From: Escherichia virus TH58
Sequence record: MT446423.1
Length of the DNA: 64,000 nt
Reading direction: 5' to 3' (one strand)
In this document: positions 1-64,000 of the stretch, piece by piece
Layout: the number at the start of each line of letters is the position of its first letter
Position numbering within the stretch: the first letter of the stretch is position 1
The notes under the pieces: generated by a model
What the model was told of the DNA's origin: nothing
Seen by the model: only the letters and a program-made list of their open reading frames with translations
Database searches by the model: none
Position numbers and translations under genes: made by a program

Positions 1-390
1 TCATCTGTTGGAAGTCAAACTATTGAAGTTACTGCAACTATTACTGCAACTGATTACGATAGCAAAACTATTACAGCAGAAGGTCAAGTTCAGGTAACTG
101 ATAGAGTTGCTCCAGAACCAGAAGGTGAACTACCTTATGTTCATCCTCTTCCACATCGTACTTCAGCTTACATCTGGTGCGGATGGTGGGTTATGGATGA
201 AATCCAAAAAATGACCGAAGAAGGTAAAGATTGGAAAACTGAAGATCCAGATAGTAAATATTACTTGCATCGTTACACTCTTCAGAAGATGATGCAAGAT
301 TATCCAGAAGTTGATGTTCAAGAATCACGTAATGGATACATCATTCATAAAACTGCTTTAGAAACTGGTATCATCTATACATATCCATAA
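1..390 (+). CDS. hoc: Hoc-like outer capsid protein, C-terminal fragment (5' end outside window)
   Basis: Frame open from nt 1 to stop 388-390; Ig-like repeat TATITATDYD then W-rich C-terminal domain; sits beside 24.3/24.2/rnlB/24 as in T4. Confidence 0.55.
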   Translation, partial: SSVGSQTIEVTATITATDYDSKTITAEGQVQVTDRVAPEPEGELPYVHPLPHRTSAYIWCGWWVMDEIQKMTEEGKDWKTEDPDSKYYLHRYTLQKMMQDYPEVDVQESRNGYIIHKTALETGIIYTYP

Positions 391-396
391 TCGTAA

Positions 397-415
397 GGGG
401 CTTCGGCCCCTTTCT
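397..415 (+). terminator. intrinsic terminator hairpin GGGGC-TTCG-GCCCC plus T-run
   Basis: GC stem with UUCG loop followed by TTTCTTCGTTTTT directly after hoc stop. Confidence 0.55.
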
Positions 416-452
416 TCGTTTTTAAAGCATACAAAACACAACTTGAGATTGA

Positions 453-462
453 TGTGTATAAT
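453..462 (+). promoter_or_regulatory. possible early promoter -10 (TGTGTATAAT)
   Basis: TATAAT at 457-462 with upstream TG; no clear -35. Confidence 0.3.
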
Positions 463-479
463 GGCACAAACCAAATAAT

Positions 480-686
480 ATGGGATTGATTATGAGAGCT
501 GAAGTTGAAGTTTATACATTACACGAGGCGGGATTTTCATTCGTAGAAATTGCTCAAAAAATCGGTTTACAACCTAAAGAAGTTGGATTACTATGGACTA
601 AAGCCGAGACAGCTCGGTCAAAATTTAAAGCAAAAGAAAAAGTTGTATACCGTAAACGTTTGATTAATAAAAAGGTGAAGAAATGA
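480..686 (+). CDS. small basic protein, possible HTH (T4 24.3 position)
   Basis: 68-aa ORF; FSFVEIAQKIGLQPKEVGLL resembles a helix-turn-helix; lysine-rich tail; start 480 or 492. Confidence 0.4.
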   Translation: MGLIMRAEVEVYTLHEAGFSFVEIAQKIGLQPKEVGLLWTKAETARSKFKAKEKVVYRKRLINKKVKK

Positions 687-934
687 GTTTTGCACAGGAA
701 TTAAGAGAAAGGGCTCTAGCCACTAAAGCTAATTTGTTGAGTGATTTTATTACTAACTTCTCTGTGATGGCAGAGAAAGCCGCTGACAAAGGTCAGACAC
801 AATTCACGTACTATCCATCAAAGAATGATTTAACTATAACTGAACAGGTCGGGCAATGGCTTCGTGATAACGGCTTTCAGTACAAAATTAATCACGACCA
901 ACGTGATGGGCATTGGATAGAAATCAAGTTCTAA
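683..934 (+). CDS. hypothetical protein (T4 24.2 position)
   Basis: 83-aa ORF overlapping upstream stop (ATGA). Confidence 0.4.
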   Translation: MSFAQELRERALATKANLLSDFITNFSVMAEKAADKGQTQFTYYPSKNDLTITEQVGQWLRDNGFQYKINHDQRDGHWIEIKF

Positions 935-937
935 TAT

Positions 938-962
938 GCTTTACATTTTTTGATGGTATAAT
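938..962 (+). promoter_or_regulatory. possible early promoter upstream of rnlB (CTTTAC ... TATAAT)
   Basis: CTTTAC 939-944 and TATAAT 957-962; spacer short, so tentative. Confidence 0.3.
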
Positions 963-1053
963 GAATCTAGGTTCTATCCATTCAAATTAAACATCCGGTC
1001 AGAGATAGAGTCTCTGCTAATTATTTTGATATTATTATTTATAATGGTGATTT

Positions 1054-2052
1054 ATGTTTAAGAAATACAGCAGTCTTGAAAACCACTACAACTCTAAGTT
1101 TATTGAAAAACTCTACACTAATGGTTTGACTACTGGTGTTTGGGTAGCACGTGAGAAAATCCATGGAACCAACTTTAGTTTAATTATTGAACGTGACAAC
1201 GTCACATGCGCCAAGCGCACAGGCCCTATTCTTCTAGCAGAAGATTTTTATGGTTATGAAATCGTACTCAAGAAGTATGATAAAGCTATTAAAGCCGTTC
1301 AGGAATTAATGCACGCAGATCGAGCAGTATCATATCAAGTATTCGGTGAATTCGCTGGTGGTGGAATCCAGAAAGGTGTTGACTACGGTGAAAAAGATTT
1401 TTATGTGTTCGATATCCTTATCAATACAGAAAGTGGTGATAATACGTATTTGACCGATTACGAAATGCAAGATTTCTGTAATGAATTCGGTTTTAAAATG
1501 GCACCAATGCTTGGTCGTGGAACATTTGATTCTCTTATCATGATTCCAAACGACCTTGATTCTGTCTTAGCAGCTTATAATGCTACTGCGTCAGAAGACC
1601 TTGTCGAAGCAAATAATTGCGTATTTGACGCTAATGTTATTGGCGATAATACAGCAGAAGGTTATGTTCTGAAGCCTTGTTTCCCTAAATGGCTGCCAAA
1701 CGGTACTCGTGTAGCTATTAAGTGTAAGAACTCTAAATTCAGTGAAAAGAAAAAGTCTGATAAGCCTATTAAAACTCAGGTTCCATTAACCGAAATTGAC
1801 AAAAACTTGCTTGATGTCCTAGCTTGTTATGTTACATTAAACCGTGTTAATAATGTGATTTCTAAGATTGGGACTGTAACGCCAAAAGATTTTGGCAAAG
1901 TGATGGGATTGACTGTTCAAGATATTCTGGAAGAAACTTCTCGTGAAGGTATTGTATTAACAACATCCGATAATCCGAATCTTGTTAAGAAAGAATTAGT
2001 CCGAATGGTGCAAGATGTTCTGCGTCCTGCATGGATTGAATTAGTATCATAA
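1054..2052 (+). CDS. rnlB: RNA ligase 2 (Rnl2)
   Basis: 332 aa; N-terminus [16 protein letters not shown] and adenylation motif KIHGTN; size and position as T4 Rnl2. Confidence 0.85.
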
Positions 2053-2086
2053 CAAAAAAAAAAGGGACCTTACGGTCCCTTTTTTA
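2053..2086. terminator. bidirectional intrinsic terminator between convergent rnlB and gene 24
   Basis: A-run, GGGACC-TTAC-GGTCCC hairpin (2064-2079), T-run. Confidence 0.7.
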
Positions 2087-3367
2087 TTCATCTATAATAA
2101 TTTTAGGCAATTTAACACCGAGTAAAACAGACAAGTCTGAACGTCCTGCCATTTTATCCATGTCCCCACCATCAATTATTCTCGCTTCTTTTTCGTCTTT
2201 TGCTACTGTGTAAGGATTTGCTGATAAAGCATATCTAACCAATAATCCGATAGACGGTTGCAAGCTTTCTGGATCAACTACAACTTTAAAAGCACCGACG
2301 TGTTCTGGGTCATCTAAATCTACTCCTTCAGTGTATGGAGCATAAAAGACAGACCCTACAATTTCTTTTTCGCCGAGATTTTCTACAACACCCACAATAA
2401 CATAATCTAATGGGCTGTTGGTATCGCAGTAAAGAGGTAATCCATTTGCCAAGAATCCATAAGCATTTTGTGAAAGATACTTGTCATCTTCTGGCTTATG
2501 TTTTAACCAACCAGAAGCAGCAAGAATAGCAGCTGCACGAGCTGAGGCTACACAAAACGTTGCAGTATAAGTTGTCTCTTTTTGAATGTGTGATACCATT
2601 TCGCATACCATTCGATATAACGAACGACCTGCTTCTGGAGCGGATGCATAGCTCAAGTCAATAAATCCAGTGTCAGTAATTCCAGTAACTTTATAGCGTT
2701 TCGATACAGTAATTAAAGACTGAAGAATATCTTTATTAATTTCATCAGCCATTTCAGTAGCAAGCAAATCTTCTAAGAAGTTAGGGGCATCAAATCCATT
2801 CGCTTCCAAATCTTGCGCTAATTCAACCGTGAGACCAGTTTTAAGTTTACGAGATTTGACTGAAGTTTGCCATTTATTAATCTGGAATCTTGCATCAGAA
2901 ATTTCGCTGCCAGAGCTTTCAAATTTGCTTGTTACCGCTGCATCTGAAAATAACCGTACCTTTAAATGAACGACTGCAATCTGAAGAGCTAATTCTAGAT
3001 CACTTTCTTGAATATCTGCAAATGGTGTATCTTCTAACACTTTATAGACGATATTATTATATTTGAAAAAATCGCCTTTATTTAGTGTGGCTTTTGATTC
3101 TTCTGTGAGCTCAGTAATTTTTTCTCGGTCTACATATCCAACTTCGCCTGCATAAGTAGCACCAGTTTTAAATGTGAATTCGTTATCTGGGTTAAGATAT
3201 TTGATACCATAAAAAGCAGCAACAGGCTGATTAGTTCTTTGTGTTGCTACAATGTCAGAATATATTAATTTAGTCGTAGCGCGAGTCAAAGCAACGAGAT
3301 TTGGGCGACCGATTGAGTTGCTGGTAGACGTTGTAGATTCACGCAATAATTTTTGGATTTTACTCAT
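2084..3367 (-). CDS. 24: head vertex protein gp24
   Basis: 427 aa, same length as T4 gp24; capsid-fold similarity to gp23; synteny. Confidence 0.9.
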   Translation of the reverse strand: MSKIQKLLRESTTSTSNSIGRPNLVALTRATTKLIYSDIVATQRTNQPVAAFYGIKYLNPDNEFTFKTGATYAGEVGYVDREKITELTEESKATLNKGDFFKYNNIVYKVLEDTPFADIQESDLELALQIAVVHLKVRLFSDAAVTSKFESSGSEISDARFQINKWQTSVKSRKLKTGLTVELAQDLEANGFDAPNFLEDLLATEMADEINKDILQSLITVSKRYKVTGITDTGFIDLSYASAPEAGRSLYRMVCEMVSHIQKETTYTATFCVASARAAAILAASGWLKHKPEDDKYLSQNAYGFLANGLPLYCDTNSPLDYVIVGVVENLGEKEIVGSVFYAPYTEGVDLDDPEHVGAFKVVVDPESLQPSIGLLVRYALSANPYTVAKDEKEARIIDGGDMDKMAGRSDLSVLLGVKLPKIIIDE

Positions 3368-3394
3368 TGCATTTTTTCCTTATGTGATATAGAT

Positions 3395-3402
3395 TATTTA
3401 TA
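3395..3402 (-). promoter_or_regulatory. late promoter TATAAATA for gene 24
   Basis: TATAAATA on minus strand about 30 nt upstream of gp24 ATG. Confidence 0.6.
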
Positions 3403-3408
3403 AAGATT

Positions 3409-3439
3409 GTTTACAACGTATTTGGTATGTGATACTATA
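3409..3439 (+). promoter_or_regulatory. early promoter cassette (GTTTAC-N17-TGTGATACTATAG)
   Basis: Member of the dispersed GTTTAC/TGnTAYWRTA family; 30 nt upstream of ORF 3469. Confidence 0.5.
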
Positions 3440-3468
3440 GACTTATCAACTACAGAGGAGTAAACAAA

Positions 3469-3738
3469 ATGACTAAAGCACGTTTCTTACGAGATACTTT
3501 AAAAGTTCTGGAAGCTGAAGCAGTTAAGTTAGTAGAAAAATATGGTGCAAAAGTTAATGGTAATGCCTTCAACAAAGTATGGATGAAAGTTGATTCTGAA
3601 GCTCGAGCTAAAGGTTATTGGGCCACTGATAAACTTGCATCATTCAAAAACAAAGACGGCTCCCCAGCATACGTCCAAGAAGGTATGCCTAATTGGCAAA
3701 ATATTTTGAAAACTTACATCGAAATTGCACAGAAATAA
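3469..3738 (+). CDS. hypothetical early protein inserted between genes 24 and 23
   Basis: 89-aa ORF with GAGGAG RBS, own early promoter, opposite strand to flanking late genes. Confidence 0.45.
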   Translation: MTKARFLRDTLKVLEAEAVKLVEKYGAKVNGNAFNKVWMKVDSEARAKGYWATDKLASFKNKDGSPAYVQEGMPNWQNILKTYIEIAQK

Positions 3739-3748
3739 AACCAAAAAT

Positions 3749-3766
3749 GGGAGACCGAAGTCTCCC
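3749..3766 (-). terminator. hairpin GGGAGAC-CGAA-GTCTCCC; T-run on minus strand (gene 23 terminator)
   Basis: Stem-loop directly downstream of gp23 stop on minus strand followed by U-run in that orientation. Confidence 0.55.
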
Positions 3767-3795
3767 ATAAGGTTATGTATTTTAACGTTAAAGCA

Positions 3796-5364
3796 TTAAA
3801 TTCCTTTAACGTAGACGCGTCTAAAGTAAGCGTTCTTACCAAGGCTGTTCAGGATAGACGGCATACCGGACTGGATGCGAGCACCTGGAGCCTGCAGGGA
3901 ACTTTCAGCAAACGGGTTAACACCGATACCGTAACGAGTTTTAAAGCCCATTACCGGCTGGAAGTTCTTAGGATCGGAACCACGCAGTGGGGTAAGTGCA
4001 ACGTAAGGAGCATAGTAAATACCTGCATCCATTTCGTTAGCGCCTTTGTAACCAACGGTGAAGTAATCCTGTTTAGCATACTGGTCGATGTATACGCGGT
4101 ATTTACCGCCAAGTACACCGGCAAATACAGACTTAGTAGTGTCGGTATTAAAACCAGAAGCCAGACCCTGTGCAGCATAAGAAATACCAGTATCAACTGA
4201 AGCCAGTACGTTAACTACGTTACGGGAAGCGATAATGAAGTTACCTTCACCACGACCGGTTTGACGAGCAATTTCAACTGCTTCTTTATCAATCTGGAAC
4301 AACAGAGCTTTAAAGCTTTCACCGGCCCAACGAGCACCACGGATATCAATCGGGTCCTGGAAGTCAAATACACCAGCTTTAGAACCAACGATATTAGTCA
4401 TACCAGATTTACCAACCTGAGCGGAGTAGTTAATCCAGTCAACAACTTCACGGTTGATTTCCAGCATAATTTCAGTAGCAAGAATACCACTCAGTTCAGC
4501 ATCAGCATCCATACCGTGTACTGCACGGAGGTCTTGTGCCAATTCGATAGAGTAAGCTGCTTTCAGCTGACGAGATTTAGCTTCAATAACTTGTTTGTCG
4601 ATACGGAAGCCCATTTCGTTCCACGGGTTGTCGGTAGAACCATTGAAGCCTTCCTGAAGTTCAGCGATAGAAGTAGCCATACCTTCAGCGATTTCTACCA
4701 GTGCACCAGCTTCCATTTGTTTCTTAATTTCAGCGTCTAATTTAGTTGCATCGGTAGCGCCAGCATCAATTGTTACTACAGCGGAAGCTTGTAGATACAC
4801 AGTACCAGTGTCCTGGAAGAAGTGAGTATAGATATCACCTACAACGGTTTGTGTGCTATCAGCCAGAAGTGGGAATTTCTTAGCAGCACCCTGACCAGAG
4901 AACATCGCGTCCGGAGCATACATCGGATGGAAAGCTTCTTTAGCGTCAGCAGCGATAGGGTCTTTACCATATACTGCACGGAGAGCAAATACCTGACCGG
5001 TAGGGCTGTTCATAGGCTGAACACCACAAATATCAAAAGCGATCAGATTAGGAATAGCACGACGAACCATACCCATAACTGCTGGCCCAATTTGGGTTAC
5101 TGCACCAGAGGTTTGACCTGCTGCGATGTTCTGAGCATTATAACCATGGTCCCCACCAATTTCAGCTTCGGTCAAGAAAGAACCAAATGCCTGAGCGATT
5201 TTCTCGTCTTTATATTCAGGGGATACTTCGAAATCTTTTTCCTGGTTTTCGAAGATTTTAGCGATAATAGCCTGCTTGCTATTAGCGATTTCCGGCAGGC
5301 CTTCACCTTCCAGCAGTTCTTTCCATTTGTCTACGAGCTGAGCTTTAGTTTTGATAGTAGTCAT
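3796..5364 (-). CDS. 23: major capsid protein gp23
   Basis: 522 aa; N-terminus MTTIKTKAQLVDKWKELLEGEGLPEIANSKQAIIAKIFENQEKDFEVSPEY matches T4 gp23. Confidence 0.95.
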   Translation of the reverse strand: MTTIKTKAQLVDKWKELLEGEGLPEIANSKQAIIAKIFENQEKDFEVSPEYKDEKIAQAFGSFLTEAEIGGDHGYNAQNIAAGQTSGAVTQIGPAVMGMVRRAIPNLIAFDICGVQPMNSPTGQVFALRAVYGKDPIAADAKEAFHPMYAPDAMFSGQGAAKKFPLLADSTQTVVGDIYTHFFQDTGTVYLQASAVVTIDAGATDATKLDAEIKKQMEAGALVEIAEGMATSIAELQEGFNGSTDNPWNEMGFRIDKQVIEAKSRQLKAAYSIELAQDLRAVHGMDADAELSGILATEIMLEINREVVDWINYSAQVGKSGMTNIVGSKAGVFDFQDPIDIRGARWAGESFKALLFQIDKEAVEIARQTGRGEGNFIIASRNVVNVLASVDTGISYAAQGLASGFNTDTTKSVFAGVLGGKYRVYIDQYAKQDYFTVGYKGANEMDAGIYYAPYVALTPLRGSDPKNFQPVMGFKTRYGIGVNPFAESSLQAPGARIQSGMPSILNSLGKNAYFRRVYVKGI

Positions 5365-5381
5365 TTGTGTTAACCTTTAAA

Positions 5382-6194
5382 TTAGAAACGAGATGCGACT
5401 TTCGCATATAAACTTACATTAGAATTCTGTTCTACCTGAGTTGTGGTAGTGTCAACTGCTTCGGCAACAAAATTAAGACCGGCAGCGTCATTGTCAACTG
5501 TATTTATATTTTCGGTAATAGCGGCTTCTTCTTTAGTAGAACCTTTAACCATTTCTACAATAGCAGTTAACTTAGTACCAAATGCGTCAGAATAATCCAT
5601 ACCTTCAACCAGGCCAATAACTTTTTCTTTCTGAGATTCAGTCAGGTCTTTTACACTTTCATTAATAGCGGTTTCACGCTGAACGTAATTGATATATGCA
5701 TCACGTTTGGTAACTTCTTCGAACAAACGAGCGGTTTCTTCTTTATGTTCGGCCAGCTCTTCTTCCATTTCTGCTACAACATCTACAGATTCTTCTGGAA
5801 CGACAACGTTATGTTCAACAAACAGTTCTTTCAGACCACCAAGCATGGATTCGAACAAATCAGCTTTAATGCCTTTATCAACTGCGATTTGGTTTTCTGC
5901 GAGCCATTCTTTTGCAAGATGGTCTAGGAATTTAGAAGCTTGTTCAGCCAATTTTTTATCAGCTTTCTCTTCAGCATCTTCTTTAGCCTTTTCAACTTCT
6001 TCTTCAGCCTTTTCGGCGATGGCTTTGATATGAGATTCAGCCAGTTTGACTGCTTCCTGCTTAACGGTGGCTTCGAATACAGTGCTGAAATTAGCTTTAA
6101 CGTCCGGAGACAGTTCTACTGATTCGAAAACACTATTAAGAGCAACTGAAGTCTCGATGTTCTGAGCTTCTTTCAAAAGTTGTTCTTTGATCAT
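5382..6194 (-). CDS. 22: prohead core scaffolding protein gp22
   Basis: 270 aa, acidic coiled-coil-rich; position and size as T4 gp22. Confidence 0.8.
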   Translation of the reverse strand: MIKEQLLKEAQNIETSVALNSVFESVELSPDVKANFSTVFEATVKQEAVKLAESHIKAIAEKAEEEVEKAKEDAEEKADKKLAEQASKFLDHLAKEWLAENQIAVDKGIKADLFESMLGGLKELFVEHNVVVPEESVDVVAEMEEELAEHKEETARLFEEVTKRDAYINYVQRETAINESVKDLTESQKEKVIGLVEGMDYSDAFGTKLTAIVEMVKGSTKEEAAITENINTVDNDAAGLNFVAEAVDTTTTQVEQNSNVSLYAKVASRF

Positions 6195-6224
6195 TTTAGT
6201 GTCCTGTGGTTTAGATTACATTAT

Positions 6225-6232
6225 TATTTATA
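6225..6232 (-). promoter_or_regulatory. late promoter TATAAATA for gene 22
   Basis: Minus-strand TATAAATA 31 nt upstream of gp22 ATG, overlapping gp21 stop. Confidence 0.6.
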
Positions 6233-6869
6233 ATGCTTTTAAACTCTCTGCGAGAGCTTTAAATGCTTCGTCAGCACTGTTTTTGGTGATTTCCACCGAA
6301 TTTTCTGATTCTGATATTTGTTTAGGAGTAACCCAAGCATCTGGAGCAGAAGGTCCCCATACAGCATCTACGCCGACGGTTAATTTAAATCCTTCGTTAA
6401 CGATACGGTACCCTTTATTGGTGTCGGTTAAAGAACCAAGACCACGAGAGGAAACACCTGGAATCCAACCAGCTCGTATATTAGCAGCTAATTTATCGCC
6501 GGGACCATGGTCGCCTTCAATAATTCTAGCACGTCCATATACATCGTTTCCTTTCCACCACATATCTTCAATAATGATAGCGGCTTGCATGGGGTCAACA
6601 TTTGCACGAGGTGGATGGTTTAATTCTCCAAGGGCTTGTTTGGTTGCGACTTGTTCTTTAATATAGTCACTTACTGCTTTTTCTAAAACGCGTTTAGGAT
6701 ATAAACGTTTATTTCGGTTAACAACCTCTGCCTGAAGAAAAATACCTTCTATATAAAGCCCTGGTTTTAAGCCAGAATCTTTTCCATCATGAGATTCCAA
6801 CATTGGAACGCCATCAATAATCTCACCGGGTTGACCCCAAGTTTCAATAAGTAACTCGGGTTTATTCAT
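6228..6869 (-). CDS. 21: prohead core protease gp21
   Basis: 213 aa; size and synteny with T4 gp21 (212 aa). Confidence 0.85.
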   Translation of the reverse strand: MNKPELLIETWGQPGEIIDGVPMLESHDGKDSGLKPGLYIEGIFLQAEVVNRNKRLYPKRVLEKAVSDYIKEQVATKQALGELNHPPRANVDPMQAAIIIEDMWWKGNDVYGRARIIEGDHGPGDKLAANIRAGWIPGVSSRGLGSLTDTNKGYRIVNEGFKLTVGVDAVWGPSAPDAWVTPKQISESENSVEITKNSADEAFKALAESLKAL

Positions 6870-7294
6870 TAGCTTAATCCTAATGCTTTACGACGTTTAA
6901 GAGCTTTTTTACGCTTACGCAAGCCTTTAACTTGGCCTGAAGGGTTAGCTTTTTTAGCTTTAACGACCTTACGAGCGATTTGTCTACGTTTTGCTTTAGA
7001 AAGACCGGTTGTTTGGAACGCGTTACGTTCACGAGTTTTACGGTCTTTAGTGCGGGTGACTTCACCACGAGAAGAAACATGTTTAACGATAAACTCGTTT
7101 AACTGTTCTTCATTAATAATGGAAGCCATTGCAACAGCTAAATCCGTTTCAGTTTCAAGCATGTTCTCGATAATAGTATTTATATCGTCAATATCGAGAG
7201 CAGAAGACAATGCATCGATTCGGCCCTGTGCTTCAGGAATAAGTGCTTCGACATTTTCGAGTACCAATTCATAAGATTCAGGGATAAGATACAT
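6869..7294 (-). CDS. 68: prohead core protein gp68
   Basis: 141 aa as T4 gp68; basic C-terminus; synteny. Confidence 0.7.
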
Positions 7295-7518
7295 TATTCA
7301 TCGTCCTCATCGTCTTCGTCGTCATCGCCTTCATCAGCGTCGTCTTCCGAAGCTTTCTTTTCTTCTTCAGGTTCTTCGCCTTCAATCAAAAATTGAGAAG
7401 CGATTTCTGCTTTGCGTGCTTCAATCAAACGAACCGTTTTTTCTGCCATTGCACTTTCAAAAAACTTTCGAGTAGCAACGAGGTCGTTTGATTTAATAGC
7501 TTGAATTAAATCGTCCAT
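7294..7518 (-). CDS. 67: prohead core protein gp67
   Basis: 74 aa with poly-acidic C-terminus; position as T4 gp67. Confidence 0.65.
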
Positions 7519-9089
7519 TAAAAATCCTCTTGTTCTTGGTCGGGGTCTTGGAAACGAGCCTCTTTCGACTCTTCTTCAATTTGCTTAGCCTCTTGTTCAA
7601 TTTCCTCGTCAGACATCTGAAGAATATCTTTCATAGCTGTTCTGTGAGAAATATATTTACCAATAAATGGTTCGGCCATCTGAAGCATATTAATGCGACG
7701 CTCCAGAATCTCAGCATCCTTTAATTCCGAGAAATAACTATCCCGATGAAATTTTATCTTAATATTATTTATTTCATCATTCCACTCATCTTCTGTAATA
7801 ATTCCTTTAAGAATTAAATTAGTTTTAAGCGGGTCTAGGAATATCTCTTCAAATTTATGTTGCAGCTCACGAATAAATTTACCAAATGACAATTCATCTC
7901 GTGTAATAGAAGTACCAGCATCAAACTGTATACCACCTTGGTCACTTGGAATACGGGTAATAGGAATACGTAAAGCCATATAAAGCGCATTACGGAACCA
8001 ACGTACATCTTCCATATTTCCAGTATTATCTGCACCCGGTAATGTGTCAACTTCTGTTACTGCTTTACCATCACGTCGTTGTAACCAATAATCTTCGGTC
8101 ATTGACATAATATGCTGTTGGTTTTTAATCTTGCCTGTAGTAGCATCATATGCAATACGGTTTTTCATCGTATTCATAACATGTTGCATATGTTCTGCTG
8201 CTTTTCTTGAAGGCATATTACCCGTATCAACGTACCATACACGACGATCGGGAGCACGAGTAATACGATAAATTACGACGGCATCTTCAAGAAGTTTTAA
8301 TTGGTTCGCTGGCTTAATAGCCCGATGCAAATAACCGATGATATTTTTACCACAACAATCAACTAAACCAGAATGGGCATAAACAATCGCGGCTTTAGGG
8401 ATTTTTATTTTTGTGCCAGCTTCATATATGCGTCCATCACAAGCATAAGATTCGTGTGATGTGTCATAAATGAAATATTCTTTATAACCCTTGACTATTT
8501 TAACACCGGCTTCAGTGGTTGTAATAACTTCACGGACATACTGAACTTGACGTGGGTCTAAACGACGAAGCTCTTTAATACCTTCTTTAGGGCGTTTAGG
8601 GTCAATAATTTTATGGAAGAAAATTCGAGAATCCACATACCAACGTCTAAAATGATCTGAACCTTTACGTTGGAAAGATAAATGATTTAACACTTCATTA
8701 AATTCATCCAACATCATTGATTTGATATTTGGACTAAATTTTGTGTTGTCTAAATTTATAGAAACGACTTCTGTATCATCTTCATACACGATAGCATCGG
8801 AAACTATTTCAGAGACAGCGTTATCCACTTCATAGTTCGTCATCAAATTTCGATACGTATCGATTAATTCACGGGTTGATTTGAGCCCTGGTTCTTGACT
8901 ACCGAACATTCTCTGAAACATAGCATTATATGTTTGCTGTGCTTCATTTTCAGATACTTCGTATTCTTTAGCGCCGTCGTCTAATTTTGGTGTGGTGATA
9001 GATTCTAAATTTTCTTTTTCTTGGTCTTTGTAATCACGTTCGTCCATTTTTGCCCATGGAGCAAACAAACTTAAGATATTAAATTTCAT
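7518..9089 (-). CDS. 20: portal vertex protein gp20
   Basis: 523 aa; size and synteny with T4 gp20 (524 aa). Confidence 0.9.
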
Positions 9090-9117
9090 TGTATTCTCCG
9101 AATGGGAATTATAGTTA

Positions 9118-9125
9118 TATTTATA
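9118..9125 (-). promoter_or_regulatory. late promoter TATAAATA for gene 20
   Basis: Minus-strand TATAAATA about 30 nt upstream of gp20 ATG. Confidence 0.6.
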
Positions 9126-9173
9126 TGGACTTCTCCGTCATCACGGGAAGCTGGGGATTTCTCCCCAACCAGA

Positions 9174-9665
9174 TTATTCCCACCAATCAAGAGCAAGAGT
9201 TACTTCAAACGTTTCAATCTCGTTATTGCTGTCCCAGTCAAGAGATACTTCACCAACGTTAGTAGGCCACAAGCCAACAATTTCAACTTCTTTAGTGACC
9301 GTTTTAGCATCACGAGCAAATTGACGAACGATAGCAGTCTTTTTATATTCAGCAGGTTTACCACCGGTAATTTCATTACCTTGTCCTGCTGCAATTCCTT
9401 GCCAATCAACAAATTTCTGACGAATGCTATGAGCATCATCGTTCATTACTGTAATAGTCCAATCATCGAATGTACGATCACCAGCCACGTTAATTTTACG
9501 GTTCATATAAGAAACAGGAACCTTTTCAACGATCGCAGCAGGAAGAGCCGTAGCACGACACTGGAAGCTAAAGTTTTGCCCAAGATAAGAGATTTCTACT
9601 TCAAACAGGTTAGGGCGAGCGAAATCACCTGATTCGAAGGCACGAGTTACGTCATCTACAAACAT
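9174..9665 (-). CDS. 19: tail tube protein gp19
   Basis: 163 aa as T4 gp19; synteny. Confidence 0.9.
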   Translation of the reverse strand: MFVDDVTRAFESGDFARPNLFEVEISYLGQNFSFQCRATALPAAIVEKVPVSYMNRKINVAGDRTFDDWTITVMNDDAHSIRQKFVDWQGIAAGQGNEITGGKPAEYKKTAIVRQFARDAKTVTKEVEIVGLWPTNVGEVSLDWDSNNEIETFEVTLALDWWE

Positions 9666-9738
9666 ATTAGCCTCTGTAGTAATATGGGCTTAGGATTAAC
9701 CAGATGCCCATAGAATTAATTTTTAAACGATATAGTTA

Positions 9739-9746
9739 TATTTATA
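9739..9746 (-). promoter_or_regulatory. late promoter TATAAATA (gene 19)
   Basis: Minus-strand TATAAATA in the 18/19 intergenic region; embedded in a 19-nt duplicate of the gene 20 promoter. Confidence 0.5.
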
Positions 9747-9778
9747 TGGGCTACCGAAATAGCCCATCAGGCGTCTTA

Positions 9779-11761
9779 TTAGCCACTTACAGCACCAATT
9801 AGTTCGTCGAAATCGGCACCAGTTGCTGTTGCTACAAAGTTCAACGTAATATAATTTATCGAGCGGGCAGGTTGTAAGTAGAAAGTAGCTACAAATTCAT
9901 TACGGTCGATAACTGCTGGGGTGTTATTGGTAGTATCACAAACAACTTTAAAGTTATATACACCGCCAAGAGCTTTAATACCCTGTAGATATTGAGAAGT
10001 CTCTGTACGGAAAGAAGAACGGGTAAATGCGTTGTTCAATTCAAACAGGCGATATTTAGATGCTGAACCAATGTTCGTTTTAACCATATTGAACAAACGA
10101 CGAACGTTAATACGGTCAAATGGTGAAGGAACAGAAGTGGCAGTTTTATCACCGTACAGAACATACCCATCACCACCGGTACCAGTAACAGGGTTAATAG
10201 CTTCCTGATACAAACGATCACGCTGTGGTTGGCGAGTTTCAATTGCAAGCTTAATAACGTTAAGAATTTGTCCACGGTTATAACCGGCAGGAGACATCCA
10301 AGGCTTAGAAATATTGTCTGTGCGAGCACAAAGACCAGCAATATCAGCAGCTAATGGAACCCAACGATTCACGTCATTATATTTGTCATATTGATATTTA
10401 TAGTTACCGTCAATAGCAGCGTAAGTAGAACTTACATTAAAGTTATTATCAGTGTAAGCTCCTGACGCAGTACGCCAATCAACCAGATTATCAACTGCAC
10501 GATTAACAGGAATACCGACTATAGTTGCACGTGGCGGTGAGCAAAGAACCAAACAATCTTGGCGAGAATCACCAATTGCTACAACATGTTTCTGAACTGT
10601 AGAAGCAACTTCTAAAGATTCACCTGCACAAGATCCGGCAATAAACAACTGCGCATTAACAGATTCACGGTCAGCAAACAAATCCCAAGCTTCCATTAAA
10701 TCACCAGCGTCAACCGTTTCATTAGATGATAAGCCACCGTTCAGTTTGATTACACCAGAGAAACCTTTTGGCCAACCTTGTGCCGTAGCGAAAATATAAT
10801 TGCTTGCGCCTTTAGCAAAGAAATCATCAATAAAGATATTACTACCGTAAATATCGCGTTCACCACGTTTAGTAGAAAGAATTACGCTCTGAACTACAGC
10901 ATCGTTACGACGAACGATAATTGCATATTGGTCATCAGTTTGTGGGCCATATCCAAACACTGCTTTAGCAGTAGATGCACGAGTACCACCATCAGGATAA
11001 ATTTTTAACTGGGCTGAAGCACCTTTGTCATAGTCTGCTTTAGATACGATTTCAATTTCGAGCTGGTCGCCAAGTTCACCAGGATAAAGAGCAACTACGC
11101 CTGGGACACCATATTTTTTAATAGATTCTTGGAAAGTTAGAGAAGTAATAGCTTCTTGAGAAGTTTCAACTTCAGTTAACAGAATACCCGAATCAGTTAC
11201 GATAGAACCAATTGTAATAACGCCAGAAAGTCCAGAAGAAGAACTGGCAACTTCGGCTGTCCAATTAGAACCCAATGCCGGATATTCATTAATTTCTTTT
11301 GCACGAGCAATAATTTTACCGGTTGGGATATAAATGTTAAGAATTTTACCATCGACATCAACTGAAGTGACATAACCATCTGCTTCAACAGTTTCGGTCA
11401 AATACTTAACGATAATTTTATCACCAACTGCATAGTTACTACCAGCAGCAGAGATTGTGAATTCAATATTGCCTGCTACAGGAGATGAGTTCTTAGCAGT
11501 ATCACGATCAACTGCGCGTACAACACGAAGGTCATTACCATATTGAAGGAAGTTCATAGCAGACATGAAATAATCTGCTGTATCCGTATTAGGAGTACCA
11601 AACATATCAACTAATGCAACTTCATCAGTGATTTGTTTAATCTGGAATGCAGGTCCCCATTGGAATTTTCCAGCCAGGGCAGCAGTACCAGTGGAGTTAT
11701 TAACTACAGTACTCTGTACGGTAGTTTCTTTGAGCTCAACGCCCGGAGAGAGAAGTGCCAT
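9779..11761 (-). CDS. 18: tail sheath protein gp18
   Basis: 660 aa; size and synteny with T4 gp18 (659 aa). Confidence 0.9.
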   Translation of the reverse strand: MALLSPGVELKETTVQSTVVNNSTGTAALAGKFQWGPAFQIKQITDEVALVDMFGTPNTDTADYFMSAMNFLQYGNDLRVVRAVDRDTAKNSSPVAGNIEFTISAAGSNYAVGDKIIVKYLTETVEADGYVTSVDVDGKILNIYIPTGKIIARAKEINEYPALGSNWTAEVASSSSGLSGVITIGSIVTDSGILLTEVETSQEAITSLTFQESIKKYGVPGVVALYPGELGDQLEIEIVSKADYDKGASAQLKIYPDGGTRASTAKAVFGYGPQTDDQYAIIVRRNDAVVQSVILSTKRGERDIYGSNIFIDDFFAKGASNYIFATAQGWPKGFSGVIKLNGGLSSNETVDAGDLMEAWDLFADRESVNAQLFIAGSCAGESLEVASTVQKHVVAIGDSRQDCLVLCSPPRATIVGIPVNRAVDNLVDWRTASGAYTDNNFNVSSTYAAIDGNYKYQYDKYNDVNRWVPLAADIAGLCARTDNISKPWMSPAGYNRGQILNVIKLAIETRQPQRDRLYQEAINPVTGTGGDGYVLYGDKTATSVPSPFDRINVRRLFNMVKTNIGSASKYRLFELNNAFTRSSFRTETSQYLQGIKALGGVYNFKVVCDTTNNTPAVIDRNEFVATFYLQPARSINYITLNFVATATGADFDELIGAVSG

Positions 11762-11788
11762 TTTAATTCCTCTTAATTTGCTTTATTT

Positions 11789-14114
<2,326 letters not shown>

Positions 14115-14936
14115 TTATTGTTTTCTAGGACCAGGAGGGGTTGGTGGAGTCGGGATTGGAATATCATGAGTATAAGTTTGTTCAACTTCACCATTCCAAT
14201 CTTGTGCTTCAACGTCTCTCGGTTTAATTTCTGTATCAACTGATTCAAAAACACTGGCGGCTGATTGAAGGTCTCGTTCATTAGCATGAAAATCAAGATA
14301 AGTCGTTTTAATAAGGCCTTCTGCTGCGCCTACCGGAGGATACATCCATCCATTTACTTCAAATGTTAATGACCACTCTAAACGTCGACGGGATAAATTA
14401 TCACCGTCTATTTGTTCATCCATTGCTGCTGACATCCATACGACTTTAATATCCCTTTCAAACGGAATATCCTGTCCATATTGCTCAATCATAGTCGTAT
14501 TAAAATGCGGCTGAAAATATGGAATAATTTGCTCAACGATTTGGAACATATCATCTTCATAACGAGTAAAGATGCTCAGTTCAAAAATCATTTTAATTGG
14601 TGATGGGTTGTATTGGTCTACAATATCCTTAGTCGATTTACTCAAAAGAGAGTTATTCAATATATTCGTTTTAAACGTTGGGTTATAAACGAAATCTACC
14701 ATTTGGAGATTTATACGTGGTAGAATAGTTTCGACTTTAGCCACATCTTCTTGTGAGTTTATAGAGGTCCATTTATTAAGTTTCATCATAAAGCGCTCTT
14801 TAGATGCGTACGTAATAGGAACTCTAATTAATTTATTGCCTGTAGACAATTGACGGTTAACTTGGATATTTGAAAACAAATCGCCCATCATTGTGATATA
14901 TCGCCTGAATGACGAGTTGTAAAAATAACCAAACAT
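14115..14936 (-). CDS. 15: tail sheath stabiliser/completion protein gp15
   Basis: Start MFGYFYNSSFRRY; about 273 aa as T4 gp15. Confidence 0.8.
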   Translation of the reverse strand: MFGYFYNSSFRRYITMMGDLFSNIQVNRQLSTGNKLIRVPITYASKERFMMKLNKWTSINSQEDVAKVETILPRINLQMVDFVYNPTFKTNILNNSLLSKSTKDIVDQYNPSPIKMIFELSIFTRYEDDMFQIVEQIIPYFQPHFNTTMIEQYGQDIPFERDIKVVWMSAAMDEQIDGDNLSRRRLEWSLTFEVNGWMYPPVGAAEGLIKTTYLDFHANERDLQSAASVFESVDTEIKPRDVEAQDWNGEVEQTYTHDIPIPTPPTPPGPRKQ

Positions 14937-14988
14937 CATTTCTCCTAACCGGCCTTTCGACCGGTGTTTGCTTTATCTTATCTATTTA

Positions 14989-15753
14989 TTAATTCATAAA
15001 CCCATCGTCAAATGGTGAATTTTGTCTACCACGGTTGTTAACTACTACATACGGCTCAACGTATTCACTTGCCTCTGAATTGATTTGCTCAACTTCAGAA
15101 TATTCATCGATATTAATGTCATGGATACCGTCAAGATTTCTAACAGGGTTAAGTTCCAAGTCACTAAATTCAGGTATATTGATACCTTCATTTTTCTGAA
15201 GCACCGGATTGATTTCTTCGCCAGAGTAAATAAACTTGCCTGCAGTAATTTTACGAATCGCATTTTTACCTACTTGATAGAATGGGTCATATGGTTCAAC
15301 CCAGTTAATCTCAAACAAACTGTTGTCCATTGGGAAGTATATTAAATCACCTTCCTTAGGCTCCTGATTGTTGACCTGGTGTTTGAAAAGACCTGGGTTA
15401 ATAGATAATGTAACTTCGTCTTGAACTTGCATTCCGAAGTTGCTGAAGAACGATTTCGCTCCTTCATAACCTTCAAAAGAGTTCAGATATGCAGCAAATT
15501 TCCATGCTTTAGTAAATTTATTTTTAAGGTCCTCACCAAAGATAAGGTCCACGGCAACATATTCACGTGGAACATAAAAACATTCAATACCGCGCATCTG
15601 TATGCTTTCTGCCACTAGAACATCGGCTAATGTCTGACTATTTTCGTATTTGTTGAAGTTCACGTATTTGTTTAAAATCTCGGTTTCATTAGTTTTAGAA
15701 TAGCCACCACGATTTTCTAGTTTGGCGAAAAGATTTTTATCATAAGTTGCCAT
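14989..15753 (-). CDS. 14: neck protein gp14
   Basis: 254 aa; synteny with T4 gp14 (256 aa). Confidence 0.8.
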
Positions 15754-15754
15754 A

Positions 15755-16681
15755 TTAACCTACCAAAATACCTGCAGGAGGGTCCAGTAAATATAACTCT
15801 TCTCGTAAAGCTTCTTTCTCTAAACGAGCTTCTTCAATTAATCGAACACCATCAACAGTGACGCCGCCCGGTAACATCATACCTTGATGTTTAGCAAGAA
15901 TTTGTCCATTAAGCTCTTTAGCTAATGCAGTTGCATAATCTTTAACCCAGCGGTTGTTATATGCGCCTTGTTTGGTTGCAGGATCTTCACCAACTCGACG
16001 TCTGGCTAAATTATGGTCTGGATTATCATAACGTTCAGAAAGAGACCATGAATCACGAGGACCGACCCGACCGTACCCTACTGTATTTCCTACCATCTTA
16101 TGGGTCTCGATATAAGAGCGAACATACGATTCAACGATAATGACATCTTTCTGTCTAAAGTTACCCATTACTTTTAATTGCTCGTTTGCAGAGTTAAACC
16201 AAAAGTCTGGAAGAGGAGCAATCATATCTTGAAGCATACCCATATAAGATACTAATTGAGAATAATACCCGAGGTCAGCGCCAAAAGCGTTCGGGCCGTA
16301 GAATTTACCACAATTACTGCCCATACCACCTGAAACACCTGCCATTCCTAAAAGGAAATCAGTGAACCATGGATAAGTTGCGTTACCATCCATTGAAGTA
16401 ATAGAGCCAACGTTTGTTCTTATAATTCTTGTTACAGCAAATACGTTAGAACCACGCATATCAAATACGCCGTGACGGTATTTTTCTTCATCATCAACAA
16501 AAAATACATGGAAACCTTTATTCAACCCGTCAAAATGGTATTCGCCATAAAGTTCTAACGCTCGTGAAATACAATCATAAATTTGATCTGTAGTTAATTC
16601 AACATTTACAATAGGAGCGCCTAAACGACGTAATATTACGTCCTTTAATTCTTTAGGGTTTTGTGCATTATAACCTGACAT
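15755..16681 (-). CDS. 13: neck protein gp13
   Basis: 308 aa; synteny with T4 gp13 (309 aa). Confidence 0.8.
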
Positions 16682-16713
16682 ATAAATCCTTTAGGGCCCG
16701 AAGGCCCTTTTCA

Positions 16714-18162
16714 TTAAGCTGTAGGAAGTTCAACCCATGCACCGTCTTTGCGAACATAGAATTTACCGTCTGAAGGAGCATCTTCAATATATCCAGCGTC
16801 CTTAAGAGTTTGGATTTCAGCTTCTGCAGCGGCCAAATCAGTTTCAAGAGTAGCAATTCTAGAAGTTAAACCATTAATTGTCGTATCATGACTTTTAACT
16901 GTAGGCAATATACCACGTTCTTCAACAGTCGAACCATTTGGGTTGGTGCCGTTTATAAGAGTATTTAATGTGTTTACAGAACCCTTAATTCCTGTGGAAT
17001 TAGTCCCAACATCAGTTTGAATGTTCTGAATGTCATTACTCATCCAACTGATAGTTCCTTCAAGCTCTCGAGTACGATAAAGCAAAGAGCCGTCTGGTTC
17101 TGGTTTCCCGCCTGAAGCGTCAACACCAACTACATTATTTAACCATGACACATTAAAACGCAATCCTGACGAAGAATCAGAGCCAACAACGGTGTTCAAT
17201 GCTCCAATAGCATCAGTATTGAGTTTAATACGTCCTTGGATTGTAGTAGGCAAATCATCAGCACCAATGGCGGTTTCTACTTTGGTCAAACGAGGTTTAA
17301 TACCACCTAATTGATTGAGCTCAAGATTAATGTCGTTTATTACTGAACTATTCGCATTAGTTGTAGTGATAATAGAAGTCATATTAGGATACCCAATAGA
17401 CCGTTTAATGCCGTCCAAGTCAGCATTTTGACGCGACAAAGTTAAATCAATATCAGAAAGACGACTAAACACTGGAGTAGTGAAAGAAGTACGAGGTCCC
17501 ATTTCTTCGCGCAAGTGTTCAACTTCAGTAGTTAAAGATCCGACATCAGAATCAGCAAATTTAGTTTCTAAATCGGTTAATCGGACGCCGTGGTCAACAA
17601 TTATAGAGCTATTAGTCATAATACGGCGTTTCATACCAGTGCTATCATTTCCTGGAGTAGGAACCCCATTAATATCTTGACCAGTATATTGTCCTAATTC
17701 GTTTTTAATCCAAAGCAGGTCGTTACGAACCGTTCTATAAACTGAATCTGTTTCCTGATTATAAACACCAATATCATCAGTATTAGCATCAATATGTTCA
17801 TTCAAATCATTCAATTCACCAGCATGGGTTTGAATTGTGACTTTAATGACATCAATATCTTGGGTGTTCTGGCCTATCTGTGCAAGAGCATCAACGTCCC
17901 CAGAAACATCTAAAATACCTTGAATAACTTTGATATCTTCATTGGCTGTATTCAAAGAAGATGCTATAGTTTTAATATTAACATCTAACGCTTCTACGTT
18001 ACGTTGAACTTCAACAATAGGACGGTTCATTACACCTTCAGAACCGTATTTTGTGTCAGCACCTGTTATTTCTTCATCGTTTTTAATCCATTCAATACGA
18101 CTCTGACCCGCGTCTGGCGGGCCGTCAACATATGGTAAATCTACCAGAGTTATATCAGTCAT
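16714..18162 (-). CDS. wac: fibritin (whisker antigen control)
   Basis: 482 aa with heptad coiled-coil segments and C-terminal foldon-like end GYIEDAPSDGKFYVRKDGAWVELPTA. Confidence 0.85.
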   Translation of the reverse strand: MTDITLVDLPYVDGPPDAGQSRIEWIKNDEEITGADTKYGSEGVMNRPIVEVQRNVEALDVNIKTIASSLNTANEDIKVIQGILDVSGDVDALAQIGQNTQDIDVIKVTIQTHAGELNDLNEHIDANTDDIGVYNQETDSVYRTVRNDLLWIKNELGQYTGQDINGVPTPGNDSTGMKRRIMTNSSIIVDHGVRLTDLETKFADSDVGSLTTEVEHLREEMGPRTSFTTPVFSRLSDIDLTLSRQNADLDGIKRSIGYPNMTSIITTTNANSSVINDINLELNQLGGIKPRLTKVETAIGADDLPTTIQGRIKLNTDAIGALNTVVGSDSSSGLRFNVSWLNNVVGVDASGGKPEPDGSLLYRTRELEGTISWMSNDIQNIQTDVGTNSTGIKGSVNTLNTLINGTNPNGSTVEERGILPTVKSHDTTINGLTSRIATLETDLAAAEAEIQTLKDAGYIEDAPSDGKFYVRKDGAWVELPTA

Positions 18163-19745
18163 TCTTTTACCTTAATTATGTAGTTTAAAGAAATGTTCCA
18201 TGGGCGAGTTTCATTTCCAATTAGTTCTGGACGATTCATAGTATATCTAGAGTTACGCTGAGGTGCCGGATCAATTTCGTATCCATCATTAGTAAAATAC
18301 GAACGGTTATCCCAGTCAAGTCCTTTGCGTGTACCGACAAAAGTTGATCTACGGGTATTACCAAATGCTCCAGCATCATCCTGTTCGCCAAATCCACCAG
18401 CATGTTTATGATAAGACATCTGCTGTTTTTGTACTTCACCAACATATCCACCAGTACAACCAACTCCTAAACGAGGTTTACCAAATTGGTCATCACCATT
18501 AACGTTAGGGTTAGTTAAATGCGAACCACGTCCTGAGCCGCGAACAAACAATCCACGCATATCAGGTAAACCTGGATTAGTTGAATCACCACCATATCTA
18601 GTTCCAATTCTAGCCGCATATAAAGGGCATTCATATGCTGAAACAGCTCCACCGTGACAGAAACGCCATGCATCACTAGGAAGACTATCAGCCGCCCACA
18701 TCATAATAGCTCCAACTGGAACGGTTCTATCTAATTCATTCTGTGTAACAATACGATTACCTTGAATATAACCGCCGGTCATATTGACATTACCAGTTAT
18801 ATTAGCTCCACCAGAACCAACCGTCAACGTATTATTAATACGAAGCGTGCCATTAATAGTTTGTCCACCTCGTTGGTGGATAACATCAGCATTCCAAGCA
18901 AGGGCAGAAGAACCATCACCACCTGATTGGCTACCCGCTTGTGTAGTTAAACGAACAACTCCGCGTAAAGAAGTTGTAGCCCCACGCCCGTTTAATGTTG
19001 CGCCGGTCACTACAACTGAAGAGTTGTTACTATTTACTTCAGTCTGTGTCCCTAGTTTAACGACACCTTTATTAGTTTCTGATGCTACTGAATTCATAAA
19101 GGTATAAGGTGAAATTGCATAGCCTTCACGCAGGGTGCCTTGTTGTGCTTGAGCAACTGTAGCCAAACGAACAACACCTGTAATAGATTCGGAGGCGTCA
19201 CTATTATTTGGAGCAATTTGCGAAATAAGTTTAATTGCTAATTGTTGCGTTTTTAACGGAGTCATTGCCGTTGTATCATCAGAACCAGCTAATGCCGCAG
19301 CAGAAGTTGAAATTTTAATTACACCATTTGTTGCTTCTGTTGACACTTTTGTCTGAAATACATTGTCTATTTTTTGATTCAATTTAAGCGGAGTAATTGA
19401 TGCATCGTCAATAGCTCCGATTACTGCTTCATCTTCAGTAGCATAACGAGTTAAGCCGTATTGTGTTTCGGATGCATTAGGATATTGTAGACGAGCATTC
19501 AGCGTTGCCGGAGTAACAGCTTTACTATTATCTAATCCATCAATAACTTCTTGTGGAGTAGCTATTTGAATAATTCCTGGTGTAGTAGTTGTTGCTTCCG
19601 GTACGCCATTAACACCTGAAGGAGAAATAGCAGCTAATGCGGCTTGGACATTAGTGACTGTATCTGGAAAATTCGACCCCGTAGGGTCGAATTCAACGTA
19701 AATGGATTCGTTTGAAACGTGTTGGTATGTATTGTTATTACTCAT
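18159..19745 (-). CDS. 12: short tail fibre protein gp12
   Basis: 528 aa; N-terminus [21 protein letters not shown] and C-terminus [12 protein letters not shown] as T4 gp12. Confidence 0.9.
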
Positions 19746-20401
19746 GAGGCTCTCACAAAGTGGTAGAAAACGGTGGGAGTGCTATGGTTATCAAGAGTAA
19801 CCGTTTGGGCACCCAATAAATTCCATGTTCCGTATCCGGATTTTGCTTCAGACAAAATTTCTTGCGAAATTGTTACACCAAACGAAGCGTATGTTGGCAA
19901 CACATGACGTTGGTTATCTAAATATGTCACCTGAAGTTTATTACCTTCGGTCGGATGGTCTTTATAAGAAGAAATAGCGATTTGATTAGCAATGGCTTCT
20001 TGTAAAGCTATACGAACTTGTGCCGTTAATTCGTTATCAGTCATACCGATTGTTGCTTTAACAGCGAGTCCAAATACGTTAATAACGACCGGCGTTCCAG
20101 GGGCCAAAGTATCGTCGAGAACATCGCCAGAAAAAGTCCAATAATCAACTTGTGCTGTACCTTCAGGCGATACGCCTGAAGTGTTTGTGACAACAGTACC
20201 AATATCAGCTCGTGCCATATTATGGACATCATTTATTGCAGATTCTACGTTGGCATCATAAAAACCGCGAGCTAACTGAGAAATAGTCACGGAACCTACA
20301 GCTTGGTTGTTTAAAACATCAATTTGAGCTGGATTTTTTCTGTAATTCAAAAAATCAGCATGACGGGAAATAACTCCCGCCTTTGTATTAAGTACAGTCA
20401 T
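19742..20401 (-). CDS. 11: baseplate wedge protein gp11
   Basis: Start [18 protein letters not shown]; 219 aa as T4 gp11; ATG overlaps gp10 stop. Confidence 0.85.
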
Positions 20402-22206
20402 TATGCAATCCTTACCCAACGGTATACAGTTATAGATGGCTGAATATTAGTTATAGAACGCGCTGGAACATGAGATCCATTAGTCTTTGCATGGTCTTCA
20501 CGGTATTTAGTGTAAATAGGACCTTCTTCATCCGGGTCATATTGGCAACCGCCTATAATTACTGTACCATTATCATCAGAAATAAGAACCTTTTCATCGG
20601 TTTGTGTAGCTGGTAAATCAGCATTTTCTAATGTGATGGTTGTTACACCAACAGTCCCACCTGCGGTATGAGTAGGGTTACCATTGACGTCAAGGTCATT
20701 ATTATTTAATGCAAAATTAGGATCTGACGCGTCATCATTCCAACCTGCTAATACTTTGCCTTGTCCCCAAATTTTCCACGAACCAAAACCTAAATAAGTT
20801 GCCGGATTATTAGGGTTAACCGCATTTTCGTAAATAGTCCCGACAGGATAAATTGTATCAAATATTGCTGAGATAGTCGAGAATTCACGTTCATATTTAG
20901 GAACAGGTTCTACATTAGGCCATCCAATTTTATCGAAATCGGTTAATGCAACGTCACCAGTAATTTCAATGTTAGACCCTTGAGAAACATATTTCTCATC
21001 AGCGACATCAAGGATTTCGTCCATTTCAAGAAGAGTTCCTAAATCGTTATTAAACCATGTGATGGTAATAATGTCTTGGTCTTCAAATTGACGGTCAAAC
21101 AAAATTGCGCTAGGGATATTATCAGTATATTCAATCGCATAATCTGTATACGATTGAGTCCATGTCCCGCCGAGGTTTGCGCATGACTCTTCAGAATCAG
21201 CATCCACACCTTCACAACGGAAAATAGGAGTTCCAACAGTACCAGCTAATTCTTGGAGAATACCGTTGAAGCGAACTTCTAATGAATTCGGGTTAGGTGG
21301 TTCTGTAGGATTAATACCAAATGCTGTAAATGGAATAGAGCGGAACGTACTCAAATCGGTGACGTAAATACTTCCATCAATAGACTTTTTAGTAGTCAAT
21401 TTATTATCTAAAATGCGAACTTGGCGACGAGTATATGAACTACGCCACTGAGAAACACCATCTAGGAATGTCTCAATTTGTACGGTGTCCCCGATATTAC
21501 ATGGTTGGCGTAATCTAATATTAAATCCATCAAGTGCAACCAGTTCACCAGGATTAGCGCCTGGAGAACCAAAATCACTATTATCACTGAATACATCACC
21601 ATAATACAATTCGTTGCCACGATGTTTTACGCGAATGTTATTAACGTTATAAGAGGTCCCGTTAAAAACATCCATGAAATCGGTCTGACCTTGGGTTTCA
21701 ACCAGATATTCTCTACGAGCAACGTTACTAATGTCAGAGCTAACTATTTTATCAATTTGTTTATTCTTGATGTATTCCCAACGTCCAGGAGCACAATAAA
21801 CTAATTCCAAGTCGGAGAACTGAACGTTAATTTCTACCGGAGATGAAGAACCTTTAATCGTGTCTCCATTTGCCGGAATTAAAGTAACAGGGTTAATGTT
21901 CCAAGTTGCAAATACGTCACGAGCACGAATAACTTTATTATAGTCTGCAATTGTCCCTTTAGGAAGATTTACCGAAACTCGTCCAGAAGTAGTATTAATC
22001 GCATAAGATTTACCCCAAGCAGCCTTAAGATTAAGACCATCGGCCGCATCATAGGTCTTCCATGCACCAGCGGCATAAGGAACTTCACCATCACCTAATT
22101 CATAATAGATTTCGTCAAAGTTCTCATTTATCTTTTCACCACCTCGACGAAGGTAATCGCCTTGTCCGTCATCAACGACGTTACCAATTTTAATATTTTG
22201 TTTCAT
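20401..22206 (-). CDS. 10: baseplate wedge protein gp10
   Basis: 601 aa; synteny with T4 gp10 (602 aa). Confidence 0.85.
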
Positions 22207-23078
22207 TATTGAGCGACCCCAATTTTCTGAGTTGAGATAATTTTAACTGCTGAACGTAATCCAATAATATCGGATGTAATCGTCATAGTAGCAAAGTTGT
22301 TAATAATACTAAAGCTAATATTAGCAATCTCGTCGGTTTCATCTACATTACCAACTCGCATTACTGCAAATTCGGTAGAAAGAACTTCTGAGTTAATTGT
22401 ATCTATTAGAATATTTATTTCACATGTTTTTATTTTTCTACCGTCAGCGGATTGGCATGTAACAAGCAATTTAGCCATGTTATAATCCGTGCGATAAAAC
22501 AGAGGAATAGAAACTGTGTTTCCTGTAAGACTCCAAGTCCCATCAACAGGAGATTCTTTTTGTCCAAACATGCTATCAGTAGAATAATTCCATACTGAAG
22601 TTGGCCCATTAATTTCAACACAACGAAGAACAACGTGGGTATAAGGGGTGAAAATAACAAGATTATTAAGAACGCCTTTAATTGAACCATCGGTTACTTG
22701 GATACTTAAAGGATTGTTAACAGAAATAGACCCATTAGAGTTTATGAATTCTACGGAGTCACCTAATTCAGGACGGTCAATAATAACAATCACACCGCCA
22801 TCAGAAGCATCAATATCATGCATGGTGCCGGGTTTAATAGGAGTTTGATAATCGACCGCCTTTCCTTTTTGATAATAGCCTGTGGCATGAATAGTTTGAC
22901 CTGTAGGTCCGGTTCCATCTGCTACGGCCATTTTACGTTGATCGCCAAATGCATTGTAAATAGCGTTGATATCGTCATTTATTTTATTACCACCGTCGAA
23001 TAAGATATCACCTGTTGAGGCATTACCAATTTCGCCGGTATCGATTAATTGTTTAGGAGTTTGCTTAAAAAATGCCAT
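22206..23078 (-). CDS. 9: baseplate wedge / long tail fibre connector gp9
   Basis: 290 aa; synteny with T4 gp9. Confidence 0.8.
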   Translation of the reverse strand: MAFFKQTPKQLIDTGEIGNASTGDILFDGGNKINDDINAIYNAFGDQRKMAVADGTGPTGQTIHATGYYQKGKAVDYQTPIKPGTMHDIDASDGGVIVIIDRPELGDSVEFINSNGSISVNNPLSIQVTDGSIKGVLNNLVIFTPYTHVVLRCVEINGPTSVWNYSTDSMFGQKESPVDGTWSLTGNTVSIPLFYRTDYNMAKLLVTCQSADGRKIKTCEINILIDTINSEVLSTEFAVMRVGNVDETDEIANISFSIINNFATMTITSDIIGLRSAVKIISTQKIGVAQ

Positions 23079-23110
23079 AATTCTGCCTTTTGTTGTCCTA
23101 TATTATATTC

Positions 23111-23118
23111 TATTTATA
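23111..23118 (-). promoter_or_regulatory. late promoter TATAAATA for gene 9
   Basis: Minus-strand TATAAATA 33 nt upstream of gp9 ATG. Confidence 0.6.
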
Positions 23119-23129
23119 GATACAAAAAT

Positions 23130-23147
23130 GGGAGCCCGAAGGCTCCC
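23130..23147 (-). terminator. hairpin GGGAGCC-CGAA-GGCTCCC after gene 8
   Basis: Stem-loop directly downstream of gp8 stop on minus strand, followed by U-run in that orientation. Confidence 0.5.
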
Positions 23148-23150
23148 TAA

Positions 23151-24155
23151 TTAAAACATAAACAAAATGTTAATTTCTTCTGTTTGGTCCATTGCCATAA
23201 TAACAGGTGGTCGGTTTTCCATATAAATCATTTCACCTGAATGACGTTGCAGGTCTCTAGGGTCGTAATAATCCTTTTCTGCTTTAACATTAGGGTCATT
23301 TGGATTTTTCTTAGCTTCTAATGGGTTTGTGATAATTGATATCTGTCTAAAACCCTTGTTACCAGGCAAAGCCGCCTCAGGGAAATAAACAGAATCAAAA
23401 TATGCTTTAAACCGCATCGTATTGGCTTTAACACGGTAAATCAAGCCGTAGTCGTCTTGTTGCCAAGTTAAGTTATTTTCATATCCCCAACGGGTGGGGT
23501 CTTCTTTAATTTCTTCCGGCCATGGAACTACAAGATATTCATTAGTGCAACGGTTAATTGACACATCGGCAGGAATCTCATAAAGATATTCCCAAATATA
23601 TCCATCACCGGTTTCGATAACCCCATTAGCATCGCCTCTGCCTTCAGGAGGAGACATAGAACGAACAGACGGAGTCCATTTACCACCTAATTTAAGACAT
23701 TCATCTTTATTATCTAAAGATTCTATTGAACAGAGCCCTACGTCAGGGACATCTAAACAGCGGTAAATTAACCAACCAGCCCCAACTTCTGTCGCGTTGT
23801 ATGGAGCAGTATTACATGCGACTATATCGTTAATTCTAAACGTGTAAGGGTCTGGATATCGTACATCTCCCCAATCACGTCTAGGAATAACAGAATCTAA
23901 CATTGAAGGTAAAACTTTAACGGTGCCCATCATATGGGTCCACATATCAGTAACACCAAGAACAGAATCTGTAGGATAAGGTGGGGCGAAGCCCACCTCA
24001 TTTTCATTTGACGCCCAAGGCTCTGAACGTCCAAACGTAATATAAATGGAGTTCTTATCATCTCCATCCCCAACTGAATTATAAAAATTCAGCATTTTCT
24101 CTGTTCTAAATTTTGATGTAACTATTGCACGATAGATAACACTTGAATCATTCAT
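23151..24155 (-). CDS. 8: baseplate wedge protein gp8
   Basis: 334 aa, same length as T4 gp8. Confidence 0.8.
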   Translation of the reverse strand: MNDSSVIYRAIVTSKFRTEKMLNFYNSVGDGDDKNSIYITFGRSEPWASNENEVGFAPPYPTDSVLGVTDMWTHMMGTVKVLPSMLDSVIPRRDWGDVRYPDPYTFRINDIVACNTAPYNATEVGAGWLIYRCLDVPDVGLCSIESLDNKDECLKLGGKWTPSVRSMSPPEGRGDANGVIETGDGYIWEYLYEIPADVSINRCTNEYLVVPWPEEIKEDPTRWGYENNLTWQQDDYGLIYRVKANTMRFKAYFDSVYFPEAALPGNKGFRQISIITNPLEAKKNPNDPNVKAEKDYYDPRDLQRHSGEMIYMENRPPVIMAMDQTEEINILFMF

Positions 24156-27100
24156 CTAATTTAACCTGTGGTGGATTCACGGGGTCTCTTGGATTTCCTA
24201 CATTATCGATTAACCGTTGTTCAACCAAATCTCTAAATCTAGAGAATGTTGTTCCGGACGCATCAAATAATGGGCTCATCAGTTTACGTCGTTCCGATGG
24301 AAGTTGACCTTGAAATATGGAGTTATTGTTTTCAGCGTTATAATCTTCAGGCAATGGATAATCTTGACCAGCCATAGGGCCTATTTCATATATTGCTTTA
24401 CCTGTAATAGGGTCAAACTCAACATTTCCTTGTGGGTCTAATTTAGCCACTCGGTCTGCATATTTAGTCGGTAATCCAGAATCCCACTTATAGTTTTTGT
24501 ATTTATTAATAATGGTTTCAACATGTTTAAGTGTTAATCCGGTGTTAATAAACATTGTGAGAAGGGTAATTGCGATAAATCCAAATCCAACCGGATGAAC
24601 AAAACGTAATACGTCTGATTTCCAACGAGATGATGGAAGTTTAGATTTAATCTTCATTACGTAGTATGCTCTACCACGATTTATGTAATCGATGTTGTTC
24701 TGAGAAAGCTCTTTACCTTTAATACCACGAACAATTTCACCTTCAAAACCAGGGAGTCTTTCAGCTTTAACTTCCTGTCCTTGGATTAAACGACCTAAGA
24801 GGTTGTGAATTGTTACAGTCCATTGTAATTTACCTTTAGAGTAACTTCTCTCGATATACGTCACATTACAACGTCCTGTAGCGGTGTATATGGTTTGTCC
24901 GACCAAATCTTCTGTCAACGAATCAGATTCAATGATGATATCATATTCGGTCCCGGAACTAGATTCAATTTCAATTTCAACATCTTCGTTATAAAGCACT
25001 TTAAACAAGAATTTATATGATGCTTCAGTTCCTTTAGTTGAATAGAAGTCATAACTTCTTGATTCAAAGAAACGAGACACTAAATCGCGTTTTTCGGCGT
25101 TTAAGTAAATGTTTCGTTTATAAATCTCAGACCATAAATATTCCCACGCATGTTCTTCTCGCGGATATTTATTTTTAATAAGATTTAAAAGGTTGTTATA
25201 ATGGGTCCCATAGCCGTCAGAAAGATACTGAATATAAGCCTCGCAGAACGCTTCGAAGTTTGTATTATCTAAAAGATAAGACTCCGGCATCATTGTAGTG
25301 AGCAATGGACGTAAATCTGGGTCCGCAATACCATTCTCTTCCACAGGAGTCCATGTGGTATCTTTTTCTTGGTTTTGTAACGATGCTGTTAAGAATATAT
25401 TAGTAGGCTTCCAAATTATAGAAACATTATCTCTAACACGGTAACTAAAATCATAATAAGAAATAATCTCACCTGATGCTTTATAGAAAATCATGCCAGA
25501 TGCATATTTTTTAAATCCGGTGAAATCTACGTTAGGCATCACTATTGTACAGTCACCGTCCTTCCAATATTCATGAACTTCACGGTCTGAAGAACTAAGT
25601 GGATGATTCTCAATAACCTTAGTGTAAAGTAAATCAGAATAAATTACAACGGCCTTGTCTGAGTTATTAATCCAGCAGCGAGTACCAGACTTTCTAGAAT
25701 AACTAAAGAATGGCTCAGCGTAGTATTCCATTGGTTGGGGGGTGAACGATTCCCATTGAGAGTCTTCAGTTGAAATAAATGCCATCATATGATAATGTTT
25801 ATCAGCCAGCCATTCACGAGGATACTCATATTTAACAGCACCGATTAAACCGTGCTTGACTTGTGTTTTTGGGTCATCAACAATATCCGATTCTAGAAAT
25901 TTAAAATTACTAGATGAAATAGATAACTCAACACCATCAGTAGACATACTGGTGTACCCTGGTTCAATACGGTGACGTTCTTCTTCAGTATTACCAAACA
26001 CACGTTTAAATGTGCCAGCATCATGGTCTAGAACGTAAACACCTTTATCAGCAGAATCAACAATAGGAGTGGTCCTCGGGTCGTCGTTAAGATTAACAAC
26101 TTCACCGATAATCAGTGCAAATATTTTACCACCGACAGAATCCATTTTATAACAAACGGCCTTAGGGTTACCTGTGATGTTAAACGTTTCTTGTTCAAAC
26201 AAACGTTCAGAATATGTCGGAGATAATGGGTCTGAATCGATAGGGGCATTACTAGTTTTAATAAAACGAACTTTATCTCGAGCAGCAACATATATATAAT
26301 CGTCATTGCAAACGATAGCTTCTGCAATACGTGATACGTTAGCGGGTAATGATGCATAATTACCAAATATTTCTACATCAAATCCTAAATTTAATTGGTC
26401 ACCGATTTTAGCAAATGTTATATCTTGAGAACTAAATCTCACGTCATTTGCAGACCAACGAATATCAGTTGATTTACGGCCGTAAAATAATTTATCGTAC
26501 CCAAGAACATACGTGGTGTAATCTGTCTGGTAATATACTGTTCTTGATACAGGGTACCCTACACGGTCATTAAACAATTTAACCGATTTCCAGGTTTGTC
26601 CCTTATCATTAGAGACTTTAACCACAGGCTGATATCGTTCAAACAAATAAAGAATTCCTTCGGATTCCATCAAATAAACACGGTTTATATCATGACACAC
26701 CTGTTGAATCGAACCTTGAATTTCATGATACTCATTTTCGCCAATAATGAAATTTTTAATAGACGAAATATCCGCATAAGCAGGGCTAAATTGGAATGAT
26801 TCATTCATTAGAGCGGCCATTATAGTGTCGTTATTAAAATCGACATAAGCCATGTTGTTATTTGTAAATTTTTCTCTAATAAAAGTATTAGCCAATTGCA
26901 TTTCAATCATATGTTGAAATGTATACGCGTTAGTCTGAAATGATTCAAATATTTCAGTATATACCCAATCAGATCTCTCGAAGCCTTCGGCGGCAGTTGA
27001 TACACGAATAATATAAGAAGTTAATGGGTCTAAGCTACTTTCGAACCAGTTGCTATTAGGAGTATATCCTAAATTTATCCATCTATAGTTGGCAGGGGGA

Positions 27101-27246
27101 ATTATTTCCCCGTCTGCCGTTTTAGTCTCAGCGATTTCTACGAAATAGTAGAAATTAGCACCAACGTCATCCCAGCGTATTTGAACTTGGTTAGCGGACA
27201 ACTTGGATATTCTGAGACTTGTGACTGCTGGCGCTTTTACTGTCAT
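24148..27246 (-). CDS. 7: baseplate wedge initiator gp7
   Basis: 1032 aa, same length as T4 gp7. Confidence 0.85.
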   Translation of the reverse strand: MTVKAPAVTSLRISKLSANQVQIRWDDVGANFYYFVEIAETKTADGEIIPPANYRWINLGYTPNSNWFESSLDPLTSYIIRVSTAAEGFERSDWVYTEIFESFQTNAYTFQHMIEMQLANTFIREKFTNNNMAYVDFNNDTIMAALMNESFQFSPAYADISSIKNFIIGENEYHEIQGSIQQVCHDINRVYLMESEGILYLFERYQPVVKVSNDKGQTWKSVKLFNDRVGYPVSRTVYYQTDYTTYVLGYDKLFYGRKSTDIRWSANDVRFSSQDITFAKIGDQLNLGFDVEIFGNYASLPANVSRIAEAIVCNDDYIYVAARDKVRFIKTSNAPIDSDPLSPTYSERLFEQETFNITGNPKAVCYKMDSVGGKIFALIIGEVVNLNDDPRTTPIVDSADKGVYVLDHDAGTFKRVFGNTEEERHRIEPGYTSMSTDGVELSISSSNFKFLESDIVDDPKTQVKHGLIGAVKYEYPREWLADKHYHMMAFISTEDSQWESFTPQPMEYYAEPFFSYSRKSGTRCWINNSDKAVVIYSDLLYTKVIENHPLSSSDREVHEYWKDGDCTIVMPNVDFTGFKKYASGMIFYKASGEIISYYDFSYRVRDNVSIIWKPTNIFLTASLQNQEKDTTWTPVEENGIADPDLRPLLTTMMPESYLLDNTNFEAFCEAYIQYLSDGYGTHYNNLLNLIKNKYPREEHAWEYLWSEIYKRNIYLNAEKRDLVSRFFESRSYDFYSTKGTEASYKFLFKVLYNEDVEIEIESSSGTEYDIIIESDSLTEDLVGQTIYTATGRCNVTYIERSYSKGKLQWTVTIHNLLGRLIQGQEVKAERLPGFEGEIVRGIKGKELSQNNIDYINRGRAYYVMKIKSKLPSSRWKSDVLRFVHPVGFGFIAITLLTMFINTGLTLKHVETIINKYKNYKWDSGLPTKYADRVAKLDPQGNVEFDPITGKAIYEIGPMAGQDYPLPEDYNAENNNSIFQGQLPSERRKLMSPLFDASGTTFSRFRDLVEQRLIDNVGNPRDPVNPPQVKLDE

Positions 27247-29216
27247 TGTGAAATAGGCTCCAAATCTATAGTTAAGTACTGAGGACGTAAGTCATTTTCG
27301 AATACGATTAAAGAACCATCCTTTGTAAAAATAATATCATCTGCAGGGTCGGAATAAAGTTCAATTGTTTGGACTTCAAAACGATCTGAAGTGAGGTCAA
27401 TTTTAGCAATGTTCCAATAAATCGAATCAGCAGGATAATTCACTTCACCAATTGAATAGTATTTGTTTCGTCCGTCAGTAACAGTAAGTTTATTAAAATC
27501 ATTACCTGTATAAGGTTGTATATTTTCGTTTTCAACAACATCACCGTCTGCAAATGGACCAATAATAACTTGACCTATGCCACGGTCATTACGGTCAGAA
27601 GATACTATGCGAACACCGTATTTAATAGTTTCGTTTGCATTTTCTGGATTAGGTCTGTGCGAATCAAACGAGAATATATTAGATTCCATCGATCTATCTT
27701 TAATCTGATTATTGTATTTAATACCGGCCTCAGGCGTTTTATAGAAGTTTTGTACTTCGCGAACCATTTGAATAGTAGCTGAAGAACCAATAATAGAAAT
27801 ATCTGCATCATCGACATAAGTTAGCATTTTAGATTTTGCAAACGATGAGTTAAAAATTTCTACATCTTCAATATAATATCGGTCAATTTTATTAATAATT
27901 TGCCCTTCAAGATATTGTTCTGATTCTTGGAGCTTATTCAACGCGTACGTAACTTTGATATTCATTTTGATAAACAAATAATCAGGAGAAATAACAACAG
28001 GAGTAATAGTCCCTAAGTTATAATCATTCAAATAATTTTTGATATCATCACGTTGGACAGAAGTCAAATACAATCCAGATTTAGGCTTAGCGGCAATATA
28101 GGCGTATCCTGGTTTAGATGAATCTGTGAATGTTTGAACCGCTTGAATAATAGAACCAAACCGCTCAGAGACGAATGTGTCATAGTCGGAAGCGGTTACA
28201 CAACGTTGTTGAGTTTCGCGTTTAATTGTGCCTAATTCTCGAATACGTTCAATATCTTCAGGGTCACCGCCGCCATCGGCCCCAACAAAGTCTGGGTTAT
28301 TGCTAGGGTTCTCGTTAATATCGATTACCGTGATATTAGCTAATGTATCAGCATAAGAAAATCCTACAGCGCCGTTAGCATCTGCGCCGTTAGTAGAAAT
28401 ATACTCAATTACGATTTTAGAACCCTGAACAGGTTTAAGGCCACCAATATAGTTAGATGTTAACGCACCTTCTGATGTGTTAATAGAAATTTCGCCTTCA
28501 CCAAAATAAAATTCGGTGTTCCCATCAACTGTTTCACGCATATAATAGATTGTTGACGTAGAACCAGCGTGAACCATCGACTTACGAGTCCAGTTAATCC
28601 ATTCTGCTCCGTCAACATACAACTTAACTAAATTACGGTCAATATTCTTATCACGAATAATGATAGGTTTTAATCTATCAAATGTTAATTCAGTGCGAAC
28701 AATACGTCCTTGAGCTAATCGAAGACGTGGAAAATATTGGTTATTTTTATCTTTAACTACAATGACATCTTCAGTAGAAACAAAGTTATACGGGTTAACA
28801 GAAGTATCTTTAGCGTATGCTAAGAAGCGAGTGCCACGTGGAATGGTGATATAGTTTCTATTTAATGCATCCGTGCAGGTGAGCATAATTTCTGTTTGTG
28901 CTGCTGATTTAGATGAAGGCAGATATCCGTTATCTTGAGCCGCTTGTACAACAGAACTACGCAAGTTTGCAGTACGCATAAAACTTTCATACACTGCACT
29001 ATTACTGAACTGTTGGATGTAAAGAGTGTTATATGCTAAAAGGTCACACAATACGTTTAAACGCGAACCTTCAAAATCATAATCAAGAAATTCATTCTGC
29101 CCGTTGAGCCATTCGATAATATTCTGTTTGATTTCGGCAAATGTGCCCCCGATAAAAATCTCGGGAATAGCATTCGCTGTTCGGGTTAATTGATAATTTA
29201 CAGGAGTGTTTGCCAT
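27243..29216 (-). CDS. 6: baseplate wedge protein gp6
   Basis: Start MANTPVNYQL with RBS; about 657 aa as T4 gp6 (660 aa). Confidence 0.85.
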   Translation of the reverse strand: MANTPVNYQLTRTANAIPEIFIGGTFAEIKQNIIEWLNGQNEFLDYDFEGSRLNVLCDLLAYNTLYIQQFSNSAVYESFMRTANLRSSVVQAAQDNGYLPSSKSAAQTEIMLTCTDALNRNYITIPRGTRFLAYAKDTSVNPYNFVSTEDVIVVKDKNNQYFPRLRLAQGRIVRTELTFDRLKPIIIRDKNIDRNLVKLYVDGAEWINWTRKSMVHAGSTSTIYYMRETVDGNTEFYFGEGEISINTSEGALTSNYIGGLKPVQGSKIVIEYISTNGADANGAVGFSYADTLANITVIDINENPSNNPDFVGADGGGDPEDIERIRELGTIKRETQQRCVTASDYDTFVSERFGSIIQAVQTFTDSSKPGYAYIAAKPKSGLYLTSVQRDDIKNYLNDYNLGTITPVVISPDYLFIKMNIKVTYALNKLQESEQYLEGQIINKIDRYYIEDVEIFNSSFAKSKMLTYVDDADISIIGSSATIQMVREVQNFYKTPEAGIKYNNQIKDRSMESNIFSFDSHRPNPENANETIKYGVRIVSSDRNDRGIGQVIIGPFADGDVVENENIQPYTGNDFNKLTVTDGRNKYYSIGEVNYPADSIYWNIAKIDLTSDRFEVQTIELYSDPADDIIFTKDGSLIVFENDLRPQYLTIDLEPISQ

Positions 29217-29224
29217 TTTAATTC

Positions 29225-29518
29225 CTATTTTATAAAGACTTTTGACGAGGCCTGAGAAACAGTATCCCCGCATGAAATTGGGTCAGCCATTTGAACGGCC
29301 TTTTTACCGGTGACGTATACTTTAGATGTACGAGGTTCAGTAACACCCCCATGAGTCTCGTATGGTTTTTTAATTTCTGTATGAGGTGTTATTTGGTCTC
29401 CTGCCACAAGAACAGGAATACCGCCGGTGAATACTTTAGATTGGGAAGCATTTATTACAGTAGGAGGCCATGCTTCATGACCTGTTGTAACGCACTTGTC
29501 GTAACTTAAGCCAGACAT
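29225..29518 (-). CDS. 5.4: gp5.4 PAAR-type tail-spike tip protein
   Basis: 97 aa from [10 protein letters not shown], same length as T4 gp5.4; lies between genes 5 and 6. Confidence 0.7.
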
Positions 29519-29520
29519 TT

Positions 29521-30036
29521 TCACGGCCTCACATAAACATAGTTTCGTAATTGTTGAGCCCATTTGCTCCAATTTCCTACTATAGTTTTTGTATAAACCT
29601 TAGTAAGAGTTTTTTGTACTGGAGCCGGTGGAGGTTCTGTACCAGAGGCACTTCTAGAATCGCCTGATGAACTTTCTTCTTGGTAGTTATAAATCATTTC
29701 AACCGTATAACTAAACACTTTACGAAGATTCTGAGGAGCTCTCCACAAATATAACTGTGTGGATTCATCTTTCGGTAAATCATCCCATGAAGATGCGGTT
29801 TCAAAATCATCATTTAATCGGTATTTCAATGCATCTGAAGAAAAGCTAAACACACTTTCATATGTTCCGTATAAATGATTACCATCTACCGTAATGCCTT
29901 GTGTCGGTTCATAATCTGTTATATTTATTGACACTAAAGTTTCGGTTGTTTCTAACTGTGGAGTAAAAAGGACGTCAATAGACGCCCCTTCCATGTCTTC
30001 TCCTAAGTCGGTATTTAAAGGAAGTATTTGTGCCAT
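29521..30036 (-). CDS. hypothetical protein (T4 5.1 position)
   Basis: 171-aa ORF between gp5 and gp5.4. Confidence 0.45.
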
Positions 30037-30039
30037 ATA

Positions 30040-31773
30040 TTACCCAATATCAATACGAGATCCGTCAACAGTGTATTGTCCTGAAGCTACTGAGCTCATT
30101 GTAGACATTGTTTCTGCCCAATCACCTGCAACAGTCATATCAACATTACCATTAACAGTCCATTTAACGTTTCCGTTGACGGTGTAATCATGATTCCCTT
30201 CGACCTGAGTTTTAGCATCGCCTTTAACAAGAATATCTGCGTTTCCGTCAACAACTATTTTGATATTGCCCTTAACGTAAAGAGTTCCATCGCCTTCAAC
30301 AGTTTTAGATTGGTTACCACGAATAAAGATTGTGTCATTGCCGTCTATTTGATGGAGGTGGTCTGCCATGTTATAATATATTTCATTAGCACCAACGTTA
30401 ACAAGCTTATCACCAGAAATCAAGAAGTTCCCATCACCATTAGTGATGTCAAAAAGGTCTTCTACAGTTTTACGAGTACGACGCCCAGACGGAGAAACTT
30501 CCTCATATGACCCTGTTGGATGAACTAAGCGATAACGTTCATTACCTGGAGTATCGTCAAATTCTTGGATATGACCACTTTCTGTTTCCATAGCATGGAC
30601 GTATGGATACTCACCACGATAACTTGATTCCGGTTCTTTAAAAAGGATGCGTGAATCTAACGGAACAGGAGGACCAGCTGGGTCTTCTGGATCGGTATTT
30701 CTAGTAACTAAATCAGCACCAACTCCTGGTGAAGGTGGTGTTTTAACAGGAACGCCATATGATTCCATGTTACCAGTTAAAATAATTGTTGTTACACGTG
30801 AAGCACGCCCTTTAGTCTGTTGGAACCATAACGAATCGCGTCCAGATTTGTATGCAGTTTTCCAATCGCCTGTGGCCATTGCTTTAAGCATAGTATTGAA
30901 TTTTGCTACACCACCAACGCCCATCTGGAAGCACATGTTTTCTAATGCCATTTGGCGAGATCTGTTCATTTTAGCATAAACAGGACCTACTTTAGAATTA
31001 GAACGAATGTCTTTCTGCATCTTAGCAAGGTCCTTCTCAAATAACGCTGTTGCTTCTTCTAATGTAATAGTTCCCGGATTTCCTGTTACTTCACGCCCTA
31101 CTTGATCAGATAACAATTTATTAATTCGAGACATATCTCGGGTTTTTTCCATTACTATAAGGTGTCCAATACCTACTGTAGGATATCCGAGATGGTCCCA
31201 ATACACTTTATCACGAAGACCTTCGTCACGACGTAACATTTCTGTTATTGTAAAATTAGGGTCATCATCTTCTGGAATATTTGCTAAATCTGTATCATCT
31301 GGGTTTATACCATAATCCAAGTTGTTATCTTGAATTACATTAGAGTTTGAATAATAACCAGCTTCACCGCCTTGGTTTAATACGTTCGTATCATTACCTA
31401 AACGTCGCGGATACTGGCCTGTCGGGTCCGAAAAACCTTCAAGTCTATTAGGCTTTTCACGTACTATTCCGCCGTATGTACCAAGTACAATCCCGTTTGT
31501 TTTCCATTTGTCTAAGAAATGACCATATACTCGAGTTCCTTCAACAGGACCTGTAACAGAACCACCAATACCTGACATTGATGCAGACGTAATAGGTTGA
31601 ATAACAGTCATCCATGGAAGTTTTTCTGTAGGAATACCTTGTACATCACCTTGTGTTCTCTGCGCCGGATGAAGACCAACGACTCGAACTCGAACTCGCC
31701 CTTGTTTTAATGGGTCCATTCTGTCCTCGACAACACCCACGAACCAATTAAGGCTACTGCTAATCATTTCCAT
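30040..31773 (-). CDS. 5: baseplate hub subunit and tail lysozyme gp5
   Basis: 577 aa; N-terminus MEMISSSLNWFVGVVEDRMDPLKQGRVRVRVVGLHP as T4 gp5; C-terminal beta-helix repeats (VxGxxxxxV). Confidence 0.9.
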   Translation of the reverse strand: MEMISSSLNWFVGVVEDRMDPLKQGRVRVRVVGLHPAQRTQGDVQGIPTEKLPWMTVIQPITSASMSGIGGSVTGPVEGTRVYGHFLDKWKTNGIVLGTYGGIVREKPNRLEGFSDPTGQYPRRLGNDTNVLNQGGEAGYYSNSNVIQDNNLDYGINPDDTDLANIPEDDDPNFTITEMLRRDEGLRDKVYWDHLGYPTVGIGHLIVMEKTRDMSRINKLLSDQVGREVTGNPGTITLEEATALFEKDLAKMQKDIRSNSKVGPVYAKMNRSRQMALENMCFQMGVGGVAKFNTMLKAMATGDWKTAYKSGRDSLWFQQTKGRASRVTTIILTGNMESYGVPVKTPPSPGVGADLVTRNTDPEDPAGPPVPLDSRILFKEPESSYRGEYPYVHAMETESGHIQEFDDTPGNERYRLVHPTGSYEEVSPSGRRTRKTVEDLFDITNGDGNFLISGDKLVNVGANEIYYNMADHLHQIDGNDTIFIRGNQSKTVEGDGTLYVKGNIKIVVDGNADILVKGDAKTQVEGNHDYTVNGNVKWTVNGNVDMTVAGDWAETMSTMSSVASGQYTVDGSRIDIG

Positions 31774-32348
31774 TATGCAATCTCCATCTCACGAATCAAA
31801 TCAGTAATAAACGAGTTTATATCTTCTTTTGCAACAATTTTTATTTTACGAAGTTTTTCATTATCTAATATTGCCGCTTCATAAGTATCTACTGCAGCTA
31901 AAGGTCCTTTATATTGCGGATACTTACGAGCTTCATCACCTTTATCATACCACACTAAAGGCTCGTCCGGATATGAAACTAAATTGTAAAATTTCTCACG
32001 GTTCTCGTTAATATGGTAAAGAATTTGGTCTCCACCAGCATTTGCATATTTCTGAATAGACGCTTGATACGCTGCTTCCTGAGATGTAATCCAACCATAA
32101 TACGGGTCATAGTTATCGTTACACATCAAAAGGACCCAGTATAATTGAGGGTTGCCATAAATTATGTTTGATAGTTCTTCAGGACGTGGAGAGCCTTTAA
32201 TGTAATAAGAACGTAATCTATAATTGGCAGCCACACGCTTAAAGTACTCTTTATAGTTACGAAATATGTCTGTCATAGGAATAGTAGGTGCATTCTTATC
32301 AACTGTTTTAGCACTATATCCTATTGGGTCGAAGAATGTAAATAACAA
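31773..32348 (-). CDS. 53: baseplate wedge protein gp53
   Basis: 191 aa; synteny with T4 gp53. Confidence 0.8.
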   Translation of the reverse strand: MLFTFFDPIGYSAKTVDKNAPTIPMTDIFRNYKEYFKRVAANYRLRSYYIKGSPRPEELSNIIYGNPQLYWVLLMCNDNYDPYYGWITSQEAAYQASIQKYANAGGDQILYHINENREKFYNLVSYPDEPLVWYDKGDEARKYPQYKGPLAAVDTYEAAILDNEKLRKIKIVAKEDINSFITDLIREMEIA

Positions 32349-32375
32349 AATAGTCTCCTTCCAATATTAAATTGG

Positions 32376-32383
32376 TATAAATA
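32376..32383 (+). promoter_or_regulatory. late promoter TATAAATA for gene 4
   Basis: Plus-strand TATAAATA 27 nt upstream of gene 4 ATG. Confidence 0.55.
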
Positions 32384-32390
32384 ATAATAC

Positions 32391-32398
32391 TATTTATA
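32391..32398 (-). promoter_or_regulatory. late promoter TATAAATA for gene 53 (divergent)
   Basis: Minus-strand TATAAATA upstream of gp53 ATG, in the 53/4 divergent intergenic region. Confidence 0.5.
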
Positions 32399-32409
32399 AG
32401 GAGGACAAC

Positions 32410-32859
32410 ATGGCCTACTCTGGTAAATGGGTCCCGAAAAATTTAAAAAAATACCGTGGAGACCATACCAAAATAACGTATCGTTCAAACTGGGAAAAAT
32501 TCTTTTTCGAATGGTTGGATAAAAATCCGGAAATTATTGCATGGGGTAGTGAAACAGCAGTAATTCCATATTTTTGTAATGCTGAAGGTAAGAAACGTCG
32601 ATACTATATGGACGTATGGATGAAAGATGCATCAGGTCAAGAGTTCTTTGTAGAAATAAAACCAAAGAAAGAAACTCAACCGCCTATTAAGCCTGCAAAT
32701 CTTACTACCGCAGCAAAGAAACGTTATATGAATGAAATATACACCTGGTCTGTGAACTGCGACAAATGGAAAGCTGCTTCTGCTGTCGCAGAAAAGAGAA
32801 ATATAAAATTTCGAGTTCTAACCGAAGACGGACTTAGGAAACTCGGATACAAGGGGTAA
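32410..32859 (+). CDS. 4: head completion protein gp4
   Basis: 149 aa; N-terminus [18 protein letters not shown] as T4 gp4. Confidence 0.85.
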
Positions 32860-32861
32860 TT

Positions 32862-33683
32862 ATGAGCATATTCCAAATTATATCTGAAGGCGTACAAGCC
32901 ACTAAGATTGCTCAGTCTATGAATGAAAGAAAATGGATTGAGATAGGATTAGAGTACAAGAAAGCTAAAGAGAAAGGAATCACTGCAAAAGCATTTGCAG
33001 AATCAAAAGGAATAAAATACTCGTCGTTTACATCTGCAATGTCTAGATATGCATCATCTATTAAGATTGCACAGAAAATTGAAACGCTTGAATCTAAACC
33101 TAAAAATAAACTCAATAAGCAAGAACGTCAACTTCTGATGATAAACTCGTTTCGCAGTTCAATACGAGAAAAGATTAGAAATGAAGGCGCAGCAGTAAAC
33201 AACAAATCATCTAAGTGGTTTGTTGAAACAATTAAGAAAAGTGTAAAAGGTCATAAAGTAGTCAAGCCTATGCCAGGCAAAATTTATACTTACGTGTATG
33301 ATGCTAAACATAAAGATACTCTACCATACTGGGACCGATATCCTTTGATTATTTATTTAGGATTAGGTAAACATAATTTGATGTATGGGTTAAACTTGCA
33401 CTATATCCCACCTAAAGCACGACAACAGTTTCTTGAAGAATTGCTGAAGCAATATGCTAGCACAACTACTATTACTAATAACACAAAGTTGAAGATAGAC
33501 TGGAGCAAGGTGAAAGGATTTCAAGGTGCTGACAAAATGATTAAAGCATACCTGCCAGGCCACATTAGAGGAACAATAACAGAAATCGCTCCTAAAGACT
33601 GGGCTAACATAATCATGTTACCTACTCAGCAATTTATGTCAAAAGGAAAACGTTTCTCTGCGAATACTGTTTGGAAATCTTAA
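32862..33683 (+). CDS. 2: DNA end protector protein gp2
   Basis: 273 aa; size and synteny with T4 gp2. Confidence 0.8.
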
Positions 33684-33785
33684 TTCTATTCTCTTCCGTT
33701 CTTCTGATATTCTGTTAAACCGGATTAATGGAAGAGACCTAAAACCATTATACTGCATTTTTATTAAAGCGTTTTTGAGGTGCTT

Positions 33786-34370
33786 ATGACTCGTCCAGCG
33801 AGACAGATTTTTAACCAAACAAATATAACAAACTTTGTTGTGGATATCCCGGATAGTACACGAACTTCAGGTTTTGTGCTCAATGCCCAAACGGCTCCAT
33901 TACCTGGTGTGAGAATTCCTGTTGTTGAAACTGTGACGGGCACAATGGGGTTAGGACGTGCAATGCGCGCAGGCACTACATTTGAATATGACCCTTTTAT
34001 TGTACGATTTATAGTTGATGAAGACATGACGTCCTGGATGAACATGTATAAATGGATGCTCAGCACTAATAACTATATAACCGGTCATAATACAGCCCAT
34101 GCTGATGGTCCTGAGTTTGTTACTTTGCACATTTTAAACAACAATAAGACTGAAGTAGTTTTGACGGCGAATTTCTATAAACCATGGATTTCTGATTTGA
34201 GTGAAATTGAATTTAGTTACACCGAAGACTCTGACCCTGCCGTTACGTGCGTAGCAACTATTCACTATGCGTATATGACGATAGAAAAGGATGGTGAAGT
34301 CATTGTATCTCAACAACCACGTCAAGCAGTCGAATCTAAATCCATTTCTAGACACCCTTCCTTGCGTTAA
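33786..34370 (+). CDS. 3: tail completion and sheath stabiliser gp3
   Basis: ATG 33786 with GAGG RBS; synteny with T4 gp3. Confidence 0.75.
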   Translation: MTRPARQIFNQTNITNFVVDIPDSTRTSGFVLNAQTAPLPGVRIPVVETVTGTMGLGRAMRAGTTFEYDPFIVRFIVDEDMTSWMNMYKWMLSTNNYITGHNTAHADGPEFVTLHILNNNKTEVVLTANFYKPWISDLSEIEFSYTEDSDPAVTCVATIHYAYMTIEKDGEVIVSQQPRQAVESKSISRHPSLR

Positions 34371-34423
34371 TCGCTTCTAGCTCCGTATGTTATAATCACT
34401 CATAAATTATATGAGGAAAACCT

Positions 34424-35158
34424 ATGGAGCTAATCTTTTTAAGTGGCATCAAACGTAGCGGTAAAGACACTACTGCTGATTACATCAATTCAAACTTTAA
34501 GTCCGTAAAATACCAATTGGCATATCCGATTAAAGACGCTCTAGCAATAGCCTGGGGACGTAAACATGCTGAAAACCCTGATGTATTCACAGAGTTGAAA
34601 TACGAATACTTTGAAGGTGTTGGATACGACCGTGAAACACCATTAAATCTCAATAAGTTGGATGTTATTGAATTATTGGAAGAAGCGCTAATTTATTTAC
34701 AAAGTCAATATTTACCAATTAATAATGTTAAAGTATTATCATCATTAGAAGGTGGGTATTCATATCTAGATATTAAACCATATGAAGCCCTGCGTGAAGC
34801 TATAAATAATATCAACGACACATGGTCAATCCGCCGTCTTATGCAAGCCCTCGGTACGGATGTTGTCGTTAATTTATTTGACCGTATGTATTGGGTTAAA
34901 CTTTTTGCATTAAACTATATGGATTATATTGGAAGTGATTTCGATTACTATGTTGTAACCGATACACGCCAAGTCCATGAAATGGAAACCGCTAGAGCGA
35001 TGGGTGCTACAGTTATTCATGTGGTTCGCTCTGGTACGGAATCCACCGATAAACATATTACAGAAGCTGGGTTGCCTATTGAAGAAGGCGATTTAGTTAT
35101 TACAAACGACGGCTCTTTAGAAGAGCTTTATTCTAAAATTGAAACAATCTTAAGGTAA
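34424..35158 (+). CDS. 1: deoxynucleoside monophosphate kinase gp1
   Basis: 244 aa; P-loop GIKRSGKDT at N-terminus; as T4 gp1. Confidence 0.9.
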   Translation: MELIFLSGIKRSGKDTTADYINSNFKSVKYQLAYPIKDALAIAWGRKHAENPDVFTELKYEYFEGVGYDRETPLNLNKLDVIELLEEALIYLQSQYLPINNVKVLSSLEGGYSYLDIKPYEALREAINNINDTWSIRRLMQALGTDVVVNLFDRMYWVKLFALNYMDYIGSDFDYYVVTDTRQVHEMETARAMGATVIHVVRSGTESTDKHITEAGLPIEEGDLVITNDGSLEELYSKIETILR

Positions 35159-35162
35159 TAAA

Positions 35163-35848
<686 letters not shown>

Positions 35849-35861
35849 TTTTCACAAAACA

Positions 35862-35891
35862 GTTTACATAAGGATGATGGTGTGTTACTAT
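35862..35891 (+). promoter_or_regulatory. early promoter cassette with inverted repeat (GGATGAT / ATCATCC)
   Basis: GTTTAC 35862-35867, TGTTACTAT 35883-35891; arms flank the -10. Confidence 0.5.
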
Positions 35892-35926
35892 CATCCTATC
35901 AAATAAACAACCAAATGGAACCTAAA

Positions 35927-36190
35927 ATGAAAACTTTCAACGAATTCATCTCAGAATCGTCTGGTGTGAAAATTAACAAAGCGGTTAATCAGGTTATTGC
36001 TGATATTCTTAATTTGTATAACATTGACTTAACTCCGCATATCACGCTTGGTAACAAACGAAACTTTTTTATATTTGACACATCCGAACTTGATGAAAAC
36101 CAGTTCAATAACATTCAACGTTTTGCGAATGATAAAGGTCTTCGACACGAGCCTGGCGGCTATAAAAAATACGCAATATATTTGAAATAA
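35927..36190 (+). CDS. internal protein (ipI-like) with capsid-targeting sequence
   Basis: N-terminus MKTFNEFISE matches the T4 internal-protein targeting motif MKTYQEFIAE; position of ipI. Confidence 0.55.
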   Translation: MKTFNEFISESSGVKINKAVNQVIADILNLYNIDLTPHITLGNKRNFFIFDTSELDENQFNNIQRFANDKGLRHEPGGYKKYAIYLK

Positions 36191-36192
36191 AG

Positions 36193-36223
36193 GTATACAA
36201 ACCTATAGGGATATGTTATAGTA
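36193..36223 (+). promoter_or_regulatory. early promoter cassette (GTATAC ... TGTTATAGTA)
   Basis: Family member; inverted repeat ATAGGG / CCTAT around the -10. Confidence 0.5.
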
Positions 36224-36259
36224 GTCCTATCAAAACAAATGAGTAAATGGAGAAATAAA

Positions 36260-36445
36260 ATGAAACGCGCTGAACTGATTCGTAATGTTGCTGTAGTAAT
36301 TGCTTCAGTAGCTTTTAGTTTTTCGATGTTTGTAGGATTCATTTGTGGACTACTGACAACAACAGAAAATTCTATCTCATTGGTAGTAGCATTTCTAATC
36401 GGCTTAATCGCTATCGTTATGGATAAAATTGCAAAAGGTGAGTAA
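36260..36445 (+). CDS. small membrane protein
   Basis: GGAG RBS then ATG 36260; about 61 aa with two hydrophobic segments. Confidence 0.4.
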   Translation: MKRAELIRNVAVVIASVAFSFSMFVGFICGLLTTTENSISLVVAFLIGLIAIVMDKIAKGE

Positions 36446-36446
36446 A

Positions 36447-36809
36447 ATGAAATATCATGTATATGCGGATTTTGAAGCAAATCCTTCTAAAGACCCTGAT
36501 TGTCGTTTGATACGCGAACCATTTGATTCAGCAGCTCAAGCATGGGCTTGGATTAAATCTAAATCGCCTGGTTATATGTTCTTTGAAGTAGTCGATGACA
36601 ATGGTACACTGCATCCAGAACCTACAGAAACTATTAATTTCCTTCTGTTTGCTGGTTACGACTGTTATCCTCTTGGTGGTATTGACGACCTTGTTGCTAC
36701 AGGAAAAACCGTTGAGGCTCTTCGCGAAATTTATAAAAACGCAGAAGAAAATTTTGACTGGTATCATATTGTTGATGCTCACACCTTTGAAGTGGTGGAA
36801 CACTCATGA
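36447..36809 (+). CDS. hypothetical protein
   Basis: 120-aa ORF, tightly packed with neighbours. Confidence 0.45.
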   Translation: MKYHVYADFEANPSKDPDCRLIREPFDSAAQAWAWIKSKSPGYMFFEVVDDNGTLHPEPTETINFLLFAGYDCYPLGGIDDLVATGKTVEALREIYKNAEENFDWYHIVDAHTFEVVEHS

Positions 36810-37096
36810 TTCTTTATGCTAAAGTAAAATCTGTTGAGAATGGATATGAAAGCGATCGACGTGCAGCTAAAGCACTAGTCGATGACTATGGTATTTTGAC
36901 CCACTTTGAGGTTGAAAAGGTTTACGTCGACCGTTCATCTTCACAGGTTAAATTACTTTGGGAAGACCGCAAATTTAATAGTGTGAACTTTGATTTCTTT
37001 ATTGAAACAGAAAAAGGCCCTCTTGAATATGATATTTTCAAGAATCCTTTGAAATTACGTTGCATTGAATATAATTACATTAATATGGTACGGTGA
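36806..37096 (+). CDS. hypothetical protein
   Basis: 96-aa ORF overlapping upstream stop. Confidence 0.45.
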   Translation: MILYAKVKSVENGYESDRRAAKALVDDYGILTHFEVEKVYVDRSSSQVKLLWEDRKFNSVNFDFFIETEKGPLEYDIFKNPLKLRCIEYNYINMVR

Positions 37097-37100
37097 GTAA

Positions 37101-37616
37101 ATGAATATTTGTTTAGGCAGTACAATTCCTAAAGGTTACGTAATTGATGTCACTACTTGGGAAAATGATGGCGACAATTATAAAACCAAAACATTATTTG
37201 GTGTAGAAGAGCATGAGCTCCAACAGTTTAAATATCTCTTGAAGAAATTTAAGAGTCGCCATTCTAGCACTAAAGCTGAACGTTACTGTGGTAATACACC
37301 ATTCAGTGATTGCTCGCTTTTAATCTATGAATACTTGGTTGAAGGACTGTTCTCAGACCAGCTTTATCCAGAATTCATTAAAAAGGTCTTTGATATTGAA
37401 GTCGACCTCGGTAATAAATCTGAAGAAGACGAATCACGTGTATTTGACCTGTTCCGTGAGAATGGATATTTGGTATCAGAAGGTCTCACTGATATTCTTG
37501 GCCATGCTTCTGAATATTATGATTATGATTTCTTGCGTGTAGTTGAACGTGTTGAATTCGCTTATATTGAAGAAGAAATTGTTTTGCCGACTGTTAAAAT
37601 GATTGATTTGCTTTAA
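37101..37616 (+). CDS. hypothetical protein
   Basis: 171-aa ORF. Confidence 0.45.
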   Translation: MNICLGSTIPKGYVIDVTTWENDGDNYKTKTLFGVEEHELQQFKYLLKKFKSRHSSTKAERYCGNTPFSDCSLLIYEYLVEGLFSDQLYPEFIKKVFDIEVDLGNKSEEDESRVFDLFRENGYLVSEGLTDILGHASEYYDYDFLRVVERVEFAYIEEEIVLPTVKMIDLL

Positions 37617-37695
37617 GAATTATGTGTTATTATTAATTCATACCCTCTATTACCAAAGGTGCTCTAAAGTGCCTTTCATAATAGAAAGTTATTTA

Positions 37696-37769
37696 GGCCC
37701 TGTAGCTCAATGGTTAGCAGCAGTCCCCTCATAAGGGAAAGGTTACCAGTTCGAATCTGGTCTGGGCCA
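37696..37769 (+). tRNA. tRNA with anticodon CAU (Met or Ile2)
   Basis: Acceptor GGCCCTG/CTGGGCC, T-arm ACCAG-TTCGAAT-CTGGT, anticodon loop CTCATAA; no encoded CCA; D-arm non-canonical. Confidence 0.6.
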
Positions 37770-37775
37770 TATATT

Positions 37776-37852
<77 letters not shown>

Positions 37853-37870
37853 ACTTCAAATGAGGAAAAT

Positions 37871-38215
37871 ATGAAAGGCAATATTTATTTGGTAGTTCAT
37901 GATTTAACGTTTTATTTTAACGAACAGGATACAGTTATTTCCGACCGGTTGATTAATTCGTTATATCAACACGCTGATTACGTTTATTTTAAAAATGAAT
38001 TCGGACATTGGAAGTTTCTTAAAAACCGTTCCGGGTTAACTAGTTTTGAATACTTTGACCGTAAAGACCTTTTAAACGAAATCCCATTGCAACATCGGTT
38101 CCAGAAACGCGAATCATTATATTATTGCCGTCATATACCAAACGCAGAATGTGCTTATGAAGCGATTAATCTATGGCGTCGGCGTCGAGAACAAATTGAT
38201 GATATGCCAAAATAA
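37871..38215 (+). CDS. hypothetical protein
   Basis: 114 aa from ATG 37871 with GAGGA RBS; lies between the tRNAs and the RNA region. Confidence 0.4.
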   Translation: MKGNIYLVVHDLTFYFNEQDTVISDRLINSLYQHADYVYFKNEFGHWKFLKNRSGLTSFEYFDRKDLLNEIPLQHRFQKRESLYYCRHIPNAECAYEAINLWRRRREQIDDMPK

Positions 38216-38520
38216 GAAACCGGGTCGCTACCGGTAAGTCGTCGGACTGATGTTCCCTGGAGTATAGTTCCTCCCACAGTTTTACTGTGTTCTGGTTCTT
38301 TACTATCACAGCTGAAACGGCGCACAGAATTATCGATTCGAGGAAATATCTTTGCCGTAAGCCGAGTAGCGTTTTTGACGGAACGTTCGGATATGGTCGA
38401 GATATGGCCTTTTAAAAATATTGAGTAGCGTCAACTGCTTAATAACCGGGTTCGAATCCCGGCGTTTCGTACAAACACTTGCCTTAGCAGGTGGAACCCC
38501 GACAAGGTTGCCGCAAGGCA
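38216..38520 (+). ncRNA. candidate stable small RNA region with tRNA-like T-arm (possible T4 rnaC/rnaD analogue or decayed tRNA)
   Basis: No credible ORF; CCGGG-TTCGAAT-CCCGG T-arm at 38446-38462 with pairing acceptor-like arms (38398-38404 / 38463-38469); ends at a strong terminator. Confidence 0.25.
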
Positions 38521-38522
38521 TA

Positions 38523-38554
38523 GCCCCTTCCGAAAGGTTGGGGCTTTTTTTTTT
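38523..38554 (+). terminator. intrinsic terminator GCCCCTTCC-GAAA-GGTTGGGGC plus T10
   Basis: GNRA-loop hairpin followed by a 10-nt T-run; one of four near-identical copies. Confidence 0.75.
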
Positions 38555-38596
38555 GGCATAATAAATAGATAAGTTAATTAACTTAGGAAAAGCAAC

Positions 38597-39061
38597 ATGA
38601 AATCATACGCTGAATTTTTGACTGAACAATCTAGTTCAGATGTAAAAGCCGCTGCGATTGCAGCAATTCGAGCAGGTAAATATTCTTACAAAGACGCCTC
38701 TGATGAAGAACGTTTCCGTTTTATTAGAGATTTTAAAGCCGAAGGTTTTACTAATGCTAATACTGTTAGCCGAGTTTTTAAAAGCCTAGCTGCATCAGGT
38801 GAATTGTTCCAGAAAGCTACAGGTAAAGCACCTGCGCCAAAAGCGGACCCTAAAGCCGCTCAAGAAAAAAATATCGCCAAAGGAATTATTTCTAAGTATG
38901 AAGCAATTCTTAAAGAGCTTTTAGTAATCAAATCAGAAGGCCAGAAACTGGCACGAGCACATAGCTTCAAAGATAATCCTCACGCTCATAGCCTTGAGTA
39001 TGTTGAAGATATCCAAAAACTTATTAAAGACCGTATCTGGTCTGCTAAACAAATTAAATAA
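38597..39061 (+). CDS. internal-protein-like protein with capsid-targeting sequence
   Basis: N-terminus MKSYAEFLTE resembles the targeting motif; 154 aa. Confidence 0.5.
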   Translation: MKSYAEFLTEQSSSDVKAAAIAAIRAGKYSYKDASDEERFRFIRDFKAEGFTNANTVSRVFKSLAASGELFQKATGKAPAPKADPKAAQEKNIAKGIISKYEAILKELLVIKSEGQKLARAHSFKDNPHAHSLEYVEDIQKLIKDRIWSAKQIK

Positions 39062-39067
39062 TAGAAT

Positions 39068-39095
39068 GCCCCTTCCTTACGGTTGGGGCTTTTTG
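39068..39095 (+). terminator. intrinsic terminator GCCCCTTCC-TTAC-GGTTGGGGC plus T-run
   Basis: Near-identical copy of the 38523 terminator. Confidence 0.7.
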
Positions 39096-39127
39096 GTATC
39101 TAGGGCATAAAAATATTTCATAAAGAT

Positions 39128-39157
39128 GTTTACTTCTTCTAAGGACATGATACTATA
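39128..39157 (+). promoter_or_regulatory. early promoter cassette (GTTTAC ... TGATACTATAG)
   Basis: Family member upstream of ORF 39185. Confidence 0.5.
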
Positions 39158-39184
39158 GACTTATCAACCACATAGGAAAATGTT

Positions 39185-39688
39185 ATGAGTCTTTATACTG
39201 AACTGAATAAAAAATCTGAAGAATCTGCTGAAACTATTTTTAAAAACGTGCAAAAACGTATTTTAGAAAAGATGTATAACGCTGCATCTAAAGGTGAAAA
39301 ATCTTGCCGGTTCCCGATGAGGTGTTCCTCCGATTTATGCGCAAATACTATTGAATGGCTGGAAAGTGAAGGTCTTACGGTAGAGAAAAACCCGGCGACT
39401 TCTATTGACAGCGAATCATATATTAGTATTTCTTGGGATAAATCAAGGGTAGAAGAGAAAGATGGTGATTGGGTTGTAGATGTTAAAACTTCTGATGGTG
39501 GACGTTCTGTTGAAGTTTCAGCTGTAGTTAAAGGTACCCACGAACAAAGGACTTGGGGTTGGGGTGGTGAAGAAAAAGAAATTGTTCTTAGTGTGATTGC
39601 CAGGTCAACTAGTAATAAAATTGCACAAAGCATCATTGACGCTGCAATTGCTGAAGCAGAAAAAATTTGCAAAATTAAAAATAAATGA
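39185..39688 (+). CDS. hypothetical protein
   Basis: 167-aa ORF. Confidence 0.45.
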   Translation: MSLYTELNKKSEESAETIFKNVQKRILEKMYNAASKGEKSCRFPMRCSSDLCANTIEWLESEGLTVEKNPATSIDSESYISISWDKSRVEEKDGDWVVDVKTSDGGRSVEVSAVVKGTHEQRTWGWGGEEKEIVLSVIARSTSNKIAQSIIDAAIAEAEKICKIKNK

Positions 39689-39712
39689 TGTACAAACGCC
39701 AAGGATGGTGAT

Positions 39713-39994
39713 ATGATTACTCCACCAACAAATGAGGAAAACAAAATGTTTAAGTCTGATATCGAACAAGCTAAAGAAATCGCCTCAGAATACTTTGGTT
39801 CATTCTTACGTCTTTTTGGAGAAATTCCTGAATTTAATTCTGCATCAGAATCTGCGGAAGCTTTAAAGGCCATTGAAAATATTATTTTGGAAGACCTTAA
39901 ATCTTTCGACGGTTCTAATCTTTCGGCACTTCCTCGTATAATCGATATCCATGTTCTGGATAAAATGGAAGAGATTATTAATTCGTACAAATAA
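39713..39994 (+). CDS. hypothetical protein
   Basis: 93-aa ORF. Confidence 0.4.
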   Translation: MITPPTNEENKMFKSDIEQAKEIASEYFGSFLRLFGEIPEFNSASESAEALKAIENIILEDLKSFDGSNLSALPRIIDIHVLDKMEEIINSYK

Positions 39995-40024
39995 GTGTAC
40001 AAACTCTTGAGAGCAGAGTATAAT
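39995..40024 (+). promoter_or_regulatory. early promoter (GTGTAC-N18-TATAAT) with GAGAGC / GCTCTC inverted repeat
   Basis: -10 TATAAT 40019-40024 flanked by inverted repeat. Confidence 0.45.
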
Positions 40025-40066
40025 GCTCTCGTTGGATAATAAAACCACCAATTGAAAGGTAATAAT

Positions 40067-40660
40067 ATGAACACACTAAAGAAACTTGTTGAATTCATCC
40101 GCACTAAACTGGGTACTGCTATGGCTAAAAATCTGACTGTCGAAGAACAGTATAACGCAGCCGCAGATAAGTTGATTACCCAAATCAAAGAACTAAAAAC
40201 GGCTTCTGTTAAATCTATTAATGAAGAAAAACGTATTCGCGAACTTGCTAATGAAAAGAACAAGCAAGCTGCTTCTAAGGAACGTGAAATTCGTAAGCTC
40301 CTGGCTGAAGGACAAGATGTTACCATGCATGCTAAGCTTGGTCTTCTGTATCGTCGAACTGCCGAACAACTTAATACAAAAGCTGCCGGGTATGCCGCTA
40401 TGCGAATTGAAATTGCTCGTAAGGTGGTTGAACTTGATGATGCTCGTCAGAATCTGGCAATCAAACTCGAATACATTCGTGAAACTCGAGCAGCTAATGC
40501 CCTTGGTATCTCTACGGCTGATGATGTAATTGAAATCGCTGCACTGACTAAGGTTGATATCGAAGACACTCTGACTCGTGTTGAAACGTTCAATGGCACT
40601 CCAACCGGTGTCGAAACCACTTCTGCTGATGTACAAGAATATATTAACTCTTTGAAATAA
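40067..40660 (+). CDS. coiled-coil protein (weak PspA/IM30-like character)
   Basis: 197 aa, almost entirely heptad-like helical sequence. Confidence 0.4.
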
Positions 40661-40668
40661 AATAATAC

Positions 40669-40691
40669 GGAGGACTCCGGTCCTCCTTTTG
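40669..40691 (+). terminator. intrinsic terminator GGAGGAC-TCCG-GTCCTCC plus TTTT
   Basis: Perfect 7-bp stem then T-run after the coiled-coil gene. Confidence 0.65.
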
Positions 40692-40709
40692 GATAATAAA
40701 GGAGTTAAC

Positions 40710-41306
40710 ATGCGAAACCAAAATAATGATATTGACTCGATGTTCGAAGAGTTCCGAAATAAGGTAAATCCACCTACGTCTTTAGTTGATTCATTACGAT
40801 ATATTGCAACTGGACGTAAATGGTACTGGTCGTCTTCTTATGAGACAACTGAATATGCAAATAACCGAAAATCTTTATTAGCCCCAGGTATTATGATTCA
40901 TGATATCGGAGCTATTGCTAAACTAGTTGCAGACCATGATATTAGATTCACTGATTTCGTTGCTCCTACGTGGTCTGTTTGTTGTTTAAACACTGAATGG
41001 GACTATATCAGTGAACGCTCTGAAGATTATTATGGTTTTAGAGATAAGCTCTTAAGGTCTAACATGTTTTATATCGATACTGAAGTCCTAGTCGATAATA
41101 AAAAATATTACTTTACGTTAATCGTCGATTCTGAAACTATGTATGAAGGCAAGCCTTTGCTTAAAAGAGTTGATGCTTTAAGTGCTATTGATGCGCTTTA
41201 TGAAACTATGGTTGTTAGTCCTAATTTCACTAACAATTTAATCCTTGAGCAATTTATTATGGAATGTAGAGAATATGTCAAAGCCAACCCTATACATGCC
41301 AAGTAA
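40710..41306 (+). CDS. hypothetical protein ending in FIMECR motif
   Basis: AAGGAG RBS then ATG 40710; 198 aa. Confidence 0.45.
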   Translation: MRNQNNDIDSMFEEFRNKVNPPTSLVDSLRYIATGRKWYWSSSYETTEYANNRKSLLAPGIMIHDIGAIAKLVADHDIRFTDFVAPTWSVCCLNTEWDYISERSEDYYGFRDKLLRSNMFYIDTEVLVDNKKYYFTLIVDSETMYEGKPLLKRVDALSAIDALYETMVVSPNFTNNLILEQFIMECREYVKANPIHAK

Positions 41307-41670
41307 GCCCTGGGCATACGAATACAAACGTAAATTAATTCCTAATGAAGTGTTGTTTGGTCCTATTTTAGCTTTAGCATTTTTAATCTTTATGATTATA
41401 GGAGCTATTTTAGATTCCAATAAAGTTATATCGTCTGATGCAGTGTTTTTACTTATTATAGTCGGGTCGTTTATTGTACCATTTTTATTAATGCCTATTA
41501 ACTGGGTGGGATATTGGTACCAAGGACGTCATCATAGAGCCCGATTAAGAGAATGGAAAGTTCAGTGCGCAAAAGCCCAAGCTCAGTATGACGAAGCTGT
41601 TAAAAAGTATGAATATGAAGAAGCTATGGAATTCGTTAAGGAAATAAGATGCAAAAGCCTCAACTCTTAA
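41275..41670 (+). CDS. small membrane protein ending in FVKEIRCK motif
   Basis: About 131 aa with two TM segments. Confidence 0.45.
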   Translation: MSKPTLYMPSKPWAYEYKRKLIPNEVLFGPILALAFLIFMIIGAILDSNKVISSDAVFLLIIVGSFIVPFLLMPINWVGYWYQGRHHRARLREWKVQCAKAQAQYDEAVKKYEYEEAMEFVKEIRCKSLNS

Positions 41671-42008
41671 CCGTATGGCCTTCTCTTGGTGAGAACATTC
41701 TAATTTTTATTATGAGTATTGGCATGGGATTTGCCTTTGGACTAGTTGGATTTCTTATTGACGGTGTTGTGTTAGGATTTATAGGGAACACCGGTGGATT
41801 CACAGACCAATGGCAGGACTTACGGTATACCCAAGCCTTTGCATCCATCGCATCCTTTTGTACTGTAGTCTATTTTTACTATGATTTTATAAGCCATAAC
41901 AAGAAAAATAAAAAGGTTTACGCTTCTCAAATGATTAGTTATAATGAACTCCTAGCTAGACGTGAAAATGAAACAATAGAAAACTTTATTAAGGAATGTA
42001 GAAAATGA
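41649..42008 (+). CDS. small membrane protein ending in NFIKECRK
   Basis: 119 aa with two TM segments. Confidence 0.45.
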   Translation: MQKPQLLTVWPSLGENILIFIMSIGMGFAFGLVGFLIDGVVLGFIGNTGGFTDQWQDLRYTQAFASIASFCTVVYFYYDFISHNKKNKKVYASQMISYNELLARRENETIENFIKECRK

Positions 42009-42310
42009 GTAAGATTATTGAAATTAAAGTACCAGAGTTTAATGATGCCAAATCCGCTTCAGATGCAATTTATAAACTTCTGAATCAAGCTGAACGTATC
42101 GAAGAAGAGGCAACAAAGATCGCAGACCAATACGCCGTATCATTTTCTGTAGGTGATTATGGTAGCGGTCGTACTTATTATCCTAAGGGTGAAATCGTAT
42201 CCCAGTGGATGAAAGATGAAATTGAAAATAATGGTGGCGATGTTAAGCGTGAAGGTAATGGTTACGTTATTACTGAAGGTGCTTGGGTTTCGTCTTCTGC
42301 GTTGTGCTAA
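42005..42310 (+). CDS. paralog 1 of tandem trio (C-terminus GAWVSSSALC)
   Basis: 101 aa. Confidence 0.45.
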   Translation: MSKIIEIKVPEFNDAKSASDAIYKLLNQAERIEEEATKIADQYAVSFSVGDYGSGRTYYPKGEIVSQWMKDEIENNGGDVKREGNGYVITEGAWVSSSALC

Positions 42311-42321
42311 GGGGAATCATT

Positions 42322-42594
42322 ATGTCTAAAGAACAAACCGAACTGGCTGAAGCTGTAGCAAAAATCTATGCAGCTATTGAGGCTGCCAAAGAAATTGCTG
42401 ATAAACAAAACACAACATTCGACTTGTGTCCAGCTTATGGTATGGGCGGAACCTATCATTCACCCGGACAACTTAAAGCCGATCTTGAACGTTGTACAAA
42501 AAACGGCTATGCTGAATGGGCTGACGTTTACCAATACGACTACAATCTGAGCCTCGAAACTGGTGGTTGGATTGCATCTTCTCACACTTGTTAA
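42322..42594 (+). CDS. paralog 2 of tandem trio (C-terminus GGWIASSHTC)
   Basis: About 90 aa. Confidence 0.45.
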   Translation: MSKEQTELAEAVAKIYAAIEAAKEIADKQNTTFDLCPAYGMGGTYHSPGQLKADLERCTKNGYAEWADVYQYDYNLSLETGGWIASSHTC

Positions 42595-42603
42595 GGAAAC
42601 CAT

Positions 42604-42801
42604 ATGTCTCGTGAATTAGATTGTGCTGTACGTACGGCAGTAGCTGCTCTGGAAAACCTGTTCCAAATTGCAACAGAAGAACGCGAAGAAGTTACATTAT
42701 GGATTGAAGATAACGCAGGTCTGAATCTCCAGAACGCAATCTCGGTATCAAATAATAGTATTACTGTTCAAGGCTGGGTATCATCTAGTTATTCTTGCTA
42801 A
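42604..42801 (+). CDS. paralog 3 of tandem trio (C-terminus QGWVSSSYSC)
   Basis: 65 aa. Confidence 0.45.
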   Translation: MSRELDCAVRTAVAALENLFQIATEEREEVTLWIEDNAGLNLQNAISVSNNSITVQGWVSSSYSC

Positions 42802-42805
42802 AACA

Positions 42806-42836
42806 GTTTACAACAAGATAGGGCTATGTTATAGTA
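42806..42836 (+). promoter_or_regulatory. early promoter cassette (GTTTAC ... TGTTATAGTA) with inverted repeat
   Basis: GATAGGGCT / AGTCCTATC arms around the -10. Confidence 0.5.
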
Positions 42837-42863
42837 GTCCTATCAAATTAAATGGAGTCCACA

Positions 42864-43103
42864 ATGATTTATTACGAAAGTGTTGGAACCAAAGTGGTTG
42901 GTAAAACCATTACTCGTGAAAAGTTTGCTAAGATATTCGATATGCGTTATAAAAAATCTGAACACAAAGGCATTCGATTCGAAGATGCGCACTGTACAAT
43001 TTGCCCTTATAATGAAGACATAAATGGTACAATCGTTCCATTGGTAGAGGCTTCACACGATGACCTCTGGGATGAATATGATATCGCATGTCGTGAAATT
43101 TAA
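42864..43103 (+). CDS. hypothetical protein
   Basis: GGAG RBS then ATG 42864; about 79 aa. Confidence 0.4.
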   Translation: MIYYESVGTKVVGKTITREKFAKIFDMRYKKSEHKGIRFEDAHCTICPYNEDINGTIVPLVEASHDDLWDEYDIACREI

Positions 43104-43131
43104 GTTAATGAATTAATCCGAGGAAAATATT

Positions 43132-44088
43132 ATGATGTTAGTTATTGGTTCTCGTGCACTTCACTATCACGGTCTTATTGATTCTAATGCTATCAAAAAT
43201 AGTGACTGGGACTTTATTGCAGACCAAGGTTCTTGGAATGCATTTAAAAATCAAATGATGGGTGTATATGTTCATCAAGATAACCCTGATGTCCAAGTTT
43301 TCAAATGCTTCCATAACGGACGCGAAACTCATTTTGAAGCATATATTGTTCCGGCAATCACTAATGTCCGTGAATTAGTAGGTGAACTCACTCCTGAAGA
43401 TTTCACGTCTTCTTATGACCTTTTAAAATACGCCAAGAAAAATTTGTCTAAAGATCATTTGAACGGGTTTTACTGGGCAACTCCTGAGATGTGTCTTGCA
43501 ATTAAGATGTCTCATCGTTTCAAGAAAAATAATCCATTCTTTTTAAAGACTATGAACCATATTCAGTATCTTCGTGGTAAAGGTGTTACACTGAACGATG
43601 AACTTACTGAAATTATGCTGAAACGCCAGAAAGAAACCTTGAACTATGCTCACCCAGTTCTTGACACTTCTAAAAGTGCGTTCTTTAAAGATGACATCTA
43701 TACTTATGACCATGATACTATTCATGAAGCCATTGCACTAACAGACCGTCCAGCGTATACATTTTATATGAAAGACGGTTCTGAAGTCATGACCTCACGT
43801 GAGAAGTTCGAATCATTACCAGAAATGGTCAAATTGGCCGGTGTATATGAAGAATCATGTGTACTAGCATTAGAACGTTCTCAGATTCCTAATGACTTTA
43901 AAATTAACCCTGAAGCCAGTTTTATGATGGCATTGGAAAAAGTCTGTACAAGCATCACCTCCGGTTGGTTCCGTGAGTACGCATACGAGAACTATTATGA
44001 AGTAGTGGCTATGTATCATAAGCTCGGCAAAAATGATTACGTCAAACGTTTCAAACAAAATTTCCATATGGTAAAACCTTTCAAATAG
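43132..44088 (+). CDS. hypothetical protein, possible nucleotidyltransferase fold
   Basis: 318 aa; N-terminal VIGSRAL...SDWDFI loosely resembles a GS...DxD motif. Confidence 0.4.
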   Translation: MMLVIGSRALHYHGLIDSNAIKNSDWDFIADQGSWNAFKNQMMGVYVHQDNPDVQVFKCFHNGRETHFEAYIVPAITNVRELVGELTPEDFTSSYDLLKYAKKNLSKDHLNGFYWATPEMCLAIKMSHRFKKNNPFFLKTMNHIQYLRGKGVTLNDELTEIMLKRQKETLNYAHPVLDTSKSAFFKDDIYTYDHDTIHEAIALTDRPAYTFYMKDGSEVMTSREKFESLPEMVKLAGVYEESCVLALERSQIPNDFKINPEASFMMALEKVCTSITSGWFREYAYENYYEVVAMYHKLGKNDYVKRFKQNFHMVKPFK

Positions 44089-44100
44089 TTTCGCAAAGCT

Positions 44101-44131
44101 GTTTACAACATGATAGGACTATGTTATAGTA
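44101..44131 (+). promoter_or_regulatory. early promoter cassette (GTTTAC ... TGTTATAGTA) with inverted repeat
   Basis: ATAGGACT / AGTCCTAT arms around the -10. Confidence 0.5.
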
Positions 44132-44158
44132 GTCCTATTAAAACATGAGGAGAATATT

Positions 44159-44464
44159 ATGAAATTAGGCGAAACCAACCGAATTGGTCTTTTAACAATA
44201 TTTGCATCACCTTTTTACGCAGCTCTTTCTGTTGCAGTATTACAAAAGGCTTACGATATGGATGGTGTTCCTGGTTTTGTATTCTTATCGCCGTTTTTGC
44301 TATTCGTTGGAGCATTGTTATTATATGCCACGACTAGTTTCGACCATAATGTCTGGGTCAATTATAAATGTAAATTGTCTGAAGAAGAACACGCGGAAGC
44401 TCGTAAAAAAGCTATTGAATCTACCAATCTAGAAAATTTCATTAAAGAATGTCGAGGAAAATAA
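44159..44464 (+). CDS. small membrane protein ending in NFIKECRGK
   Basis: 101 aa with two TM segments. Confidence 0.45.
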   Translation: MKLGETNRIGLLTIFASPFYAALSVAVLQKAYDMDGVPGFVFLSPFLLFVGALLLYATTSFDHNVWVNYKCKLSEEEHAEARKKAIESTNLENFIKECRGK

Positions 44465-44465
44465 T

Positions 44466-45152
44466 ATGAATAGTTCTAAAGTGTTTAATAGTCAAGCTCG
44501 TGCAGTAGGTGGTTTTGCTCATGCGATTAAAAACGACCAGATTAAAAACGAGCCTATGTTCTTTAACTGTGATTTGAATTTTGCTTTTGATAATGGCGGC
44601 CCAATTACTCGTAGCTTTATCCAAAATCTTCCCGACGATTGGAAAGACTCGGATGTAGTATTTGATTCACGAGTTCACATGCTGATGCCTGGTTGGTATC
44701 CTGCTATTCCTGGATATCACCATGATGATGTTCCTCGCCCTGATATTCCAGTTGGTCAACACTTTATTACTGCAGGACAACCTGATTATGACAACCCTCG
44801 TTACCATTCTGAACATATTCTTGGTCTTGTTAACGCTGATGTGTGTCCTACTCATTTTGCAACAGGAACTGCAGAGTTCAGTCAGATTCCTGATGGCGAA
44901 CTTATCTATCGCCAGTGGCACAAAGAAGTCCTCGAAAAAATCGAAAAAGGCGAACTAGAGAAATGGGAAGCTCCAGATCATACTCTTCTTCAGTTTGATT
45001 GGCAAACATGGCACACTGGTTCTCGTGCAATTAGTAATGGATGGCGTTGGTTCGGCCGTGTATCTCGTAATACAGACCGAGTTAAAAAGATTACCAATGA
45101 AATTCGTGTCAACGCTCAAGTTTATCTGGAATTCCCTATGGAAGGCTGGTAA
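44466..45152 (+). CDS. hypothetical protein (weak HxD...H pattern)
   Basis: 228 aa; YHHDD and WHTGSR motifs. Confidence 0.4.
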   Translation: MNSSKVFNSQARAVGGFAHAIKNDQIKNEPMFFNCDLNFAFDNGGPITRSFIQNLPDDWKDSDVVFDSRVHMLMPGWYPAIPGYHHDDVPRPDIPVGQHFITAGQPDYDNPRYHSEHILGLVNADVCPTHFATGTAEFSQIPDGELIYRQWHKEVLEKIEKGELEKWEAPDHTLLQFDWQTWHTGSRAISNGWRWFGRVSRNTDRVKKITNEIRVNAQVYLEFPMEGW

Positions 45153-45631
45153 TGATTAACAATAATATAGACGATGGCAATGAAGGTATTTCATACTATT
45201 CAGTAGATTGGACAGGATGTCCATCCTACTTAGTGAAACATATTTGCCAAGAATTTAAAATCGACCAGCCAGCAGGTATTATCGTGAACAGATACATTAA
45301 TGGATATCAACCTATCGATGAAGTAATACGAACAACTCAAGCTGAGCTTGAAAGGTTTTTCAATAAGTGCCAATGGATAACAGGATGGATTATATTTGTA
45401 CCATCTATATGGTTTTTCAGTACTAAGGTGAGTTCTTTCGGTTTTGTTGATATTATTGCTATCTTATTAGCATCTAGTATCATAAGTGTTGTTGGTGGCA
45501 TCATCGGCGGCGGTACCGCCGCCATCATTATTAATCTTATTAAAAGTAGTTTACAAGAACATAAAGACAAGATAAAGGCCAAGAATAATGAAGTTGAACG
45601 TTTTATTACCGAATGCAGGAATTTGAGATGA
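45152..45631 (+). CDS. membrane protein ending in RFITECRNLR
   Basis: 159 aa with glycine-rich TM segment. Confidence 0.45.
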   Translation: MINNNIDDGNEGISYYSVDWTGCPSYLVKHICQEFKIDQPAGIIVNRYINGYQPIDEVIRTTQAELERFFNKCQWITGWIIFVPSIWFFSTKVSSFGFVDIIAILLASSIISVVGGIIGGGTAAIIINLIKSSLQEHKDKIKAKNNEVERFITECRNLR

Positions 45632-45864
45632 GTATAGCAATTTACATTAAATCAGAATCATGTGATTCTTATCTGTATTCCTATGATACCGGAACGTCAG
45701 AAGAGAAAATCAAAGAAGATTTAGAAAGCGACTTGGATATGTTCCGACCTATTTCTGATTATATGGTCCAAATATCTGATAGTGAAAGTCCGTCAACAGA
45801 AACATGTGTTGAAATTATTATACGAGATATCTTTAAACGATCATGGGACCGAGATGATGAGTAA
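45628..45864 (+). CDS. hypothetical acidic protein
   Basis: About 78 aa from ATG 45628 with AGGA RBS. Confidence 0.4.
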   Translation: MSIAIYIKSESCDSYLYSYDTGTSEEKIKEDLESDLDMFRPISDYMVQISDSESPSTETCVEIIIRDIFKRSWDRDDE

Positions 45865-46312
45865 GAAAAATAAAGTGAAAGAACTATCAGCCGGTATTAT
45901 TTTCCTTACCGAAGATAAAGAATTATTCATGGGGCGTGTAACTGGTTCTCGTCCTAAAGGTTCTTTAGCTCATCGGTGGGATATTCCTAAAGGTCATGTC
46001 GAGCCCGGCGAATCTCCTATTGAAGCCGCTATTCGTGAATGCGAAGAAGAAACTGGGTTTACACAATATGACCCTGCCTTCCTGAAAGACCTAGGTGAAC
46101 ATCGTTACTCAGACAATAAGAATATTCATCTGTTCCTATATACCATCCCTGTAGAGCACGAGCAATTCAGAAACAGTGTTTGTAATTCCTATCATACGTT
46201 CCCAGATGGTCGACAGATTCCTGAATTTGATGCATTCGCTTTAATTAAACCTTCTCAATGGGAATATGTAATGGGCAAATCATTATATAAGGTGCTCACT
46301 ACCATCCTATAA
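45854..46312 (+). CDS. nudE: Nudix hydrolase
   Basis: Nudix box GHVEPGESPIEAAIRECEEETGF; directly upstream of lysozyme e as T4 nudE. Confidence 0.8.
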   Translation: MMSKKNKVKELSAGIIFLTEDKELFMGRVTGSRPKGSLAHRWDIPKGHVEPGESPIEAAIRECEEETGFTQYDPAFLKDLGEHRYSDNKNIHLFLYTIPVEHEQFRNSVCNSYHTFPDGRQIPEFDAFALIKPSQWEYVMGKSLYKVLTTIL

Positions 46313-46320
46313 GTAATAAA

Positions 46321-46344
46321 TACCTCCTATAAACGTGGGAGGTA
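46321..46344 (+). promoter_or_regulatory. RBS-sequestering hairpin (TACCTCC / GGAGGTA) upstream of e, with TATAAA in loop
   Basis: 7-bp inverted repeat whose 3' arm contains the GGGAGG Shine-Dalgarno of e. Confidence 0.5.
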
Positions 46345-46346
46345 TT

Positions 46347-46835
46347 ATGAATATATTTGAAATGCTTCGTAATGACGAAGGTCTTAGACTGTCTTTATAC
46401 AAAGACACTGAAGGCTTTTGGACGATTGGCATAGGTCATTTAGTAACAAAGAACCCGTCTTTAGCCGTAGCTAAAGCTGAACTTGACAGAATGATCGGAC
46501 GTAAATGCAATGGTACAATTACCCTTGATGAGGCTGAAAAGCTATTTAATGAAGACGTTGATAAAGCCGTTCGCGGAATCTTGGGTAATGCTAAACTTAA
46601 ACCGGTATATGATTCTTTAGATGCAGTTCGTCGATGTGCATTGGTCAATATGGTCTTCCAAATGGGTGTAGCAGGCGTCGCTGGTTTTACTAATTCTCTT
46701 CGTATGCTTCAACAGAAACGTTGGGACGAAGCGGCAGTAAATCTAGCCCAATCTAAATGGTATCGTCAGACACCTAATCGCGCGAAACGCGTAATCTCAA
46801 CATTTAAAACAGGAACTTGGAAAGCGTATATATGA
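46347..46835 (+). CDS. e: endolysin (T4 lysozyme)
   Basis: N-terminus [32 protein letters not shown] matches T4 lysozyme; 162 aa. Confidence 0.9.
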
Positions 46836-47113
46836 AAACATATAGTGAATTTTTATCAGAATCTATTCTTAACGAAGCTACTGACACATTTGCAACTAAG
46901 CTAGGTGCAGCTTTGGTTGAAGCTGAAAGTCTATTAGCACGTATTTCTGAACTTGCTAGTAAGATAGATACTCGCAAATTTGAGCGCACCAGTGATATCG
47001 TTAAGCTTGAAGCCTTGTTGCGTATGTGCGATAAACCGGAAGAAATCGCTAAGAACGGCTCGCTGATGAAACAACGTCTTGAAAAATATATTTCAGGCGC
47101 TTCAGAAAAATAG
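46832..47113 (+). CDS. internal protein with capsid-targeting sequence
   Basis: N-terminus [10 protein letters not shown]; ATG overlaps e stop (ATGA). Confidence 0.55.
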
Positions 47114-47114
47114 T

Positions 47115-47145
47115 GTTTACTTCCTCCAAGGACTTTGATACTATA
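47115..47145 (+). promoter_or_regulatory. early promoter cassette with inverted repeat masking the denV RBS
   Basis: GTTTAC 47115-47120, TGATACTATA 47136-47145; TCCTCCAAG (47122-47130) pairs with CTTGGAGGA (47159-47167). Confidence 0.5.
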
Positions 47146-47171
47146 CATTCATCAACTACTTGGAGGAAATT

Positions 47172-47585
47172 ATGACTCGTATCAATTTAACACTTGTTTC
47201 TGAACTGTCCGACCAACATCTTATGGCTGAGTATCGTGAATTACCACGCGTATTTGGTGCAGTCCGTAAACATGTTCAAAACGGTAAATGTGTAAAGGAT
47301 TTTAAAATCTCCCCGACATTTATCTTAGGCACAGGTCATGTAACATTCTTTTACGACAAACTCGAATTTTTACGTTTACGTCAAATCGAGCTAATCGCTG
47401 AATGCTTGAAACGTGGTTTCAAAATCAAGGACACGACTGTCCAAGATATTTCCGACATCCCTGCCGAATTTCGTAATAATTATGTCCCGACCGAAGCGTC
47501 CATTGCGATAAGTCAAGCTCGTTTAGATGAAAAAATTGCTCAACGTCCTACTTGGTACAAATACTATGGTAAATCAATTTACTAA
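47172..47585 (+). CDS. denV: endonuclease V (pyrimidine-dimer DNA glycosylase)
   Basis: N-terminus [31 protein letters not shown] and C-terminus [14 protein letters not shown] as T4 DenV. Confidence 0.9.
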
Positions 47586-47616
47586 GGAAAAAGGTTGCGA
47601 TGGTAAAGCTTAAACA

Positions 47617-47646
47617 GTTTACGCTTAAGTATTAATATGGTATAAT
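47617..47646 (+). promoter_or_regulatory. early promoter (GTTTAC-N18-TATAAT)
   Basis: Upstream of internal-protein gene 47677. Confidence 0.5.
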
Positions 47647-47676
47647 TACTCTATCAAAACAAACAAGGAAACAAAA

Positions 47677-47979
47677 ATGAAAACATATCAAGAATTTATT
47701 ACTGAAGCGCGAGTGAGTGCAGGTAAATTAGAAGCCGCTATAAATAAAAAGGCCTATTCATTTCACGATTTGTCCGATAAAGACCGTAAGAAACTTGTAA
47801 GCCTTTATATTGACAAAGAGCGTATTCTCGCTCTTCCTGGCGCTAATGAAGGTAAACAGGCCAAGCCTTTGAATGCTGTCGAAAAGAAAATTGATAACTT
47901 TGCTTCTAAATTCGGTATGTCTATGGATGACCTTCAGCAAGCGGCTATCGAAGCAGCTAAAGTAATTAAAGGTAAATAA
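47677..47979 (+). CDS. internal protein with capsid-targeting sequence
   Basis: N-terminus MKTYQEFITEARV; 100 aa. Confidence 0.55.
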   Translation: MKTYQEFITEARVSAGKLEAAINKKAYSFHDLSDKDRKKLVSLYIDKERILALPGANEGKQAKPLNAVEKKIDNFASKFGMSMDDLQQAAIEAAKVIKGK

Positions 47980-47981
47980 CA

Positions 47982-48010
47982 GTTTACTTTCTCCTAGAAT
48001 TGTGATAGTA
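47982..48010 (+). promoter_or_regulatory. early promoter cassette (GTTTAC ... TGTGATAGTA)
   Basis: Family member upstream of the denV-remnant ORF. Confidence 0.45.
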
Positions 48011-48058
48011 TATTCATAATTACTTGGATGGGTAAAATGACTCAATGAAAAAATTTTA

Positions 48059-48241
48059 ATGAAGCCACACTGGTATAAGTATTACGGCAAAAATATTTAC
48101 ATTCAAATAACATGGGAACAACCTGGACCTCATGATTCTATGAGGGATTCCCGCCAACCTGTAATAAGGTCGAGCCCAAGTGCGGTAATGGGTAAATACA
48201 GAAATGGACAATTCATGTGCCATGGAATGGCCCAAACCTAG
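48059..48241 (+). pseudogene. ghost of a denV 3' end (PHWYKYYGKNIY) fused to a short ORF
   Basis: Codons 3-14 (48065-48100) duplicate the denV C-terminus with many synonymous changes. Confidence 0.4.
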
Positions 48242-48245
48242 AGAG
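48154..48245 (+). repeat. direct repeat copy A (about 92 bp) upstream of the internal-protein gene
   Basis: CCAACCTGTAATAAGGTCGAGC...GCGGTAATGGG...ATGTGCCATGGAATGGCCCAAACCT repeated at 48651-48745. Confidence 0.6.
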
Positions 48246-48251
48246 AACAAA

Positions 48252-48581
48252 ATGAAAACATATCAAGAGTTTATCACTGAAGTTACATTATCTGCGGAAC
48301 AGAAAGCTGCTATCGAAGAAGCTAAAAATCCCAAAGTAACATATAAAGTAAATAGTAAAGGCGTTTTTGATGACTTGGTTCAAGACCCTGAATTGAAAAA
48401 AGCTCTTTCTAAAACTAATGCGTACTTTGCTCCTAAATTTAACACAGCCGGCGTACTTATTGGATTGGATGTATTCAACTCTAAAGGTGTTCTATCTAGT
48501 GCCTTTGGTTATGCCGCTAACAAAATTACCAAAGCCGCATGGGAATCCAATACCAAACAAGCTCAAAAGCCTAGAGTATAA
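48252..48581 (+). CDS. internal protein with capsid-targeting sequence
   Basis: N-terminus MKTYQEFITEVTL; 109 aa; flanked by direct repeats. Confidence 0.55.
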   Translation: MKTYQEFITEVTLSAEQKAAIEEAKNPKVTYKVNSKGVFDDLVQDPELKKALSKTNAYFAPKFNTAGVLIGLDVFNSKGVLSSAFGYAANKITKAAWESNTKQAQKPRV

Positions 48582-48650
48582 TTCTTGCCTAATAAAGGGA
48601 AACGCAACCTCTCCTTATGAACGTCGAGTCCTCTAAGTGATGTACCTTTT

Positions 48651-48745
48651 CCAACCTGTAATAAGGTCGAGCGCAATGCGGTAATGGGTTTACATAGCGA
48701 GTCGAAGGACCTAACATGTGCCACGGAATGGCCCAAACCTTAAGA
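48651..48745 (+). repeat. direct repeat copy B (decayed, 1-nt indel versus A)
   Basis: See copy A. Confidence 0.6.
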
Positions 48746-48753
48746 GAAATAAT

Positions 48754-49293
48754 ATGAGAACATTTTTAACTGGACCTTATCTATCCCTGATGAATGCTTT
48801 TACACACCATTCTGATGCTAGAGTAGAAGAAATTTGTAAGAACGGTTATGTCCCGCCGTTTGAAGACGTACTCAAGCAGTACTGTACACTTCGTTTAGAC
48901 GGCGGCCGACAATCAGGTAAATCAATTGCTGTGACTAACTTTGCTGCTAATTGGCTGTATGACGGTGGAACAGTTATTGTTCTTTCTAATACTTCAGCTT
49001 ATTCTAAAATTTCTGCCTGCAACATTAAAAAAGAATTTTCTCGTTATTCTAGCGATGATATTCGATTCCGTTTATTTACTGATTCTGTCCGTAGTTTTAT
49101 TGGCAATGAAGGTTCTAAATTCCGTGGATTAACGCTTTCTCGTATTCTGTATATAATTGACGAGCCTATTAAAGCTCCTGATATGGATAAGATTTACAAT
49201 GTCCATATTAAATCAGTACAGCACTGCTGCAAAAGCAAATATTGCATCGGCGGTAATGCTCGTCCTCAATTTTTTGTGATTGGAATGCAATGA
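48754..49293 (+). CDS. small P-loop NTPase (T4 vs.8 position)
   Basis: Walker A GGRQSGKS and Walker B LYIIDE; about 179 aa. Confidence 0.5.
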   Translation: MRTFLTGPYLSLMNAFTHHSDARVEEICKNGYVPPFEDVLKQYCTLRLDGGRQSGKSIAVTNFAANWLYDGGTVIVLSNTSAYSKISACNIKKEFSRYSSDDIRFRLFTDSVRSFIGNEGSKFRGLTLSRILYIIDEPIKAPDMDKIYNVHIKSVQHCCKSKYCIGGNARPQFFVIGMQ

Positions 49294-49598
49294 TGACAAC
49301 TATTGAAGTTTTTGAATATTGTTATAATAGCCCAGTATGCAATAAAAGGGCCCTTGTAGAAAATTACGAGATTTACCATTTTAAACCTAAACGATATCGT
49401 TTGACTAAAGGCCCGTTCGCAGGGCAGCAGGTTCTTTGTACTGCTCCTAATGAGCGGTTGATGACTAGTATTCCGCATTTCAAAATGGAATTTATTGATG
49501 GGCCATTTAAGGGATTAATCACTCAAAGTTTAATGGCGTTTAATTCCGACCCATTTTTGATTAAAGAAAAAACTTGGATAAATTTATTTTCTAATTGA
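49290..49598 (+). CDS. hypothetical protein (vs.7 position)
   Basis: 102 aa, overlaps upstream stop. Confidence 0.4.
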   Translation: MMTTIEVFEYCYNSPVCNKRALVENYEIYHFKPKRYRLTKGPFAGQQVLCTAPNERLMTSIPHFKMEFIDGPFKGLITQSLMAFNSDPFLIKEKTWINLFSN

Positions 49599-49604
49599 GG
49601 TTAT

Positions 49605-49967
49605 ATGAAAGCATATCAAATTCTTGAAGGTGCACATAAAGGCACTATTTATTTTGAAGACGGTACTCAAGCCCGGATTATCGTCTCTAAGACTTTTAAA
49701 GAAGACGCTATTGTAGACCCGGAAATTTTCTACGGTTTGAATGCCCGTGAAATTGAAATTGAACATCAACCTAAAGTTAAAATTGAAGGTGGTCAACACC
49801 TGAACGTTAACGTTCTGCGTCGTGAAACTCTGGAAGATGCAGTTAAGCATCCAGAAAAATATCCGCAGCTGACCATCCGTGTATCCGGTTATGCGGTTCG
49901 CTTTAACTCTCTGACTCCAGAACAGCAGCGCGACGTTATCGCTCGTACCTTTACTGAGAGTCTATAG
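49605..49967 (+). CDS. autonomous glycyl radical cofactor (GrcA/YfiD-like)
   Basis: C-terminal half [61 protein letters not shown] matches the E. coli GrcA glycyl-radical motif (RVSGYAV). Confidence 0.85.
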
Positions 49968-50191
49968 TGGCTAAATTGATTATAGAAGGGTCTGAAGATG
50001 TTTTAAAATGTTTTGCCGCCTGGTTTAGTTGCTCAGGCGAGCAATCATTCACTGAAGCATTTAGAATGGGTGATATTACTGGAAACTATCCGACAACTGA
50101 TATCACTGTACGTGGATATGGTATTAATGAGCCTATCCAATTGGTCGAATATGACCTTGCCACCGATGAGGAAATTCCTTATGTCGATTGA
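49967..50191 (+). CDS. hypothetical protein (vs.5 position)
   Basis: 74-aa ORF. Confidence 0.4.
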   Translation: MAKLIIEGSEDVLKCFAAWFSCSGEQSFTEAFRMGDITGNYPTTDITVRGYGINEPIQLVEYDLATDEEIPYVD

Positions 50192-50447
50192 AGATATTAA
50201 AGGTTACAAACCGCTCACCGATGACAAAATCGGCAAAGTGAACGCTATTAAAGATGCAGAAGTCCGTCTTGGATTGATGTTTGATGCTCTGATTGAAGAA
50301 GCATATATCTTGAAAGAAAATGAATCAGAGCAACAAACCAAAGAAGATATGGATGCAGTGCAGGCTCTTAAGTATGCTAAGCAACATCTAAAAGAAGCCA
50401 GTATGTGGGCATGTCGTGCAGTATTTCGACCTGAGGAAAAATACTAA
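50184..50447 (+). CDS. small helical protein at T4 vs.4 position (candidate Acb2-type cyclic-nucleotide sponge)
   Basis: 87 aa from ATG 50184 with GAGGAA RBS; assignment by synteny only. Confidence 0.4.
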   Translation, partial: SIEDIKGYKPLTDDKIGKVNAIKDAEVRLGLMFDALIEEAYILKENESEQQTKEDMDAVQALKYAKQHLKEASMWACRAVFRPEEKY

Positions 50448-50662
50448 TGGCTTCTACTATTACTGGGTTATTGGACTTTCAAGAAAAGGTCAACAAAATT
50501 TGTAGTGAATACTTAAAGTATCTTGAAGAAGACCTTGAAGATTGTAAGGAAGAAGGCGAAGAAGACTATGCTGACCAGCGTCGTCGCCAAATCGAAGAGA
50601 TGAGGCATTTCACCGATATAGTATCTAAAGAATCTTGGGCTTTAACTCCATTTTATCAATAA
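50447..50662 (+). CDS. hypothetical acidic protein (vs.3 position)
   Basis: 71-aa ORF. Confidence 0.4.
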   Translation: MASTITGLLDFQEKVNKICSEYLKYLEEDLEDCKEEGEEDYADQRRRQIEEMRHFTDIVSKESWALTPFYQ

Positions 50663-50666
50663 AGTA

Positions 50667-50696
50667 GTTTACTTCTCCTCTAGTTGTGTTACTATA
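50667..50696 (+). promoter_or_regulatory. early promoter cassette inside a 12-bp perfect inverted repeat that sequesters the regB RBS
   Basis: GTTTAC 50667-50672, TGTTACTATA 50687-50696; CTCCTCTAGTTG (50675-50686) pairs with CAACTAGAGGAG (50704-50715). Confidence 0.55.
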
Positions 50697-50723
50697 GAAC
50701 TGTCAACTAGAGGAGAAATCAAA

Positions 50724-51182
50724 ATGACTATCAATTCAGACGTTTTTATCCGCCGTAATAAACTCCGTCGAATCTTTGAAACGGAGTTCCGCAAAATAAA
50801 TGCCGGTATAAAAGATGCTGCAAAGTCTCTTGGACTACCAGGCTTTCATATCAAGTATTCTCAACATCTCTTAGATCGTGCCATCCAGAGAGAAATAGAT
50901 GAGAACTACGTTTTTGAATTATTTCATAAAGTAAAAAATCATGTTAAAGAAGTTGCAGAATTTTTATCAATGCCGGCACGTCCGGATGTTGATGAAGATT
51001 TTGACGAAGGTGTCGAATATCGCCCAGGCCGTTTAGAAATAACTGATGGAAATCTTTGGTTAGGACTTACAGTTTGTCGCGAAAATCCGGCATTCAAAAT
51101 GAAGACTCTTCAATGCAGAATGGCTATTATTAACAGTAAACGATTACCAGGAAAAGCTTCTAAAGCAGTGATTAAAATCTAG
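50724..51182 (+). CDS. regB: RegB endoribonuclease
   Basis: 152 aa; N-terminus MTINSDVFIRRNKLRR; size and position between vs genes as T4 RegB. Confidence 0.7.
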   Translation: MTINSDVFIRRNKLRRIFETEFRKINAGIKDAAKSLGLPGFHIKYSQHLLDRAIQREIDENYVFELFHKVKNHVKEVAEFLSMPARPDVDEDFDEGVEYRPGRLEITDGNLWLGLTVCRENPAFKMKTLQCRMAIINSKRLPGKASKAVIKI

Positions 51183-51190
51183 AGGTAAAC

Positions 51191-51733
51191 ATGAGAAAAG
51201 CACTACTCGCTGGTCTATTTGCTCTTTCATTATCAGCACATAGCTCCGAGCATACTTTTAGTAATGTCCAACTCGATAACTTGAATTATGCTTATCAGTT
51301 TGGGGAACAGTTTTCTAAGGACGGAAAATTTAAAACGCATGAAAATATGCATAAGAAAGGACTTGGATACATAATGGCCGCAATACTATGGCAGGAATCA
51401 TCTGCCGGTATTAATCTTAAAGATAAGAAAGGTCACCATGCGTATGGAATGTTCCAAAATTATCTACCAACAATGAGGGCAAGAATTAACCAGCTTGGTT
51501 ATAATATGTCTGATGCCCAAATTAAGAAAATGCTATCTAAGCGGTCTAATTCAGCCAGATGGGCTTATATCGAATTTTCTTATTGGTTAAATATACATAA
51601 CGGGGATATAAGAAAAGCTATATCCTCATATAATGCGGGATGGAAGACAAGTGCTGGAAGTAAATATGCTTCTGAAGTCCTAGAAAAGGCTAATTACCTT
51701 AAATCAAATAAACTACTGGAAATAAAAGAATGA
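51191..51733 (+). CDS. secreted lytic-transglycosylase-like protein (T4 vs.1 position)
   Basis: Signal peptide MRKALLAGLFALSLSAHS; SLT motifs QESS, AYGMFQ, SSYNAGW. Confidence 0.6.
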   Translation: MRKALLAGLFALSLSAHSSEHTFSNVQLDNLNYAYQFGEQFSKDGKFKTHENMHKKGLGYIMAAILWQESSAGINLKDKKGHHAYGMFQNYLPTMRARINQLGYNMSDAQIKKMLSKRSNSARWAYIEFSYWLNIHNGDIRKAISSYNAGWKTSAGSKYASEVLEKANYLKSNKLLEIKE

Positions 51734-52077
51734 CCAAAATGTTGGCTTTAATAGTTGGCTTGGTTTCATTTAACGCTCTTGCTAATACTACATATACTGA
51801 TGTAACGGAGTATACAAACAGAACGGCGTCTGATTATTGTGGTCAAAGTCAAGAGTGTAAAGTAGATTTTTCACAAAAATTGTTATATGCGTATAAAGAC
51901 GGAGAAAAAGATGGGGCGTCTAGTAGGTTCAAGGCGTCTACCTTAATTAAAAGATACTATAAAAAATGGCAAATATTAGAATGCTCGGTGGCGGAACCTA
52001 AAGATAAGGCAGCATGCAATTCTATGGTGGACCGTCTAGTTGACTCTTATACTAGAGGACTTGCAGCAAGTGATTAA
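51730..52077 (+). CDS. small secreted cysteine-containing protein (T4 vs position)
   Basis: Signal peptide MTKMLALIVGLVSFNALA; four Cys; ATGA overlap with the SLT gene. Confidence 0.5.
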   Translation: MTKMLALIVGLVSFNALANTTYTDVTEYTNRTASDYCGQSQECKVDFSQKLLYAYKDGEKDGASSRFKASTLIKRYYKKWQILECSVAEPKDKAACNSMVDRLVDSYTRGLAASD

Positions 52078-52537
52078 AAACTATATCAAGGGCGATATTG
52101 TCGCCCTGTTTTCTAAAGGTAATAATATTGCTCATGGGTGTAATTGTTTTCATACAATGGGCGCCGGCGTGGCAGGACAATTAGCAAAGGCTTATCCAAA
52201 AATTTTAGAAGCCGATAAACTTCAAACCGAATTCGGAGACGAGTCTAAACTCGGGACTTATTCGGTTTATGAAAAATATTTTAAGACACATAAAGCTTAT
52301 TGCTTTAATCTTTATACACAGTTTGAGCCGGGACCTAATTTTGAGTACTCTGCTTTAATGAATTGTATAATAGAATTAAATGAATTCGGAAAGAATAAGA
52401 TAACAAAGCCTGTAATTTATATGCCAAGAATTGGTGCAGGTATCGGTGGTGGAAACTGGGATGTCATCGAAGAGATTTTAGATACGTATTCCACTAAACT
52501 AGAAATTGTGATTGTTGATTGGGAACCATTATTATGA
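52070..52537 (+). CDS. TARG1/OARD1-like macrodomain protein (T4 tk.4 position)
   Basis: KGDIVA...IAHGCNCFHTMGAGVAG and YMPRIGAGIGGGNWDVIEEIL align with TARG1 motifs; start uncertain (GTG 52070 with GAGGA RBS, or TTG 52040). Confidence 0.6.
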   Translation: MIKNYIKGDIVALFSKGNNIAHGCNCFHTMGAGVAGQLAKAYPKILEADKLQTEFGDESKLGTYSVYEKYFKTHKAYCFNLYTQFEPGPNFEYSALMNCIIELNEFGKNKITKPVIYMPRIGAGIGGGNWDVIEEILDTYSTKLEIVIVDWEPLL

Positions 52538-52746
52538 ATATACATTATCCGCATCCATATGACCCAAAGAATAAGGCAGTAATTATTCGACAATGGGAAC
52601 GCATTTGTCGTACCAAATGTCCAATTAATAGTCCACATGATGTAGATAAAGACTACATCGGAACATTCGTTGAATATACCTTTATTGATAAGAAAGGTCG
52701 TAAACAGCATGTAGAAGAATACTGCTTAAAGGTGACATGGTTATGA
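52534..52746 (+). CDS. hypothetical small protein (tk.3 position)
   Basis: About 70 aa from MNIHYPHPYD. Confidence 0.35.
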   Translation: MNIHYPHPYDPKNKAVIIRQWERICRTKCPINSPHDVDKDYIGTFVEYTFIDKKGRKQHVEEYCLKVTWL

Positions 52747-52928
52747 GTTTAAGCAAAGAACAAAAAGACAAACTCTTTTCTCTTATCCACGAAGTTATGG
52801 ATAAAAACAGTGAATTGGAAAAAGTTTGTGATGAATGCGGTCCTTTTAATGCAAACGAGTACGAAGAACTTTCTAAAGAATTCGATAATAAAGAACAAGA
52901 ACTTATTAATTATATAAATTCCTTATGA
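52737..52928 (+). CDS. hypothetical small acidic protein (tk.2 position)
   Basis: 63 aa; resembles the next ORF. Confidence 0.35.
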   Translation: MVMSLSKEQKDKLFSLIHEVMDKNSELEKVCDECGPFNANEYEELSKEFDNKEQELINYINSL

Positions 52929-53122
52929 TTACTCGCGAACAAAAGAACGAAATATTATTTTTAGTTGGTGAAATTATTAGTTTAGAAAAGGATTTGTCTT
53001 TTGAATTATCTTCTGATTATGGAGATGCCGAAACATATTACGAATTAGTAAAATCTATCGATAAAGCTGAAAATGATTTAGAAACATATTTAGAAAATTT
53101 AACTAAGGACTCTTATGGCTAG
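52925..53122 (+). CDS. hypothetical small acidic protein (tk.1 position)
   Basis: 65 aa. Confidence 0.35.
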   Translation: MITREQKNEILFLVGEIISLEKDLSFELSSDYGDAETYYELVKSIDKAENDLETYLENLTKDSYG

Positions 53123-53696
53123 TTTAATTTTTACATATGCCGCTATGAATGCTGGTAAGTCTGCTTCATTACTTACTGCCGCACATAACTATAAAGAACG
53201 TGGCATGGGTGTATTAGTTCTTAAACCGGCTATTGATACTCGCGATTCAAAAGGTGAAATAGTCTCTCGTATTGGTATTCGTCAAGACGCCAATATAATT
53301 ACAAAAGACATGGATATCTTTGAATTCTATAAATGGGCTGCAGCACAAAAGGATATTCATTGTGTATTTGTTGACGAAGCTCAATTCTTAACTACTGAAA
53401 AGGTGTATCAACTTAGTCGTATTGTTGACGTATACAATGTGCCGGTAATGGCATATGGACTACGAACAGATTTTAAAGGTAATCTATTTGAAGGTTCTCA
53501 AGCATTAATGGCTATTGCCGATAAGCTTGTTGAACTTAAAGGTGTCTGTCATTGTGGTAAAAAGGCCACAATGGTAGCTAGAGTCACGGAAGACGGACTT
53601 CCAATTACAGATGGCAGTCAAATTGAAATTGGTGATACTGATAGATATGTGTCATTATGCCGGAAGCATTGGAATGATTTGACAGGGTTGTTATAA
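53115..53696 (+). CDS. tk: thymidine kinase
   Basis: 193 aa; P-loop AAMNAGKS at N-terminus; CHCGKKA zinc motif. Confidence 0.9.
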   Translation: MASLIFTYAAMNAGKSASLLTAAHNYKERGMGVLVLKPAIDTRDSKGEIVSRIGIRQDANIITKDMDIFEFYKWAAAQKDIHCVFVDEAQFLTTEKVYQLSRIVDVYNVPVMAYGLRTDFKGNLFEGSQALMAIADKLVELKGVCHCGKKATMVARVTEDGLPITDGSQIEIGDTDRYVSLCRKHWNDLTGLL

Positions 53697-53723
53697 ATAC
53701 TAATATCTAACCAAGAGGTATAT

Positions 53724-53936
53724 ATGCAGCAATTAAACGAAAGACAACTTCGTAATCTTACTGTAACCCAATTGGATGAAATCCGAAGAGAATTAGGACA
53801 TTCTATTTCTCATTTAAACGAGGATATCCGTCAAACTGGTTCTAAAGCTGATTATACACGCAAGCGCAAGCTGGAAAAATACCTCACAGATGTTAAGGCC
53901 GTCCAAAGGCGAAAAATAAATACTGGCCAAAATTAA
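53724..53936 (+). CDS. hypothetical protein
   Basis: 70-aa ORF between tk and rI. Confidence 0.4.
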
Positions 53937-53948
53937 CAGGAGGCCTAT

Positions 53949-54252
53949 ATGGCCTTAAGAGCGATAGCTGTCATGGCGATGCTGGGGTTTTTTTGCAGCA
54001 ACAACTCCTATCGTTGGTACTGCACATATTGACCCATATTTTGATAACTTTATGGAATCAGGGATTAAAAACGTATATACTTTGTTTGAAATTCAAAATG
54101 TCGAGAATTCTGAAAAATTCTATAAGTATATGGCAAAGCATTACAAAAATAGCCCCTGTGATGATGCATTTGAATGTCATGAACAAGGCATAAAAACTGC
54201 CAGACAATTTGCCGAGTTCATGAAAATAAAATTAGAGCCTACATCTATCTAA
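53949..54252 (+). pseudogene. rI: rI lysis-inhibition regulator (antiholin), interrupted by a +1 frameshift in a T7 tract
   Basis: AGGAGG RBS and ATG 53949 give MALRAIAVMAMLGFF then stop at 54030; the RI-like periplasmic domain (DPYFDNFMESGIK...KIKLEPTSI) continues in the +1 frame to 54252; T7 at 53988-53994. Confidence 0.6.
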
Positions 54253-54259
54253 TTTACCT

Positions 54260-54287
54260 GCCCCTTCCGAAAGGTTGGGGCTTTTTG
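54260..54287 (+). terminator. intrinsic terminator GCCCCTTCC-GAAA-GGTTGGGGC plus T-run
   Basis: Copy 3 of the repeated terminator, directly after rI. Confidence 0.7.
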
Positions 54288-54295
54288 TATAAATA
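54288..54295 (+). promoter_or_regulatory. late promoter TATAAATA
   Basis: Perfect TATAAATA 25 nt upstream of ORF 54320. Confidence 0.5.
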
Positions 54296-54319
54296 TCCTT
54301 GTAAACTAAGAGAGGATAT

Positions 54320-54877
54320 ATGAAATTTTTAAAATATGTAAGTTGGGTTGTTCTTGTTCCTATAGATTGGATCGCAGCGATTTTAGCAATTATTCTAGCG
54401 CCATTTGTAGTTCCATTCCATAGTGAAAAAACCGGTAAACTACCTTATGGCTTTAACTGGATGATGACTTACGATAATCCTATCGATGGTGACCGCGGCC
54501 ATGTTGAACGTTGGTCTAAAATACGTAAAATTCCTGTTATAGGTAAATATGCTCAACGCGTAGCTTGGCTATGGCGCAACAAAGCATATAATTTTTCGTA
54601 TCATGTTTTAGGTCGCGAAGCTTCATCAGAATGGCATTATAAAGGCAACGCCGAAACTAAATCTGGATCTCCTGATCCAGCACATCATGGATATCTTTTA
54701 GTTTGGAACGAGTCGGCATGGGGATTATTCGCTGCTATACCTTATCTTAAGGTTGGTGGTATTACATTTTATCTGCGTGTTTACTGTGGTTGGAAACTTA
54801 AGAGTCTTTTGAGTCGTCCTATTCCACGCGCAATGCTTTCATTCCATATCAACCCTTTACGATATTACAAAAACTAA
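54320..54877 (+). CDS. membrane protein
   Basis: 185 aa with N-terminal TM helix, Trp/Tyr-rich; late promoter upstream. Confidence 0.45.
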   Translation: MKFLKYVSWVVLVPIDWIAAILAIILAPFVVPFHSEKTGKLPYGFNWMMTYDNPIDGDRGHVERWSKIRKIPVIGKYAQRVAWLWRNKAYNFSYHVLGREASSEWHYKGNAETKSGSPDPAHHGYLLVWNESAWGLFAAIPYLKVGGITFYLRVYCGWKLKSLLSRPIPRAMLSFHINPLRYYKN

Positions 54878-54882
54878 TCAAA

Positions 54883-54910
54883 GCCCCTTCCGAAAGGTTG
54901 GGGCTTTTTG
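54883..54910 (+). terminator. intrinsic terminator GCCCCTTCC-GAAA-GGTTGGGGC plus T-run
   Basis: Copy 4 of the repeated terminator. Confidence 0.7.
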
Positions 54911-54920
54911 GCATCTATCA

Positions 54921-54950
54921 GTTTACTTCTCCTCAGGTTGTGTTATAGTA
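54921..54950 (+). promoter_or_regulatory. early promoter cassette (GTTTAC ... TGTTATAGTA) with CTCCTC / GAGGAG inverted repeat
   Basis: 3' arm GAGGAG (54965-54970) is the RBS of ORF 54977. Confidence 0.5.
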
Positions 54951-54976
54951 GTCCTTACTTAATAGAGGAGAATGTT

Positions 54977-55156
54977 ATGACACGTAAAGAAAAAATTTCT
55001 AAGTTAATGTTTTTGATTGAAGAGTATGCTAATGCGGTGTCTGATTGGGAAAATGCTCATGGTTGTGAAGATGGAGACATCGACATTAACAGAGCTATGA
55101 AAAAGATGGCTGAAGCCCACACCGAATTGCAAATGTATGTTAACGAGATTATGTGA
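54977..55156 (+). CDS. small acidic protein
   Basis: 59 aa from MTRKEKISKL. Confidence 0.35.
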   Translation: MTRKEKISKLMFLIEEYANAVSDWENAHGCEDGDIDINRAMKKMAEAHTELQMYVNEIM

Positions 55157-55163
55157 GGATATT

Positions 55164-55328
55164 ATGCTTTACGATTATACTGGAAAATCTGAAGACGGTG
55201 TACTTGAACTTTTACCTGAAAGCGCTGAAGATGATATGGTGGTGATATATTGTGTTGGTTGTCAATCAATGCATGATGAAATTTTTAAACGTGAACCAAG
55301 AAACTGTTGGCACAGGAGCATGAGATGA
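55164..55328 (+). CDS. small protein (MLYDYTGKSEDGV family)
   Basis: 54 aa; paralog of 55420 ORF. Confidence 0.35.
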   Translation: MLYDYTGKSEDGVLELLPESAEDDMVVIYCVGCQSMHDEIFKREPRNCWHRSMR

Positions 55329-55420
55329 TTTATTATCTTGAACCTTGGGCTTGGTTAACAATGGCTGTAGGACCTGTTTTAATTGGTTTATTCTTTTCAT
55401 GGTTAGCGAGGAAACTGTAA
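55325..55420 (+). CDS. 31-aa hydrophobic micro-protein
   Basis: MIYYLEPWAWLTMAVGPVLIGLFFSWLARKL; start and stop overlap neighbours. Confidence 0.3.
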   Translation: MIYYLEPWAWLTMAVGPVLIGLFFSWLARKL

Positions 55421-55635
55421 TGTTATATGACCCAAGCGGTTGTTCTGAAGATGGTGTGATTGTTCTGGAGCCTGAGCATCCAGTTGGTGATGTATATCGC
55501 ACCGTTGAAGTATGCGAATGTAATTTCGTTGAAGGTAATACTGGCGGAATTTCCATTGAGCAAGATGATGATGTTATTTACCTGGATGCAAGCCAAGTTG
55601 AAGAGCTTTATCAACATTTAAAACACAATCGGTAG
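55420..55635 (+). CDS. small protein (MLYDPSGCSEDGV family)
   Basis: 71 aa; paralog of 55164 ORF. Confidence 0.35.
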   Translation: MLYDPSGCSEDGVIVLEPEHPVGDVYRTVEVCECNFVEGNTGGISIEQDDDVIYLDASQVEELYQHLKHNR

Positions 55636-55665
55636 TTTACGTTTTGGTAGGACTATGATATAGTA
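55635..55665 (+). promoter_or_regulatory. early promoter cassette (GTTTAC ... TGATATAGTA) with GGTAGGACT / AATCCTACC inverted repeat
   Basis: Family member. Confidence 0.5.
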
Positions 55666-55692
55666 ATCCTACCAAAACAAATGGAGAACAAA

Positions 55693-55803
55693 ATGAAACT
55701 TTTGCTTATCGCTTATGTTGTAGTACAATACAATTATCCGATGTTTACTTATAACATGGTAAACGGCATAGTGAATCTTATTGAAACGAGTATGGTAAAA
55801 TGA
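55693..55803 (+). CDS. 36-aa hydrophobic micro-protein
   Basis: MKLLLIAYVVVQYNYPMF...; GGAG RBS; stop overlaps next ATG. Confidence 0.25.
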   Translation: MKLLLIAYVVVQYNYPMFTYNMVNGIVNLIETSMVK

Positions 55804-55979
55804 CCCGTGAACAAGCTAATAAATTGATGGACCTTATCCATGACTTACGTGAAGCTGATTCAGATTTGAATGATGTAGCTTATCATGCGGTAAATGATAA
55901 CGGAGATTTTTATGAAAATCAGGTTGATGCTTGCCAGAATGCTTTGGTGAATTTTGTTGAAACTTTAATTGGTGAATAA
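55800..55979 (+). CDS. small acidic protein
   Basis: 59 aa from MTREQANKLMDLIHDL. Confidence 0.35.
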   Translation: MTREQANKLMDLIHDLREADSDLNDVAYHAVNDNGDFYENQVDACQNALVNFVETLIGE

Positions 55980-55980
55980 T

Positions 55981-56511
55981 ATGAAAACTGTAATTGAAAC
56001 AACCGAGTTGTTTGGTGATTTATGTATCGAAAAACGTGGTTATGTGTATGTTCTAACACAAGAAGATGATGCTGCTACTATTCTTCCTATGGAACTGGAC
56101 AAGATTTTGAAACTCAATCCACCAGGTCATGCATCTGTAATTAACATCGGTGAAGACCTCCAAGTTCGTTTTTATCATGGACTTTATAGTGGGGTTAATA
56201 TCGAAACTGAAGACGAATGTTTTTCTATTAATAATTGGAAAACATTCGTCACTAAGGTGAAAGAATTAATGGAATCTGAAACAGCCAAAAAGGCCAAACT
56301 TCAATGGGCTAAATGCCGTAATGCTTTTATTACAAATCAGGACCGCCCTGACTATACAACAGTCCTAGGCGTTAATCCTTCTTATGAAGATGGTGATGTC
56401 GTAGTTATTCGTCAAATTGATGACCTTCGTCAACATATCATTACATTAGACAAAGATGAAGCAGTTGCTCTTAAAGCTTATCTTGATTCTATTATCCCGA
56501 CTTTGAAATAA
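55981..56511 (+). CDS. hypothetical protein
   Basis: 176 aa from MKTVIETTEL. Confidence 0.45.
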   Translation: MKTVIETTELFGDLCIEKRGYVYVLTQEDDAATILPMELDKILKLNPPGHASVINIGEDLQVRFYHGLYSGVNIETEDECFSINNWKTFVTKVKELMESETAKKAKLQWAKCRNAFITNQDRPDYTTVLGVNPSYEDGDVVVIRQIDDLRQHIITLDKDEAVALKAYLDSIIPTLK

Positions 56512-56520
56512 GGAATTATT

Positions 56521-56994
56521 ATGATTATCAATGAAAACTCTTGGCACTTTAAAATTTATGCCGCGTTCAATAGTACATGGAATCGCCCTAAAACATTATG
56601 TGCTTATTTTTGGAAAACGTTAATCCCGGTATTGTCTGTTTCAATTATCGGATTTGCGATTTTAGCAGCAGTAACAATCATTGGCCAGGAAATTTTAACT
56701 AAATTCTTTGTTTTTAGCAGTCTATGGACATTAGTTCCAGCCTCAATTGGCGTAGGCATTTTAATGACATCGGTCATGGCTTTTATTTCTGCCGGGTTGA
56801 TAATTGGTCCGTCTTGGTTGTTAGACAAATATAACGACAGAAAATATTATAAAGAAATTGAGTTCATTGCGAAAAACCAAGAACGAATTAAAAATGGACT
56901 TGAGCCTATTGAACGTAAGAAATCATTAATAGGTGAATACCTTAAAGCTCGTAAAGAAAAAGTCTGTCCTACTCTTGAATATAAGGCTAAATGA
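56521..56994 (+). CDS. membrane protein
   Basis: 157 aa with three predicted TM segments. Confidence 0.45.
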   Translation: MIINENSWHFKIYAAFNSTWNRPKTLCAYFWKTLIPVLSVSIIGFAILAAVTIIGQEILTKFFVFSSLWTLVPASIGVGILMTSVMAFISAGLIIGPSWLLDKYNDRKYYKEIEFIAKNQERIKNGLEPIERKKSLIGEYLKARKEKVCPTLEYKAK

Positions 56995-58004
56995 TGAAAA
57001 CAATTGTGAAAACTTATTTTGGTAGCCACCTTTATGGAACGTCTACCCCAGAATCTGACGTCGATTTTAAAGAAATTTATGTCCCTCATGCTCGTGATAT
57101 CTTGACCGGTAACGTTAAAGAACACATGAGCAAGAACACGAATAACACATCTTCTAAGAACACAAAAGACGACGTGGACCATGAGTTGTATAGTCTCAAA
57201 TATTTCTTTAAACTAGCTGCTGAAGGCGAAACCGTTGCTCTGGACATGATTCACACACCGGCTGAAATGGTGGTTAAATCTGATTTACCTGATGTATGGA
57301 AATTTATCCAAGACAATCGTTCACGCTTCTATACAACTAACATGAAAGCCTATTTAGGGTACGTCCGTAAGCAAGCTTCTAAATATGGTGTTAAGGGTTC
57401 TCGTCTGGCTGCTCTGCGTGGTGTACTGGCTATCGTTAACCAGATTCCTGAACAATGGGTTGATTATCAAGAAGGAATCCCTGATAGACTTCGTCGTACT
57501 AAAGTAGAAGATATCAAACACAGACTCCCTGAAAACGAGTTCTGTGAATGGGTATTCCATAACCATGAGAAAACAGGCCCACAAACGTTCTATACTGTTC
57601 TCGGACGTAAGTACCAAACAACGTTATCAATTACAGAGCTCAAGCAATCTCTGAATAAGCTTGATGCTGAATATGGTGAACGTGCTCGTAAGGCAGAAGC
57701 TAACGAAGGTATTGACTGGAAAGCATTGAGTCATGCATGTCGTGGTGGACTTCAACTATTAGAAATTTACAAAACCGGCGACCTGGTTTACCCACTTCAG
57801 GATGCTCCATTTATTCTCGATGTTAAGCTTGGTAAACATACGTTTAAAACTGTACAAGAATTCCTAGAAGATATCGTTGACCAAGTTGAACATGCGTCAG
57901 AACAAGCTGCCAAGAATGGTATGCAGCAAAAAGTAGATATGAGTTTCTGGGATGACTTCCTTGAACAAGTTTACTTAGAAAACCACAATTCGTACTATAA
58001 ATGA
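56991..58004 (+). CDS. Pol-beta superfamily nucleotidyltransferase
   Basis: 337 aa; N-terminal motif YFGSHLYGTSTPESDVDF (GS-x10-DxD). Confidence 0.6.
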   Translation: MMKTIVKTYFGSHLYGTSTPESDVDFKEIYVPHARDILTGNVKEHMSKNTNNTSSKNTKDDVDHELYSLKYFFKLAAEGETVALDMIHTPAEMVVKSDLPDVWKFIQDNRSRFYTTNMKAYLGYVRKQASKYGVKGSRLAALRGVLAIVNQIPEQWVDYQEGIPDRLRRTKVEDIKHRLPENEFCEWVFHNHEKTGPQTFYTVLGRKYQTTLSITELKQSLNKLDAEYGERARKAEANEGIDWKALSHACRGGLQLLEIYKTGDLVYPLQDAPFILDVKLGKHTFKTVQEFLEDIVDQVEHASEQAAKNGMQQKVDMSFWDDFLEQVYLENHNSYYK

Positions 58005-58007
58005 TAA

Positions 58008-58024
58008 GGGCCTTCGGGCCCTTT
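58008..58024 (+). terminator. hairpin GGGCC-TTCG-GGCCC plus TTT
   Basis: Stem-loop directly after the nucleotidyltransferase stop. Confidence 0.5.
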
Positions 58025-58051
58025 AGGGGGTCAAAATATTTTTAAAAAGTA

Positions 58052-58081
58052 GTGTACATGCTTTTAGGATATGTTATTATA
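58052..58081 (+). promoter_or_regulatory. early promoter cassette (GTGTAC ... TGTTATTATA)
   Basis: Family member upstream of the AAA+ gene. Confidence 0.5.
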
Positions 58082-58118
58082 GACCTATCGAAACGAAATG
58101 AGTAAATTGGAGAATAAA

Positions 58119-59099
58119 ATGTTCAACGTTCAAATCAAAAAAGGTATCTATCGTAATAACGAAATCTCTGGTTCTTATGTTGCCACAAAGACATGGTTCC
58201 CGGCAAAGCTTAATCCTGAATGTTCCCACTTAGGTGACGGTAAAATTTTCGTTATGATCGATGGTTCTGAACGTGGAGTATGGGTCTTCAAATCAGACAT
58301 CGTAATGGAAGGAGTTGAGACGTCACCAGTTGCAGTTGTTGAAAGCACTGAAGATATGAAAACTCGTATCAACAAACGCTTTAAAGTAATGAACATGATG
58401 ACGAACGGCATTATCGATGGCAAAATTCGTTCACTCATTATTTCAGGTGCAGCTGGTATTGGTAAGACGTATTCTCTGGATAAAGCACTTAATAATGCTA
58501 ATGATAATGGTTTCATCAAATACAAAAGCATTAATGGTAAAATCTCCGGTATTGGCCTTTACGAACAACTTTGGCTCAACCGTGATGCAGACAGCGTTCT
58601 CTTAATCGACGACGTTGACGTATTCTCGGATATGGACATCTTGAACCTTCTTAAAGCAGCATTAGATACCGGTGATAAACGCAAAGTTTGTTGGAGCACT
58701 GCGTCATCTTATCTCGATGATAAGGGTATTGATAAAGAATTTGAGTTTGAAGGTACTATCGTTTTCATTACAAACGTTGATATCGATAAAGAGTTAGAAC
58801 GTGGTTCGAAACTTGCTCCACACCTTCAAGCTTTAGTATCTCGTTCAGTGTATCTCGACCTTGGAGTACACTCTAATGAAGAGATTATGGTTCGAGTTGA
58901 AGATGTAATATTATCTACTGACATGATGCAGAAACGTGGTCTGACGGATGCAGAAACGTATAAAGCATTGTCCTGGATGAAGGCTAACGTATCTCGTCTT
59001 CGCAATGTATCATTACGTACGGCTCTTTATGTAGCAGATTTTATTTCAACTGATAAAGATGGTTGGGAAGAAATCTCGGAAGTTACTTTACTGAAATAA
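58119..59099 (+). CDS. AAA+/P-loop ATPase
   Basis: Walker A GAAGIGKT, Walker B VLLIDDVD; GGAG RBS before ATG 58119. Confidence 0.55.
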   Translation: MFNVQIKKGIYRNNEISGSYVATKTWFPAKLNPECSHLGDGKIFVMIDGSERGVWVFKSDIVMEGVETSPVAVVESTEDMKTRINKRFKVMNMMTNGIIDGKIRSLIISGAAGIGKTYSLDKALNNANDNGFIKYKSINGKISGIGLYEQLWLNRDADSVLLIDDVDVFSDMDILNLLKAALDTGDKRKVCWSTASSYLDDKGIDKEFEFEGTIVFITNVDIDKELERGSKLAPHLQALVSRSVYLDLGVHSNEEIMVRVEDVILSTDMMQKRGLTDAETYKALSWMKANVSRLRNVSLRTALYVADFISTDKDGWEEISEVTLLK

Positions 59100-59237
59100 G
59101 CTTATAGGAAGTTCTGAGGTAACAAAAGCCATAAAGATGAATAATCATATGGCTTACCTCAAAGAAGGACACCAGGAACCTACTGAGGGCATAGAAATAT
59201 TTAAAAATAATGATGTACAAATCAAAGAGGATATGTT

Positions 59238-59525
59238 ATGGATTTTATGCAAAAAATTAAAGCCGCAGTCGAACTGTATGCTCATCGTATGGTTAGTTCT
59301 ACGATGCAATATAGCGAGGATGTTCGCCAGGACTCTTCCTTGAAAGGAAAAACTAAAGCCTTAATTACCTTAGATCGTTTGCAAAAGAATGCCATAGAGA
59401 TGCTCCAGTACGACAAGGATGCATATAAGAAAGAACAGGAAGAGAAACTTAAATCTGAAAAATTACAGAAAATTCCGAAATCGGTTTGGTTCAGTGGAAA
59501 AAATACCGAAAAAAGTTTCTTTTAG
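59238..59525 (+). CDS. hypothetical protein
   Basis: 95-aa lysine-rich ORF with AAGAGG RBS. Confidence 0.4.
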   Translation: MDFMQKIKAAVELYAHRMVSSTMQYSEDVRQDSSLKGKTKALITLDRLQKNAIEMLQYDKDAYKKEQEEKLKSEKLQKIPKSVWFSGKNTEKSFF

Positions 59526-59527
59526 TT

Positions 59528-59557
59528 GTTTACAAGGTCTATGGTTATGTTATTATA
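59528..59557 (+). promoter_or_regulatory. early promoter cassette (GTTTAC ... TGTTATTATA)
   Basis: Family member; GGAGG RBS follows. Confidence 0.5.
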
Positions 59558-59583
59558 GACCTATCAACTACTGGAGGTAAAAC

Positions 59584-60112
59584 ATGAACGCTAAAGATAT
59601 TTTCAACCTGGTAAATTATAACGACGGTAAATTTAAATCTGAAGCACAAAGCAAGTTCTTTAACGACGTTGCTTATGGTAACGAGATTACCGTGGACGGA
59701 GGTCAGATTTTCAAATCTCGCTGGAATTGGATTGCTATCATCGATTCAGTTGGAATTGTGGAAGTCTACAAAAACACTAGCAAAAAAACGTACATTATTC
59801 TGGTCTCGTGAAACTAACGAGCAGTACAAAAAGGATAAAGCATCTCGTTTATCCAAAGTAACCCAGGAAGATATCGAGTTTATCAAGAAAGATATCGAGA
59901 TGTACGAAAATTTAATCGCTGAAGACCAGGCAGTACTCGATAAGTTTGATGAAATTAAAGCTTCTCGTGAAATCCCTGACTTCATGAAAGAAACAGTAAA
60001 CGAACGATACGCTCTCACTTCAGAACGTATTGCAAACTATACAAAACAGAAAGCAGAACGTATTAGTACTCTTCGGAAATTTGAAGAACGTTTAAAGACG
60101 GTTCACGCATAA
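59584..60112 (+). pseudogene. early ORF split between two frames at an A7 tract
   Basis: Frame 1 (59584-59811) has the RBS and start; frame 2 is open from 59669 to 60112 without its own RBS; A7 at 59782-59788. Confidence 0.4.
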
Positions 60113-60115
60113 ACG

Positions 60116-60139
60116 CTTTACCCAAGGACGGGTTATAAT
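60116..60139 (+). promoter_or_regulatory. possible early promoter (CTTTAC ... TATAAT, short spacer)
   Basis: Truncated relative of the 61171 and 62163 promoters. Confidence 0.3.
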
Positions 60140-60174
60140 GGTTTTGAGTTCCAATTCAATCTGAGGAAATAGTT

Positions 60175-61170
60175 ATGAGCATTACATCTGATGCGGTAAA
60201 ACATGAAATTAACGGTTTATGTGCTTCACAGATTAAAGTGTGGTTTAAAGACCATAATGATCGCAGAGCACTTAATTATGAGCAAATTGCTATCCAAGTT
60301 CATCAATTACTGACTAGTAAATTTGATTTTCATATGCCATCTGAAATCTATACTAATCTACCGCGAGCGCTTATTAAAGCGTGTAAAGGTTACGGAAAAT
60401 CAATGGCCGATGGAATCTTCAGCGCGCTGAATAAACTTAACGTTCTATCGATGATTAACTCTAACAACATCCTGCGTAATCTAGGACGTACTGATTTGTT
60501 CGGTCGTGAACAGTGTAAAATGCCTTTGAAATGGATTGTTGCTCATCTTAACGAGAACCAAACACGTTTTCTGGCCGTATCAGCACGCTTACAAATGGGC
60601 CTAGATCGTCAGATGAACTTTAAAACTCATCCACGTTATTCAGGTTCAACAGACTTTTATAAATGTGAGCTTCAAAAGGTTGCAGGTAAAACTGTCTTAG
60701 TAGTTCGTGTAACGTTTGAAGGACGACGTCAAGGATATTTTGACCTAATCGGCTCCGGTCTTAAACATTGTGGATTTATTGTCGAAGTTGATATCAAGCG
60801 AGACGGCATTGGATACCGTATTGGATATGTTTGTACTCTTAAAGAAGAGATTTCAGGACCAGCACCAGGACTAAAAGACGTTAGATATAAAGACGAGCTC
60901 GTTGAAGAAATAAAAGAAGTTGAATATGATATCAACCAAGAAGATGCTCTTAAAGACCTTATTGATGAACTAAACCAAGACGTTATTCCGGTTCAGAAAT
61001 TTGAATCAAAACATGCTGAGCAAATCAAATACTTTGAAGCTTTGATTAACGAACTTAATGTAACTATTCAACAGACTGACGACGAAATCTCACGATTAGC
61101 AGGCTTAAACGGTAAAAATAAAACAGAACGAGCTAATCTTATTCAAGTAGTAAAACTTCTTAAGGAATGA
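60175..61170 (+). CDS. hypothetical protein with C-terminal coiled coil
   Basis: 331-aa ORF. Confidence 0.45.
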   Translation: MSITSDAVKHEINGLCASQIKVWFKDHNDRRALNYEQIAIQVHQLLTSKFDFHMPSEIYTNLPRALIKACKGYGKSMADGIFSALNKLNVLSMINSNNILRNLGRTDLFGREQCKMPLKWIVAHLNENQTRFLAVSARLQMGLDRQMNFKTHPRYSGSTDFYKCELQKVAGKTVLVVRVTFEGRRQGYFDLIGSGLKHCGFIVEVDIKRDGIGYRIGYVCTLKEEISGPAPGLKDVRYKDELVEEIKEVEYDINQEDALKDLIDELNQDVIPVQKFESKHAEQIKYFEALINELNVTIQQTDDEISRLAGLNGKNKTERANLIQVVKLLKE

Positions 61171-61199
61171 TGTACAACCAAGGATGGTTGGAGTATAAT
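61171..61199 (+). promoter_or_regulatory. early promoter (TGTACA-N17-TATAAT) with CAACCA / TGGTTG inverted repeat
   Basis: Near-identical to the 62163 promoter. Confidence 0.45.
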
Positions 61200-61225
61200 A
61201 AATTTTTCAACATGAGGAATATAAA

Positions 61226-62158
61226 ATGGCTTCTATTACACGTAGAGAACTTATCAAAGAATTTACCTCGAACGCATATACCCCAGGTCCTAATCCTATC
61301 CGTATGCCTGTAAAGACTCCTGAAGAGATTGAGGAAGTCTGTTCATATTATGGGATTACTTCTCGTAAGTTTACTCAATTTGAATGCGTTACTAACACAC
61401 CCGTTAAAGAGTTCATTAAAAATGGTGAGTTCAGCCGTTTATTAGCCAAACAGAAACTTCGTAATTTTTGTATCGGCGGCTACGGACAATATTTTGCTAA
61501 ACAGTTCAGAAATAACCTTAACAATCTGATGGCCATTGCTTCTCGTATTCGTCCTCAAGCAATTAACATGAAACATTTGAAATATACTTACGATAAGTTA
61601 GAAATCATGGTTATCAGTGAGAATGAGTTCACTCTTACGTATAAACCTAAGAATGATAACGTTGCTCGTGTATTCCACCAAGCGTTGGAAGTTTTAGGTG
61701 ATAATATCCACCAGATTAAAGCAATTTATTCTCGTGAGCTTAATATTATCGACCCTATCAAGAATAAGGGCCATATCGCTATCCAGGCTCGTGTATCTGT
61801 TGGTAAAAAGGTTCCTGCTCCATGGTGGCACAAAGACTCTGAATACTATCAAAATCTTAAAAAGGAAAATGCAACGTTCGAAGCGTCAATTATTGTTGCC
61901 CCAACTATCGGTAAGATTAATGCAGCTTCAGCACAACCTGTTATGTTTAATGGCACGCCGTCGACTAAACTGGAAATCTCTAATGGTCTTCTTCCTGCCG
62001 AAGATTACTATTATAATCAAATCAAAGCCACTGTGGACCAACTGTCTGTTGAACTTGACAAAGCACAAGCTAAACTTCGTGATGCTCAACAAGTAGTTAC
62101 CAAGCTCCAGTTGCAGTACTCTAAACTTTTTACCGCAATGAATGCGTTAAAATCATAA
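61226..62158 (+). CDS. hypothetical protein with C-terminal coiled coil
   Basis: 310-aa ORF. Confidence 0.45.
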   Translation: MASITRRELIKEFTSNAYTPGPNPIRMPVKTPEEIEEVCSYYGITSRKFTQFECVTNTPVKEFIKNGEFSRLLAKQKLRNFCIGGYGQYFAKQFRNNLNNLMAIASRIRPQAINMKHLKYTYDKLEIMVISENEFTLTYKPKNDNVARVFHQALEVLGDNIHQIKAIYSRELNIIDPIKNKGHIAIQARVSVGKKVPAPWWHKDSEYYQNLKKENATFEASIIVAPTIGKINAASAQPVMFNGTPSTKLEISNGLLPAEDYYYNQIKATVDQLSVELDKAQAKLRDAQQVVTKLQLQYSKLFTAMNALKS

Positions 62159-62162
62159 ATCA

Positions 62163-62192
62163 GTTTACAACCAAGGATGGTTGGAGTATAAT
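62163..62192 (+). promoter_or_regulatory. early promoter (GTTTACA-N17-TATAAT) with CAACCA / TGGTTG inverted repeat
   Basis: Consensus -35 and -10 with 17-nt spacer. Confidence 0.55.
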
Positions 62193-62220
62193 CTTTCTAT
62201 CTTAACGAGAGGAAAATATT

Positions 62221-63171
62221 ATGACACGTTCACATTACATTGATTATTTTGCAGGTCTTATCGCTAACGTTCATGCCCAACGTGCTTCTGGTTCATTAGG
62301 ATTTGATGTTCCACACCGAGTTGTAGTAAGTGGTATTCTTCGCGATTTTTGTACATACACAGGCCAAGAAAATCATATCTGTAAAGATACTCAGAATGCG
62401 TATTCTCATTCATTAGGGACACTGCTTCAATGGTTCAAACGTTCTCGTTTATTATCTTCTACTGTAGCTCGCGATAACATTAAAAACTTTATGAAGCCTA
62501 GCTTTATTAAATCTGTGACATCTAAAACCGATTTGGTTGAATTCACTATTGTTAATGATGTTAAAAAGACTCATTTGGCTGATTGGTTATCTACCATTCC
62601 TGAAACTAAATTCGCTGATAAATTTGCTTGTGAATTCAATAACCAAGTGAATATGCTTTTTAAACATTCTCGTAAATTATTCACTGGCGGTGATGGCCGT
62701 ACAAATAAAGTTCATGTTAAAGATTGGGTTACTGCAGTATTCAAACCAACTGGTAATGGTAACGCATCATTGTCAATTGATATCCAGGTTCCTTATTACT
62801 ACTCACGTAATCTCGGTACCATGAAAGCCGAAGAAATTAATAAGCACAACAAAACCGTTCGTTCGCTGTCTTATAAACTTCGTATGATGTTACAGACTAT
62901 GGATGTTGTTGAAATGTTCAGCGAAACCGAAGATAACGGTTCAATGTTATTCAGTTCTCGTATTCAAATTAAGCTGAAGAACCCTAACGAGTATAAGCCT
63001 AAGCCTATTAAAGAGCCTAAAGCAGAAAAAGTTGATAACTTAAGAGAAGAACGCGAATATCTCAAATCTCGTCTGAAAGAAGTCGAAGCCCAGATTGCAG
63101 AACAAACTAAATCATTAAAAGCTCTGAATGCAAAAGCTGATGGTTTACGAAATGCCATTGAGGTGTTATAA
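62221..63171 (+). CDS. hypothetical protein with C-terminal coiled coil
   Basis: 316-aa ORF. Confidence 0.45.
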   Translation: MTRSHYIDYFAGLIANVHAQRASGSLGFDVPHRVVVSGILRDFCTYTGQENHICKDTQNAYSHSLGTLLQWFKRSRLLSSTVARDNIKNFMKPSFIKSVTSKTDLVEFTIVNDVKKTHLADWLSTIPETKFADKFACEFNNQVNMLFKHSRKLFTGGDGRTNKVHVKDWVTAVFKPTGNGNASLSIDIQVPYYYSRNLGTMKAEEINKHNKTVRSLSYKLRMMLQTMDVVEMFSETEDNGSMLFSSRIQIKLKNPNEYKPKPIKEPKAEKVDNLREEREYLKSRLKEVEAQIAEQTKSLKALNAKADGLRNAIEVL

Positions 63172-63476
63172 TGAAACTACGTCTTTTAGAGGATATTGAC
63201 ATGAGCACTAATCACAGCTTGGTTAAGTTTATTGACTATAGTTCAAAGATTGAATTTGTTCAGCGAGATAAAATCCACGGTGAAGAAGAGTTCGTTCCTC
63301 CGGCATGGAACGAAATAATGAAAATGGTTGAACGACGTGAAAATGCTGCCAAATCGGCAGCAAAACATCCATGTCCGGAATGTGGAACTATCCAAGTCCA
63401 ACTGGTTAACTGGACCACTGATAACTTGAAATTGAAATGCCGTAAATGCTTCCACAAATTTGAGAGAACATTATAA
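63171..63476 (+). CDS. zinc-ribbon protein
   Basis: 101 aa; CPECG...CRKC four-cysteine motif. Confidence 0.45.
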   Translation: MKLRLLEDIDMSTNHSLVKFIDYSSKIEFVQRDKIHGEEEFVPPAWNEIMKMVERRENAAKSAAKHPCPECGTIQVQLVNWTTDNLKLKCRKCFHKFERTL

Positions 63477-63889
63477 TGAGATATAGCCTTCGTTGTTTTA
63501 TTGCAGCTTTAGTTTTTGCCATAATTCCATTCATTTGGAATAGCCAGAATACTTACATGGAAACTAAAGTAATTCCTGTGGAGGTAGTGGAATTAATCTC
63601 AGGCCAATCTACAGGAAAATATTCTAAATTAGAATTTATTGCCGTCTATAAAGATGAGCAAGGACGAGTTTTTGACAGGCATGTATCACCGTCGTTTTAT
63701 ACGCTTCTGAATAAAGGTGATACGATAGCTATAGAAATTCGTGAGATGGATATCAAACAAACTACTAAAGATAACTTGATTTGGTTCTTTGGTACAGTGT
63801 TGTTGGTTTCTATCTGTATCACAGGTTTTATTACATGTATTGTATTTGGCGTTGCATATTTAATCGATGAAAGGAAAAATAATGTTTAA
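63476..63889 (+). CDS. membrane protein
   Basis: 137 aa with N- and C-terminal TM helices. Confidence 0.45.
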   Translation: MRYSLRCFIAALVFAIIPFIWNSQNTYMETKVIPVEVVELISGQSTGKYSKLEFIAVYKDEQGRVFDRHVSPSFYTLLNKGDTIAIEIREMDIKQTTKDNLIWFFGTVLLVSICITGFITCIVFGVAYLIDERKNNV

Positions 63890-64000
63890 AGTGTACGGGT
63901 ATGACTCTACTATTCATAAATGCATTTATTGCGATAATGCGAAACGATTGCTGACTGTTAAGAAACAGCCATTTGAATTCATTAATGTTATGCCAGAAAA
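63882..64000 (+). CDS. nrdC: glutaredoxin-like thioredoxin NrdC (3' end outside window)
   Basis: N-terminus MFKVYGYDSTIHKCIYCDNAKRLLTVKKQPFEFINVMPEK with CxxC motif; as T4 NrdC. Confidence 0.75.
   Translation, partial: MFKVYGYDSTIHKCIYCDNAKRLLTVKKQPFEFINVMPE

What the first reader, a model, noticed from the sequence alone, without database searches (positions are those of the whole stretch)
48154..48745. About 92-bp direct repeats flank one internal-protein gene
Copy A (48154-48245) and copy B (48651-48745) share CCAACCTGTAATAAGGTCGAGC…GCGGTAATGGG…ATGTGCCAYGGAATGGCCCAAACCT and bracket the internal-protein gene 48252-48581. Each sits in the leader of the following gene, and B carries a 1-nt indel relative to A. 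Flanking direct repeats of this size allow RecA-independent deletion or duplication of the enclosed gene, and could also be a shared leader element.
Basis: seen in the sequence. Interest (0 to 1): 0.5.

Follow-up and report, generated by a model that had tools for sequence, protein, structure and literature searches.

The report
Conserved structured leader RNA, duplicated
The two "repeats" are two diverged versions of a previously undescribed folded RNA element that sits in front of the vs.8 gene in phage T4 and over a thousand relatives; here recombination has stacked two versions around an extra internal-protein gene.

Summary
The repeats are real: two copies only, none expected by chance. 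But they are the visible part of longer elements (A 48114-48233, B 48594-48734), and they are not a recent duplication. Copy A is the T4-type version (96% identical to T4's single copy between denV and vs.8). Copy B is a different allele with a different 5' domain, and in other phages it occurs alone behind the same ip gene.

The element itself is a structured sense-strand RNA. Its core is a three-way junction with strong compensatory covariation: 94.6% of cells paired, against 26-44% in slid controls. That core is conserved in 1,114 phage records. It also occurs in rV5-like and other unrelated coliphages, usually beside tRNA arrays. It matches no Rfam family and nothing in E. coli genomes, and I found no description in the literature I could search.

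The element is not coding: only 4 of 44 distinct versions keep an open frame through it. T4-type copies end 14-26 nt before the start codon and carry two invariant ANGGAN motifs 18 nt apart. Its function is inferred, not shown: most likely post-transcriptional control of the downstream gene.

The parts
48114..48233 (+). Element A (T4-type allele), full length: 5' hairpin, three-way-junction core and 3' domain
   Evidence: 96% identical to T4 AF158101 64807-64902 (H65). Aligns with T4 and ZQ3 from the denV tail to the start codon. The core scores 69.4 bits with model R1.
48114..48152 (+). A: 5' hairpin P1 (GGGAA...CCUCAU-gauucu-AUGAGG...UUCCC)
   Evidence: Read from the sequence. Every lineage has a hairpin at this position, with an unrelated stem sequence: GGGG/CCCC, GGAAC/GUUCC, GAGGG/CCCUC, UGAAUG/CAUUCA.
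48153..48193 (+). A: three-way-junction core. S2 5' strand 48153-48156; hairpin Ha 48157-48170 (ACCU-GUAAUA-AGGU); CGA; hairpin Hb 48174-48183; GGUAA 48184-48188; S2 3' strand 48189 and 48191-48193, with bulged G 48190
   Evidence: Pair counts on 39 distinct cores. RNAalifold recovers Ha and Hb independently.
48194..48233 (+). A: 3' domain with two invariant ANGGAN motifs (GGA at 48206-48208 and 48224-48226) and the GCCA-UGGAA-UGGC hairpin followed by CC
   Evidence: Alignment A6: the columns A.GGA and GGAA are invariant in 25 distinct sequences.
48252..48581 (+). Enclosed gene: internal-protein-like, with the N-terminal capsid-targeting peptide MKTYQEFITE
   Evidence: ORF list. phrog_3966 at E=4.7e-31, plus a weak match to internal head protein phrog_2667. 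The same gene precedes a B element in S143_2.
48594..48734 (+). Element B (second allele), full length
   Evidence: Aligns with B-type elements from many T4-like genomes. The core scores 67.0 bits with R1.
48594..48649 (+). B: 5' domain, a long irregular hairpin (H1 AAAGG/CCUUU; H1b ACCUC/GAUGU; H1c CUUA/UAAG; tip hairpin)
   Evidence: Alignment A3 of 23 distinct sequences: 96.6% paired against 88.6% in shuffles. Covarying pairs: 5-52 (GC14/CG8/AU1), 14-50 (CG12/AU10/GC1), 23-42.
48650..48689 (+). B: three-way-junction core (S2 5' strand 48650-48653, Ha 48654-48667, Hb 48671-48679, GGUAA 48680-48684, bulged G 48686, S2 3' strand 48685 and 48687-48689)
48690..48734 (+). B: 3' domain (GGA at 48707-48709 and 48725-48727; GCCA-CGGAA-UGGC hairpin followed by CC)
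   Evidence: A promoter-like TTTACA-N17-TAACAT overlaps it at 48689-48717.
48754..49293 (+). vs.8 homologue (MRTFLTGP...), the gene that the element precedes in T4 and most relatives
   Evidence: T4 annotation. phrog_1488, function unknown.
48045..48100 (+). Remnant of the 3' end of denV (encodes ...HWYKYYGKNIY). It marks the ancestral denV-element junction seen in T4
   Evidence: Alignment with the window's own denV 3' end (47527-47585) and with T4's denV 3' end. ORF 48059-48241.

Best explanation
Each 'repeat' is the 3' two-thirds of a 120-140-nt structured RNA element, transcribed on the + strand as the leader of the next gene.

Architecture:
- a lineage-specific 5' hairpin;
- a highly conserved three-way junction: closing stem S2 with a bulged G, hairpin ACCU-GUAAUA-AGGU, a short GC hairpin, and the junction strand GGUAA;
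- in T4-type phages, a 3' domain presenting two ANGGAN motifs 18 nt apart and ending 14-26 nt before the start codon.

T4 and most relatives carry one copy, between denV (or an internal-protein gene) and vs.8.

Origin of the pair (inferred from comparison with relatives): this genome has two copies because recombination at the shared start-codon sequence ATGAAAACAT joined an 'A-element + vs.8' haplotype (like ZQ3 or T4) to an 'ip gene + B-element + vs.8' haplotype (like S143_2). The ip gene ended up bracketed by two different alleles.

Consequences:
- At the DNA level, the conserved leaders, together with the conserved 5' ends of internal-protein genes, serve as landing pads for swapping, inserting or losing small genes. 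This works like PeSL cassettes.
- At the RNA level (inferred, not shown), the element most likely controls translation or stability of the downstream message by binding a host or phage factor. The two ANGGAN loops make the host regulator CsrA the most concrete candidate for the 3' domain. The partner of the three-way junction is unknown.
For: Distribution:
- The element matches 1,114 phage records, including T4.
- The window has only two copies; the next model hit scores 10 bits.

Structure:
- Three-way junction: 94.6% of 390 cells paired, against 80.0% in shuffles (0/500) and 26-44% with partners slid.
- Pair 7-45 is CG29/GC10. Pair 8-44 is CG28/GC6/UA3/AU1/GU1. Pair 9-42 is AU20/UA7/CG6/UG5/GC1. 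Pair 10-23 is AU37/GC2. None of these has an unpaired cell.
- G-U pairs are present, so the fold is specific to the sense strand.
- The B-type 5' domain covaries at three pairs.

Non-coding:
- Only 4 of 44 distinct versions are open in frame through the core. Indels are not multiples of three.

Leader position:
- The 3' block ends 14-26 nt before the ATG in 41 of 44 versions.

Two alleles rather than a duplication:
- A is 96% identical to T4. A and B are 84% identical over the shared part and have unrelated 5' domains.
- B occurs alone behind the same ip gene in S143_2; A occurs alone in T4, ZQ3, AV117, RPN187 and W143; both occur in SF and NHEP36.
- Junctions: ZQ3 reads A...ATGAAAACAT|TTTTAAC(vs.8). 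Identity between S143_2 and the window starts at ATGAAAACATATCAAG.

CsrA-like geometry:
- Invariant A.GGA and NGGAA lie 18 nt apart. The published site is an ANGGAN loop, with one dimer bridging sites 10-63 nt apart and an optimum around 18 nt (PMC7652899).

Precedent for shuffling through conserved regulatory cassettes, with crossovers between the -10 box, Shine-Dalgarno and ATG: PMC2839356 and PMC4122927.
Against: - Thermodynamics gives no support. Single-sequence folds have z-scores of -0.09 and +1.02, and MFE folds recover the junction's closing stem in only 2 of 13 representatives.
- RNAalifold recovers the two hairpins but not S2.
- I derived S2 from the same sequences on which I tested it.
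- The 3' domain is conserved mainly as sequence. H6 never varies, and H5 has one compensatory change and several mismatches, so its fold is unproven.
- Outside T4-like phages the core is not next to a start codon. In rV5-like phages a promoter follows it; in L065 a terminator follows it; it usually lies near tRNA arrays. This fits a free-standing RNA better than a translational leader.
- No CsrA site overlaps the weak Shine-Dalgarno sequence in most versions.
- There are no expression, processing or binding data.
- The direction of the recombination events (insertion or deletion) cannot be determined.
Confidence: 0.6

Rival explanations
1. The three-way-junction core is a free-standing, trans-acting stable RNA or decoy. 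It would be cut out of longer transcripts and would bind a conserved host component such as an RNA-binding protein, an RNase, or part of the tRNA or translation machinery. Its position in the vs.8 or ip leader in T4-like phages would be incidental or secondary.
For: - The core is about 90-95% identical between unrelated phage families: T4-like, rV5-like, Ivi, and 46-96 kb IMG/VR contigs.
- These lineages share no neighbouring protein.
- In 12 of 15 non-T4 loci a tRNA array lies within about 0.3-0.7 kb on the same strand.
- In FV3 the element sits between two promoter-like sites. In L065 an intrinsic terminator follows it.
- It matches nothing in E. coli genomes, so it is a phage invention.
Against: - In more than 1,000 T4-like genomes the element keeps a fixed distance to the next start codon. 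It is also found in front of each of two different gene types, vs.8 and ip.
- No evidence exists for a processed stable species.
- The window's tRNA genes are 10 kb away.
- This rival is partly compatible with the main explanation rather than exclusive of it.
Confidence: 0.25
2. The repeats are PeSL-type DNA cassettes (early promoter plus stem-loop). Their conservation would reflect promoter function and recombination only, with no function at the RNA level.
For: - A promoter-like TTTACA-N17-TAACAT lies in copy B at 48689-48717, matching 9 of 12 positions.
- GTTTACAT is conserved in B-type copies.
- The locus is a hyperplastic region of the kind where PeSLs act (PMC2839356, PMC4122927).
Against: - Copy A and all A-type copies, including T4's, lack the -35-like box.
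- Orthologues carry 20-32-nt insertions exactly where the promoter spacer would be (L015, L029 and the Karam types). A hairpin tip tolerates that; a promoter spacer does not.
- There is no terminator-like stem plus T-run.
- Compensatory changes including G-U pairs in S2 and in the 5' domain have no explanation at the level of duplex DNA.
- The most conserved part, the junction, lies upstream of any promoter-like sequence.
Confidence: 0.08
3. The repeats are coding sequence or coding remnants, for example an N-terminal extension of Vs.8 as annotated in T4 (25 kDa).
For: - T4's record starts vs.8 inside the element.
- A-type copies have one frame without stop codons.
Against: - Only 4 of 44 distinct versions are open in frame into the downstream gene.
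- B-type copies carry 1-5 stop codons in every frame.
- Indels of 1 and 5 nt separate A from B. Loop lengths vary freely among orthologues.
- The core is also intergenic in unrelated phages.
Confidence: 0.03
4. The pair is a recent tandem duplication of one leader within this genome, a slippage or unequal-crossover product that is still unstable.
For: - Same orientation, 497-501 bp apart, bracketing a single gene.
Against: - The central 25 nt and the entire 5' domains differ.
- Each type has closer relatives in other genomes than in its partner: A is 96% identical to T4, and B matches SF, NHEP36, S143_2 and L031.
- The same arrangement is stably inherited in SF, NHEP36 and PNJ-9.
Confidence: 0.02

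Closest known systems
PeSL / PmSL regulatory cassettes of T4-type phages (Arbiol et al. 2010, PMC2839356; Comeau et al. 2014, PMC4122927)
   Same: Short conserved non-coding units in hyperplastic regions that end in a Shine-Dalgarno sequence and ATG. They flank small variable genes, often internal-protein or orphan genes. Recombination between neighbouring copies, often between the -10 box, Shine-Dalgarno and ATG, explains insertions, deletions and replacements between close relatives.
   Different: PeSLs are an early promoter plus a simple terminator stem-loop and are repeated many times per genome. This element has no conserved promoter or terminator and occurs once, rarely twice, per genome at one locus. 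It is 120-140 nt, with a covarying three-way junction and sense-strand G-U pairs. Its core is also shared with phages that are not T4-like.
CsrA/RsmA-bound mRNA leaders, e.g. E. coli glgC (review PMC7652899)
   Same: Two ANGGAN motifs, at least one in the loop of a short hairpin, 18 nt apart and just upstream of a ribosome-binding site. That geometry allows one CsrA dimer to bridge both sites.
   Different: No GGA overlaps the Shine-Dalgarno sequence in most versions. The hairpins are not proven by covariation. CsrA binding is untested. The conserved three-way junction has no counterpart in known CsrA targets.
Structured intercistronic or leader RNAs of lytic phages (T7 RNase III processing hairpins; the T4 gene 32 leader pseudoknot). 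Recalled from general knowledge, not tested here.
   Same: Conserved folded RNA between genes of an early polycistronic transcript. Such elements can set mRNA stability or translation of the downstream gene.
   Different: No sequence or Rfam similarity. No known cleavage site or binding protein. The junction architecture differs from simple irregular hairpins or pseudoknots.
Large or orphan phage-associated structured RNAs found near tRNA genes (e.g. GOLLD, ROOL in Rfam)
   Same: Phage-borne, with function unknown or only partly known. In the non-T4 lineages they are often adjacent to tRNA arrays.
   Different: Much smaller: the core is about 45 nt. No Rfam family matches even at E<=10.

Membership tests
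PeSL cassette | sigma-70-like early promoter inside the unit (TTTACW-N17-TAYWAT for T4/PST types) | tested here: not met
   Copy A has none. Copy B has a weak 9/12 match at 48689-48717. A-type orthologues lack the -35 box. Several orthologues have 20-32-nt insertions in the would-be spacer.
PeSL cassette | Adjacent stem-loop acting as a terminator or attenuator | tested here: not met
   No terminator-like stem plus T-run lies in or next to either copy.
PeSL cassette | Flanks variable small ORFs in a hyperplastic region; crossovers between copies account for differences between close relatives | tested here: met
   The denV-vs.8 interval holds 0-4 small genes in T4, ZQ3, SF, AV117, RPN187, S143_2, W143 and NHEP36. 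ZQ3 equals the window minus ip+B, with the junction at ATGAAAACAT.
Any Rfam 15 family | Covariance-model match | tested here: not met
   Nothing overlaps either element, apart from one E=4.5 chance-level lncRNA match. This holds at E<=10 in window 47000-50000, at E<=1 in the T4, FV3 and Ivi loci, at E<=0.1 in 8 further loci, and at gathering threshold over the whole window.
CsrA/RsmA-binding leader | GGA within an ANGGAN motif presented in a hairpin loop | tested here: inconclusive
   Both motifs fit ANGGAN and are invariant in 25 distinct sequences. The second lies in the loop of GCC(A)/(U)GGC. That stem never varies, so the hairpin is neither supported nor refuted by covariation.
CsrA/RsmA-binding leader | Two or more sites 10-63 nt apart (optimum about 18 nt) | tested here: met
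   GGA to GGA is 18 nt in both copies: 48206 and 48224; 48707 and 48725. Geometry taken from PMC7652899.
CsrA/RsmA-binding leader | A site overlapping the Shine-Dalgarno sequence or start codon | tested here: not met
   The ribosome-binding regions are AGAGAGAAC and UAAGAGAAAU, without GGA. Only a few orthologues have UAGGAA there.
CsrA/RsmA-binding leader | Physical binding and CsrA-dependent regulation | not testable with these tools
   Requires gel-shift assays or footprinting, and reporter assays in csrA mutants.
Riboswitch | Conserved aptamer-like fold with covariation | tested here: met
   Three-way junction with invariant junction nucleotides and covarying stems.
Riboswitch | Consistent association with genes of one pathway, and a recognisable expression platform | tested here: not met
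   Downstream genes are vs.8, ip genes, tRNA arrays, a promoter or a terminator, depending on lineage. The lineages share no neighbouring protein.
tRNA or tRNA-like element | Cloverleaf detected by ARAGORN or the Rfam tRNA model | tested here: not met
   No tRNA call falls at the element in the window or in 15 non-T4 loci.
T4-type internal protein (the enclosed gene) | N-terminal capsid-targeting peptide MKTYQEFI.E | tested here: met
   48252-48581 begins MKTYQEFITEV. phrog_3966, with a weak match to an internal head protein family. Packaging into capsids was not tested.

The most novel reading that the evidence does not exclude
The ~45-nt three-way junction ([A/G]CCU-RURRNA-AGG[U/C], CNA, GC hairpin, GGUAA, bulged G, closing stem) is the functional heart of a new class of phage-specific RNA. 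It would bind a conserved enterobacterial component, acting as an aptamer or decoy for an RNA-binding protein, an RNase, or part of the tRNA or translation apparatus. Its near-identity in unrelated phage families would mean it has spread horizontally between them. T4, the best-studied phage, would then have carried an unrecognised functional RNA inside a region annotated as the start of vs.8.
Probability: 0.3. Interest if true: 0.8.

Novelty: new variant of a known kind. Interest (0 to 1): 0.6.

Why it matters
If the element is what the covariation indicates, T4 and more than a thousand sequenced relatives carry an unannotated structured RNA. In the T4 reference record it is hidden under an over-extended vs.8 ORF.

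Its core is shared with rV5-like and other coliphages, next to their tRNA arrays. That makes it a concrete, cheap target for experiments on phage post-transcriptional control or on phage interaction with host RNA machinery.

It also extends the model of gene shuffling through conserved regulatory cassettes (PeSLs) to a different kind of linker, a folded leader RNA. This happens at the internal-protein locus, whose fast turnover is thought to reflect an arms race with host defences.

Practically, it argues for correcting the vs.8 start in T4-type annotations and for adding a new RNA family to the databases.

Tried and rejected
- Rfam scans of the window and of T4, FV3, Ivi and eight further loci found nothing at the element.
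- A genome-contig scan for the 18-mer core gave 18 hits in unrelated bacteria. All lack the rest of the motif, and about 35 hits are expected by chance, so they are noise.
- The single metagenome scan had to use a loosened pattern. It returned 120 rows, of which 119 lack the upstream hairpin. That scan was wasted.
- E. coli genomes contain no similar or complementary sequence. This rejects a host-derived element, a prophage element, and an obvious antisense target within the limits of that search.
- L075 and L076, which share AAGGTCGAGC...GCGGTAA, do not match the covariance model and are chance hits.
- The 'Campylobacter phage' hits are rV5-like genomes, not a new host clade.
- An alternative pairing GCCCA/UGGGU inside the core, and pairing of the GGCCC tail with the S2 3' strand, are not conserved in the Karam, L080 and L084 types, so I rejected both.
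- Single-sequence and alignment folding add little.
- A vs.8 protein query of viral contigs reached only close relatives.
- Seven literature searches (PeSL, T4 with vs.8, CsrA with T4, structured RNAs in phages, T4 transcript maps, RIL-seq) found no description of this element. The T4 genome review is not held.
- I considered ribozyme, boxB/nut-like and SRP-Alu-like resemblances from memory. None has any tested support, so I claim none of them.
Full report
SETTING. The window is a T4-type phage, 97.6% identical to Escherichia phage SF (Mosigvirus) over 47600-49300. Gene order on the + strand is:
- nudE, then lysozyme e (46335-46835);
- an ipIII-like internal protein (46832-47113);
- denV (47172-47585);
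- an ipII-like internal protein (47677-47979), preceded by an early-type promoter TTTACG-N17-TATAAT at 47618-47646;
- a remnant of the 3' end of denV (about 48045-48100);
- repeat copy A;
- a third internal-protein-like gene (48252-48581, MKTYQEFITE...);
- repeat copy B;
- the vs.8 homologue (48754-49293), followed by vs.7 and vs.6 homologues.

1. THE OBSERVATION. The repeats are real. The 22-nt block CCAACCTGTAATAAGGTCGAGC and the 26-nt block CATGTGCCAYGGAATGGCCCAAACCT each occur exactly twice in 64 kb, at the stated positions, with none expected in shuffles.

The alignment shows three zones: 38/40 identical columns, then about 25 columns that are essentially unrelated and contain a 5-nt indel, then 25/26 identical columns. 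Weaker similarity continues through the ribosome-binding site into ATGA(A/G)AACA.

2. WHAT IT IS.

(a) The unit is not private to this genome. Copy A matches 1,114 phage records, nearly all with a single place per record (1,164 places in total). One of them is T4, at AF158101 64807-64902: 96% identical, between denV and vs.8.

(b) The 5' block also occurs in unrelated phages, always in long non-coding gaps. These are rV5-like phages (FV3), the 45-kb phage Ivi, and IMG/VR contigs of 46-96 kb.

(c) Matches in bacterial genomes and metagenomes were chance hits without the rest of the motif. E. coli genomes contain nothing similar. No Rfam family matches.

(d) Structure of the core. Comparing 39 distinct cores gives a three-way junction, read 5' to 3':
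- a closing stem S2;
- hairpin Ha, [A/G]CCU-RURRNA-AGG[U/C];
- the linker CNA;
- a short hairpin Hb, GC-loop-GC;
- an invariant GGUAA;
- one pair, a conserved bulged G, then three more S2 pairs.

On alignment A2, 94.6% of cells are paired. Column shuffles give 80.0% (0 of 500 reach the observed value), and sliding the partners gives 26-44%. The three inner S2 pairs and the outer Ha pair have no unpaired cell and show several pair types:
- pair 7-45: CG29/GC10;
- pair 8-44: CG28/GC6/UA3/AU1/GU1;
- pair 9-42: AU20/UA7/CG6/UG5/GC1;
- pair 10-23: AU37/GC2.

G-U pairs show that the fold belongs to the sense strand, so it is RNA.

Caveats. I derived S2 from these same sequences. RNAalifold recovers Ha and Hb but not S2. 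Thermodynamic folding of single sequences is uninformative: z-scores are about 0, and S2 appears in only 2 of 13 MFE folds.

(e) Every lineage has a hairpin immediately 5' of S2, with an unrelated stem sequence. In B-type and Karam-type T4-likes it is a long irregular hairpin with three covarying pairs: 96.6% paired against 88.6% in shuffles and at most 49% when slid. In A-type copies, including T4 and copy A, it is the simpler GGGAA...CCUCAU/AUGAGG...UUCCC. The real elements are therefore A = 48114-48233 and B = 48594-48734.

(f) T4-type copies add a 3' domain...UACAU-variable hairpin-AUGUG, then GCCA-NGGAA-UGGC, then CC. It is conserved mostly as sequence. H6 never varies, and H5 has one compensatory change and several mismatches. 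Within it, A.GGA and NGGAA are invariant in 25 distinct sequences and lie 18 nt apart.

(g) The element is not coding. Only 4 of 44 distinct versions are open in frame from the core into the downstream gene. T4 is one of the four, which is why its record annotates a 25-kDa Vs.8 that starts inside the element. B-type copies have stop codons in all frames, and the indels are not multiples of three.

(h) The 3' block ends 14-26 nt before the start codon in 41 of 44 versions, and 35-37 nt before it in one clade.

(i) A covariance model of the core finds only the two copies in the window (69.4 and 67.0 bits; next hit 10.4) and no additional divergent copies in 75 phage loci.

3. WHY THERE ARE TWO COPIES HERE. 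A and B are different alleles, not products of a duplication in this genome. Their 5' domains and central parts differ. A is closer to T4's copy than to B.

Each type occurs alone elsewhere:
- T4, ZQ3, AV117, RPN187 and W143 have A only;
- S143_2 has the same ip gene followed by B and vs.8, with no A;
- SF, NHEP36 (and, from its match span, probably PNJ-9) share the window's A-ip-B order.

ZQ3 reads like the window up to ...AACAAAATGAAAACAT and then continues TTTTAACTGG (vs.8). Identity between S143_2 and the window begins at ATGAAAACATATCAAG. A crossover in the 10-nt ATGAAAACAT, which is shared by a vs.8 allele (MKTFLTG) and by internal-protein genes (MKTYQEF), therefore converts 'A-vs.8' plus 'ip-B-vs.8' into 'A-ip-B-vs.8'. 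The reverse event deletes ip+B. The direction cannot be inferred.

The same logic applies one gene upstream. The ipII-like gene is bracketed by denV's true 3' end and by a diverged remnant of it. The three internal-protein genes also share about 34 nt at their 5' ends. So the locus is a mosaic of short conserved linkers.

This matches the behaviour described for PeSL cassettes, whose crossovers were mapped between the -10 box, the Shine-Dalgarno sequence and the ATG (PMC2839356; PMC4122927). But this linker fails the defining PeSL features. It has no conserved promoter: copy A has none, and copy B has a 9/12 match at a position that suffers 20-32-nt insertions in orthologues. It also has no terminator.

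4. HOW IT MOST LIKELY WORKS.

Shown by the analyses above:
- a conserved sense-strand RNA fold;
- a fixed leader position in T4-like phages;
- gain, loss and replacement of neighbouring small genes among natural relatives, with junctions at the edge of the element.

Inferred:
- The element acts after transcription on the downstream message, affecting translation or stability, through a bound factor.
- For the 3' domain the best-defined candidate is host CsrA. Both invariant motifs fit the ANGGAN loop consensus. Their 18-nt spacing lies within the 10-63-nt range, near the optimum of about 18 nt, that one dimer can bridge (PMC7652899). However, no site overlaps the Shine-Dalgarno sequence, and binding is untested.
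- An equally simple alternative is that the exposed purine-rich loops act as ribosome standby sites for genes with weak Shine-Dalgarno sequences.

The partner of the three-way junction is unknown. The junction is nearly identical in unrelated phages. The lineages share no neighbouring protein. In 12 of 15 non-T4 loci it lies on the same strand as, and close to, a tRNA array. These facts keep open a free-standing, trans-acting role, which I treat as the main rival at 0.25. The two readings are not mutually exclusive.

As recombination substrates the two copies are weak: the longest perfect identity is 22 nt. From general knowledge of T4 recombination, which I did not check here, efficiency falls steeply below about 50 bp. 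I therefore expect deletion of the ip gene to be rare on laboratory time scales, although it is evident across natural isolates.

5. COMPARISON AND NOVELTY. As shuffling linkers, the copies behave like PeSLs but are not PeSLs. As an RNA, the element resembles CsrA-bound leaders in its 3' domain only. It belongs to no curated family.

Seven full-text searches and two targeted reads found no prior description. The search cannot see most subscription-journal papers, including the original 1980s sequence papers for this region and the T4 genome review.

I rate it a new variant of a known kind: a cassette-shuffling linker that is a structured leader RNA, and at the same time a new RNA family of unknown function. 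The most novel reading still open is that the junction is a new class of phage RNA that targets a host component (probability about 0.3).

6. VERDICT.
- Observation: confirmed, with corrections.
- Interpretation: partly supported.
- The interesting content is not the repeat as such but what is repeated.
- Interest 0.6. A specialist would be moderately surprised to find an unannotated covarying RNA in T4, and it is directly testable. Its function is not established, and the structural case rests on comparative counts from about 40 distinct sequences.

Noticed in passing
L003 (T4 AF158101 64253-64912) and window 48718-49293: T4's record annotates vs.8 as a 660-nt, 25-kDa ORF that starts inside the RNA element. 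Only 4 of 44 distinct versions keep that frame open, so the true start is probably the MRTFLTG ATG (window 48754). The window's GTG-started ORF at 48718 is the same kind of artefact.
   Followed up: yes
window 48045-48100 versus 47527-47585: A diverged remnant of the 3' end of denV (it encodes ...HWYKYYGKNIY) lies after the ipII-like gene. This gives a second pair of direct repeats, which brackets gene 47677-47979. It marks the ancestral denV-element junction seen in T4.
   Followed up: partly
window 46829-46862, 47674-47707, 48249-48282: The three internal-protein genes share their first ~34 nt, which code for the capsid-targeting peptide. The copies at 47674 and 48249 are 94% identical. This is a third family of short direct repeats and could mediate exchange of these genes.
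   Followed up: partly
window 48689-48717: A promoter-like TTTACA-N17-TAACAT (9 of 12 positions) lies inside copy B. GTTTACAT is conserved in B-type copies, but orthologues carry 20-32-nt insertions in the would-be spacer, and A-type copies lack the motif.
   Followed up: partly
L068 (about 5050-5260, - strand) and L071 (about 9010-9290, + strand): Two T4-like genomes of 172 and 178 kb carry two elements of different types (Karam-type, then B-type) in direct tandem with no gene between them. The second copy has a shortened 5' hairpin and a variant Hb (GUC-CGC-GAC).
   Followed up: partly
L011 and L017 (Klebsiella-phage-like T4 relatives): The order is: full element, then an internal-protein gene (MKTYKEFI), then only the 3' block of a second element, then vs.8. 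So a recombination junction lies inside the element.
   Followed up: no
Alignment A2, columns 15-17 (window 48162-48164 and 48659-48661): Positions 2-4 of the Ha loop are always UAA, UGA or UAG, never UGG, in 39 distinct cores. This may simply reflect a U-purine-purine preference.
   Followed up: no
L004, L022, L028, L030, L035, L064, L056, L058, L063, L065, L070, L073: In non-T4 phages the core lies on the same strand as a tRNA array about 0.3-0.7 kb away: upstream of the array in 10 loci and downstream in 2. In the window the only tRNA genes (37696-37852) are 10 kb away.
   Followed up: partly
phage records MG065635, MG065653, MG065662, MG065672, MG065674, MG065677: Records named 'Campylobacter phage' (mostly 137-141 kb, one of 87.5 kb) carry the rV5-type element and look like rV5-like genomes. 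Their host labels deserve a check.
   Followed up: no
L028, L030, L035, L064 (rV5-like IMG/VR contigs): The motif UAGAGGGCUUGA(U/A)AGUGC occurs on both sides of the core, about 60 nt upstream and about 30 nt downstream. This suggests a larger repeated or structured unit of ~250 nt in rV5-like phages.
   Followed up: no

Follow-up and report, generated by a model that had tools for sequence, protein, structure and literature searches.

A phage-borne glycyl radical protein

Why does a T-even phage carry what appears to be a host fermentation cofactor, and from where were the two dissimilar halves of its gene obtained? The question is raised by an ORF at 49605-49967 (+) in a 64,000-nt stretch of Escherichia virus TH58 (MT446423.1), hereafter the window, from the first letter of which all coordinates are counted. 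The CDS starts with an ATG at 49605, ends with a TAG at 49965-49967, and encodes 120 amino acids. A Shine-Dalgarno sequence (GAGG, 49597-49600, +), as read from the sequence, lies 4 nt 5' of the ATG and overlaps the TGA stop of the vs.7-like ORF upstream, while the ORF downstream begins with a GTG at 49967 that overlaps the TAG stop. A promoter scan of 47500-51500 returned 13 promoter-like sites vs. 12.8 expected, and a candidate terminator at 49877-49896 was rejected as the coding sequence of the RVSGYAV motif.

An earlier reading of this DNA, made from the letters alone (the sequence-only reading), had described the C-terminal 60 residues as close to Escherichia coli GrcA, and in our alignment they are in fact identical, with residues 61-120 of the window protein matching GrcA 68-127 at every position (60/60, 100%). 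The RVSGYAV radical motif that it had pointed out occupies residues 92-98 (49878-49898, +), as placed by alignment with GrcA and the PflB G734 loop, and its context is identical to that in both proteins. The radical glycine is Gly95 (codon GGT, 49887-49889), equivalent to GrcA G102 and PflB G734. Alignment to the C-termini of GrcA and PflB thus recovers a conserved glycine-radical context: PDB 6OWR (GrcA) matches residues 21-120 (2e-42), and PflB 696-759 aligns with residues 57-120 (3e-26, ~80% identity). Gly_radical is the sole Pfam match at E<=1 (residues 60-101, 2e-18), and chance can be dismissed for all three of these matches. PHROG 1209 matches at full length (residues 1-120 of 121, 9.1e-63). 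NCBIfam TIGR04365 scores 159.1 bits over residues 18-120 and misses its 170-bit equivalog cut-off by 11 bits because of the diverged N-terminal half, so that “phage GrcA-like subfamily” is the accurate label, not strict equivalog. Homology to GrcA is nevertheless colinear and includes the N-terminal region, as seen with 6OWR (residues 21-120), TIGR04365 (18-120), and an HMM of bacterial N-terminal halves (see below).

A full-length glycyl radical enzyme (PflB/TdcE type, with a ~760-aa barrel) can be ruled out, since the ORF encodes only 120 aa and PflB is matched at 696-759 alone. The window protein is a standalone glycyl radical domain without the catalytic barrel, and the label “pyruvate formate-lyase” on some GenBank phage records is a misnomer. 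The ORF is very probably the Mosigvirus orthologue of T4 vs.6 (Y06I), a phage autonomous glycyl radical cofactor of the GrcA/YfiD type. A homologue in T4 had been anticipated by the sequence-only reading, and the 93% amino acid identity, the same neighbourhood, and the full-length PHROG match all agree with it. The closest DNA match is Escherichia phage SF, also a Mosigvirus (99.2% nt, megablast), whose RefSeq protein YP_010096332.1 is identical to the window protein; RefSeq gives the name “autonomous glycyl radical cofactor GrcA” to the protein of this near-identical phage and to that of T4. Since the characterisation of vs.6/Y06I dates from 2001 and hundreds of T-even genomes carry the annotation, the identity of the gene is already known and nothing about it is new as a gene call.

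T-even phages encode NrdD/NrdG, and the protein could accordingly be imagined as a spare part not for host PflB but for NrdD, the phage's anaerobic ribonucleotide reductase, which is likewise a glycyl radical enzyme open to cleavage by oxygen. Because NrdD also has a Gly_radical-type domain, a role in nucleotide metabolism has been guessed (PMC1524935). We consider this assignment extremely unlikely. The radical domain is identical to host GrcA at 60 of 60 residues and ~80% identical to PflB 696-759, whereas no NrdD-type model is found among the Pfam (E<=1) and NCBIfam matches of the window protein, the best of which are all PFL-clade enzymes. Furthermore, the published biochemistry of Y06I (PMC8683613) was carried out with PFL and PFL-AE, and neither nrdD nor nrdG is annotated in the two stretches of phage SF examined (record positions 9800-65800). 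A cofactor for host PflB therefore remains the preferred identity.

Two halves of different origin

The window gene is a sharp chimera, in which an old phage-type N-terminal half (N-half; codons 1-60, 49605-49784, +) is joined at codon 61 to a recent half encoding the radical domain of Escherichia grcA (C-half; codons 61-120, 49785-49964, +). When the window gene is aligned as DNA with T4 vs.6 and E. coli grcA, the identity breaks at codon 60/61. Divergence of the N-half had been noticed from the sequence alone, and it is substantial: only 84/180 nt are identical to E. coli grcA in the codon alignment (40-47% nt and ~30% aa identity), yet this half can still be recognised as GrcA-like. Against an HMM of 66 distinct bacterial GrcA N-termini it reaches 20.7 bits, with other T4-like phage N-halves (T4, Mineola, Miro, ZX13, and leB) at 16-25 bits, while the best score of shuffled phage N-termini against the same HMM is 6.1 bits among the 1,438 listed. 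The T5-like and Krischvirus N-halves reach only 7.1 and 3.1 bits respectively. The N-half also contains motifs common to GrcA, namely ARxIVxK, F/LxED, RExxhE, and (Q/K)PxV. On the other side of the junction, the C-half matches grcA at 174/180 nt vs. just 140/180 for the 3' end of pflB. Because the N-half is homologous to GrcA, the whole gene derives from a grcA; a pflB 3' end joined to new sequence is not its source.

The two halves also differ in composition and in the substitutions they carry. GC is 0.36 (GC3 0.25) in the N-half and 0.49 (GC3 0.40) in the C-half, vs. 0.38 for the window overall. The N-half has a dN/dS of ~0.13 (vs. T4 and Mineola), which indicates purifying selection; all six differences between the C-half and E. 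coli grcA are synonymous, with no nonsynonymous change. T-even phages are efficient at recombining with homologous non-phage DNA, as in plasmid-phage insertion/substitution systems, and the chimera most likely arose when a phage copy already in place recombined homologously with host DNA. The break in identity lies at the domain boundary of YfiD, where by NMR residues 1-60 are disordered and aid cPFL binding and efficient activation, and residues 61-127 form the structured radical domain (PMC8683613).

When the window and T4 are compared, no stretch of the neighbourhood is more conserved than the C-half (0.97-0.98, vs. 0.87-0.93 for the N-half and 0.5-0.9 for neighbouring genes). The dS between the two phages is 0.148 in the C-half and 0.438 in the N-half, a marginal difference (Fisher p ~0.06). 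The lower value hints that the C-half coalesced later than the rest of the gene, although on single vs. repeated conversion in T-even phages it is suggestive only. We found no description of a nucleotide-level vs.6/grcA mosaic in the literature searched, which misses most subscription journals, and we regard the chimeric, host-matched radical domain as a modest addition beyond the known gene.

Source and direction of the exchange

To place the C-half among its possible sources, the 180 nt were compared with E. coli grcA as the reference. T4 vs.6 is identical at 177/180 and the window gene at 174/180, which directly supports the host origin proposed in the sequence-only reading. For bacterial grcA, the corresponding values are 178/180 in an Escherichia sp. 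of the cryptic clade, 167/180 in Citrobacter amalonaticus, 151/180 in Salmonella, and 152-157/180 in Klebsiella and Enterobacter. The T-even C-half is therefore closer to E. coli grcA than is the grcA of Citrobacter, Salmonella, Klebsiella, or Enterobacter. In the C-half, the window gene is at a dS of 0.146 from E. coli and T4 at 0.046, vs. 0.74 to saturation in other phage lineages. Altogether, the 3' half reaches 95% identity or more to E. coli grcA in 642 phage records (114 at >=99% and 528 at 95-99%).

The direction of transfer is from host to phage, since E. coli grcA is normal among enterobacterial grcA genes and the tract has a host-like composition in an AT-rich phage. An exact donor allele for the window tract was not present among 5,426 E. 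coli genomes, the best of which is 97.2% identical, and these genomes likewise give no sign of a very recent exchange in the window phage. Given that no E. coli genome exceeds 97.2%, the private synonymous changes stem from the phage lineage or from an unsampled donor.

Exchange in other phage lineages

A second host-phage pair is provided by the Klebsiella phage Mineola (Jiaodavirus). Its N-half is phage-type (130-134/180 nt to T-even N-halves), and its C-half matches K. pneumoniae grcA at 166/180 nt, vs. 153/180 for E. coli and 151-154/180 for T-even copies. The K. pneumoniae grcA was taken from CP125156.1 (L170), a 5.37-Mb chromosome filed as a plasmid in PLSDB; the multi-megabase chromosomes among PLSDB “plasmids,” which include this record and some of E. 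coli at 4.8-4.9 Mb, are a database artefact. At the 21 C-half positions where the two bacterial genes differ, Mineola agrees with K. pneumoniae at 16 and with E. coli at 3 (binomial p 0.004), T4 with K. pneumoniae at none and with E. coli at all 21 (p 1e-6), and the window gene with K. pneumoniae at 1 and with E. coli at 20 (p 2e-5). Both amino acid differences track the host, with LLDAVEH in K. pneumoniae and the phages Mineola and Miro vs. LEDAVKH in E. coli and T-even phages. In Mineola the N-half has a GC3 of 0.23, and the C-half one of 0.60. The junction is at the same codon in both phage genera, and over the 30 nt that directly follow it Mineola is identical to K. pneumoniae, and the T-even phages to E. 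coli. The K. pneumoniae-type C-half of Mineola speaks for transfer of the radical domain from host to phage on at least two independent occasions.

Nucleotide identity of this kind might also arise by convergent codon optimisation or extreme constraint instead of recent exchange. grcA is highly expressed and codon-biased, and the C-half is the most conserved stretch among the phages. However, the shared codons include non-preferred or interchangeable ones (AAG, CAT, TAT, TTT, mixed CGT/CGC, ACT/ACC, and GTT/GTA), enterobacteria with the same protein still show 13-29 differences from E. coli in 180 nt, T5-like and Krischvirus coliphages match E. coli grcA at only 130-135/180, and Mineola sides with K. 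pneumoniae at 16/21 sites, two amino acid differences included. Convergent codon usage was rejected on the basis of these shared-codon, enterobacterial, coliphage, and Mineola counts, and the explanation as a whole is exceedingly improbable in our estimation. We therefore favor recent exchange with host DNA.

Whether exchange has occurred still more widely was examined in further lineages. A 130-aa GrcA-like variant is encoded on IMG/VR contigs of uncultured phage (~90-154 kb; L108-L113 and L119). Its N-half is more bacterial-like (…SIWLIExNKARCLVAK…), and its C-half has the Haemophilus-type NPDKYPQL and VITR, with the best nucleotide match to H. parainfluenzae grcA (145-150/180). The L108-L113 group, of ~150 kb, is a weak candidate for a third host-matched lineage. 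In Tequatrovirus and Mosigvirus the C-half is of the Escherichia version (174-178/180 nt), and the phage-type N-half is kept in all T4-like lineages examined. Universal host tracking is rejected, as Salmonella grcA has no near-identical phage copy (two records at 90-95%). Copies in Karamvirus ZX13, T5-like phages, and Krischvirus match the sampled grcA genes at no more than 139-144/180, and this together with the Salmonella result shows the exchange to be lineage-specific, not universal.

That the radical half has been overwritten from host grcA more than once at codon 61, so that phage lineages carry the version of their own host, is in our judgment an evenly balanced proposition. On the most economical reading, an ancestral T4-like phage would have taken up a whole grcA, the N-half of which then diverged under purifying selection. 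The highly conserved C-half would have stayed similar enough to recombine homologously with host DNA, and may have been replaced at least twice, from different hosts. If true, we would have here a clean case, from enterobacteria, of an auxiliary metabolic gene undergoing host-tracking gene conversion.

Gene neighbourhood and distribution

The gene order around the window gene is like that in T4 and SF, with internal-protein genes followed by vs.8- and vs.7-like ORFs, vs.6, vs.5-, vs.4-, and vs.3-like ORFs, regB, vs.1, and vs. This corresponds to the T4-type synteny denV–vs.8–vs.7–vs.6–vs.5–regB–vs.1–vs, and flanking ORFs match, among other PHROGs, those of the RegB endoribonuclease (phrog_1323) and the valyl-tRNA synthetase modifier (phrog_1256).

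Several other features of this region were recorded. An intergenic element of ~100 nt is present in two copies ~500 nt apart (48154-48247 and 48651-48748, +), which share two nearly identical cores, CCAACCTGTAATAAGGTCGAGC and CATGTGCCAYGGAATGGCCCAAACCT, and end just 5' of the ATGs at 48252 and 48751. No further copy is found in the 64-kb window (0 expected by chance), and the GC of the element is 0.42-0.475 vs. ~0.3-0.38 in its flanks. It has no Rfam match and its RNA folds are not better than those of shuffled sequences; it could act as a shared leader or as a regulatory cassette. A 34-nt direct repeat (47674-47707 and 48249-48282, +) gives two adjacent small ORFs the same N-terminus, MKTYQEFITE, which we take to resemble the capsid-targeting leader of T4 internal proteins; in phage SF, internal virion/head proteins are annotated near this repeat region. 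The vs.1-like ORF (51191-51733, +; PHROG 600) has a signal-peptide-like start, MRKALLAGLFALSLSAHS. Two adjacent tRNA genes (37696-37769 and 37776-37849, +) are the sole matches in the window at the Rfam gathering threshold and are consistent with a T-even tRNA cluster.

Among phage records, the window gene is found in 789 by megablast, and similar DNA in 1,520 by blastn. The full-length gene, with the same phage-type N-half and in synteny, is present in Tequatrovirus, Mosigvirus, Jiaodavirus, and Karamvirus (Straboviridae); the gene is also present in Slopekvirus and Pseudotevenvirus, and homologs occur in T5-like phages. In an earlier comparison, vs.6 was kept in 6/6 T4-like genomes (2006), and T4 vs.6 was among the conserved ORFs not identified as essential, being non-essential in the laboratory (PMC1524935). 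A single broken copy was encountered in 80 IMG/VR loci (L116, IMGVR_UViG_2974754850_000001, match at 1001-1359). This is a Mineola-like vs.6 copy in which the frame breaks after ~43 codons (…DAETFMATRRVK), and reflects either a frameshift in a pseudogene or an error in sequencing.

Such a distribution bears on the possibility that the gene is a neutral passenger, i.e., a recent fragment of host DNA without function for the phage. The near-identity of the 3' half to the host in nucleotides and its host-like GC would fit a passenger. We nevertheless assign this a probability close to nil, given that the full-length gene is syntenic across the four Straboviridae genera named above, with further homologs in Slopekvirus, Pseudotevenvirus, and T5-like phages, that the N-half evolves at a dN/dS of ~0.13, and that L116 is the only frameshifted copy in the 80 loci. 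A gene maintained for its function thus remains the preferred reading.

Proposed function in the infected cell

E. coli YfiD and T4 Y06I are spare parts of ~14 kDa that receive their radical from PFL-AE and bring oxygen-cleaved PFL back to activity; PMC8683613, citing Wagner et al. 2001, names them as the only two validated examples of spare parts. The restoration of oxygen-damaged PFL by GrcA, on which the sequence-only reading relied, has thus been validated biochemically for both YfiD/GrcA and the T4 protein. In the published work on Y06I or YfiD, O2 cuts radical-bearing PflB at G734, the small protein binds the cut enzyme with a contribution from its first 60 residues, and PflA installs the glycyl radical. 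The radical is transferred from GrcA G102 to PflB C419 (PMC12338860), after which catalysis resumes. With an identical radical domain and 93% identity to Y06I, the window orthologue would be expected to behave in the same way, a prediction made from sequence similarity.

We propose the following sequence of events. In infected E. coli, trace O2 would react with the Gly734 radical of PflB, and the chain would be cleaved there. The C-terminal domain of the phage protein would then dock into the vacated PflB site, with the N-half assisting, and the host activase PflA (a radical SAM enzyme) would abstract a hydrogen from Gly95. The radical would be handed to PflB Cys419, and pyruvate could again be turned into acetyl-CoA and formate. 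The resulting fermentative energy supply (acetyl-CoA and ATP) would sustain phage production in oxygen-limited or fluctuating conditions, and a phage-borne copy would free PFL repair from host gene expression, which T-even phages shut off. A benefit to the phage under micro-aerobic conditions is what we infer from this scheme, and micro-aerobic or anaerobic infection, the setting suggested in the sequence-only reading, would be a reasonable ecological context. Since the radical domain must fit both host PflB and host PflA, an exact match to the host version would probably be advantageous.

The N-half leaves room for a different action, in which the protein would serve as a decoy or modulator that competes for PflA, or fills PflB without restoring it, and thereby redirects host fermentation. 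In the window protein, the region that YfiD uses for cPFL binding and activation has diverged strongly and is phage-specific, yet it is under purifying selection, so a phage-specific twist on the interaction is conceivable. Given ~30% amino acid identity in a half with a role in cPFL binding, the affinity or target range could differ from those of YfiD. However, Y06I reconstitutes the activity of oxygen-fragmented PFL, as cited in PMC8683613, and the catalytic loop and the entire radical domain are identical to those of a functional host protein. We therefore consider a decoy very unlikely, and repair of host PflB remains the function we propose.

Implications and comparison with known systems

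The gene serves to recall that functions suited to infection under oxygen limitation are found in enteric T-even phages. As a chimera, it offers a compact and tractable case for measuring the recombination of lytic phages with host chromosomal homologs, and it could show whether the radical domain must match host PflB and PflA. Its phage-specific, conserved N-half is a natural variant of the region by which YfiD recognizes damaged PFL, and could inform that mechanism.

The closest known counterpart is T4 Vs.6 (Y06I_BPT4; NP_049730.1), which has 120 aa like the window protein and is 93% identical to it over 120/120 residues. The eight amino acid differences comprise seven in the N-half and R72H of T4, and in the C-half there are 4-5 private synonymous changes. 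T4 vs.6 shares the chimeric build, a phage-type N-half followed by an E. coli-type C-half (177/180 nt in T4), and both genes are flanked by vs.7 and vs.5 within the early region denV–regB–vs–tk. The window phage is a Mosigvirus, whereas the T4 group belongs to Tequatrovirus.

E. coli GrcA/YfiD (PDB 6OWR; TIGR04365; IPR011140) is likewise a small standalone glycyl radical protein and is colinear with the window protein, which is 7 residues shorter. In contrast to the window gene, which is part of a phage early-gene cluster, E. coli grcA is at its own locus next to ung. The C-terminal domain of PflB (PDB 1H16 and 2PFL; 696-759) contains the same fold element and RVSGYAV with G734. Unlike PflB, the window protein lacks the catalytic barrel and Cys418/Cys419, and is therefore no enzyme by itself.

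With regard to evolution, the nearest parallel is psbA of cyanophages, in which intragenic recombination between host and phage was reportedly described by Zeidner and colleagues in 2005 and by Sullivan and colleagues in 2006. The likeness is one of evolutionary pattern only, i.e., an auxiliary metabolic gene of T4-like phages in which segments are exchanged with the host homolog, since gene, host, and function are all different. In contrast to cyanophage psbA, the exchanged tract in vs.6 is one defined half of the gene, with its junction at the same codon in two phage genera.

Follow-up and report, generated by a model that had tools for sequence, protein, structure and literature searches.

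In phage T4, promoter-embedded hairpins at the translation start have been proven for e (~100-fold repression), soc, 49 and I-TevI, and the class also includes mobE of Aeh1 and segB, with products that are mostly nucleases or lysozyme (PMC3014915). As at the locus described here, the Shine-Dalgarno (SD) and/or the AUG of e, soc, 49 and I-TevI lies within a helix whose 5' strand exists only in transcripts begun upstream, and a promoter located inside the structure produces a shorter, translatable RNA (at regB, this start is a predicted one). A second group of related elements, the promoter-early stem-loop (PeSL) cassettes of RB49 and phi1, has analogous elements at the internal-protein loci of T-even phages (PMC2839356). 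The PeSL stems, which are G/C-rich and can lie between the -35 and -10 elements or over the -10, were described as terminators or attenuators and were drawn apart from the SD, and the cassettes occur at recombination junctions; translational occlusion was not proposed, and the word 'translation' is absent from that paper (PMC2839356).

The gene that concerns us, regB, has a regulation of its own. Its SD, GGAG, is cut efficiently by the RegB endoribonuclease in T4, and the same is reported, in vivo, for each relative tested (PMC3014915); the enzyme requires its RNA to be single-stranded, and secondary structure readily inhibits it (PMC1702504). The original prediction for TH58 named this GGAG as a RegB target set up for autoregulation, which is published for T4 and the tested relatives (PMC3014915) and hence not new; it omitted the need for single-stranded RNA, by which the hairpin should shield the site from RegB.

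The window, a 64-kb stretch of DNA from Escherichia virus TH58, belongs to a Mosigvirus (RB69-like, T4-type); APCEc01, RB69 and many others match the region with 97-99% identity. The genes occur in the order e, denV, vs.8 to vs.4, a small ORF, regB, vs.1 and vs. The regB ORF gives a full-length match to PF10715 (232 bits; gathering cut-off 27) and its product shares 77% identity with T4 RegB. A gap of 61 nt, aataaagtaGTTTACttctcctctagttgTGtTACTATagaactgtcaactagaGGAGaaatcaaaATG, separates it from the ORF upstream, and the elements of the locus are as follows:

50447-50662, + strand: upstream ORF, 71 aa, homologue of RB69ORF117c, without a Pfam match
50667-50672, + strand: -35 hexamer, GTTTAC, assigned by the T4 early consensus to an early promoter of the T4 type
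50673-50686, + strand: 5' arm of the hairpin, UUCUCCUCUAGUUG, the whole arm inside the 17-nt promoter spacer
50687-50703, + strand: loop, with the extended -10 TGtTACTAT (50687-50695) and the predicted start at ~G50702
50704-50717, + strand: 3' arm, CAACUAGAGGAGAA, with the Shine-Dalgarno GAGGAG (50710-50715) and the RegB target GGAG (50712-50715)
50724-51182, + strand: regB coding sequence, 152 aa plus stop, Pfam PF10715 REGB_T4 (E 2.8e-69)

The promoter at 50667-50695 combines GTTTAC, a 17-nt spacer, a TGn-extended TAnnnT -10 (hexamer TACTAT, 50690-50695) and A-rich sequence upstream, and fits the T4 early type (consensus from PMC1524935 and PMC2988021). It was recognized through that consensus; a generic sigma-70 scan did not list it (8/12 matches to TTGACA/TATAAT), and the T4 GenBank record carries no annotated promoter features. 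Transcription is predicted to start at ~G50702 from the spacing of ~7 nt past TACTAT. The late-promoter motif TATAAATA is absent from 50600-50724; the promoter embedded at regB is of the early type. The 5' arm of the hairpin is the promoter spacer, and the 3' arm forms the beginning of the leader, SD included.

The original prediction paired CTCCTCTAGTTG (50675-50686) with CAACTAGAGGAG (50704-50715) and placed the -10 in the loop between them. These coordinates and their complementarity are exact, and TGtTACTAT (50687-50695) indeed falls within the 17-nt loop at 50687-50703. The pairing is perfect, as had been claimed, but it does not stop at 12 bp: two more pairs extend it to a 14-bp perfect inverted repeat (TTCTCCTCTAGTTG, 50673-50686; CAACTAGAGGAGAA, 50704-50717). 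As RNA, this hairpin has a minimum free energy (MFE) of -22.1 kcal/mol (z = -4.2), a stability reached by none of 200 shuffled sequences (0/200). In the whole 64 kb, only 4 loci have a perfect inverted repeat that is 12 bp or longer and encloses a loop of 3-40 nt, and first-order Markov simulations gave an expectation of 0.27 12-mer inverted repeats per sequence; for a 14-bp repeat this becomes ~0.02 by a rough 1/16 rule for the two extra perfect pairs. A chance origin of the repeat was rejected on the basis of these simulations together with the covariation test described below. Rfam holds no family at the hairpin, which gave sub-threshold matches to miRNA-precursor hairpin models only.

Because the -10 and the predicted start G50702 both lie in the loop, RNA made from regB's own promoter would begin inside the structure and lack the 5' arm, as originally proposed. 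All those elements of the original prediction that lend themselves to computation were upheld. Folding both transcript forms in silico showed the difference in SD accessibility that this arrangement implies. When the SD was forced open, the ensemble free energy rose by 15.7-16.2 kcal/mol in the read-through RNA (50560-50800 or 50447-50850) and by 3.0 kcal/mol in RNA beginning at 50702, an opening cost of ~16 versus ~3 kcal/mol in equilibrium folding energies, which exaggerate in vivo effects. If anything, the own-promoter leader has less structure than shuffled controls. The GGAG at 50712-50715, in its leader position, is near-unstructured in the own-promoter RNA and paired in the read-through RNA, and it is thus in the own-promoter RNA that the single-stranded intergenic GGAG of a RegB/S1 site is found. 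The TH58 leader, GGAGAAAUCAA, fits the RegB/S1 consensus GGAGRAYARAA at 8/11 positions and has at position 9 a C, never found in well-cut T4 RNAs (PMC1702504); the T4 leader, GGAGAAUAACA, is closer to this consensus. Within the regB coding sequence we also observed a perfect 8-bp hairpin (AACTCCGT, 50761-50768; ACGGAGTT, 50781-50788) with GGAG in its 3' arm, which may relate to the three weaker internal RegB cuts reported for T4 regB mRNA.

We then compared regB loci from GenBank phages and IMG/VR, comprising 54 loci with 46 distinct upstream regions, sampled from Mosig-, Tequatro-, Gelderland-, Kanagawa-, Dhaka- and Jiaodavirus and from Aeromonas phages. Pairing was counted when the MFE fold joined at least 3/4 SD bases to the promoter spacer, and by this definition it occurs in 39/46 distinct upstream regions: 39/43 of those with the promoter motif and 0/3 of those without it (Krischvirus, PspYZU05). 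In a few regB lineages (loci L030/32/35, L044/45 and L047) the promoter is kept and the hairpin is missing. T4 regB shows the same arrangement (TTTTCCTCTTGACTG / CAGTTAAGAGGAGAA), as do Gelderland-, Kanagawa-, Dhaka- and Jiaodavirus and, weakly, the Aeromonas phages, and the RB69 cassette equals that of TH58 but for one loop base. The distal stem varies by lineage with its pairing kept (CTAGTTG/CAACTAG, TTTTAGT/ACTAAAA, TGTAG/CTACA, ATTTG/CAAAT).

When 12 cassettes were simply aligned with MAFFT, RNAalifold returned no consensus structure. Because the arms lie at shifting offsets, we instead used an ungapped alignment anchored only on CTCC/GGAG, in which 13/16 pairs carry changes on both sides. 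The covariation score in this alignment was 0.341, compared with at most 0.098 when the partners were slid against each other, and was reached by 0/500 shuffles. Sense-strand G·U pairs occur in T4 and KpV477; since such a pair would be a C·A mismatch on the other strand, they indicate RNA rather than duplex DNA. The abundance of compensatory changes, together with these G·U pairs, points to an RNA structure under selection; compensatory evolution has maintained the early-promoter form over a range of hosts that extends from those of coliphages to those of Aeromonas phages.

We consider it fairly probable, taking the two parts jointly, that the inverted repeat encodes an RNA hairpin forming exclusively in RNA initiated 5' of the regB promoter, and that this hairpin insulates regB translationally, the gene being silent and its SD shielded from RegB on read-through RNA, and translated only from its own short-lived early transcript. 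Read-through RNA, which has both arms, would fold into the 14-bp stem once the 3' arm emerges, and the stem would keep ribosomes off the SD and, given the single-strand requirement of RegB, would protect the site from RegB as well. RNA from the embedded promoter, with a start that the spacing places ~2 nt before the 3' arm, would have no 5' arm and a short, open 22-nt leader, and would be translated. If the regB promoter is active in the first minutes of infection only, and RegB then cleaves the exposed GGAG of the short transcript in TH58 too, RegB synthesis would be limited to a brief pulse, whatever later read-through crosses the gene. The first paired base lies 10 nt beyond the stop codon of the upstream ORF (TAA, 50660-50662), such that a terminating ribosome should come up to the base of the stem and not melt it.

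Candidate sources of read-through transcription were identified upstream of regB:

47115, 47617 and 47982: early-promoter motifs, from a motif search
47739: one late-promoter motif

The terminator scan found no convincing + strand terminator between the early promoters at 47115, 47617 and 47982 and regB, and no MotA-type middle promoter was found on the + strand from 37.6 kb to 52.3 kb. Because these upstream promoters are also early-class, the benefit of silencing read-through is unclear unless delayed-early or late read-through is substantial. The homologue of vs.4 in phage Mizar (L058, 46-312) is annotated as the anti-CBASS protein Acb2, and in TH58 it corresponds to the ORF two genes before regB; the read-through RNA that we infer for regB would therefore stem from an anti-defence cluster.

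The similar geometry that had been proposed for denV and for 54929-54970 is real at both sites, with the -10 in the loop in each. Together with a looser fourth case and genes with late-promoter hairpins, these cassettes are:

47115-47174, + strand: denV cassette, with GTTTAC, TACTAT (47139-47144) in the loop and ATG at 47172; -20.3 kcal/mol
47121-47130 and 47159-47168, + strand: denV arms, TTCCTCCAAG (in the spacer) and CTTGGAGGAA
54921-54979, + strand: third cassette, at a 59-aa DUF7438 gene, with TATAGT (54944-54949) in the loop and ATG at 54977
54927-54934 and 54965-54972, + strand: arms of the third cassette, TTCTCCTC and GAGGAGAA
59519-59586, + strand: looser fourth case, at a 75-aa ORF with ATG at 59584; SD pairing P = 0.99
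ATG at 54320 (185 aa) and ATG at 32410 (149 aa): genes with late-promoter SD hairpins

The denV product has the Pfam domain Pyr_excise, and the same arrangement occurs at T4 and RB69 denV. In the fourth case the SD pairs (with three G·U) to bases just 5' of the -35, placing the whole promoter inside the structure. Our scan for SD hairpins, which covered 73 SD+ATG starts, recovered the classic e hairpin (ATG 46347, 46300-46350) with its near match to the late motif TATAAATA, and two further late-promoter SD hairpins (54288-54322 and 32376-32412) in which TATAAATA lies at or in the 5' arm.

Across 16 early promoters of the window, the spacer is complementary to its own downstream 45 nt (mean duplex energy of -10.7 kcal/mol vs -7.9 kcal/mol for mismatched pairs; permutation p < 5e-5). 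The commonest form at early promoters is a hairpin that brackets the -10 only and leaves the SD free (42806, 44101, 55635 and 59528). SD capture is not enriched at early promoters (4/13 promoter-proximal starts vs 9/60 others; Fisher p = 0.23), a result that counts against insulation and on which we gave up the notion of translational gating by early promoters in general. Repeats with the -10 in the loop, resembling those of PeSL and the stem-loop elements at T-even internal-protein loci (PMC2839356), were seen at 35862-35900, 42806-42850, 44101-44145, 55635-55680 and 59528-59570, and the early promoter at 55635-55680 has a 12-bp perfect repeat (55641-55652 / 55667-55678).

Because the spacer hairpins of other early promoters mostly spare the SD, the conserved pairing at regB could serve a non-translational purpose. 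In a reading that we judge rather unlikely, the hairpin mainly governs RNA processing or stability and not translation: with GGAG hidden in the polycistronic read-through RNA, the long message, including the downstream vs.1 and vs, would stay unsevered there, and after cleavage elsewhere the stem-loop at its 3' end may guard the upstream message from exonucleases. RegB's requirement for single-stranded RNA and its ready inhibition by structure (PMC1702504) fit such a role, as do the covering of GGAGAA by the stem and the position of the hairpin 10 nt past the upstream stop codon, and the frequency of SD-sparing spacer hairpins at other early promoters suggests a function independent of the SD. 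However, the SD lies within the stem in nearly every structured lineage, even where the distal stem has been wholly replaced, a pattern that fits SD occlusion, and the leader matches the RegB/S1 consensus at only 8/11 positions. A role in processing or stability is compatible with translational insulation, and computation cannot separate the two.

It is also conceivable, though very unlikely, that the repeat acts as DNA, as a protein-binding palindrome or cruciform modulating the promoter (e.g., in its shut-off), or that it is a by-product of recombination between mobile promoter cassettes, devoid of any role as RNA. The bracketing of the -10 by the repeat would suit an action on the promoter, the shut-off of early promoters being reported as mechanistically not fully understood (PMC3014915). 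The arm sequences vary across promoters and lineages with pairing kept, however, which argues against a shared protein operator, and a sense-strand G·U would be C·A on the opposite strand; a DNA-level operator is thus unlikely. As for recombination, the T4 denV cassette shares 93% identity with the regB cassette of Dhakavirus WG01, against 67% with the T4 regB cassette and 74% with the TH58 denV cassette, which suggests that cassettes have been exchanged between different genes. Moreover, about half of 155 Mosigvirus records align only from ~50656 on and have another gene upstream (e.g., phage Mizar), and this homology breakpoint at ~50656-50663 is the 5' edge of the regB promoter cassette, a pattern resembling PeSL-type shuffling (PMC2839356). 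Such exchange would account for the spread of the cassettes, but not for the compensatory upkeep of their complementarity.

Least probable of the alternatives is a transcription terminator or attenuator insulating regB from upstream transcription, a reading that we rejected because no U tract follows the stem (its tail is AAUCAAAAUG): although the SA79RD record OL960576 labels the corresponding 49 nt a rho-independent terminator (WebGeSTer) and PeSL stem-loops cut lacZ read-through like a strong terminator (PMC2839356), the regB hairpin has a 17-nt loop and a stem that is A+U-rich save for its SD part, unlike the polyG/polyC stems of PeSL terminators (PMC2839356), was not flagged by the terminator scan, and differs from the true terminators in the 64 kb (e.g., GCCCCTTCCGAAAGGTTGGGGC followed by a T run). 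It thus has none of the G/C-rich stem, short loop and U tract of an intrinsic terminator. The feature in OL960576, at 61740-61788 (L056, 377-425), corresponds to TH58 ~50676-50724; given its lack of a U tract, the label is probably a mis-annotation, and our analysis flags this error in at least one GenBank record.

The terminator stem-loop GCCCCTTCCGAAAGGTTGGGGC, of 22 nt, occurs in three identical copies on the + strand (0 expected), at 38523-38544, 54260-54281 and 54883-54904. The copy at 54260 closely precedes a late-promoter motif, TATAAATA (54288-54295), that at 54883 closely precedes the early promoter at 54921, and for the copy at 38523 no following promoter was identified. Elsewhere in the window, an early-promoter motif within 57969-58090 is followed almost directly by a G/C-rich hairpin with a UUCG loop (AAGGGCC-TTCG-GGCCCTT) and then by a second promoter-like site, GTGTAC...TATTAT, an arrangement that could give a very short transcript or an attenuator. 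In addition, the two 19-nt arms of an inverted repeat, separated by 1 nt, occupy 56212-56250 (GACGAATGTTTTTCTATTA / TAATTGGAAAACATTCGTC, 89% complementary), and two tRNA genes lie on the + strand at 37696-37849 (Rfam RF00005, 57 and 71 bits).

A broader generalization, which we offer tentatively and hold to be doubtful, is that T4-type early promoters may as a rule be self-insulating cassettes, in which the spacer co-evolves with the cassette's downstream sequence towards complementarity, with a subset capturing the SD and the cassettes moving as units from gene to gene and from phage to phage. If this were true, read-through RNA would fold at each internal promoter and RNA begun there would not, and for the SD-capturing subset (regB, denV and others, often nucleases) translation would depend on the promoter used. 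Such a rule would amount to a genome-wide, promoter-coupled form of post-transcriptional control, and could explain part of the distinction between immediate-early and delayed-early expression.

Compared with the PeSL cassettes, the regB element shares a strong sigma-70-like early promoter with A/T-rich sequence upstream and an intergenic cassette that ends in SD and ATG; in the 61-nt gap it reads aataaagtaGTTTAC...TGtTACTAT...GAGGAG...ATG. Complementarity of the spacer to downstream sequence is likewise general in TH58, and here too the cassettes appear to have been exchanged between genes. The regB cassette differs in that its 3' arm is the SD, without a terminator-like tail: the G/C-rich terminator stem of PeSL is replaced by UUCUCCUCUAGUUG, with no U tract and no flag in the terminator scan.

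With respect to RegB autoregulation, the regB SD GGAG is the target in both cases, and the RB69 leader is identical to that of TH58. The known mechanism deals with an exposed site only, whereas the hairpin would add a second, promoter-dependent layer, of which we found no description in the accessible literature. In T4-type infections it is RegB that brings the early phase to a close, by cleaving early mRNAs at their ribosome-binding sites, so that its dose and timing matter. If regB is translatable only from its own brief promoter, this would be a second lock beside the known self-cleavage, and the two together would explain a short RegB pulse despite heavy read-through.

The accessible reviews and papers do not mention a hairpin at the regB promoter, although the T4 hairpin may have been noted in the older primary literature; nor does the accessible literature describe the early-promoter form at regB, denV or the gene at 54977. 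The abstract of Valerie et al. (1986) reportedly mentions potential stem-loops before ipIII, ipII, denV and tk.

It is to e, soc, 49 and I-TevI that regB compares most directly. The SD sequestration characteristic of that class is found at regB in a 14-bp stem over GAGGAGAA, of -22.1 kcal/mol and with an opening cost of ~16 kcal/mol. The promoter in those genes is a gp55 late promoter, whereas the motif of that promoter, TATAAATA, is lacking at regB, which has instead an early promoter of the sigma-70 type, GTTTAC-17-TGnTAnnnT, and whose 5' arm is the promoter spacer itself. The consequence would differ accordingly in time: translation of e, soc, 49 and I-TevI is delayed to late times, whereas that of regB would be limited to the immediate-early transcript from its own promoter. 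The hairpin at regB would thus extend a classic T4 device from late to host-type early promoters.

Follow-up and report, generated by a model that had tools for sequence, protein, structure and literature searches.

Since the 1960s it has not been explained why phage T4 'modifies' valyl-tRNA synthetase (ValRS), and in a genome-wide screen of 2025 vs, the gene named after this activity, showed the strongest condition dependence of all T4 genes in minimal medium. The orthologous locus of Escherichia virus TH58, contained in the 64,000-nucleotide stretch of record MT446423.1 that was analysed here (the window), raises the question of whether Vs acts in the cytoplasm at all, or rather in the periplasm as the partner of the product of the preceding gene, vs.1. 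If Vs is a periplasmic transglycosylase partner, the minimal-medium phenotype needs another explanation; if the classical annotation holds, what needs explaining is how a protein whose export signal is conserved comes to act in the cytoplasm.

The vs.1-vs locus of TH58 and its expression

50667-50695, + strand: early-promoter-like sequence (GTTTAC, then TACTAT) upstream of regB, a putative assignment read by eye
50724-51182, + strand: regB endoribonuclease gene (Pfam REGB_T4, E 2.8e-69; phrog_1323)
51191-51733, + strand: vs.1 orthologue; 180 aa, predicted to be made as the precursor of an exported protein of the GH23/SLT-like lytic-transglycosylase type
51730-52077, + strand: vs orthologue; 115 aa, predicted precursor of a small exported protein with four cysteines and four modelled helices
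51730-51733, + strand: ATGA overlap of the vs start with the TGA stop of vs.1, putatively mediating translational coupling

The ORFs at 51191-51733 and 51730-52077, whose products begin with MRKALLAGLFALSLSAHS and MTKMLALIVGLVSFNALA, respectively, are real genes and not chance ORFs. Vs.1 and Vs share 83% and 66% identity with T4 Vs.1 and T4 Vs and match phrog_600 (E 4.6e-67) and phrog_1256 (E 6.7e-35), respectively, and the gene order, regB-vs.1-vs-tk.4...tk, is that of T4. With the second ORF filling the slot between vs.1 and tk.4 as T4 vs does, orthology and synteny both identify it as vs; its homologues carry PF26829. The first-pass annotation had placed the two ORFs at the T4 vs.1 and vs positions, and identity, PHROG matches and synteny all agree with this placement. 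The pair is directly orthologous to T4 vs.1 (NP_049725) and vs (NP_049724, 'valyl tRNA synthetase modifier'), with identical order and gene overlap, and the genes themselves are already known. Signal peptides and cysteines are found in the T4 products too, with no difference of substance, and the envelope reading set out below covers the T4 genes themselves, not only their TH58 copies. For Vs, this reading appears to be unreported so far.

The gene regB is the probable first member of a regB-vs.1-vs unit. It precedes vs.1 at 51 of 75 loci, and its Shine-Dalgarno region, GAGGAG (50710-50715), includes GGAG. The promoter-like sequence ahead of it was not picked up by a generic sigma-70 scan. Both Vs.1 and Vs of T4 have been detected by mass spectrometry in infection and are classed as early RNA/middle protein (PMC9697503 supplement), and the early expression claimed on first reading thus holds as early/middle expression.

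Vs.1 as a probable GH23/SLT-type enzyme

51191-51244, + strand: Sec signal peptide predicted at residues 1-18 of Vs.1, probably cleaved between AHS and S
51395-51397, + strand: codon for the predicted catalytic acid, Glu69 of the W-Q-E-S-S motif, which is invariant in 44 homologues

Vs.1 displays the motifs WQESS (residues 67-71), AYGMFQ (84-89) and SSYNAGW (145-151). Residues E69, S71, G86, Q89, N90, Y147, N148 and G150 are invariant among the 44 homologues, down to 40% identity, and the family-1 motifs E-S, G-x-x-Q and (A/S)-Y-N-x-G are also seen in S13, Felix-O1-like and Vi1-like relatives. SLT (PF01464) is the sole Pfam family matched in 39 of the 44 homologues at E<=0.01 (best E 1.3e-7), and a precomputed PF01464 match is present on several orthologues; TH58 Vs.1 itself scores 18.3 bits (E 0.0017) for a gathering cut-off of 21.3. 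The AF2 model (pLDDT 89.7, pTM 0.83) features a conserved additional helix at the N-terminus (residues 23-38), and its top Foldseek matches are all GH23 proteins (3w6e, 8rhi MltD, 6fcq/5o2n Slt and 4dq5 phi6 lysin), though distant ones (probability 0.9-1.0, TM 0.42-0.52, E about 0.02-0.2). The top structural matches in the PDB include a Ralstonia GH23 chitinase. A search of PDB sequences with the family profile gave chance-level matches only, with no solved transglycosylase among them.

Sequence and confident model together describe Vs.1 as an SLT/GH23-like protein with a conserved catalytic Glu and a predicted lysozyme-like alpha-helical fold. Since it would combine the GH23 fold with all family-1 motifs, its most likely activity is to cut the glycan strands of murein. 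An SLT similarity of vs.1 has been in print since 2006, with reference to earlier PSI-BLAST matches (Nolan et al., PMC1524935), and the murein-enzyme features noticed at the outset are reinforced by the invariance of Glu69 and by the GH23-like model. Vs.1 might instead be a catalytically dead, murein-binding protein of lysozyme fold, the pair then having a structural or sensing function in the envelope. The SLT score under the gathering threshold, the failure of the profile to match solved transglycosylases and the modest structural matches (TM about 0.5, E about 0.02) would suit such a protein. We regard it as very improbable, as invariance of the catalytic Glu and of three further motifs over 44 homologues as divergent as 40% identity is not expected of a dead enzyme. 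A SAR-endolysin reading was also set aside, the hydrophobic core being short (13 residues) and nearly all homologues having a small-x-small site after it.

Predicted export signals and the fold of Vs

51730-51783, + strand: Sec signal peptide predicted at residues 1-18 of Vs, probably cleaved between ALA and N
51838-52017, + strand: four invariant Cys codons of Vs (C37, 51838-40; C43, 51856-58; C85, 51982-84; C96, 52015-17)

According to our own heuristic n/h/c analysis of 38 Vs and 44 Vs.1 homologues, essentially every one has a K/R n-region, a hydrophobic core of 11-19 residues and a small-x-small site, and these features are conserved while their sequence drifts. They recur in 66 of the 75 Vs.1 ORFs of IMG/VR loci, most misses being mis-called starts. 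In the models, residues 1-20 of Vs.1 show low pLDDT (about 60) and residues 1-19 of Vs are disordered. In CC31-like Vs orthologues a canonical lipobox signal (LSGC; MKKLFVLLVVFALSGC) stands in place of the Sec segment. Both products are therefore predicted to be exported to the periplasm, with masses calculated as 13.1 kDa for the Vs precursor, 11.0 kDa for mature Vs and about 18.7 kDa for mature Vs.1; the secretion of both proteins, proposed before, thus stands as a prediction shared by their homologues.

Vs contains exactly four cysteines. Among relatives at 21-70% identity, these cysteines, G58, L103 and G110 are the only invariant side chains, and in relatives of 21-31% identity (from Acinetobacter and RB43-like phages) K3 and Y107 are nearly invariant and the signal peptide is kept. 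The AF2 model (pLDDT 86.9) consists of four helices (20-37, 41-64, 69-85 and 90-114), with the cysteines placed at the H1/H2 and H3/H4 turns, where two disulfides, C37-C43 and C85-C96, probably staple the protein. The four cysteines and the signal peptides on both ORFs, as well as the SLT motifs of the first, had been listed in the first-pass annotation, and all were found as described. These features of Vs together point to an exported, disulfide-bonded protein. A zinc site formed by the four cysteines is less likely, given their C-x5-C and C-x10-C spacing at helix turns and the signal or lipoprotein leader. Full-length T4 Vs bearing an N-terminal His tag was insoluble in the cytoplasm (PMC8076793).

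The search for relatives of Vs kept within its own family. No known structural relatives of the four-helix fold were found, the family profile gave only chance-level matches to PDB sequences, and phmmer against 1.84 billion representatives returned no relative beyond phage Vs. Likeness in sequence or fold to known lysozyme or transglycosylase inhibitors (Spackle, Ivy, PliC/MliC, PliG, PliI and LprI) was not detected. The DUF1311/LprI-type structure 3gi7, which we take to represent a four-cysteine lysozyme-inhibitor family, ranked 25 in Foldseek (E 3.7, TM 0.2), and no Pfam signal of that kind was present in 38 Vs members; this kinship was rejected. The divergent Vs alignment held no stretch conserved enough for a pattern scan.

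An unlikely alternative would keep Vs in the cytoplasm as the 'tau' peptide that binds host ValRS, its N-terminus not exporting or only a fraction of it being exported, and its adjacency to vs.1 being incidental packing. The annotation of T4 Vs and the name of phrog_1256, 'valyl-tRNA synthetase modifier', both say as much. In classical T4 work, vs reportedly affected temperature-sensitive ValRS in vivo, which argues for cytoplasmic action of its product; vs+ phage is said to have stabilised the temperature-sensitive enzyme in vivo, with plating phenotypes on valS(ts) relA hosts. A cytoplasmic location, as needed for such action, is not what the sequences predict: the signal peptide is present in essentially all homologues, which conserve no internal Met for a leaderless form, one lineage has a lipoprotein signal, and the four invariant cysteines at helix turns are typical of periplasmic disulfides. 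The family extends to Acinetobacter phages, where vs again lies downstream of the gene for the exported enzyme. The signal peptide had been judged hard to reconcile with a cytoplasmic role from the TH58 sequence, and the lipobox lineage, the invariant cysteines and the Acinetobacter-phage orthologues strengthen that judgement. The purified ValRS factor, moreover, reportedly measured about 10 kDa, nearer to processed Vs than to its precursor, and an experiment tying the purified peptide to the vs ORF was not found in the searchable literature.

Linkage and distribution of vs.1 and vs

A Vs-like ORF lies downstream of vs.1 in 64 of 75 loci, starting between -8 and +7 nt from the vs.1 stop in 55 of these 64. 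Conversely, vs.1 was found upstream in 27/27 loci retrieved through Vs, and Vs without vs.1 was never found. In RB43-like phages, the Vs-like gene is located 0.5-1.2 kb downstream of vs.1 and is not adjacent to it. The coupling of the two genes claimed on first reading is supported by the ATGA overlap and this close spacing. By tblastn, relatives of Vs.1 occur in 2058 phage records and those of Vs in 795; the reach of the enzyme thus goes beyond T4, to more than 2000 phage genomes in three families of virulent myoviruses. Aeromonas T4-like, Vi1-like and Felix-O1-like phages have Vs.1 relatives without Vs, and Vs.1 therefore does not need Vs. A scan of 185,579 bacterial genomes for Vs.1 returned only a binned 167-kb phage contig, so that there is no bacterial context from which to borrow a function.

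The proposal that Vs is a partner of the enzyme draws support only from gene linkage and, as described below, from shared mutant phenotypes in T4, and not from co-evolution: in a mirror-tree comparison of Vs.1 and Vs, the partial correlation between their distances (0.18) did not exceed that of control gene pairs.

The distribution of Vs.1 also bears on its possible role in lysis. In Cronobacter phage S13, its relative is located between alc and two spanin genes, and in Felixounaviruses, where it bears the annotation 'lysin', the spanins follow three genes downstream. Vs.1 might thus be an auxiliary lysis enzyme that waits in the periplasm and joins holin, endolysin and spanins at the end, Vs merely silencing it until then; 'some role in cell lysis' was proposed for vs.1 by Nolan et al. 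(PMC1524935). We consider this improbable. In T4-like phages, vs.1 is an early/middle gene located well away from e, t and the spanin genes. Mutants of T4 in e do not lyse, so that Vs.1 cannot lyse cells alone. Furthermore, vs.1 is non-essential, whereas insertions in e, t and pseT.2/pseT.3 were almost absent from a T4 transposon screen (bioRxiv 10.1101/2025.11.20.689424).

Mutant phenotypes and a candidate envelope module

In the same 2025 screen, no T4 gene was more depleted in M9 glucose than vs (log2FC -2.19, adjusted p 0), and vs.1 followed the same trend (log2FC -0.87, p 0.0055). In LB, insertion reads were 26.6 for vs and 22.6 for vs.1, against 179-767 for their neighbours, that is ~7- to 25-fold fewer. 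The authors of the screen explain the minimal-medium phenotype of vs by its old ValRS annotation (bioRxiv 10.1101/2025.11.20.689424). An M9-specific defect would also follow from a role in tRNA charging, which is limiting in minimal medium, as is the supply of amino acids, and this specificity counts in favour of the cytoplasmic 'tau' peptide. The low insertion counts of vs.1 could, for their part, reflect mere polarity on vs.

Our preferred reading, with a somewhat less than even chance of being right, is that Vs.1 and Vs form an envelope-directed module with regB-linked early transcription, in which Vs would be the partner that regulates Vs.1. The genes vs.1 and vs would be transcribed early, together with regB, and the ATGA overlap would couple the translation of vs to that of vs.1. 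Both proteins would be made with cleavable Sec signal peptides, as their sequences predict, and act in the periplasm, where mature Vs.1 would cut murein glycan strands. Vs would bind Vs.1, restraining or directing it as a regulatory subunit or inhibitor, and this might allow remodelling of the infected cell's wall to begin at early/middle times with no premature lysis. If Vs restrains Vs.1, its loss would be expected to be worse than that of Vs.1; the greater harm seen for vs is consistent with this, and a restraint model therefore fits better than a pure activator model. Superinfection exclusion, another role suggested in the first-pass annotation, found no support at all.

In such a module, the classical ValRS link of Vs would be secondary, mis-assigned or a product of compartment mixing only. 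As a tentative proposal, which may well prove wrong, the 'valyl-tRNA synthetase modifier' would in fact be an exported, disulfide-bonded envelope protein whose real job is to partner the Vs.1 transglycosylase, the ValRS link having arisen from a wrong ORF in a gene-dense interval or from mixing in extracts. The strong minimal-medium defect of vs mutants would then originate in the envelope, through Vs.1 that is no longer restrained or is misdirected, and not in translation. Were this so, hundreds of database entries would be mislabelled ('valyl-tRNA synthetase' and, for Vs.1, 'endoribonuclease'), and T4-like phages would own a previously unrecognised early envelope-remodelling module.

Comparison with known transglycosylases and inhibitors

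VirB1, P19, IpgF, IagB and EtgA belong to the small, Sec-exported family-1 lytic transglycosylases that are specialised for secretion and conjugation systems, where their presumed task is to open murein locally and not to lyse the cell. They resemble Vs.1 in size (150-180 aa), in their signal peptide and SLT/GH23 domain, and in the E-S, G-x-x-Q and Y-N-x-G motifs. Unlike them, Vs.1 is phage-specific, has the extra N-terminal helix and is very divergent in sequence, as its Pfam E value and the lack of a PDB sequence match indicate. In contrast to VirB1-type enzymes, we know of no trans-envelope machine for Vs.1 to serve.

With regard to Vs, small exported proteins that neutralise wall-degrading enzymes are represented by the Ivy, PliC/MliC, PliG and PliI inhibitors and by T6SS pairs such as Tse1-Tsi1. 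In common with the Vs.1-Vs pair, these inhibitor and immunity systems feature an adjacent or coupled gene, a soluble or lipid-anchored product and a fast-evolving partner. Vs differs from Ivy, Pli, Mli and Tsi1 proteins in being all-helical in its model, with two predicted disulfide staples, and is a putative inhibitor only; in contrast to pairs of the Tse1-Tsi1 type, the virus would make Vs.1 and Vs in one cell and one compartment.

Spackle (gp61.3) is a small, early, mainly helical periplasmic T4 protein with a signal peptide, which binds the muramidase domain of the gp5 tail lysozyme stoichiometrically and inhibits it (PMC7677548, PMC7650644). Vs shares its small size, early expression, predicted helical make-up and signal peptide, with no detectable likeness in sequence or fold. 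The target of Spackle comes in with the superinfecting phage and is encoded far away, whereas Vs is co-translated with its putative target.

Vs might instead be a periplasmic protective factor independent of Vs.1, inhibiting for instance incoming gp5 lysozyme, leaked T4 lysozyme or host transglycosylases as Spackle or PliC/MliC do. A small, early protein with predicted export would suit this role. The PliC/MliC family comprises soluble and lipoprotein forms, as Vs does according to its leaders. Vs is also the fastest-evolving of four neighbouring genes (mean p-distance 0.61, against 0.33 for Vs.1), which suits a conflict interface, and vs insertions are more harmful than those in vs.1. We nonetheless find independent protection quite unlikely, as Vs resembles none of the Spackle, Ivy and Pli/Mli families, its strict linkage downstream of vs.1 would be left unexplained, and T4 already has Spackle for gp5 (PMC7677548, PMC7650644).

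The downstream end of the unit

52070-52537, + strand: tk.4 orthologue, encoding a macro-domain protein (Pfam Macro, E 2.2e-06); downstream neighbour, outside the module
52089-52107, + strand: GC-rich hairpin followed by a T-run, from a terminator scan; 12 nt past the vs stop, within the 5' end of tk.4

With a folding energy of -13.8 kcal/mol (z -1.69), the hairpin may close the regB-vs.1-vs unit, either as a partial terminator or as an RNA-processing structure. TransTerm terminators are listed as 'tk.4<--vs' for RB69 and RB49 (Nolan 2006 supplement, PMC1524935). The GTG start of tk.4 is annotated in JK45, and T4 Tk.4 has been named AdfM, an anti-DarTG2 factor (bioRxiv 10.1101/2025.11.20.689424).

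Locus and Gene Identity

The window is DNA of a T4-like phage, its 50700-52600 interval being ~99% identical to the Tequatrovirus Escherichia phages vB_EcoM-ZQ3, APCEc01, and JK45. The first-pass annotation had described here a secreted lytic-transglycosylase-like protein followed by a small secreted four-cysteine protein, and reading of the sequence confirmed both ORFs as described, each quoted motif and all four cysteines included. Both are already known T4 genes, vs.1 and vs, whose reading frames share an ATGA overlap, within a gene order, regB-vs.1-vs-tk.4 (macro domain)...tk, common to T4, JK45, DK-13, dhabil, KLB31, and Potts1.

Features of the regB-tk.4 interval
50710-50715: regB Shine-Dalgarno region, GAGGAG, hence containing GGAG
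51191-51733, + strand: vs.1 orthologue, 180 aa, 83% identity to T4 vs.1, phrog_600 match (function unknown)
51730-52077, + strand: vs orthologue, 115 aa, 66% identity to T4 vs, phrog_1256 match ("valyl tRNA synthetase modifier")
52070-52537: tk.4 orthologue, macro-domain protein (Pfam Macro, E 2.2e-06)
52089-52107: GC-rich 8-bp hairpin followed by a T-run, 12 nt past the vs stop and within the 5' end of the tk.4 frame

Early-promoter-like sequence lies upstream of regB. GGAG is the RegB cleavage motif and self-regulation of the regB mRNA is known, the GGAG in the regB Shine-Dalgarno region being consistent with it; the vs.1 ribosome-binding site, AGAGGT, lacks this motif. The hairpin, with a fold z-score of only -1.69, may serve as a processing site or terminate transcription in part, and TransTerm terminators are listed at the "tk.4<--vs" junction for RB69 and RB49 (Nolan 2006 supplement, PMC1524935). 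In T4, both Vs.1 and Vs were seen by mass spectrometry and classed as early RNA/middle protein (PMC9697503 supplement), and Tk.4 has been named AdfM, an anti-DarTG2 factor (2025 preprint, bioRxiv 10.1101/2025.11.20.689424). The putative envelope pair is thus flanked by an RNase gene on one side and an anti-defence gene on the other.

Vs.1 as a Predicted GH23-Type Enzyme

Pfam SLT (PF01464) was the sole family matching Vs.1; the window protein scored 18.3 bits (E 0.0017), just under the curated threshold of 21.3, and 39 of 44 homologues matched at E<=0.01 (best 1.3e-7). The residues invariant in these 44 homologues, aligned down to 40% identity, are those of the family-1 lytic transglycosylase motifs, namely E-S (E69/S71), G-x-x-Q (G86/Q89), and Y-N-x-G (Y147/N148/G150), and every homologue carries a typical predicted signal peptide. 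The AlphaFold model was confident (pLDDT 89.7, pTM 0.83), and its best PDB structural matches were all GH23 (MltD, Slt, phi6 P5 lysin, and a GH23 chitinase), with probability near 1 but TM only ~0.5 and E ~0.02, modest values which therefore indicate a distant member of the fold; the family profile matched no solved structure among PDB sequences. From its sequence, Vs.1 is predicted to be an enzyme of the GH23 transglycosylase type whose active site is intact. In function, its nearest counterparts would be the "specialised" family-1 transglycosylases, small and Sec-exported, that serve secretion and conjugation systems. The SLT similarity proposed in the first-pass annotation holds, but it is not new: it was reported for six T4-like phages, with earlier PSI-BLAST matches cited and "some role in cell lysis" suggested (Nolan et al. 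2006, PMC1524935).

The Vs.1 family is large and phage-specific. By tblastn, 2058 phage records contain it, among them T4-likes of Acinetobacter, Aeromonas, and Vibrio as well as Vi1-like and Felix-O1-like phages. Among bacterial genomes, scanned at one per species, the sole match was a binned 167-kb phage contig. In Cronobacter phage S13 (retrieved locus L007, 2411-3593), a relative of 179 aa with signal peptide and AWQESS motif lies between alc and pseT, directly upstream of and overlapping the i-spanin/o-spanin genes, and therefore sits with lysis genes in a T4-like phage. In felixounaviruses, the relative is labelled "lysin" and lies near spanins.

Database errors are propagating for both genes. 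Vs.1 orthologues are mislabelled "endoribonuclease / RegB" in several GenBank records (retrieved loci L002 3492-4034, JK45; L004 1961-2500, dhabil; L009 2408-3025, Marshall), and in many other records Vs orthologues bear the name of the enzyme, "valyl-tRNA synthetase".

Vs as a Predicted Exported Four-Cysteine Protein

Vs showed no family match in the Pfam release searched, its profile matched no PDB sequence, and phmmer against 1.84 billion representatives matched phage Vs alone. In 38/38 close homologues the leader combines a K/R n-region with a hydrophobic core and a small-x-small site, even though the residues themselves drift. Acinetobacter and RB43-like phages carry remote members, 21-31% identical, on the downstream side of vs.1; once these are aligned with the close homologues, side-chain invariance is confined to G58, L103, G110, and the four cysteines, K3 and Y107 come close to it, and a signal peptide is kept throughout. 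The cysteines fall at the H1/H2 and H3/H4 turns of the modelled helices with C-x5-C and C-x10-C spacing, the arrangement expected of two disulfides that each staple a hairpin, a type of bond formed in the periplasm. In CC31-like phages (retrieved locus L041, 3549-3875, also L042, L044, and L066), a canonical lipoprotein signal, MKKLFVLLVVFALSGC, with lipobox LSGC and Lys at +2, replaces the type I signal peptide, and the mature part still has its four cysteines.

Leader features, remote-member conservation, cysteine geometry, and the CC31-like lipobox together make export of Vs a strong prediction. No conserved internal Met that would give a leaderless isoform was found in the homologue alignment, and full-length T4 Vs with an N-terminal His tag was insoluble in E. 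coli (PMC8076793), as expected if the signal peptide is blocked. Both Vs.1 and Vs are predicted to be exported, the latter probably as a disulfide-stapled helical protein translationally coupled to the former.

Linkage of vs.1 and vs

Among 75 vs.1 loci from IMG/VR, 64 have a downstream same-strand Vs-like ORF; in 55 its start falls between -8 and +7 nt relative to the vs.1 stop. Of the other nine, one is a frameshifted copy, and eight are RB43-like phages with the gene 0.5-1.2 kb downstream. Upstream vs.1 is present in each of the 27 loci collected by way of Vs, while Vs.1 occurs without Vs in Aeromonas T4-likes and more distant families, so that Vs looks like an accessory always accompanied by Vs.1, not the converse. 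In Aeromonas phage 31 (L010, 3299-3739), which lacks Vs, the vs.1-tk.4 slot is filled by a 75-aa ORF and by an unrelated predicted lipoprotein of 146 aa (MKKSIATLIAIGMYGC...); the exported partner may here have been replaced by a non-homologous protein. Distance-matrix comparison gave no co-evolution signal for Vs.1-Vs (partial r 0.18, equal to control pairs), Vs evolving fastest among the four neighbouring genes.

Proposed Mechanism and the ValRS Question

The closest known systems to the proposed pair are T4 Spackle with gp5 lysozyme (PMC7677548, PMC7650644), periplasmic or lipoprotein lysozyme inhibitors, and wall-hydrolase effector/immunity pairs, although Vs shares neither fold nor sequence with Spackle, these inhibitors, or the immunity partners. 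Vs might bind Vs.1 and limit or direct its action, which would allow non-lytic murein remodelling from early/middle times onward. The interpretation given in the first-pass annotation is, as a whole, partly supported.

A saturated T4 transposon library bears on the pair (2025 preprint, bioRxiv 10.1101/2025.11.20.689424). Both genes are non-essential in LB (TA sites hit 30/32 for vs and 46/52 for vs.1), with control mean insertion counts of 26.6 and 22.6, respectively, below all neighbours (regB 179, tk.4 290, vs.3 652, vs.4 265, tk.3 767), and low again in the remaining control sets. In M9 glucose compared with LB, vs was the most depleted T4 gene (log2FC -2.19, adjusted p 0), a clean knockout making poor plaques on M9 glucose only, and vs.1 moved in the same direction (log2FC -0.87, p 0.0055, adjusted p 0.155). 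The preprint authors retain the ValRS reading and call the role of ValRS modification unknown. In our reading of these data, the two genes share a contribution to fitness that depends on the condition, vs loss being worse than vs.1 loss, which argues against Vs as a mere activator of Vs.1. The asymmetry fits equally a Vs that restrains Vs.1 and a Vs with a function of its own combined with partly polar vs.1 insertions.

The strongest counter-argument to an envelope mechanism is the classical evidence, by which vs is said to affect host valyl-tRNA synthetase (ValRS) in vivo; should both that evidence and the assignment of vs to this ORF be correct, Vs would have to act in the cytoplasm in a way not predicted from its sequence. 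No account of how classical vs was assigned to the present ORF was found in the searchable literature. T4 Vs has a calculated mass of 13.1 kDa as the precursor and 11.0 kDa once processed; for the purified ValRS-binding factor the reported value is ~10 kDa, and several other ~10 kDa ORFs, vs.3 and vs.4 among them, lie in the same interval. The searchable literature yielded no report of the envelope reading of Vs or of the conserved vs.1-vs coupling, both of which are open to simple experiments.

Other Features of the Window

At 47674-48748, the position occupied by denV in JK45 and not in the window, lie two tandem internal-protein-like genes, each beginning with the capsid-targeting sequence MKTYQEFITE. 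Their starts form 34-nt repeats (at 47674 and 48249, 94% identical), and direct repeats of 26-34 nt, 91-96% identical and ~500 nt apart, flank the genes (48154-48247 and 48651-48748), a layout that looks like a cassette-exchange arrangement.
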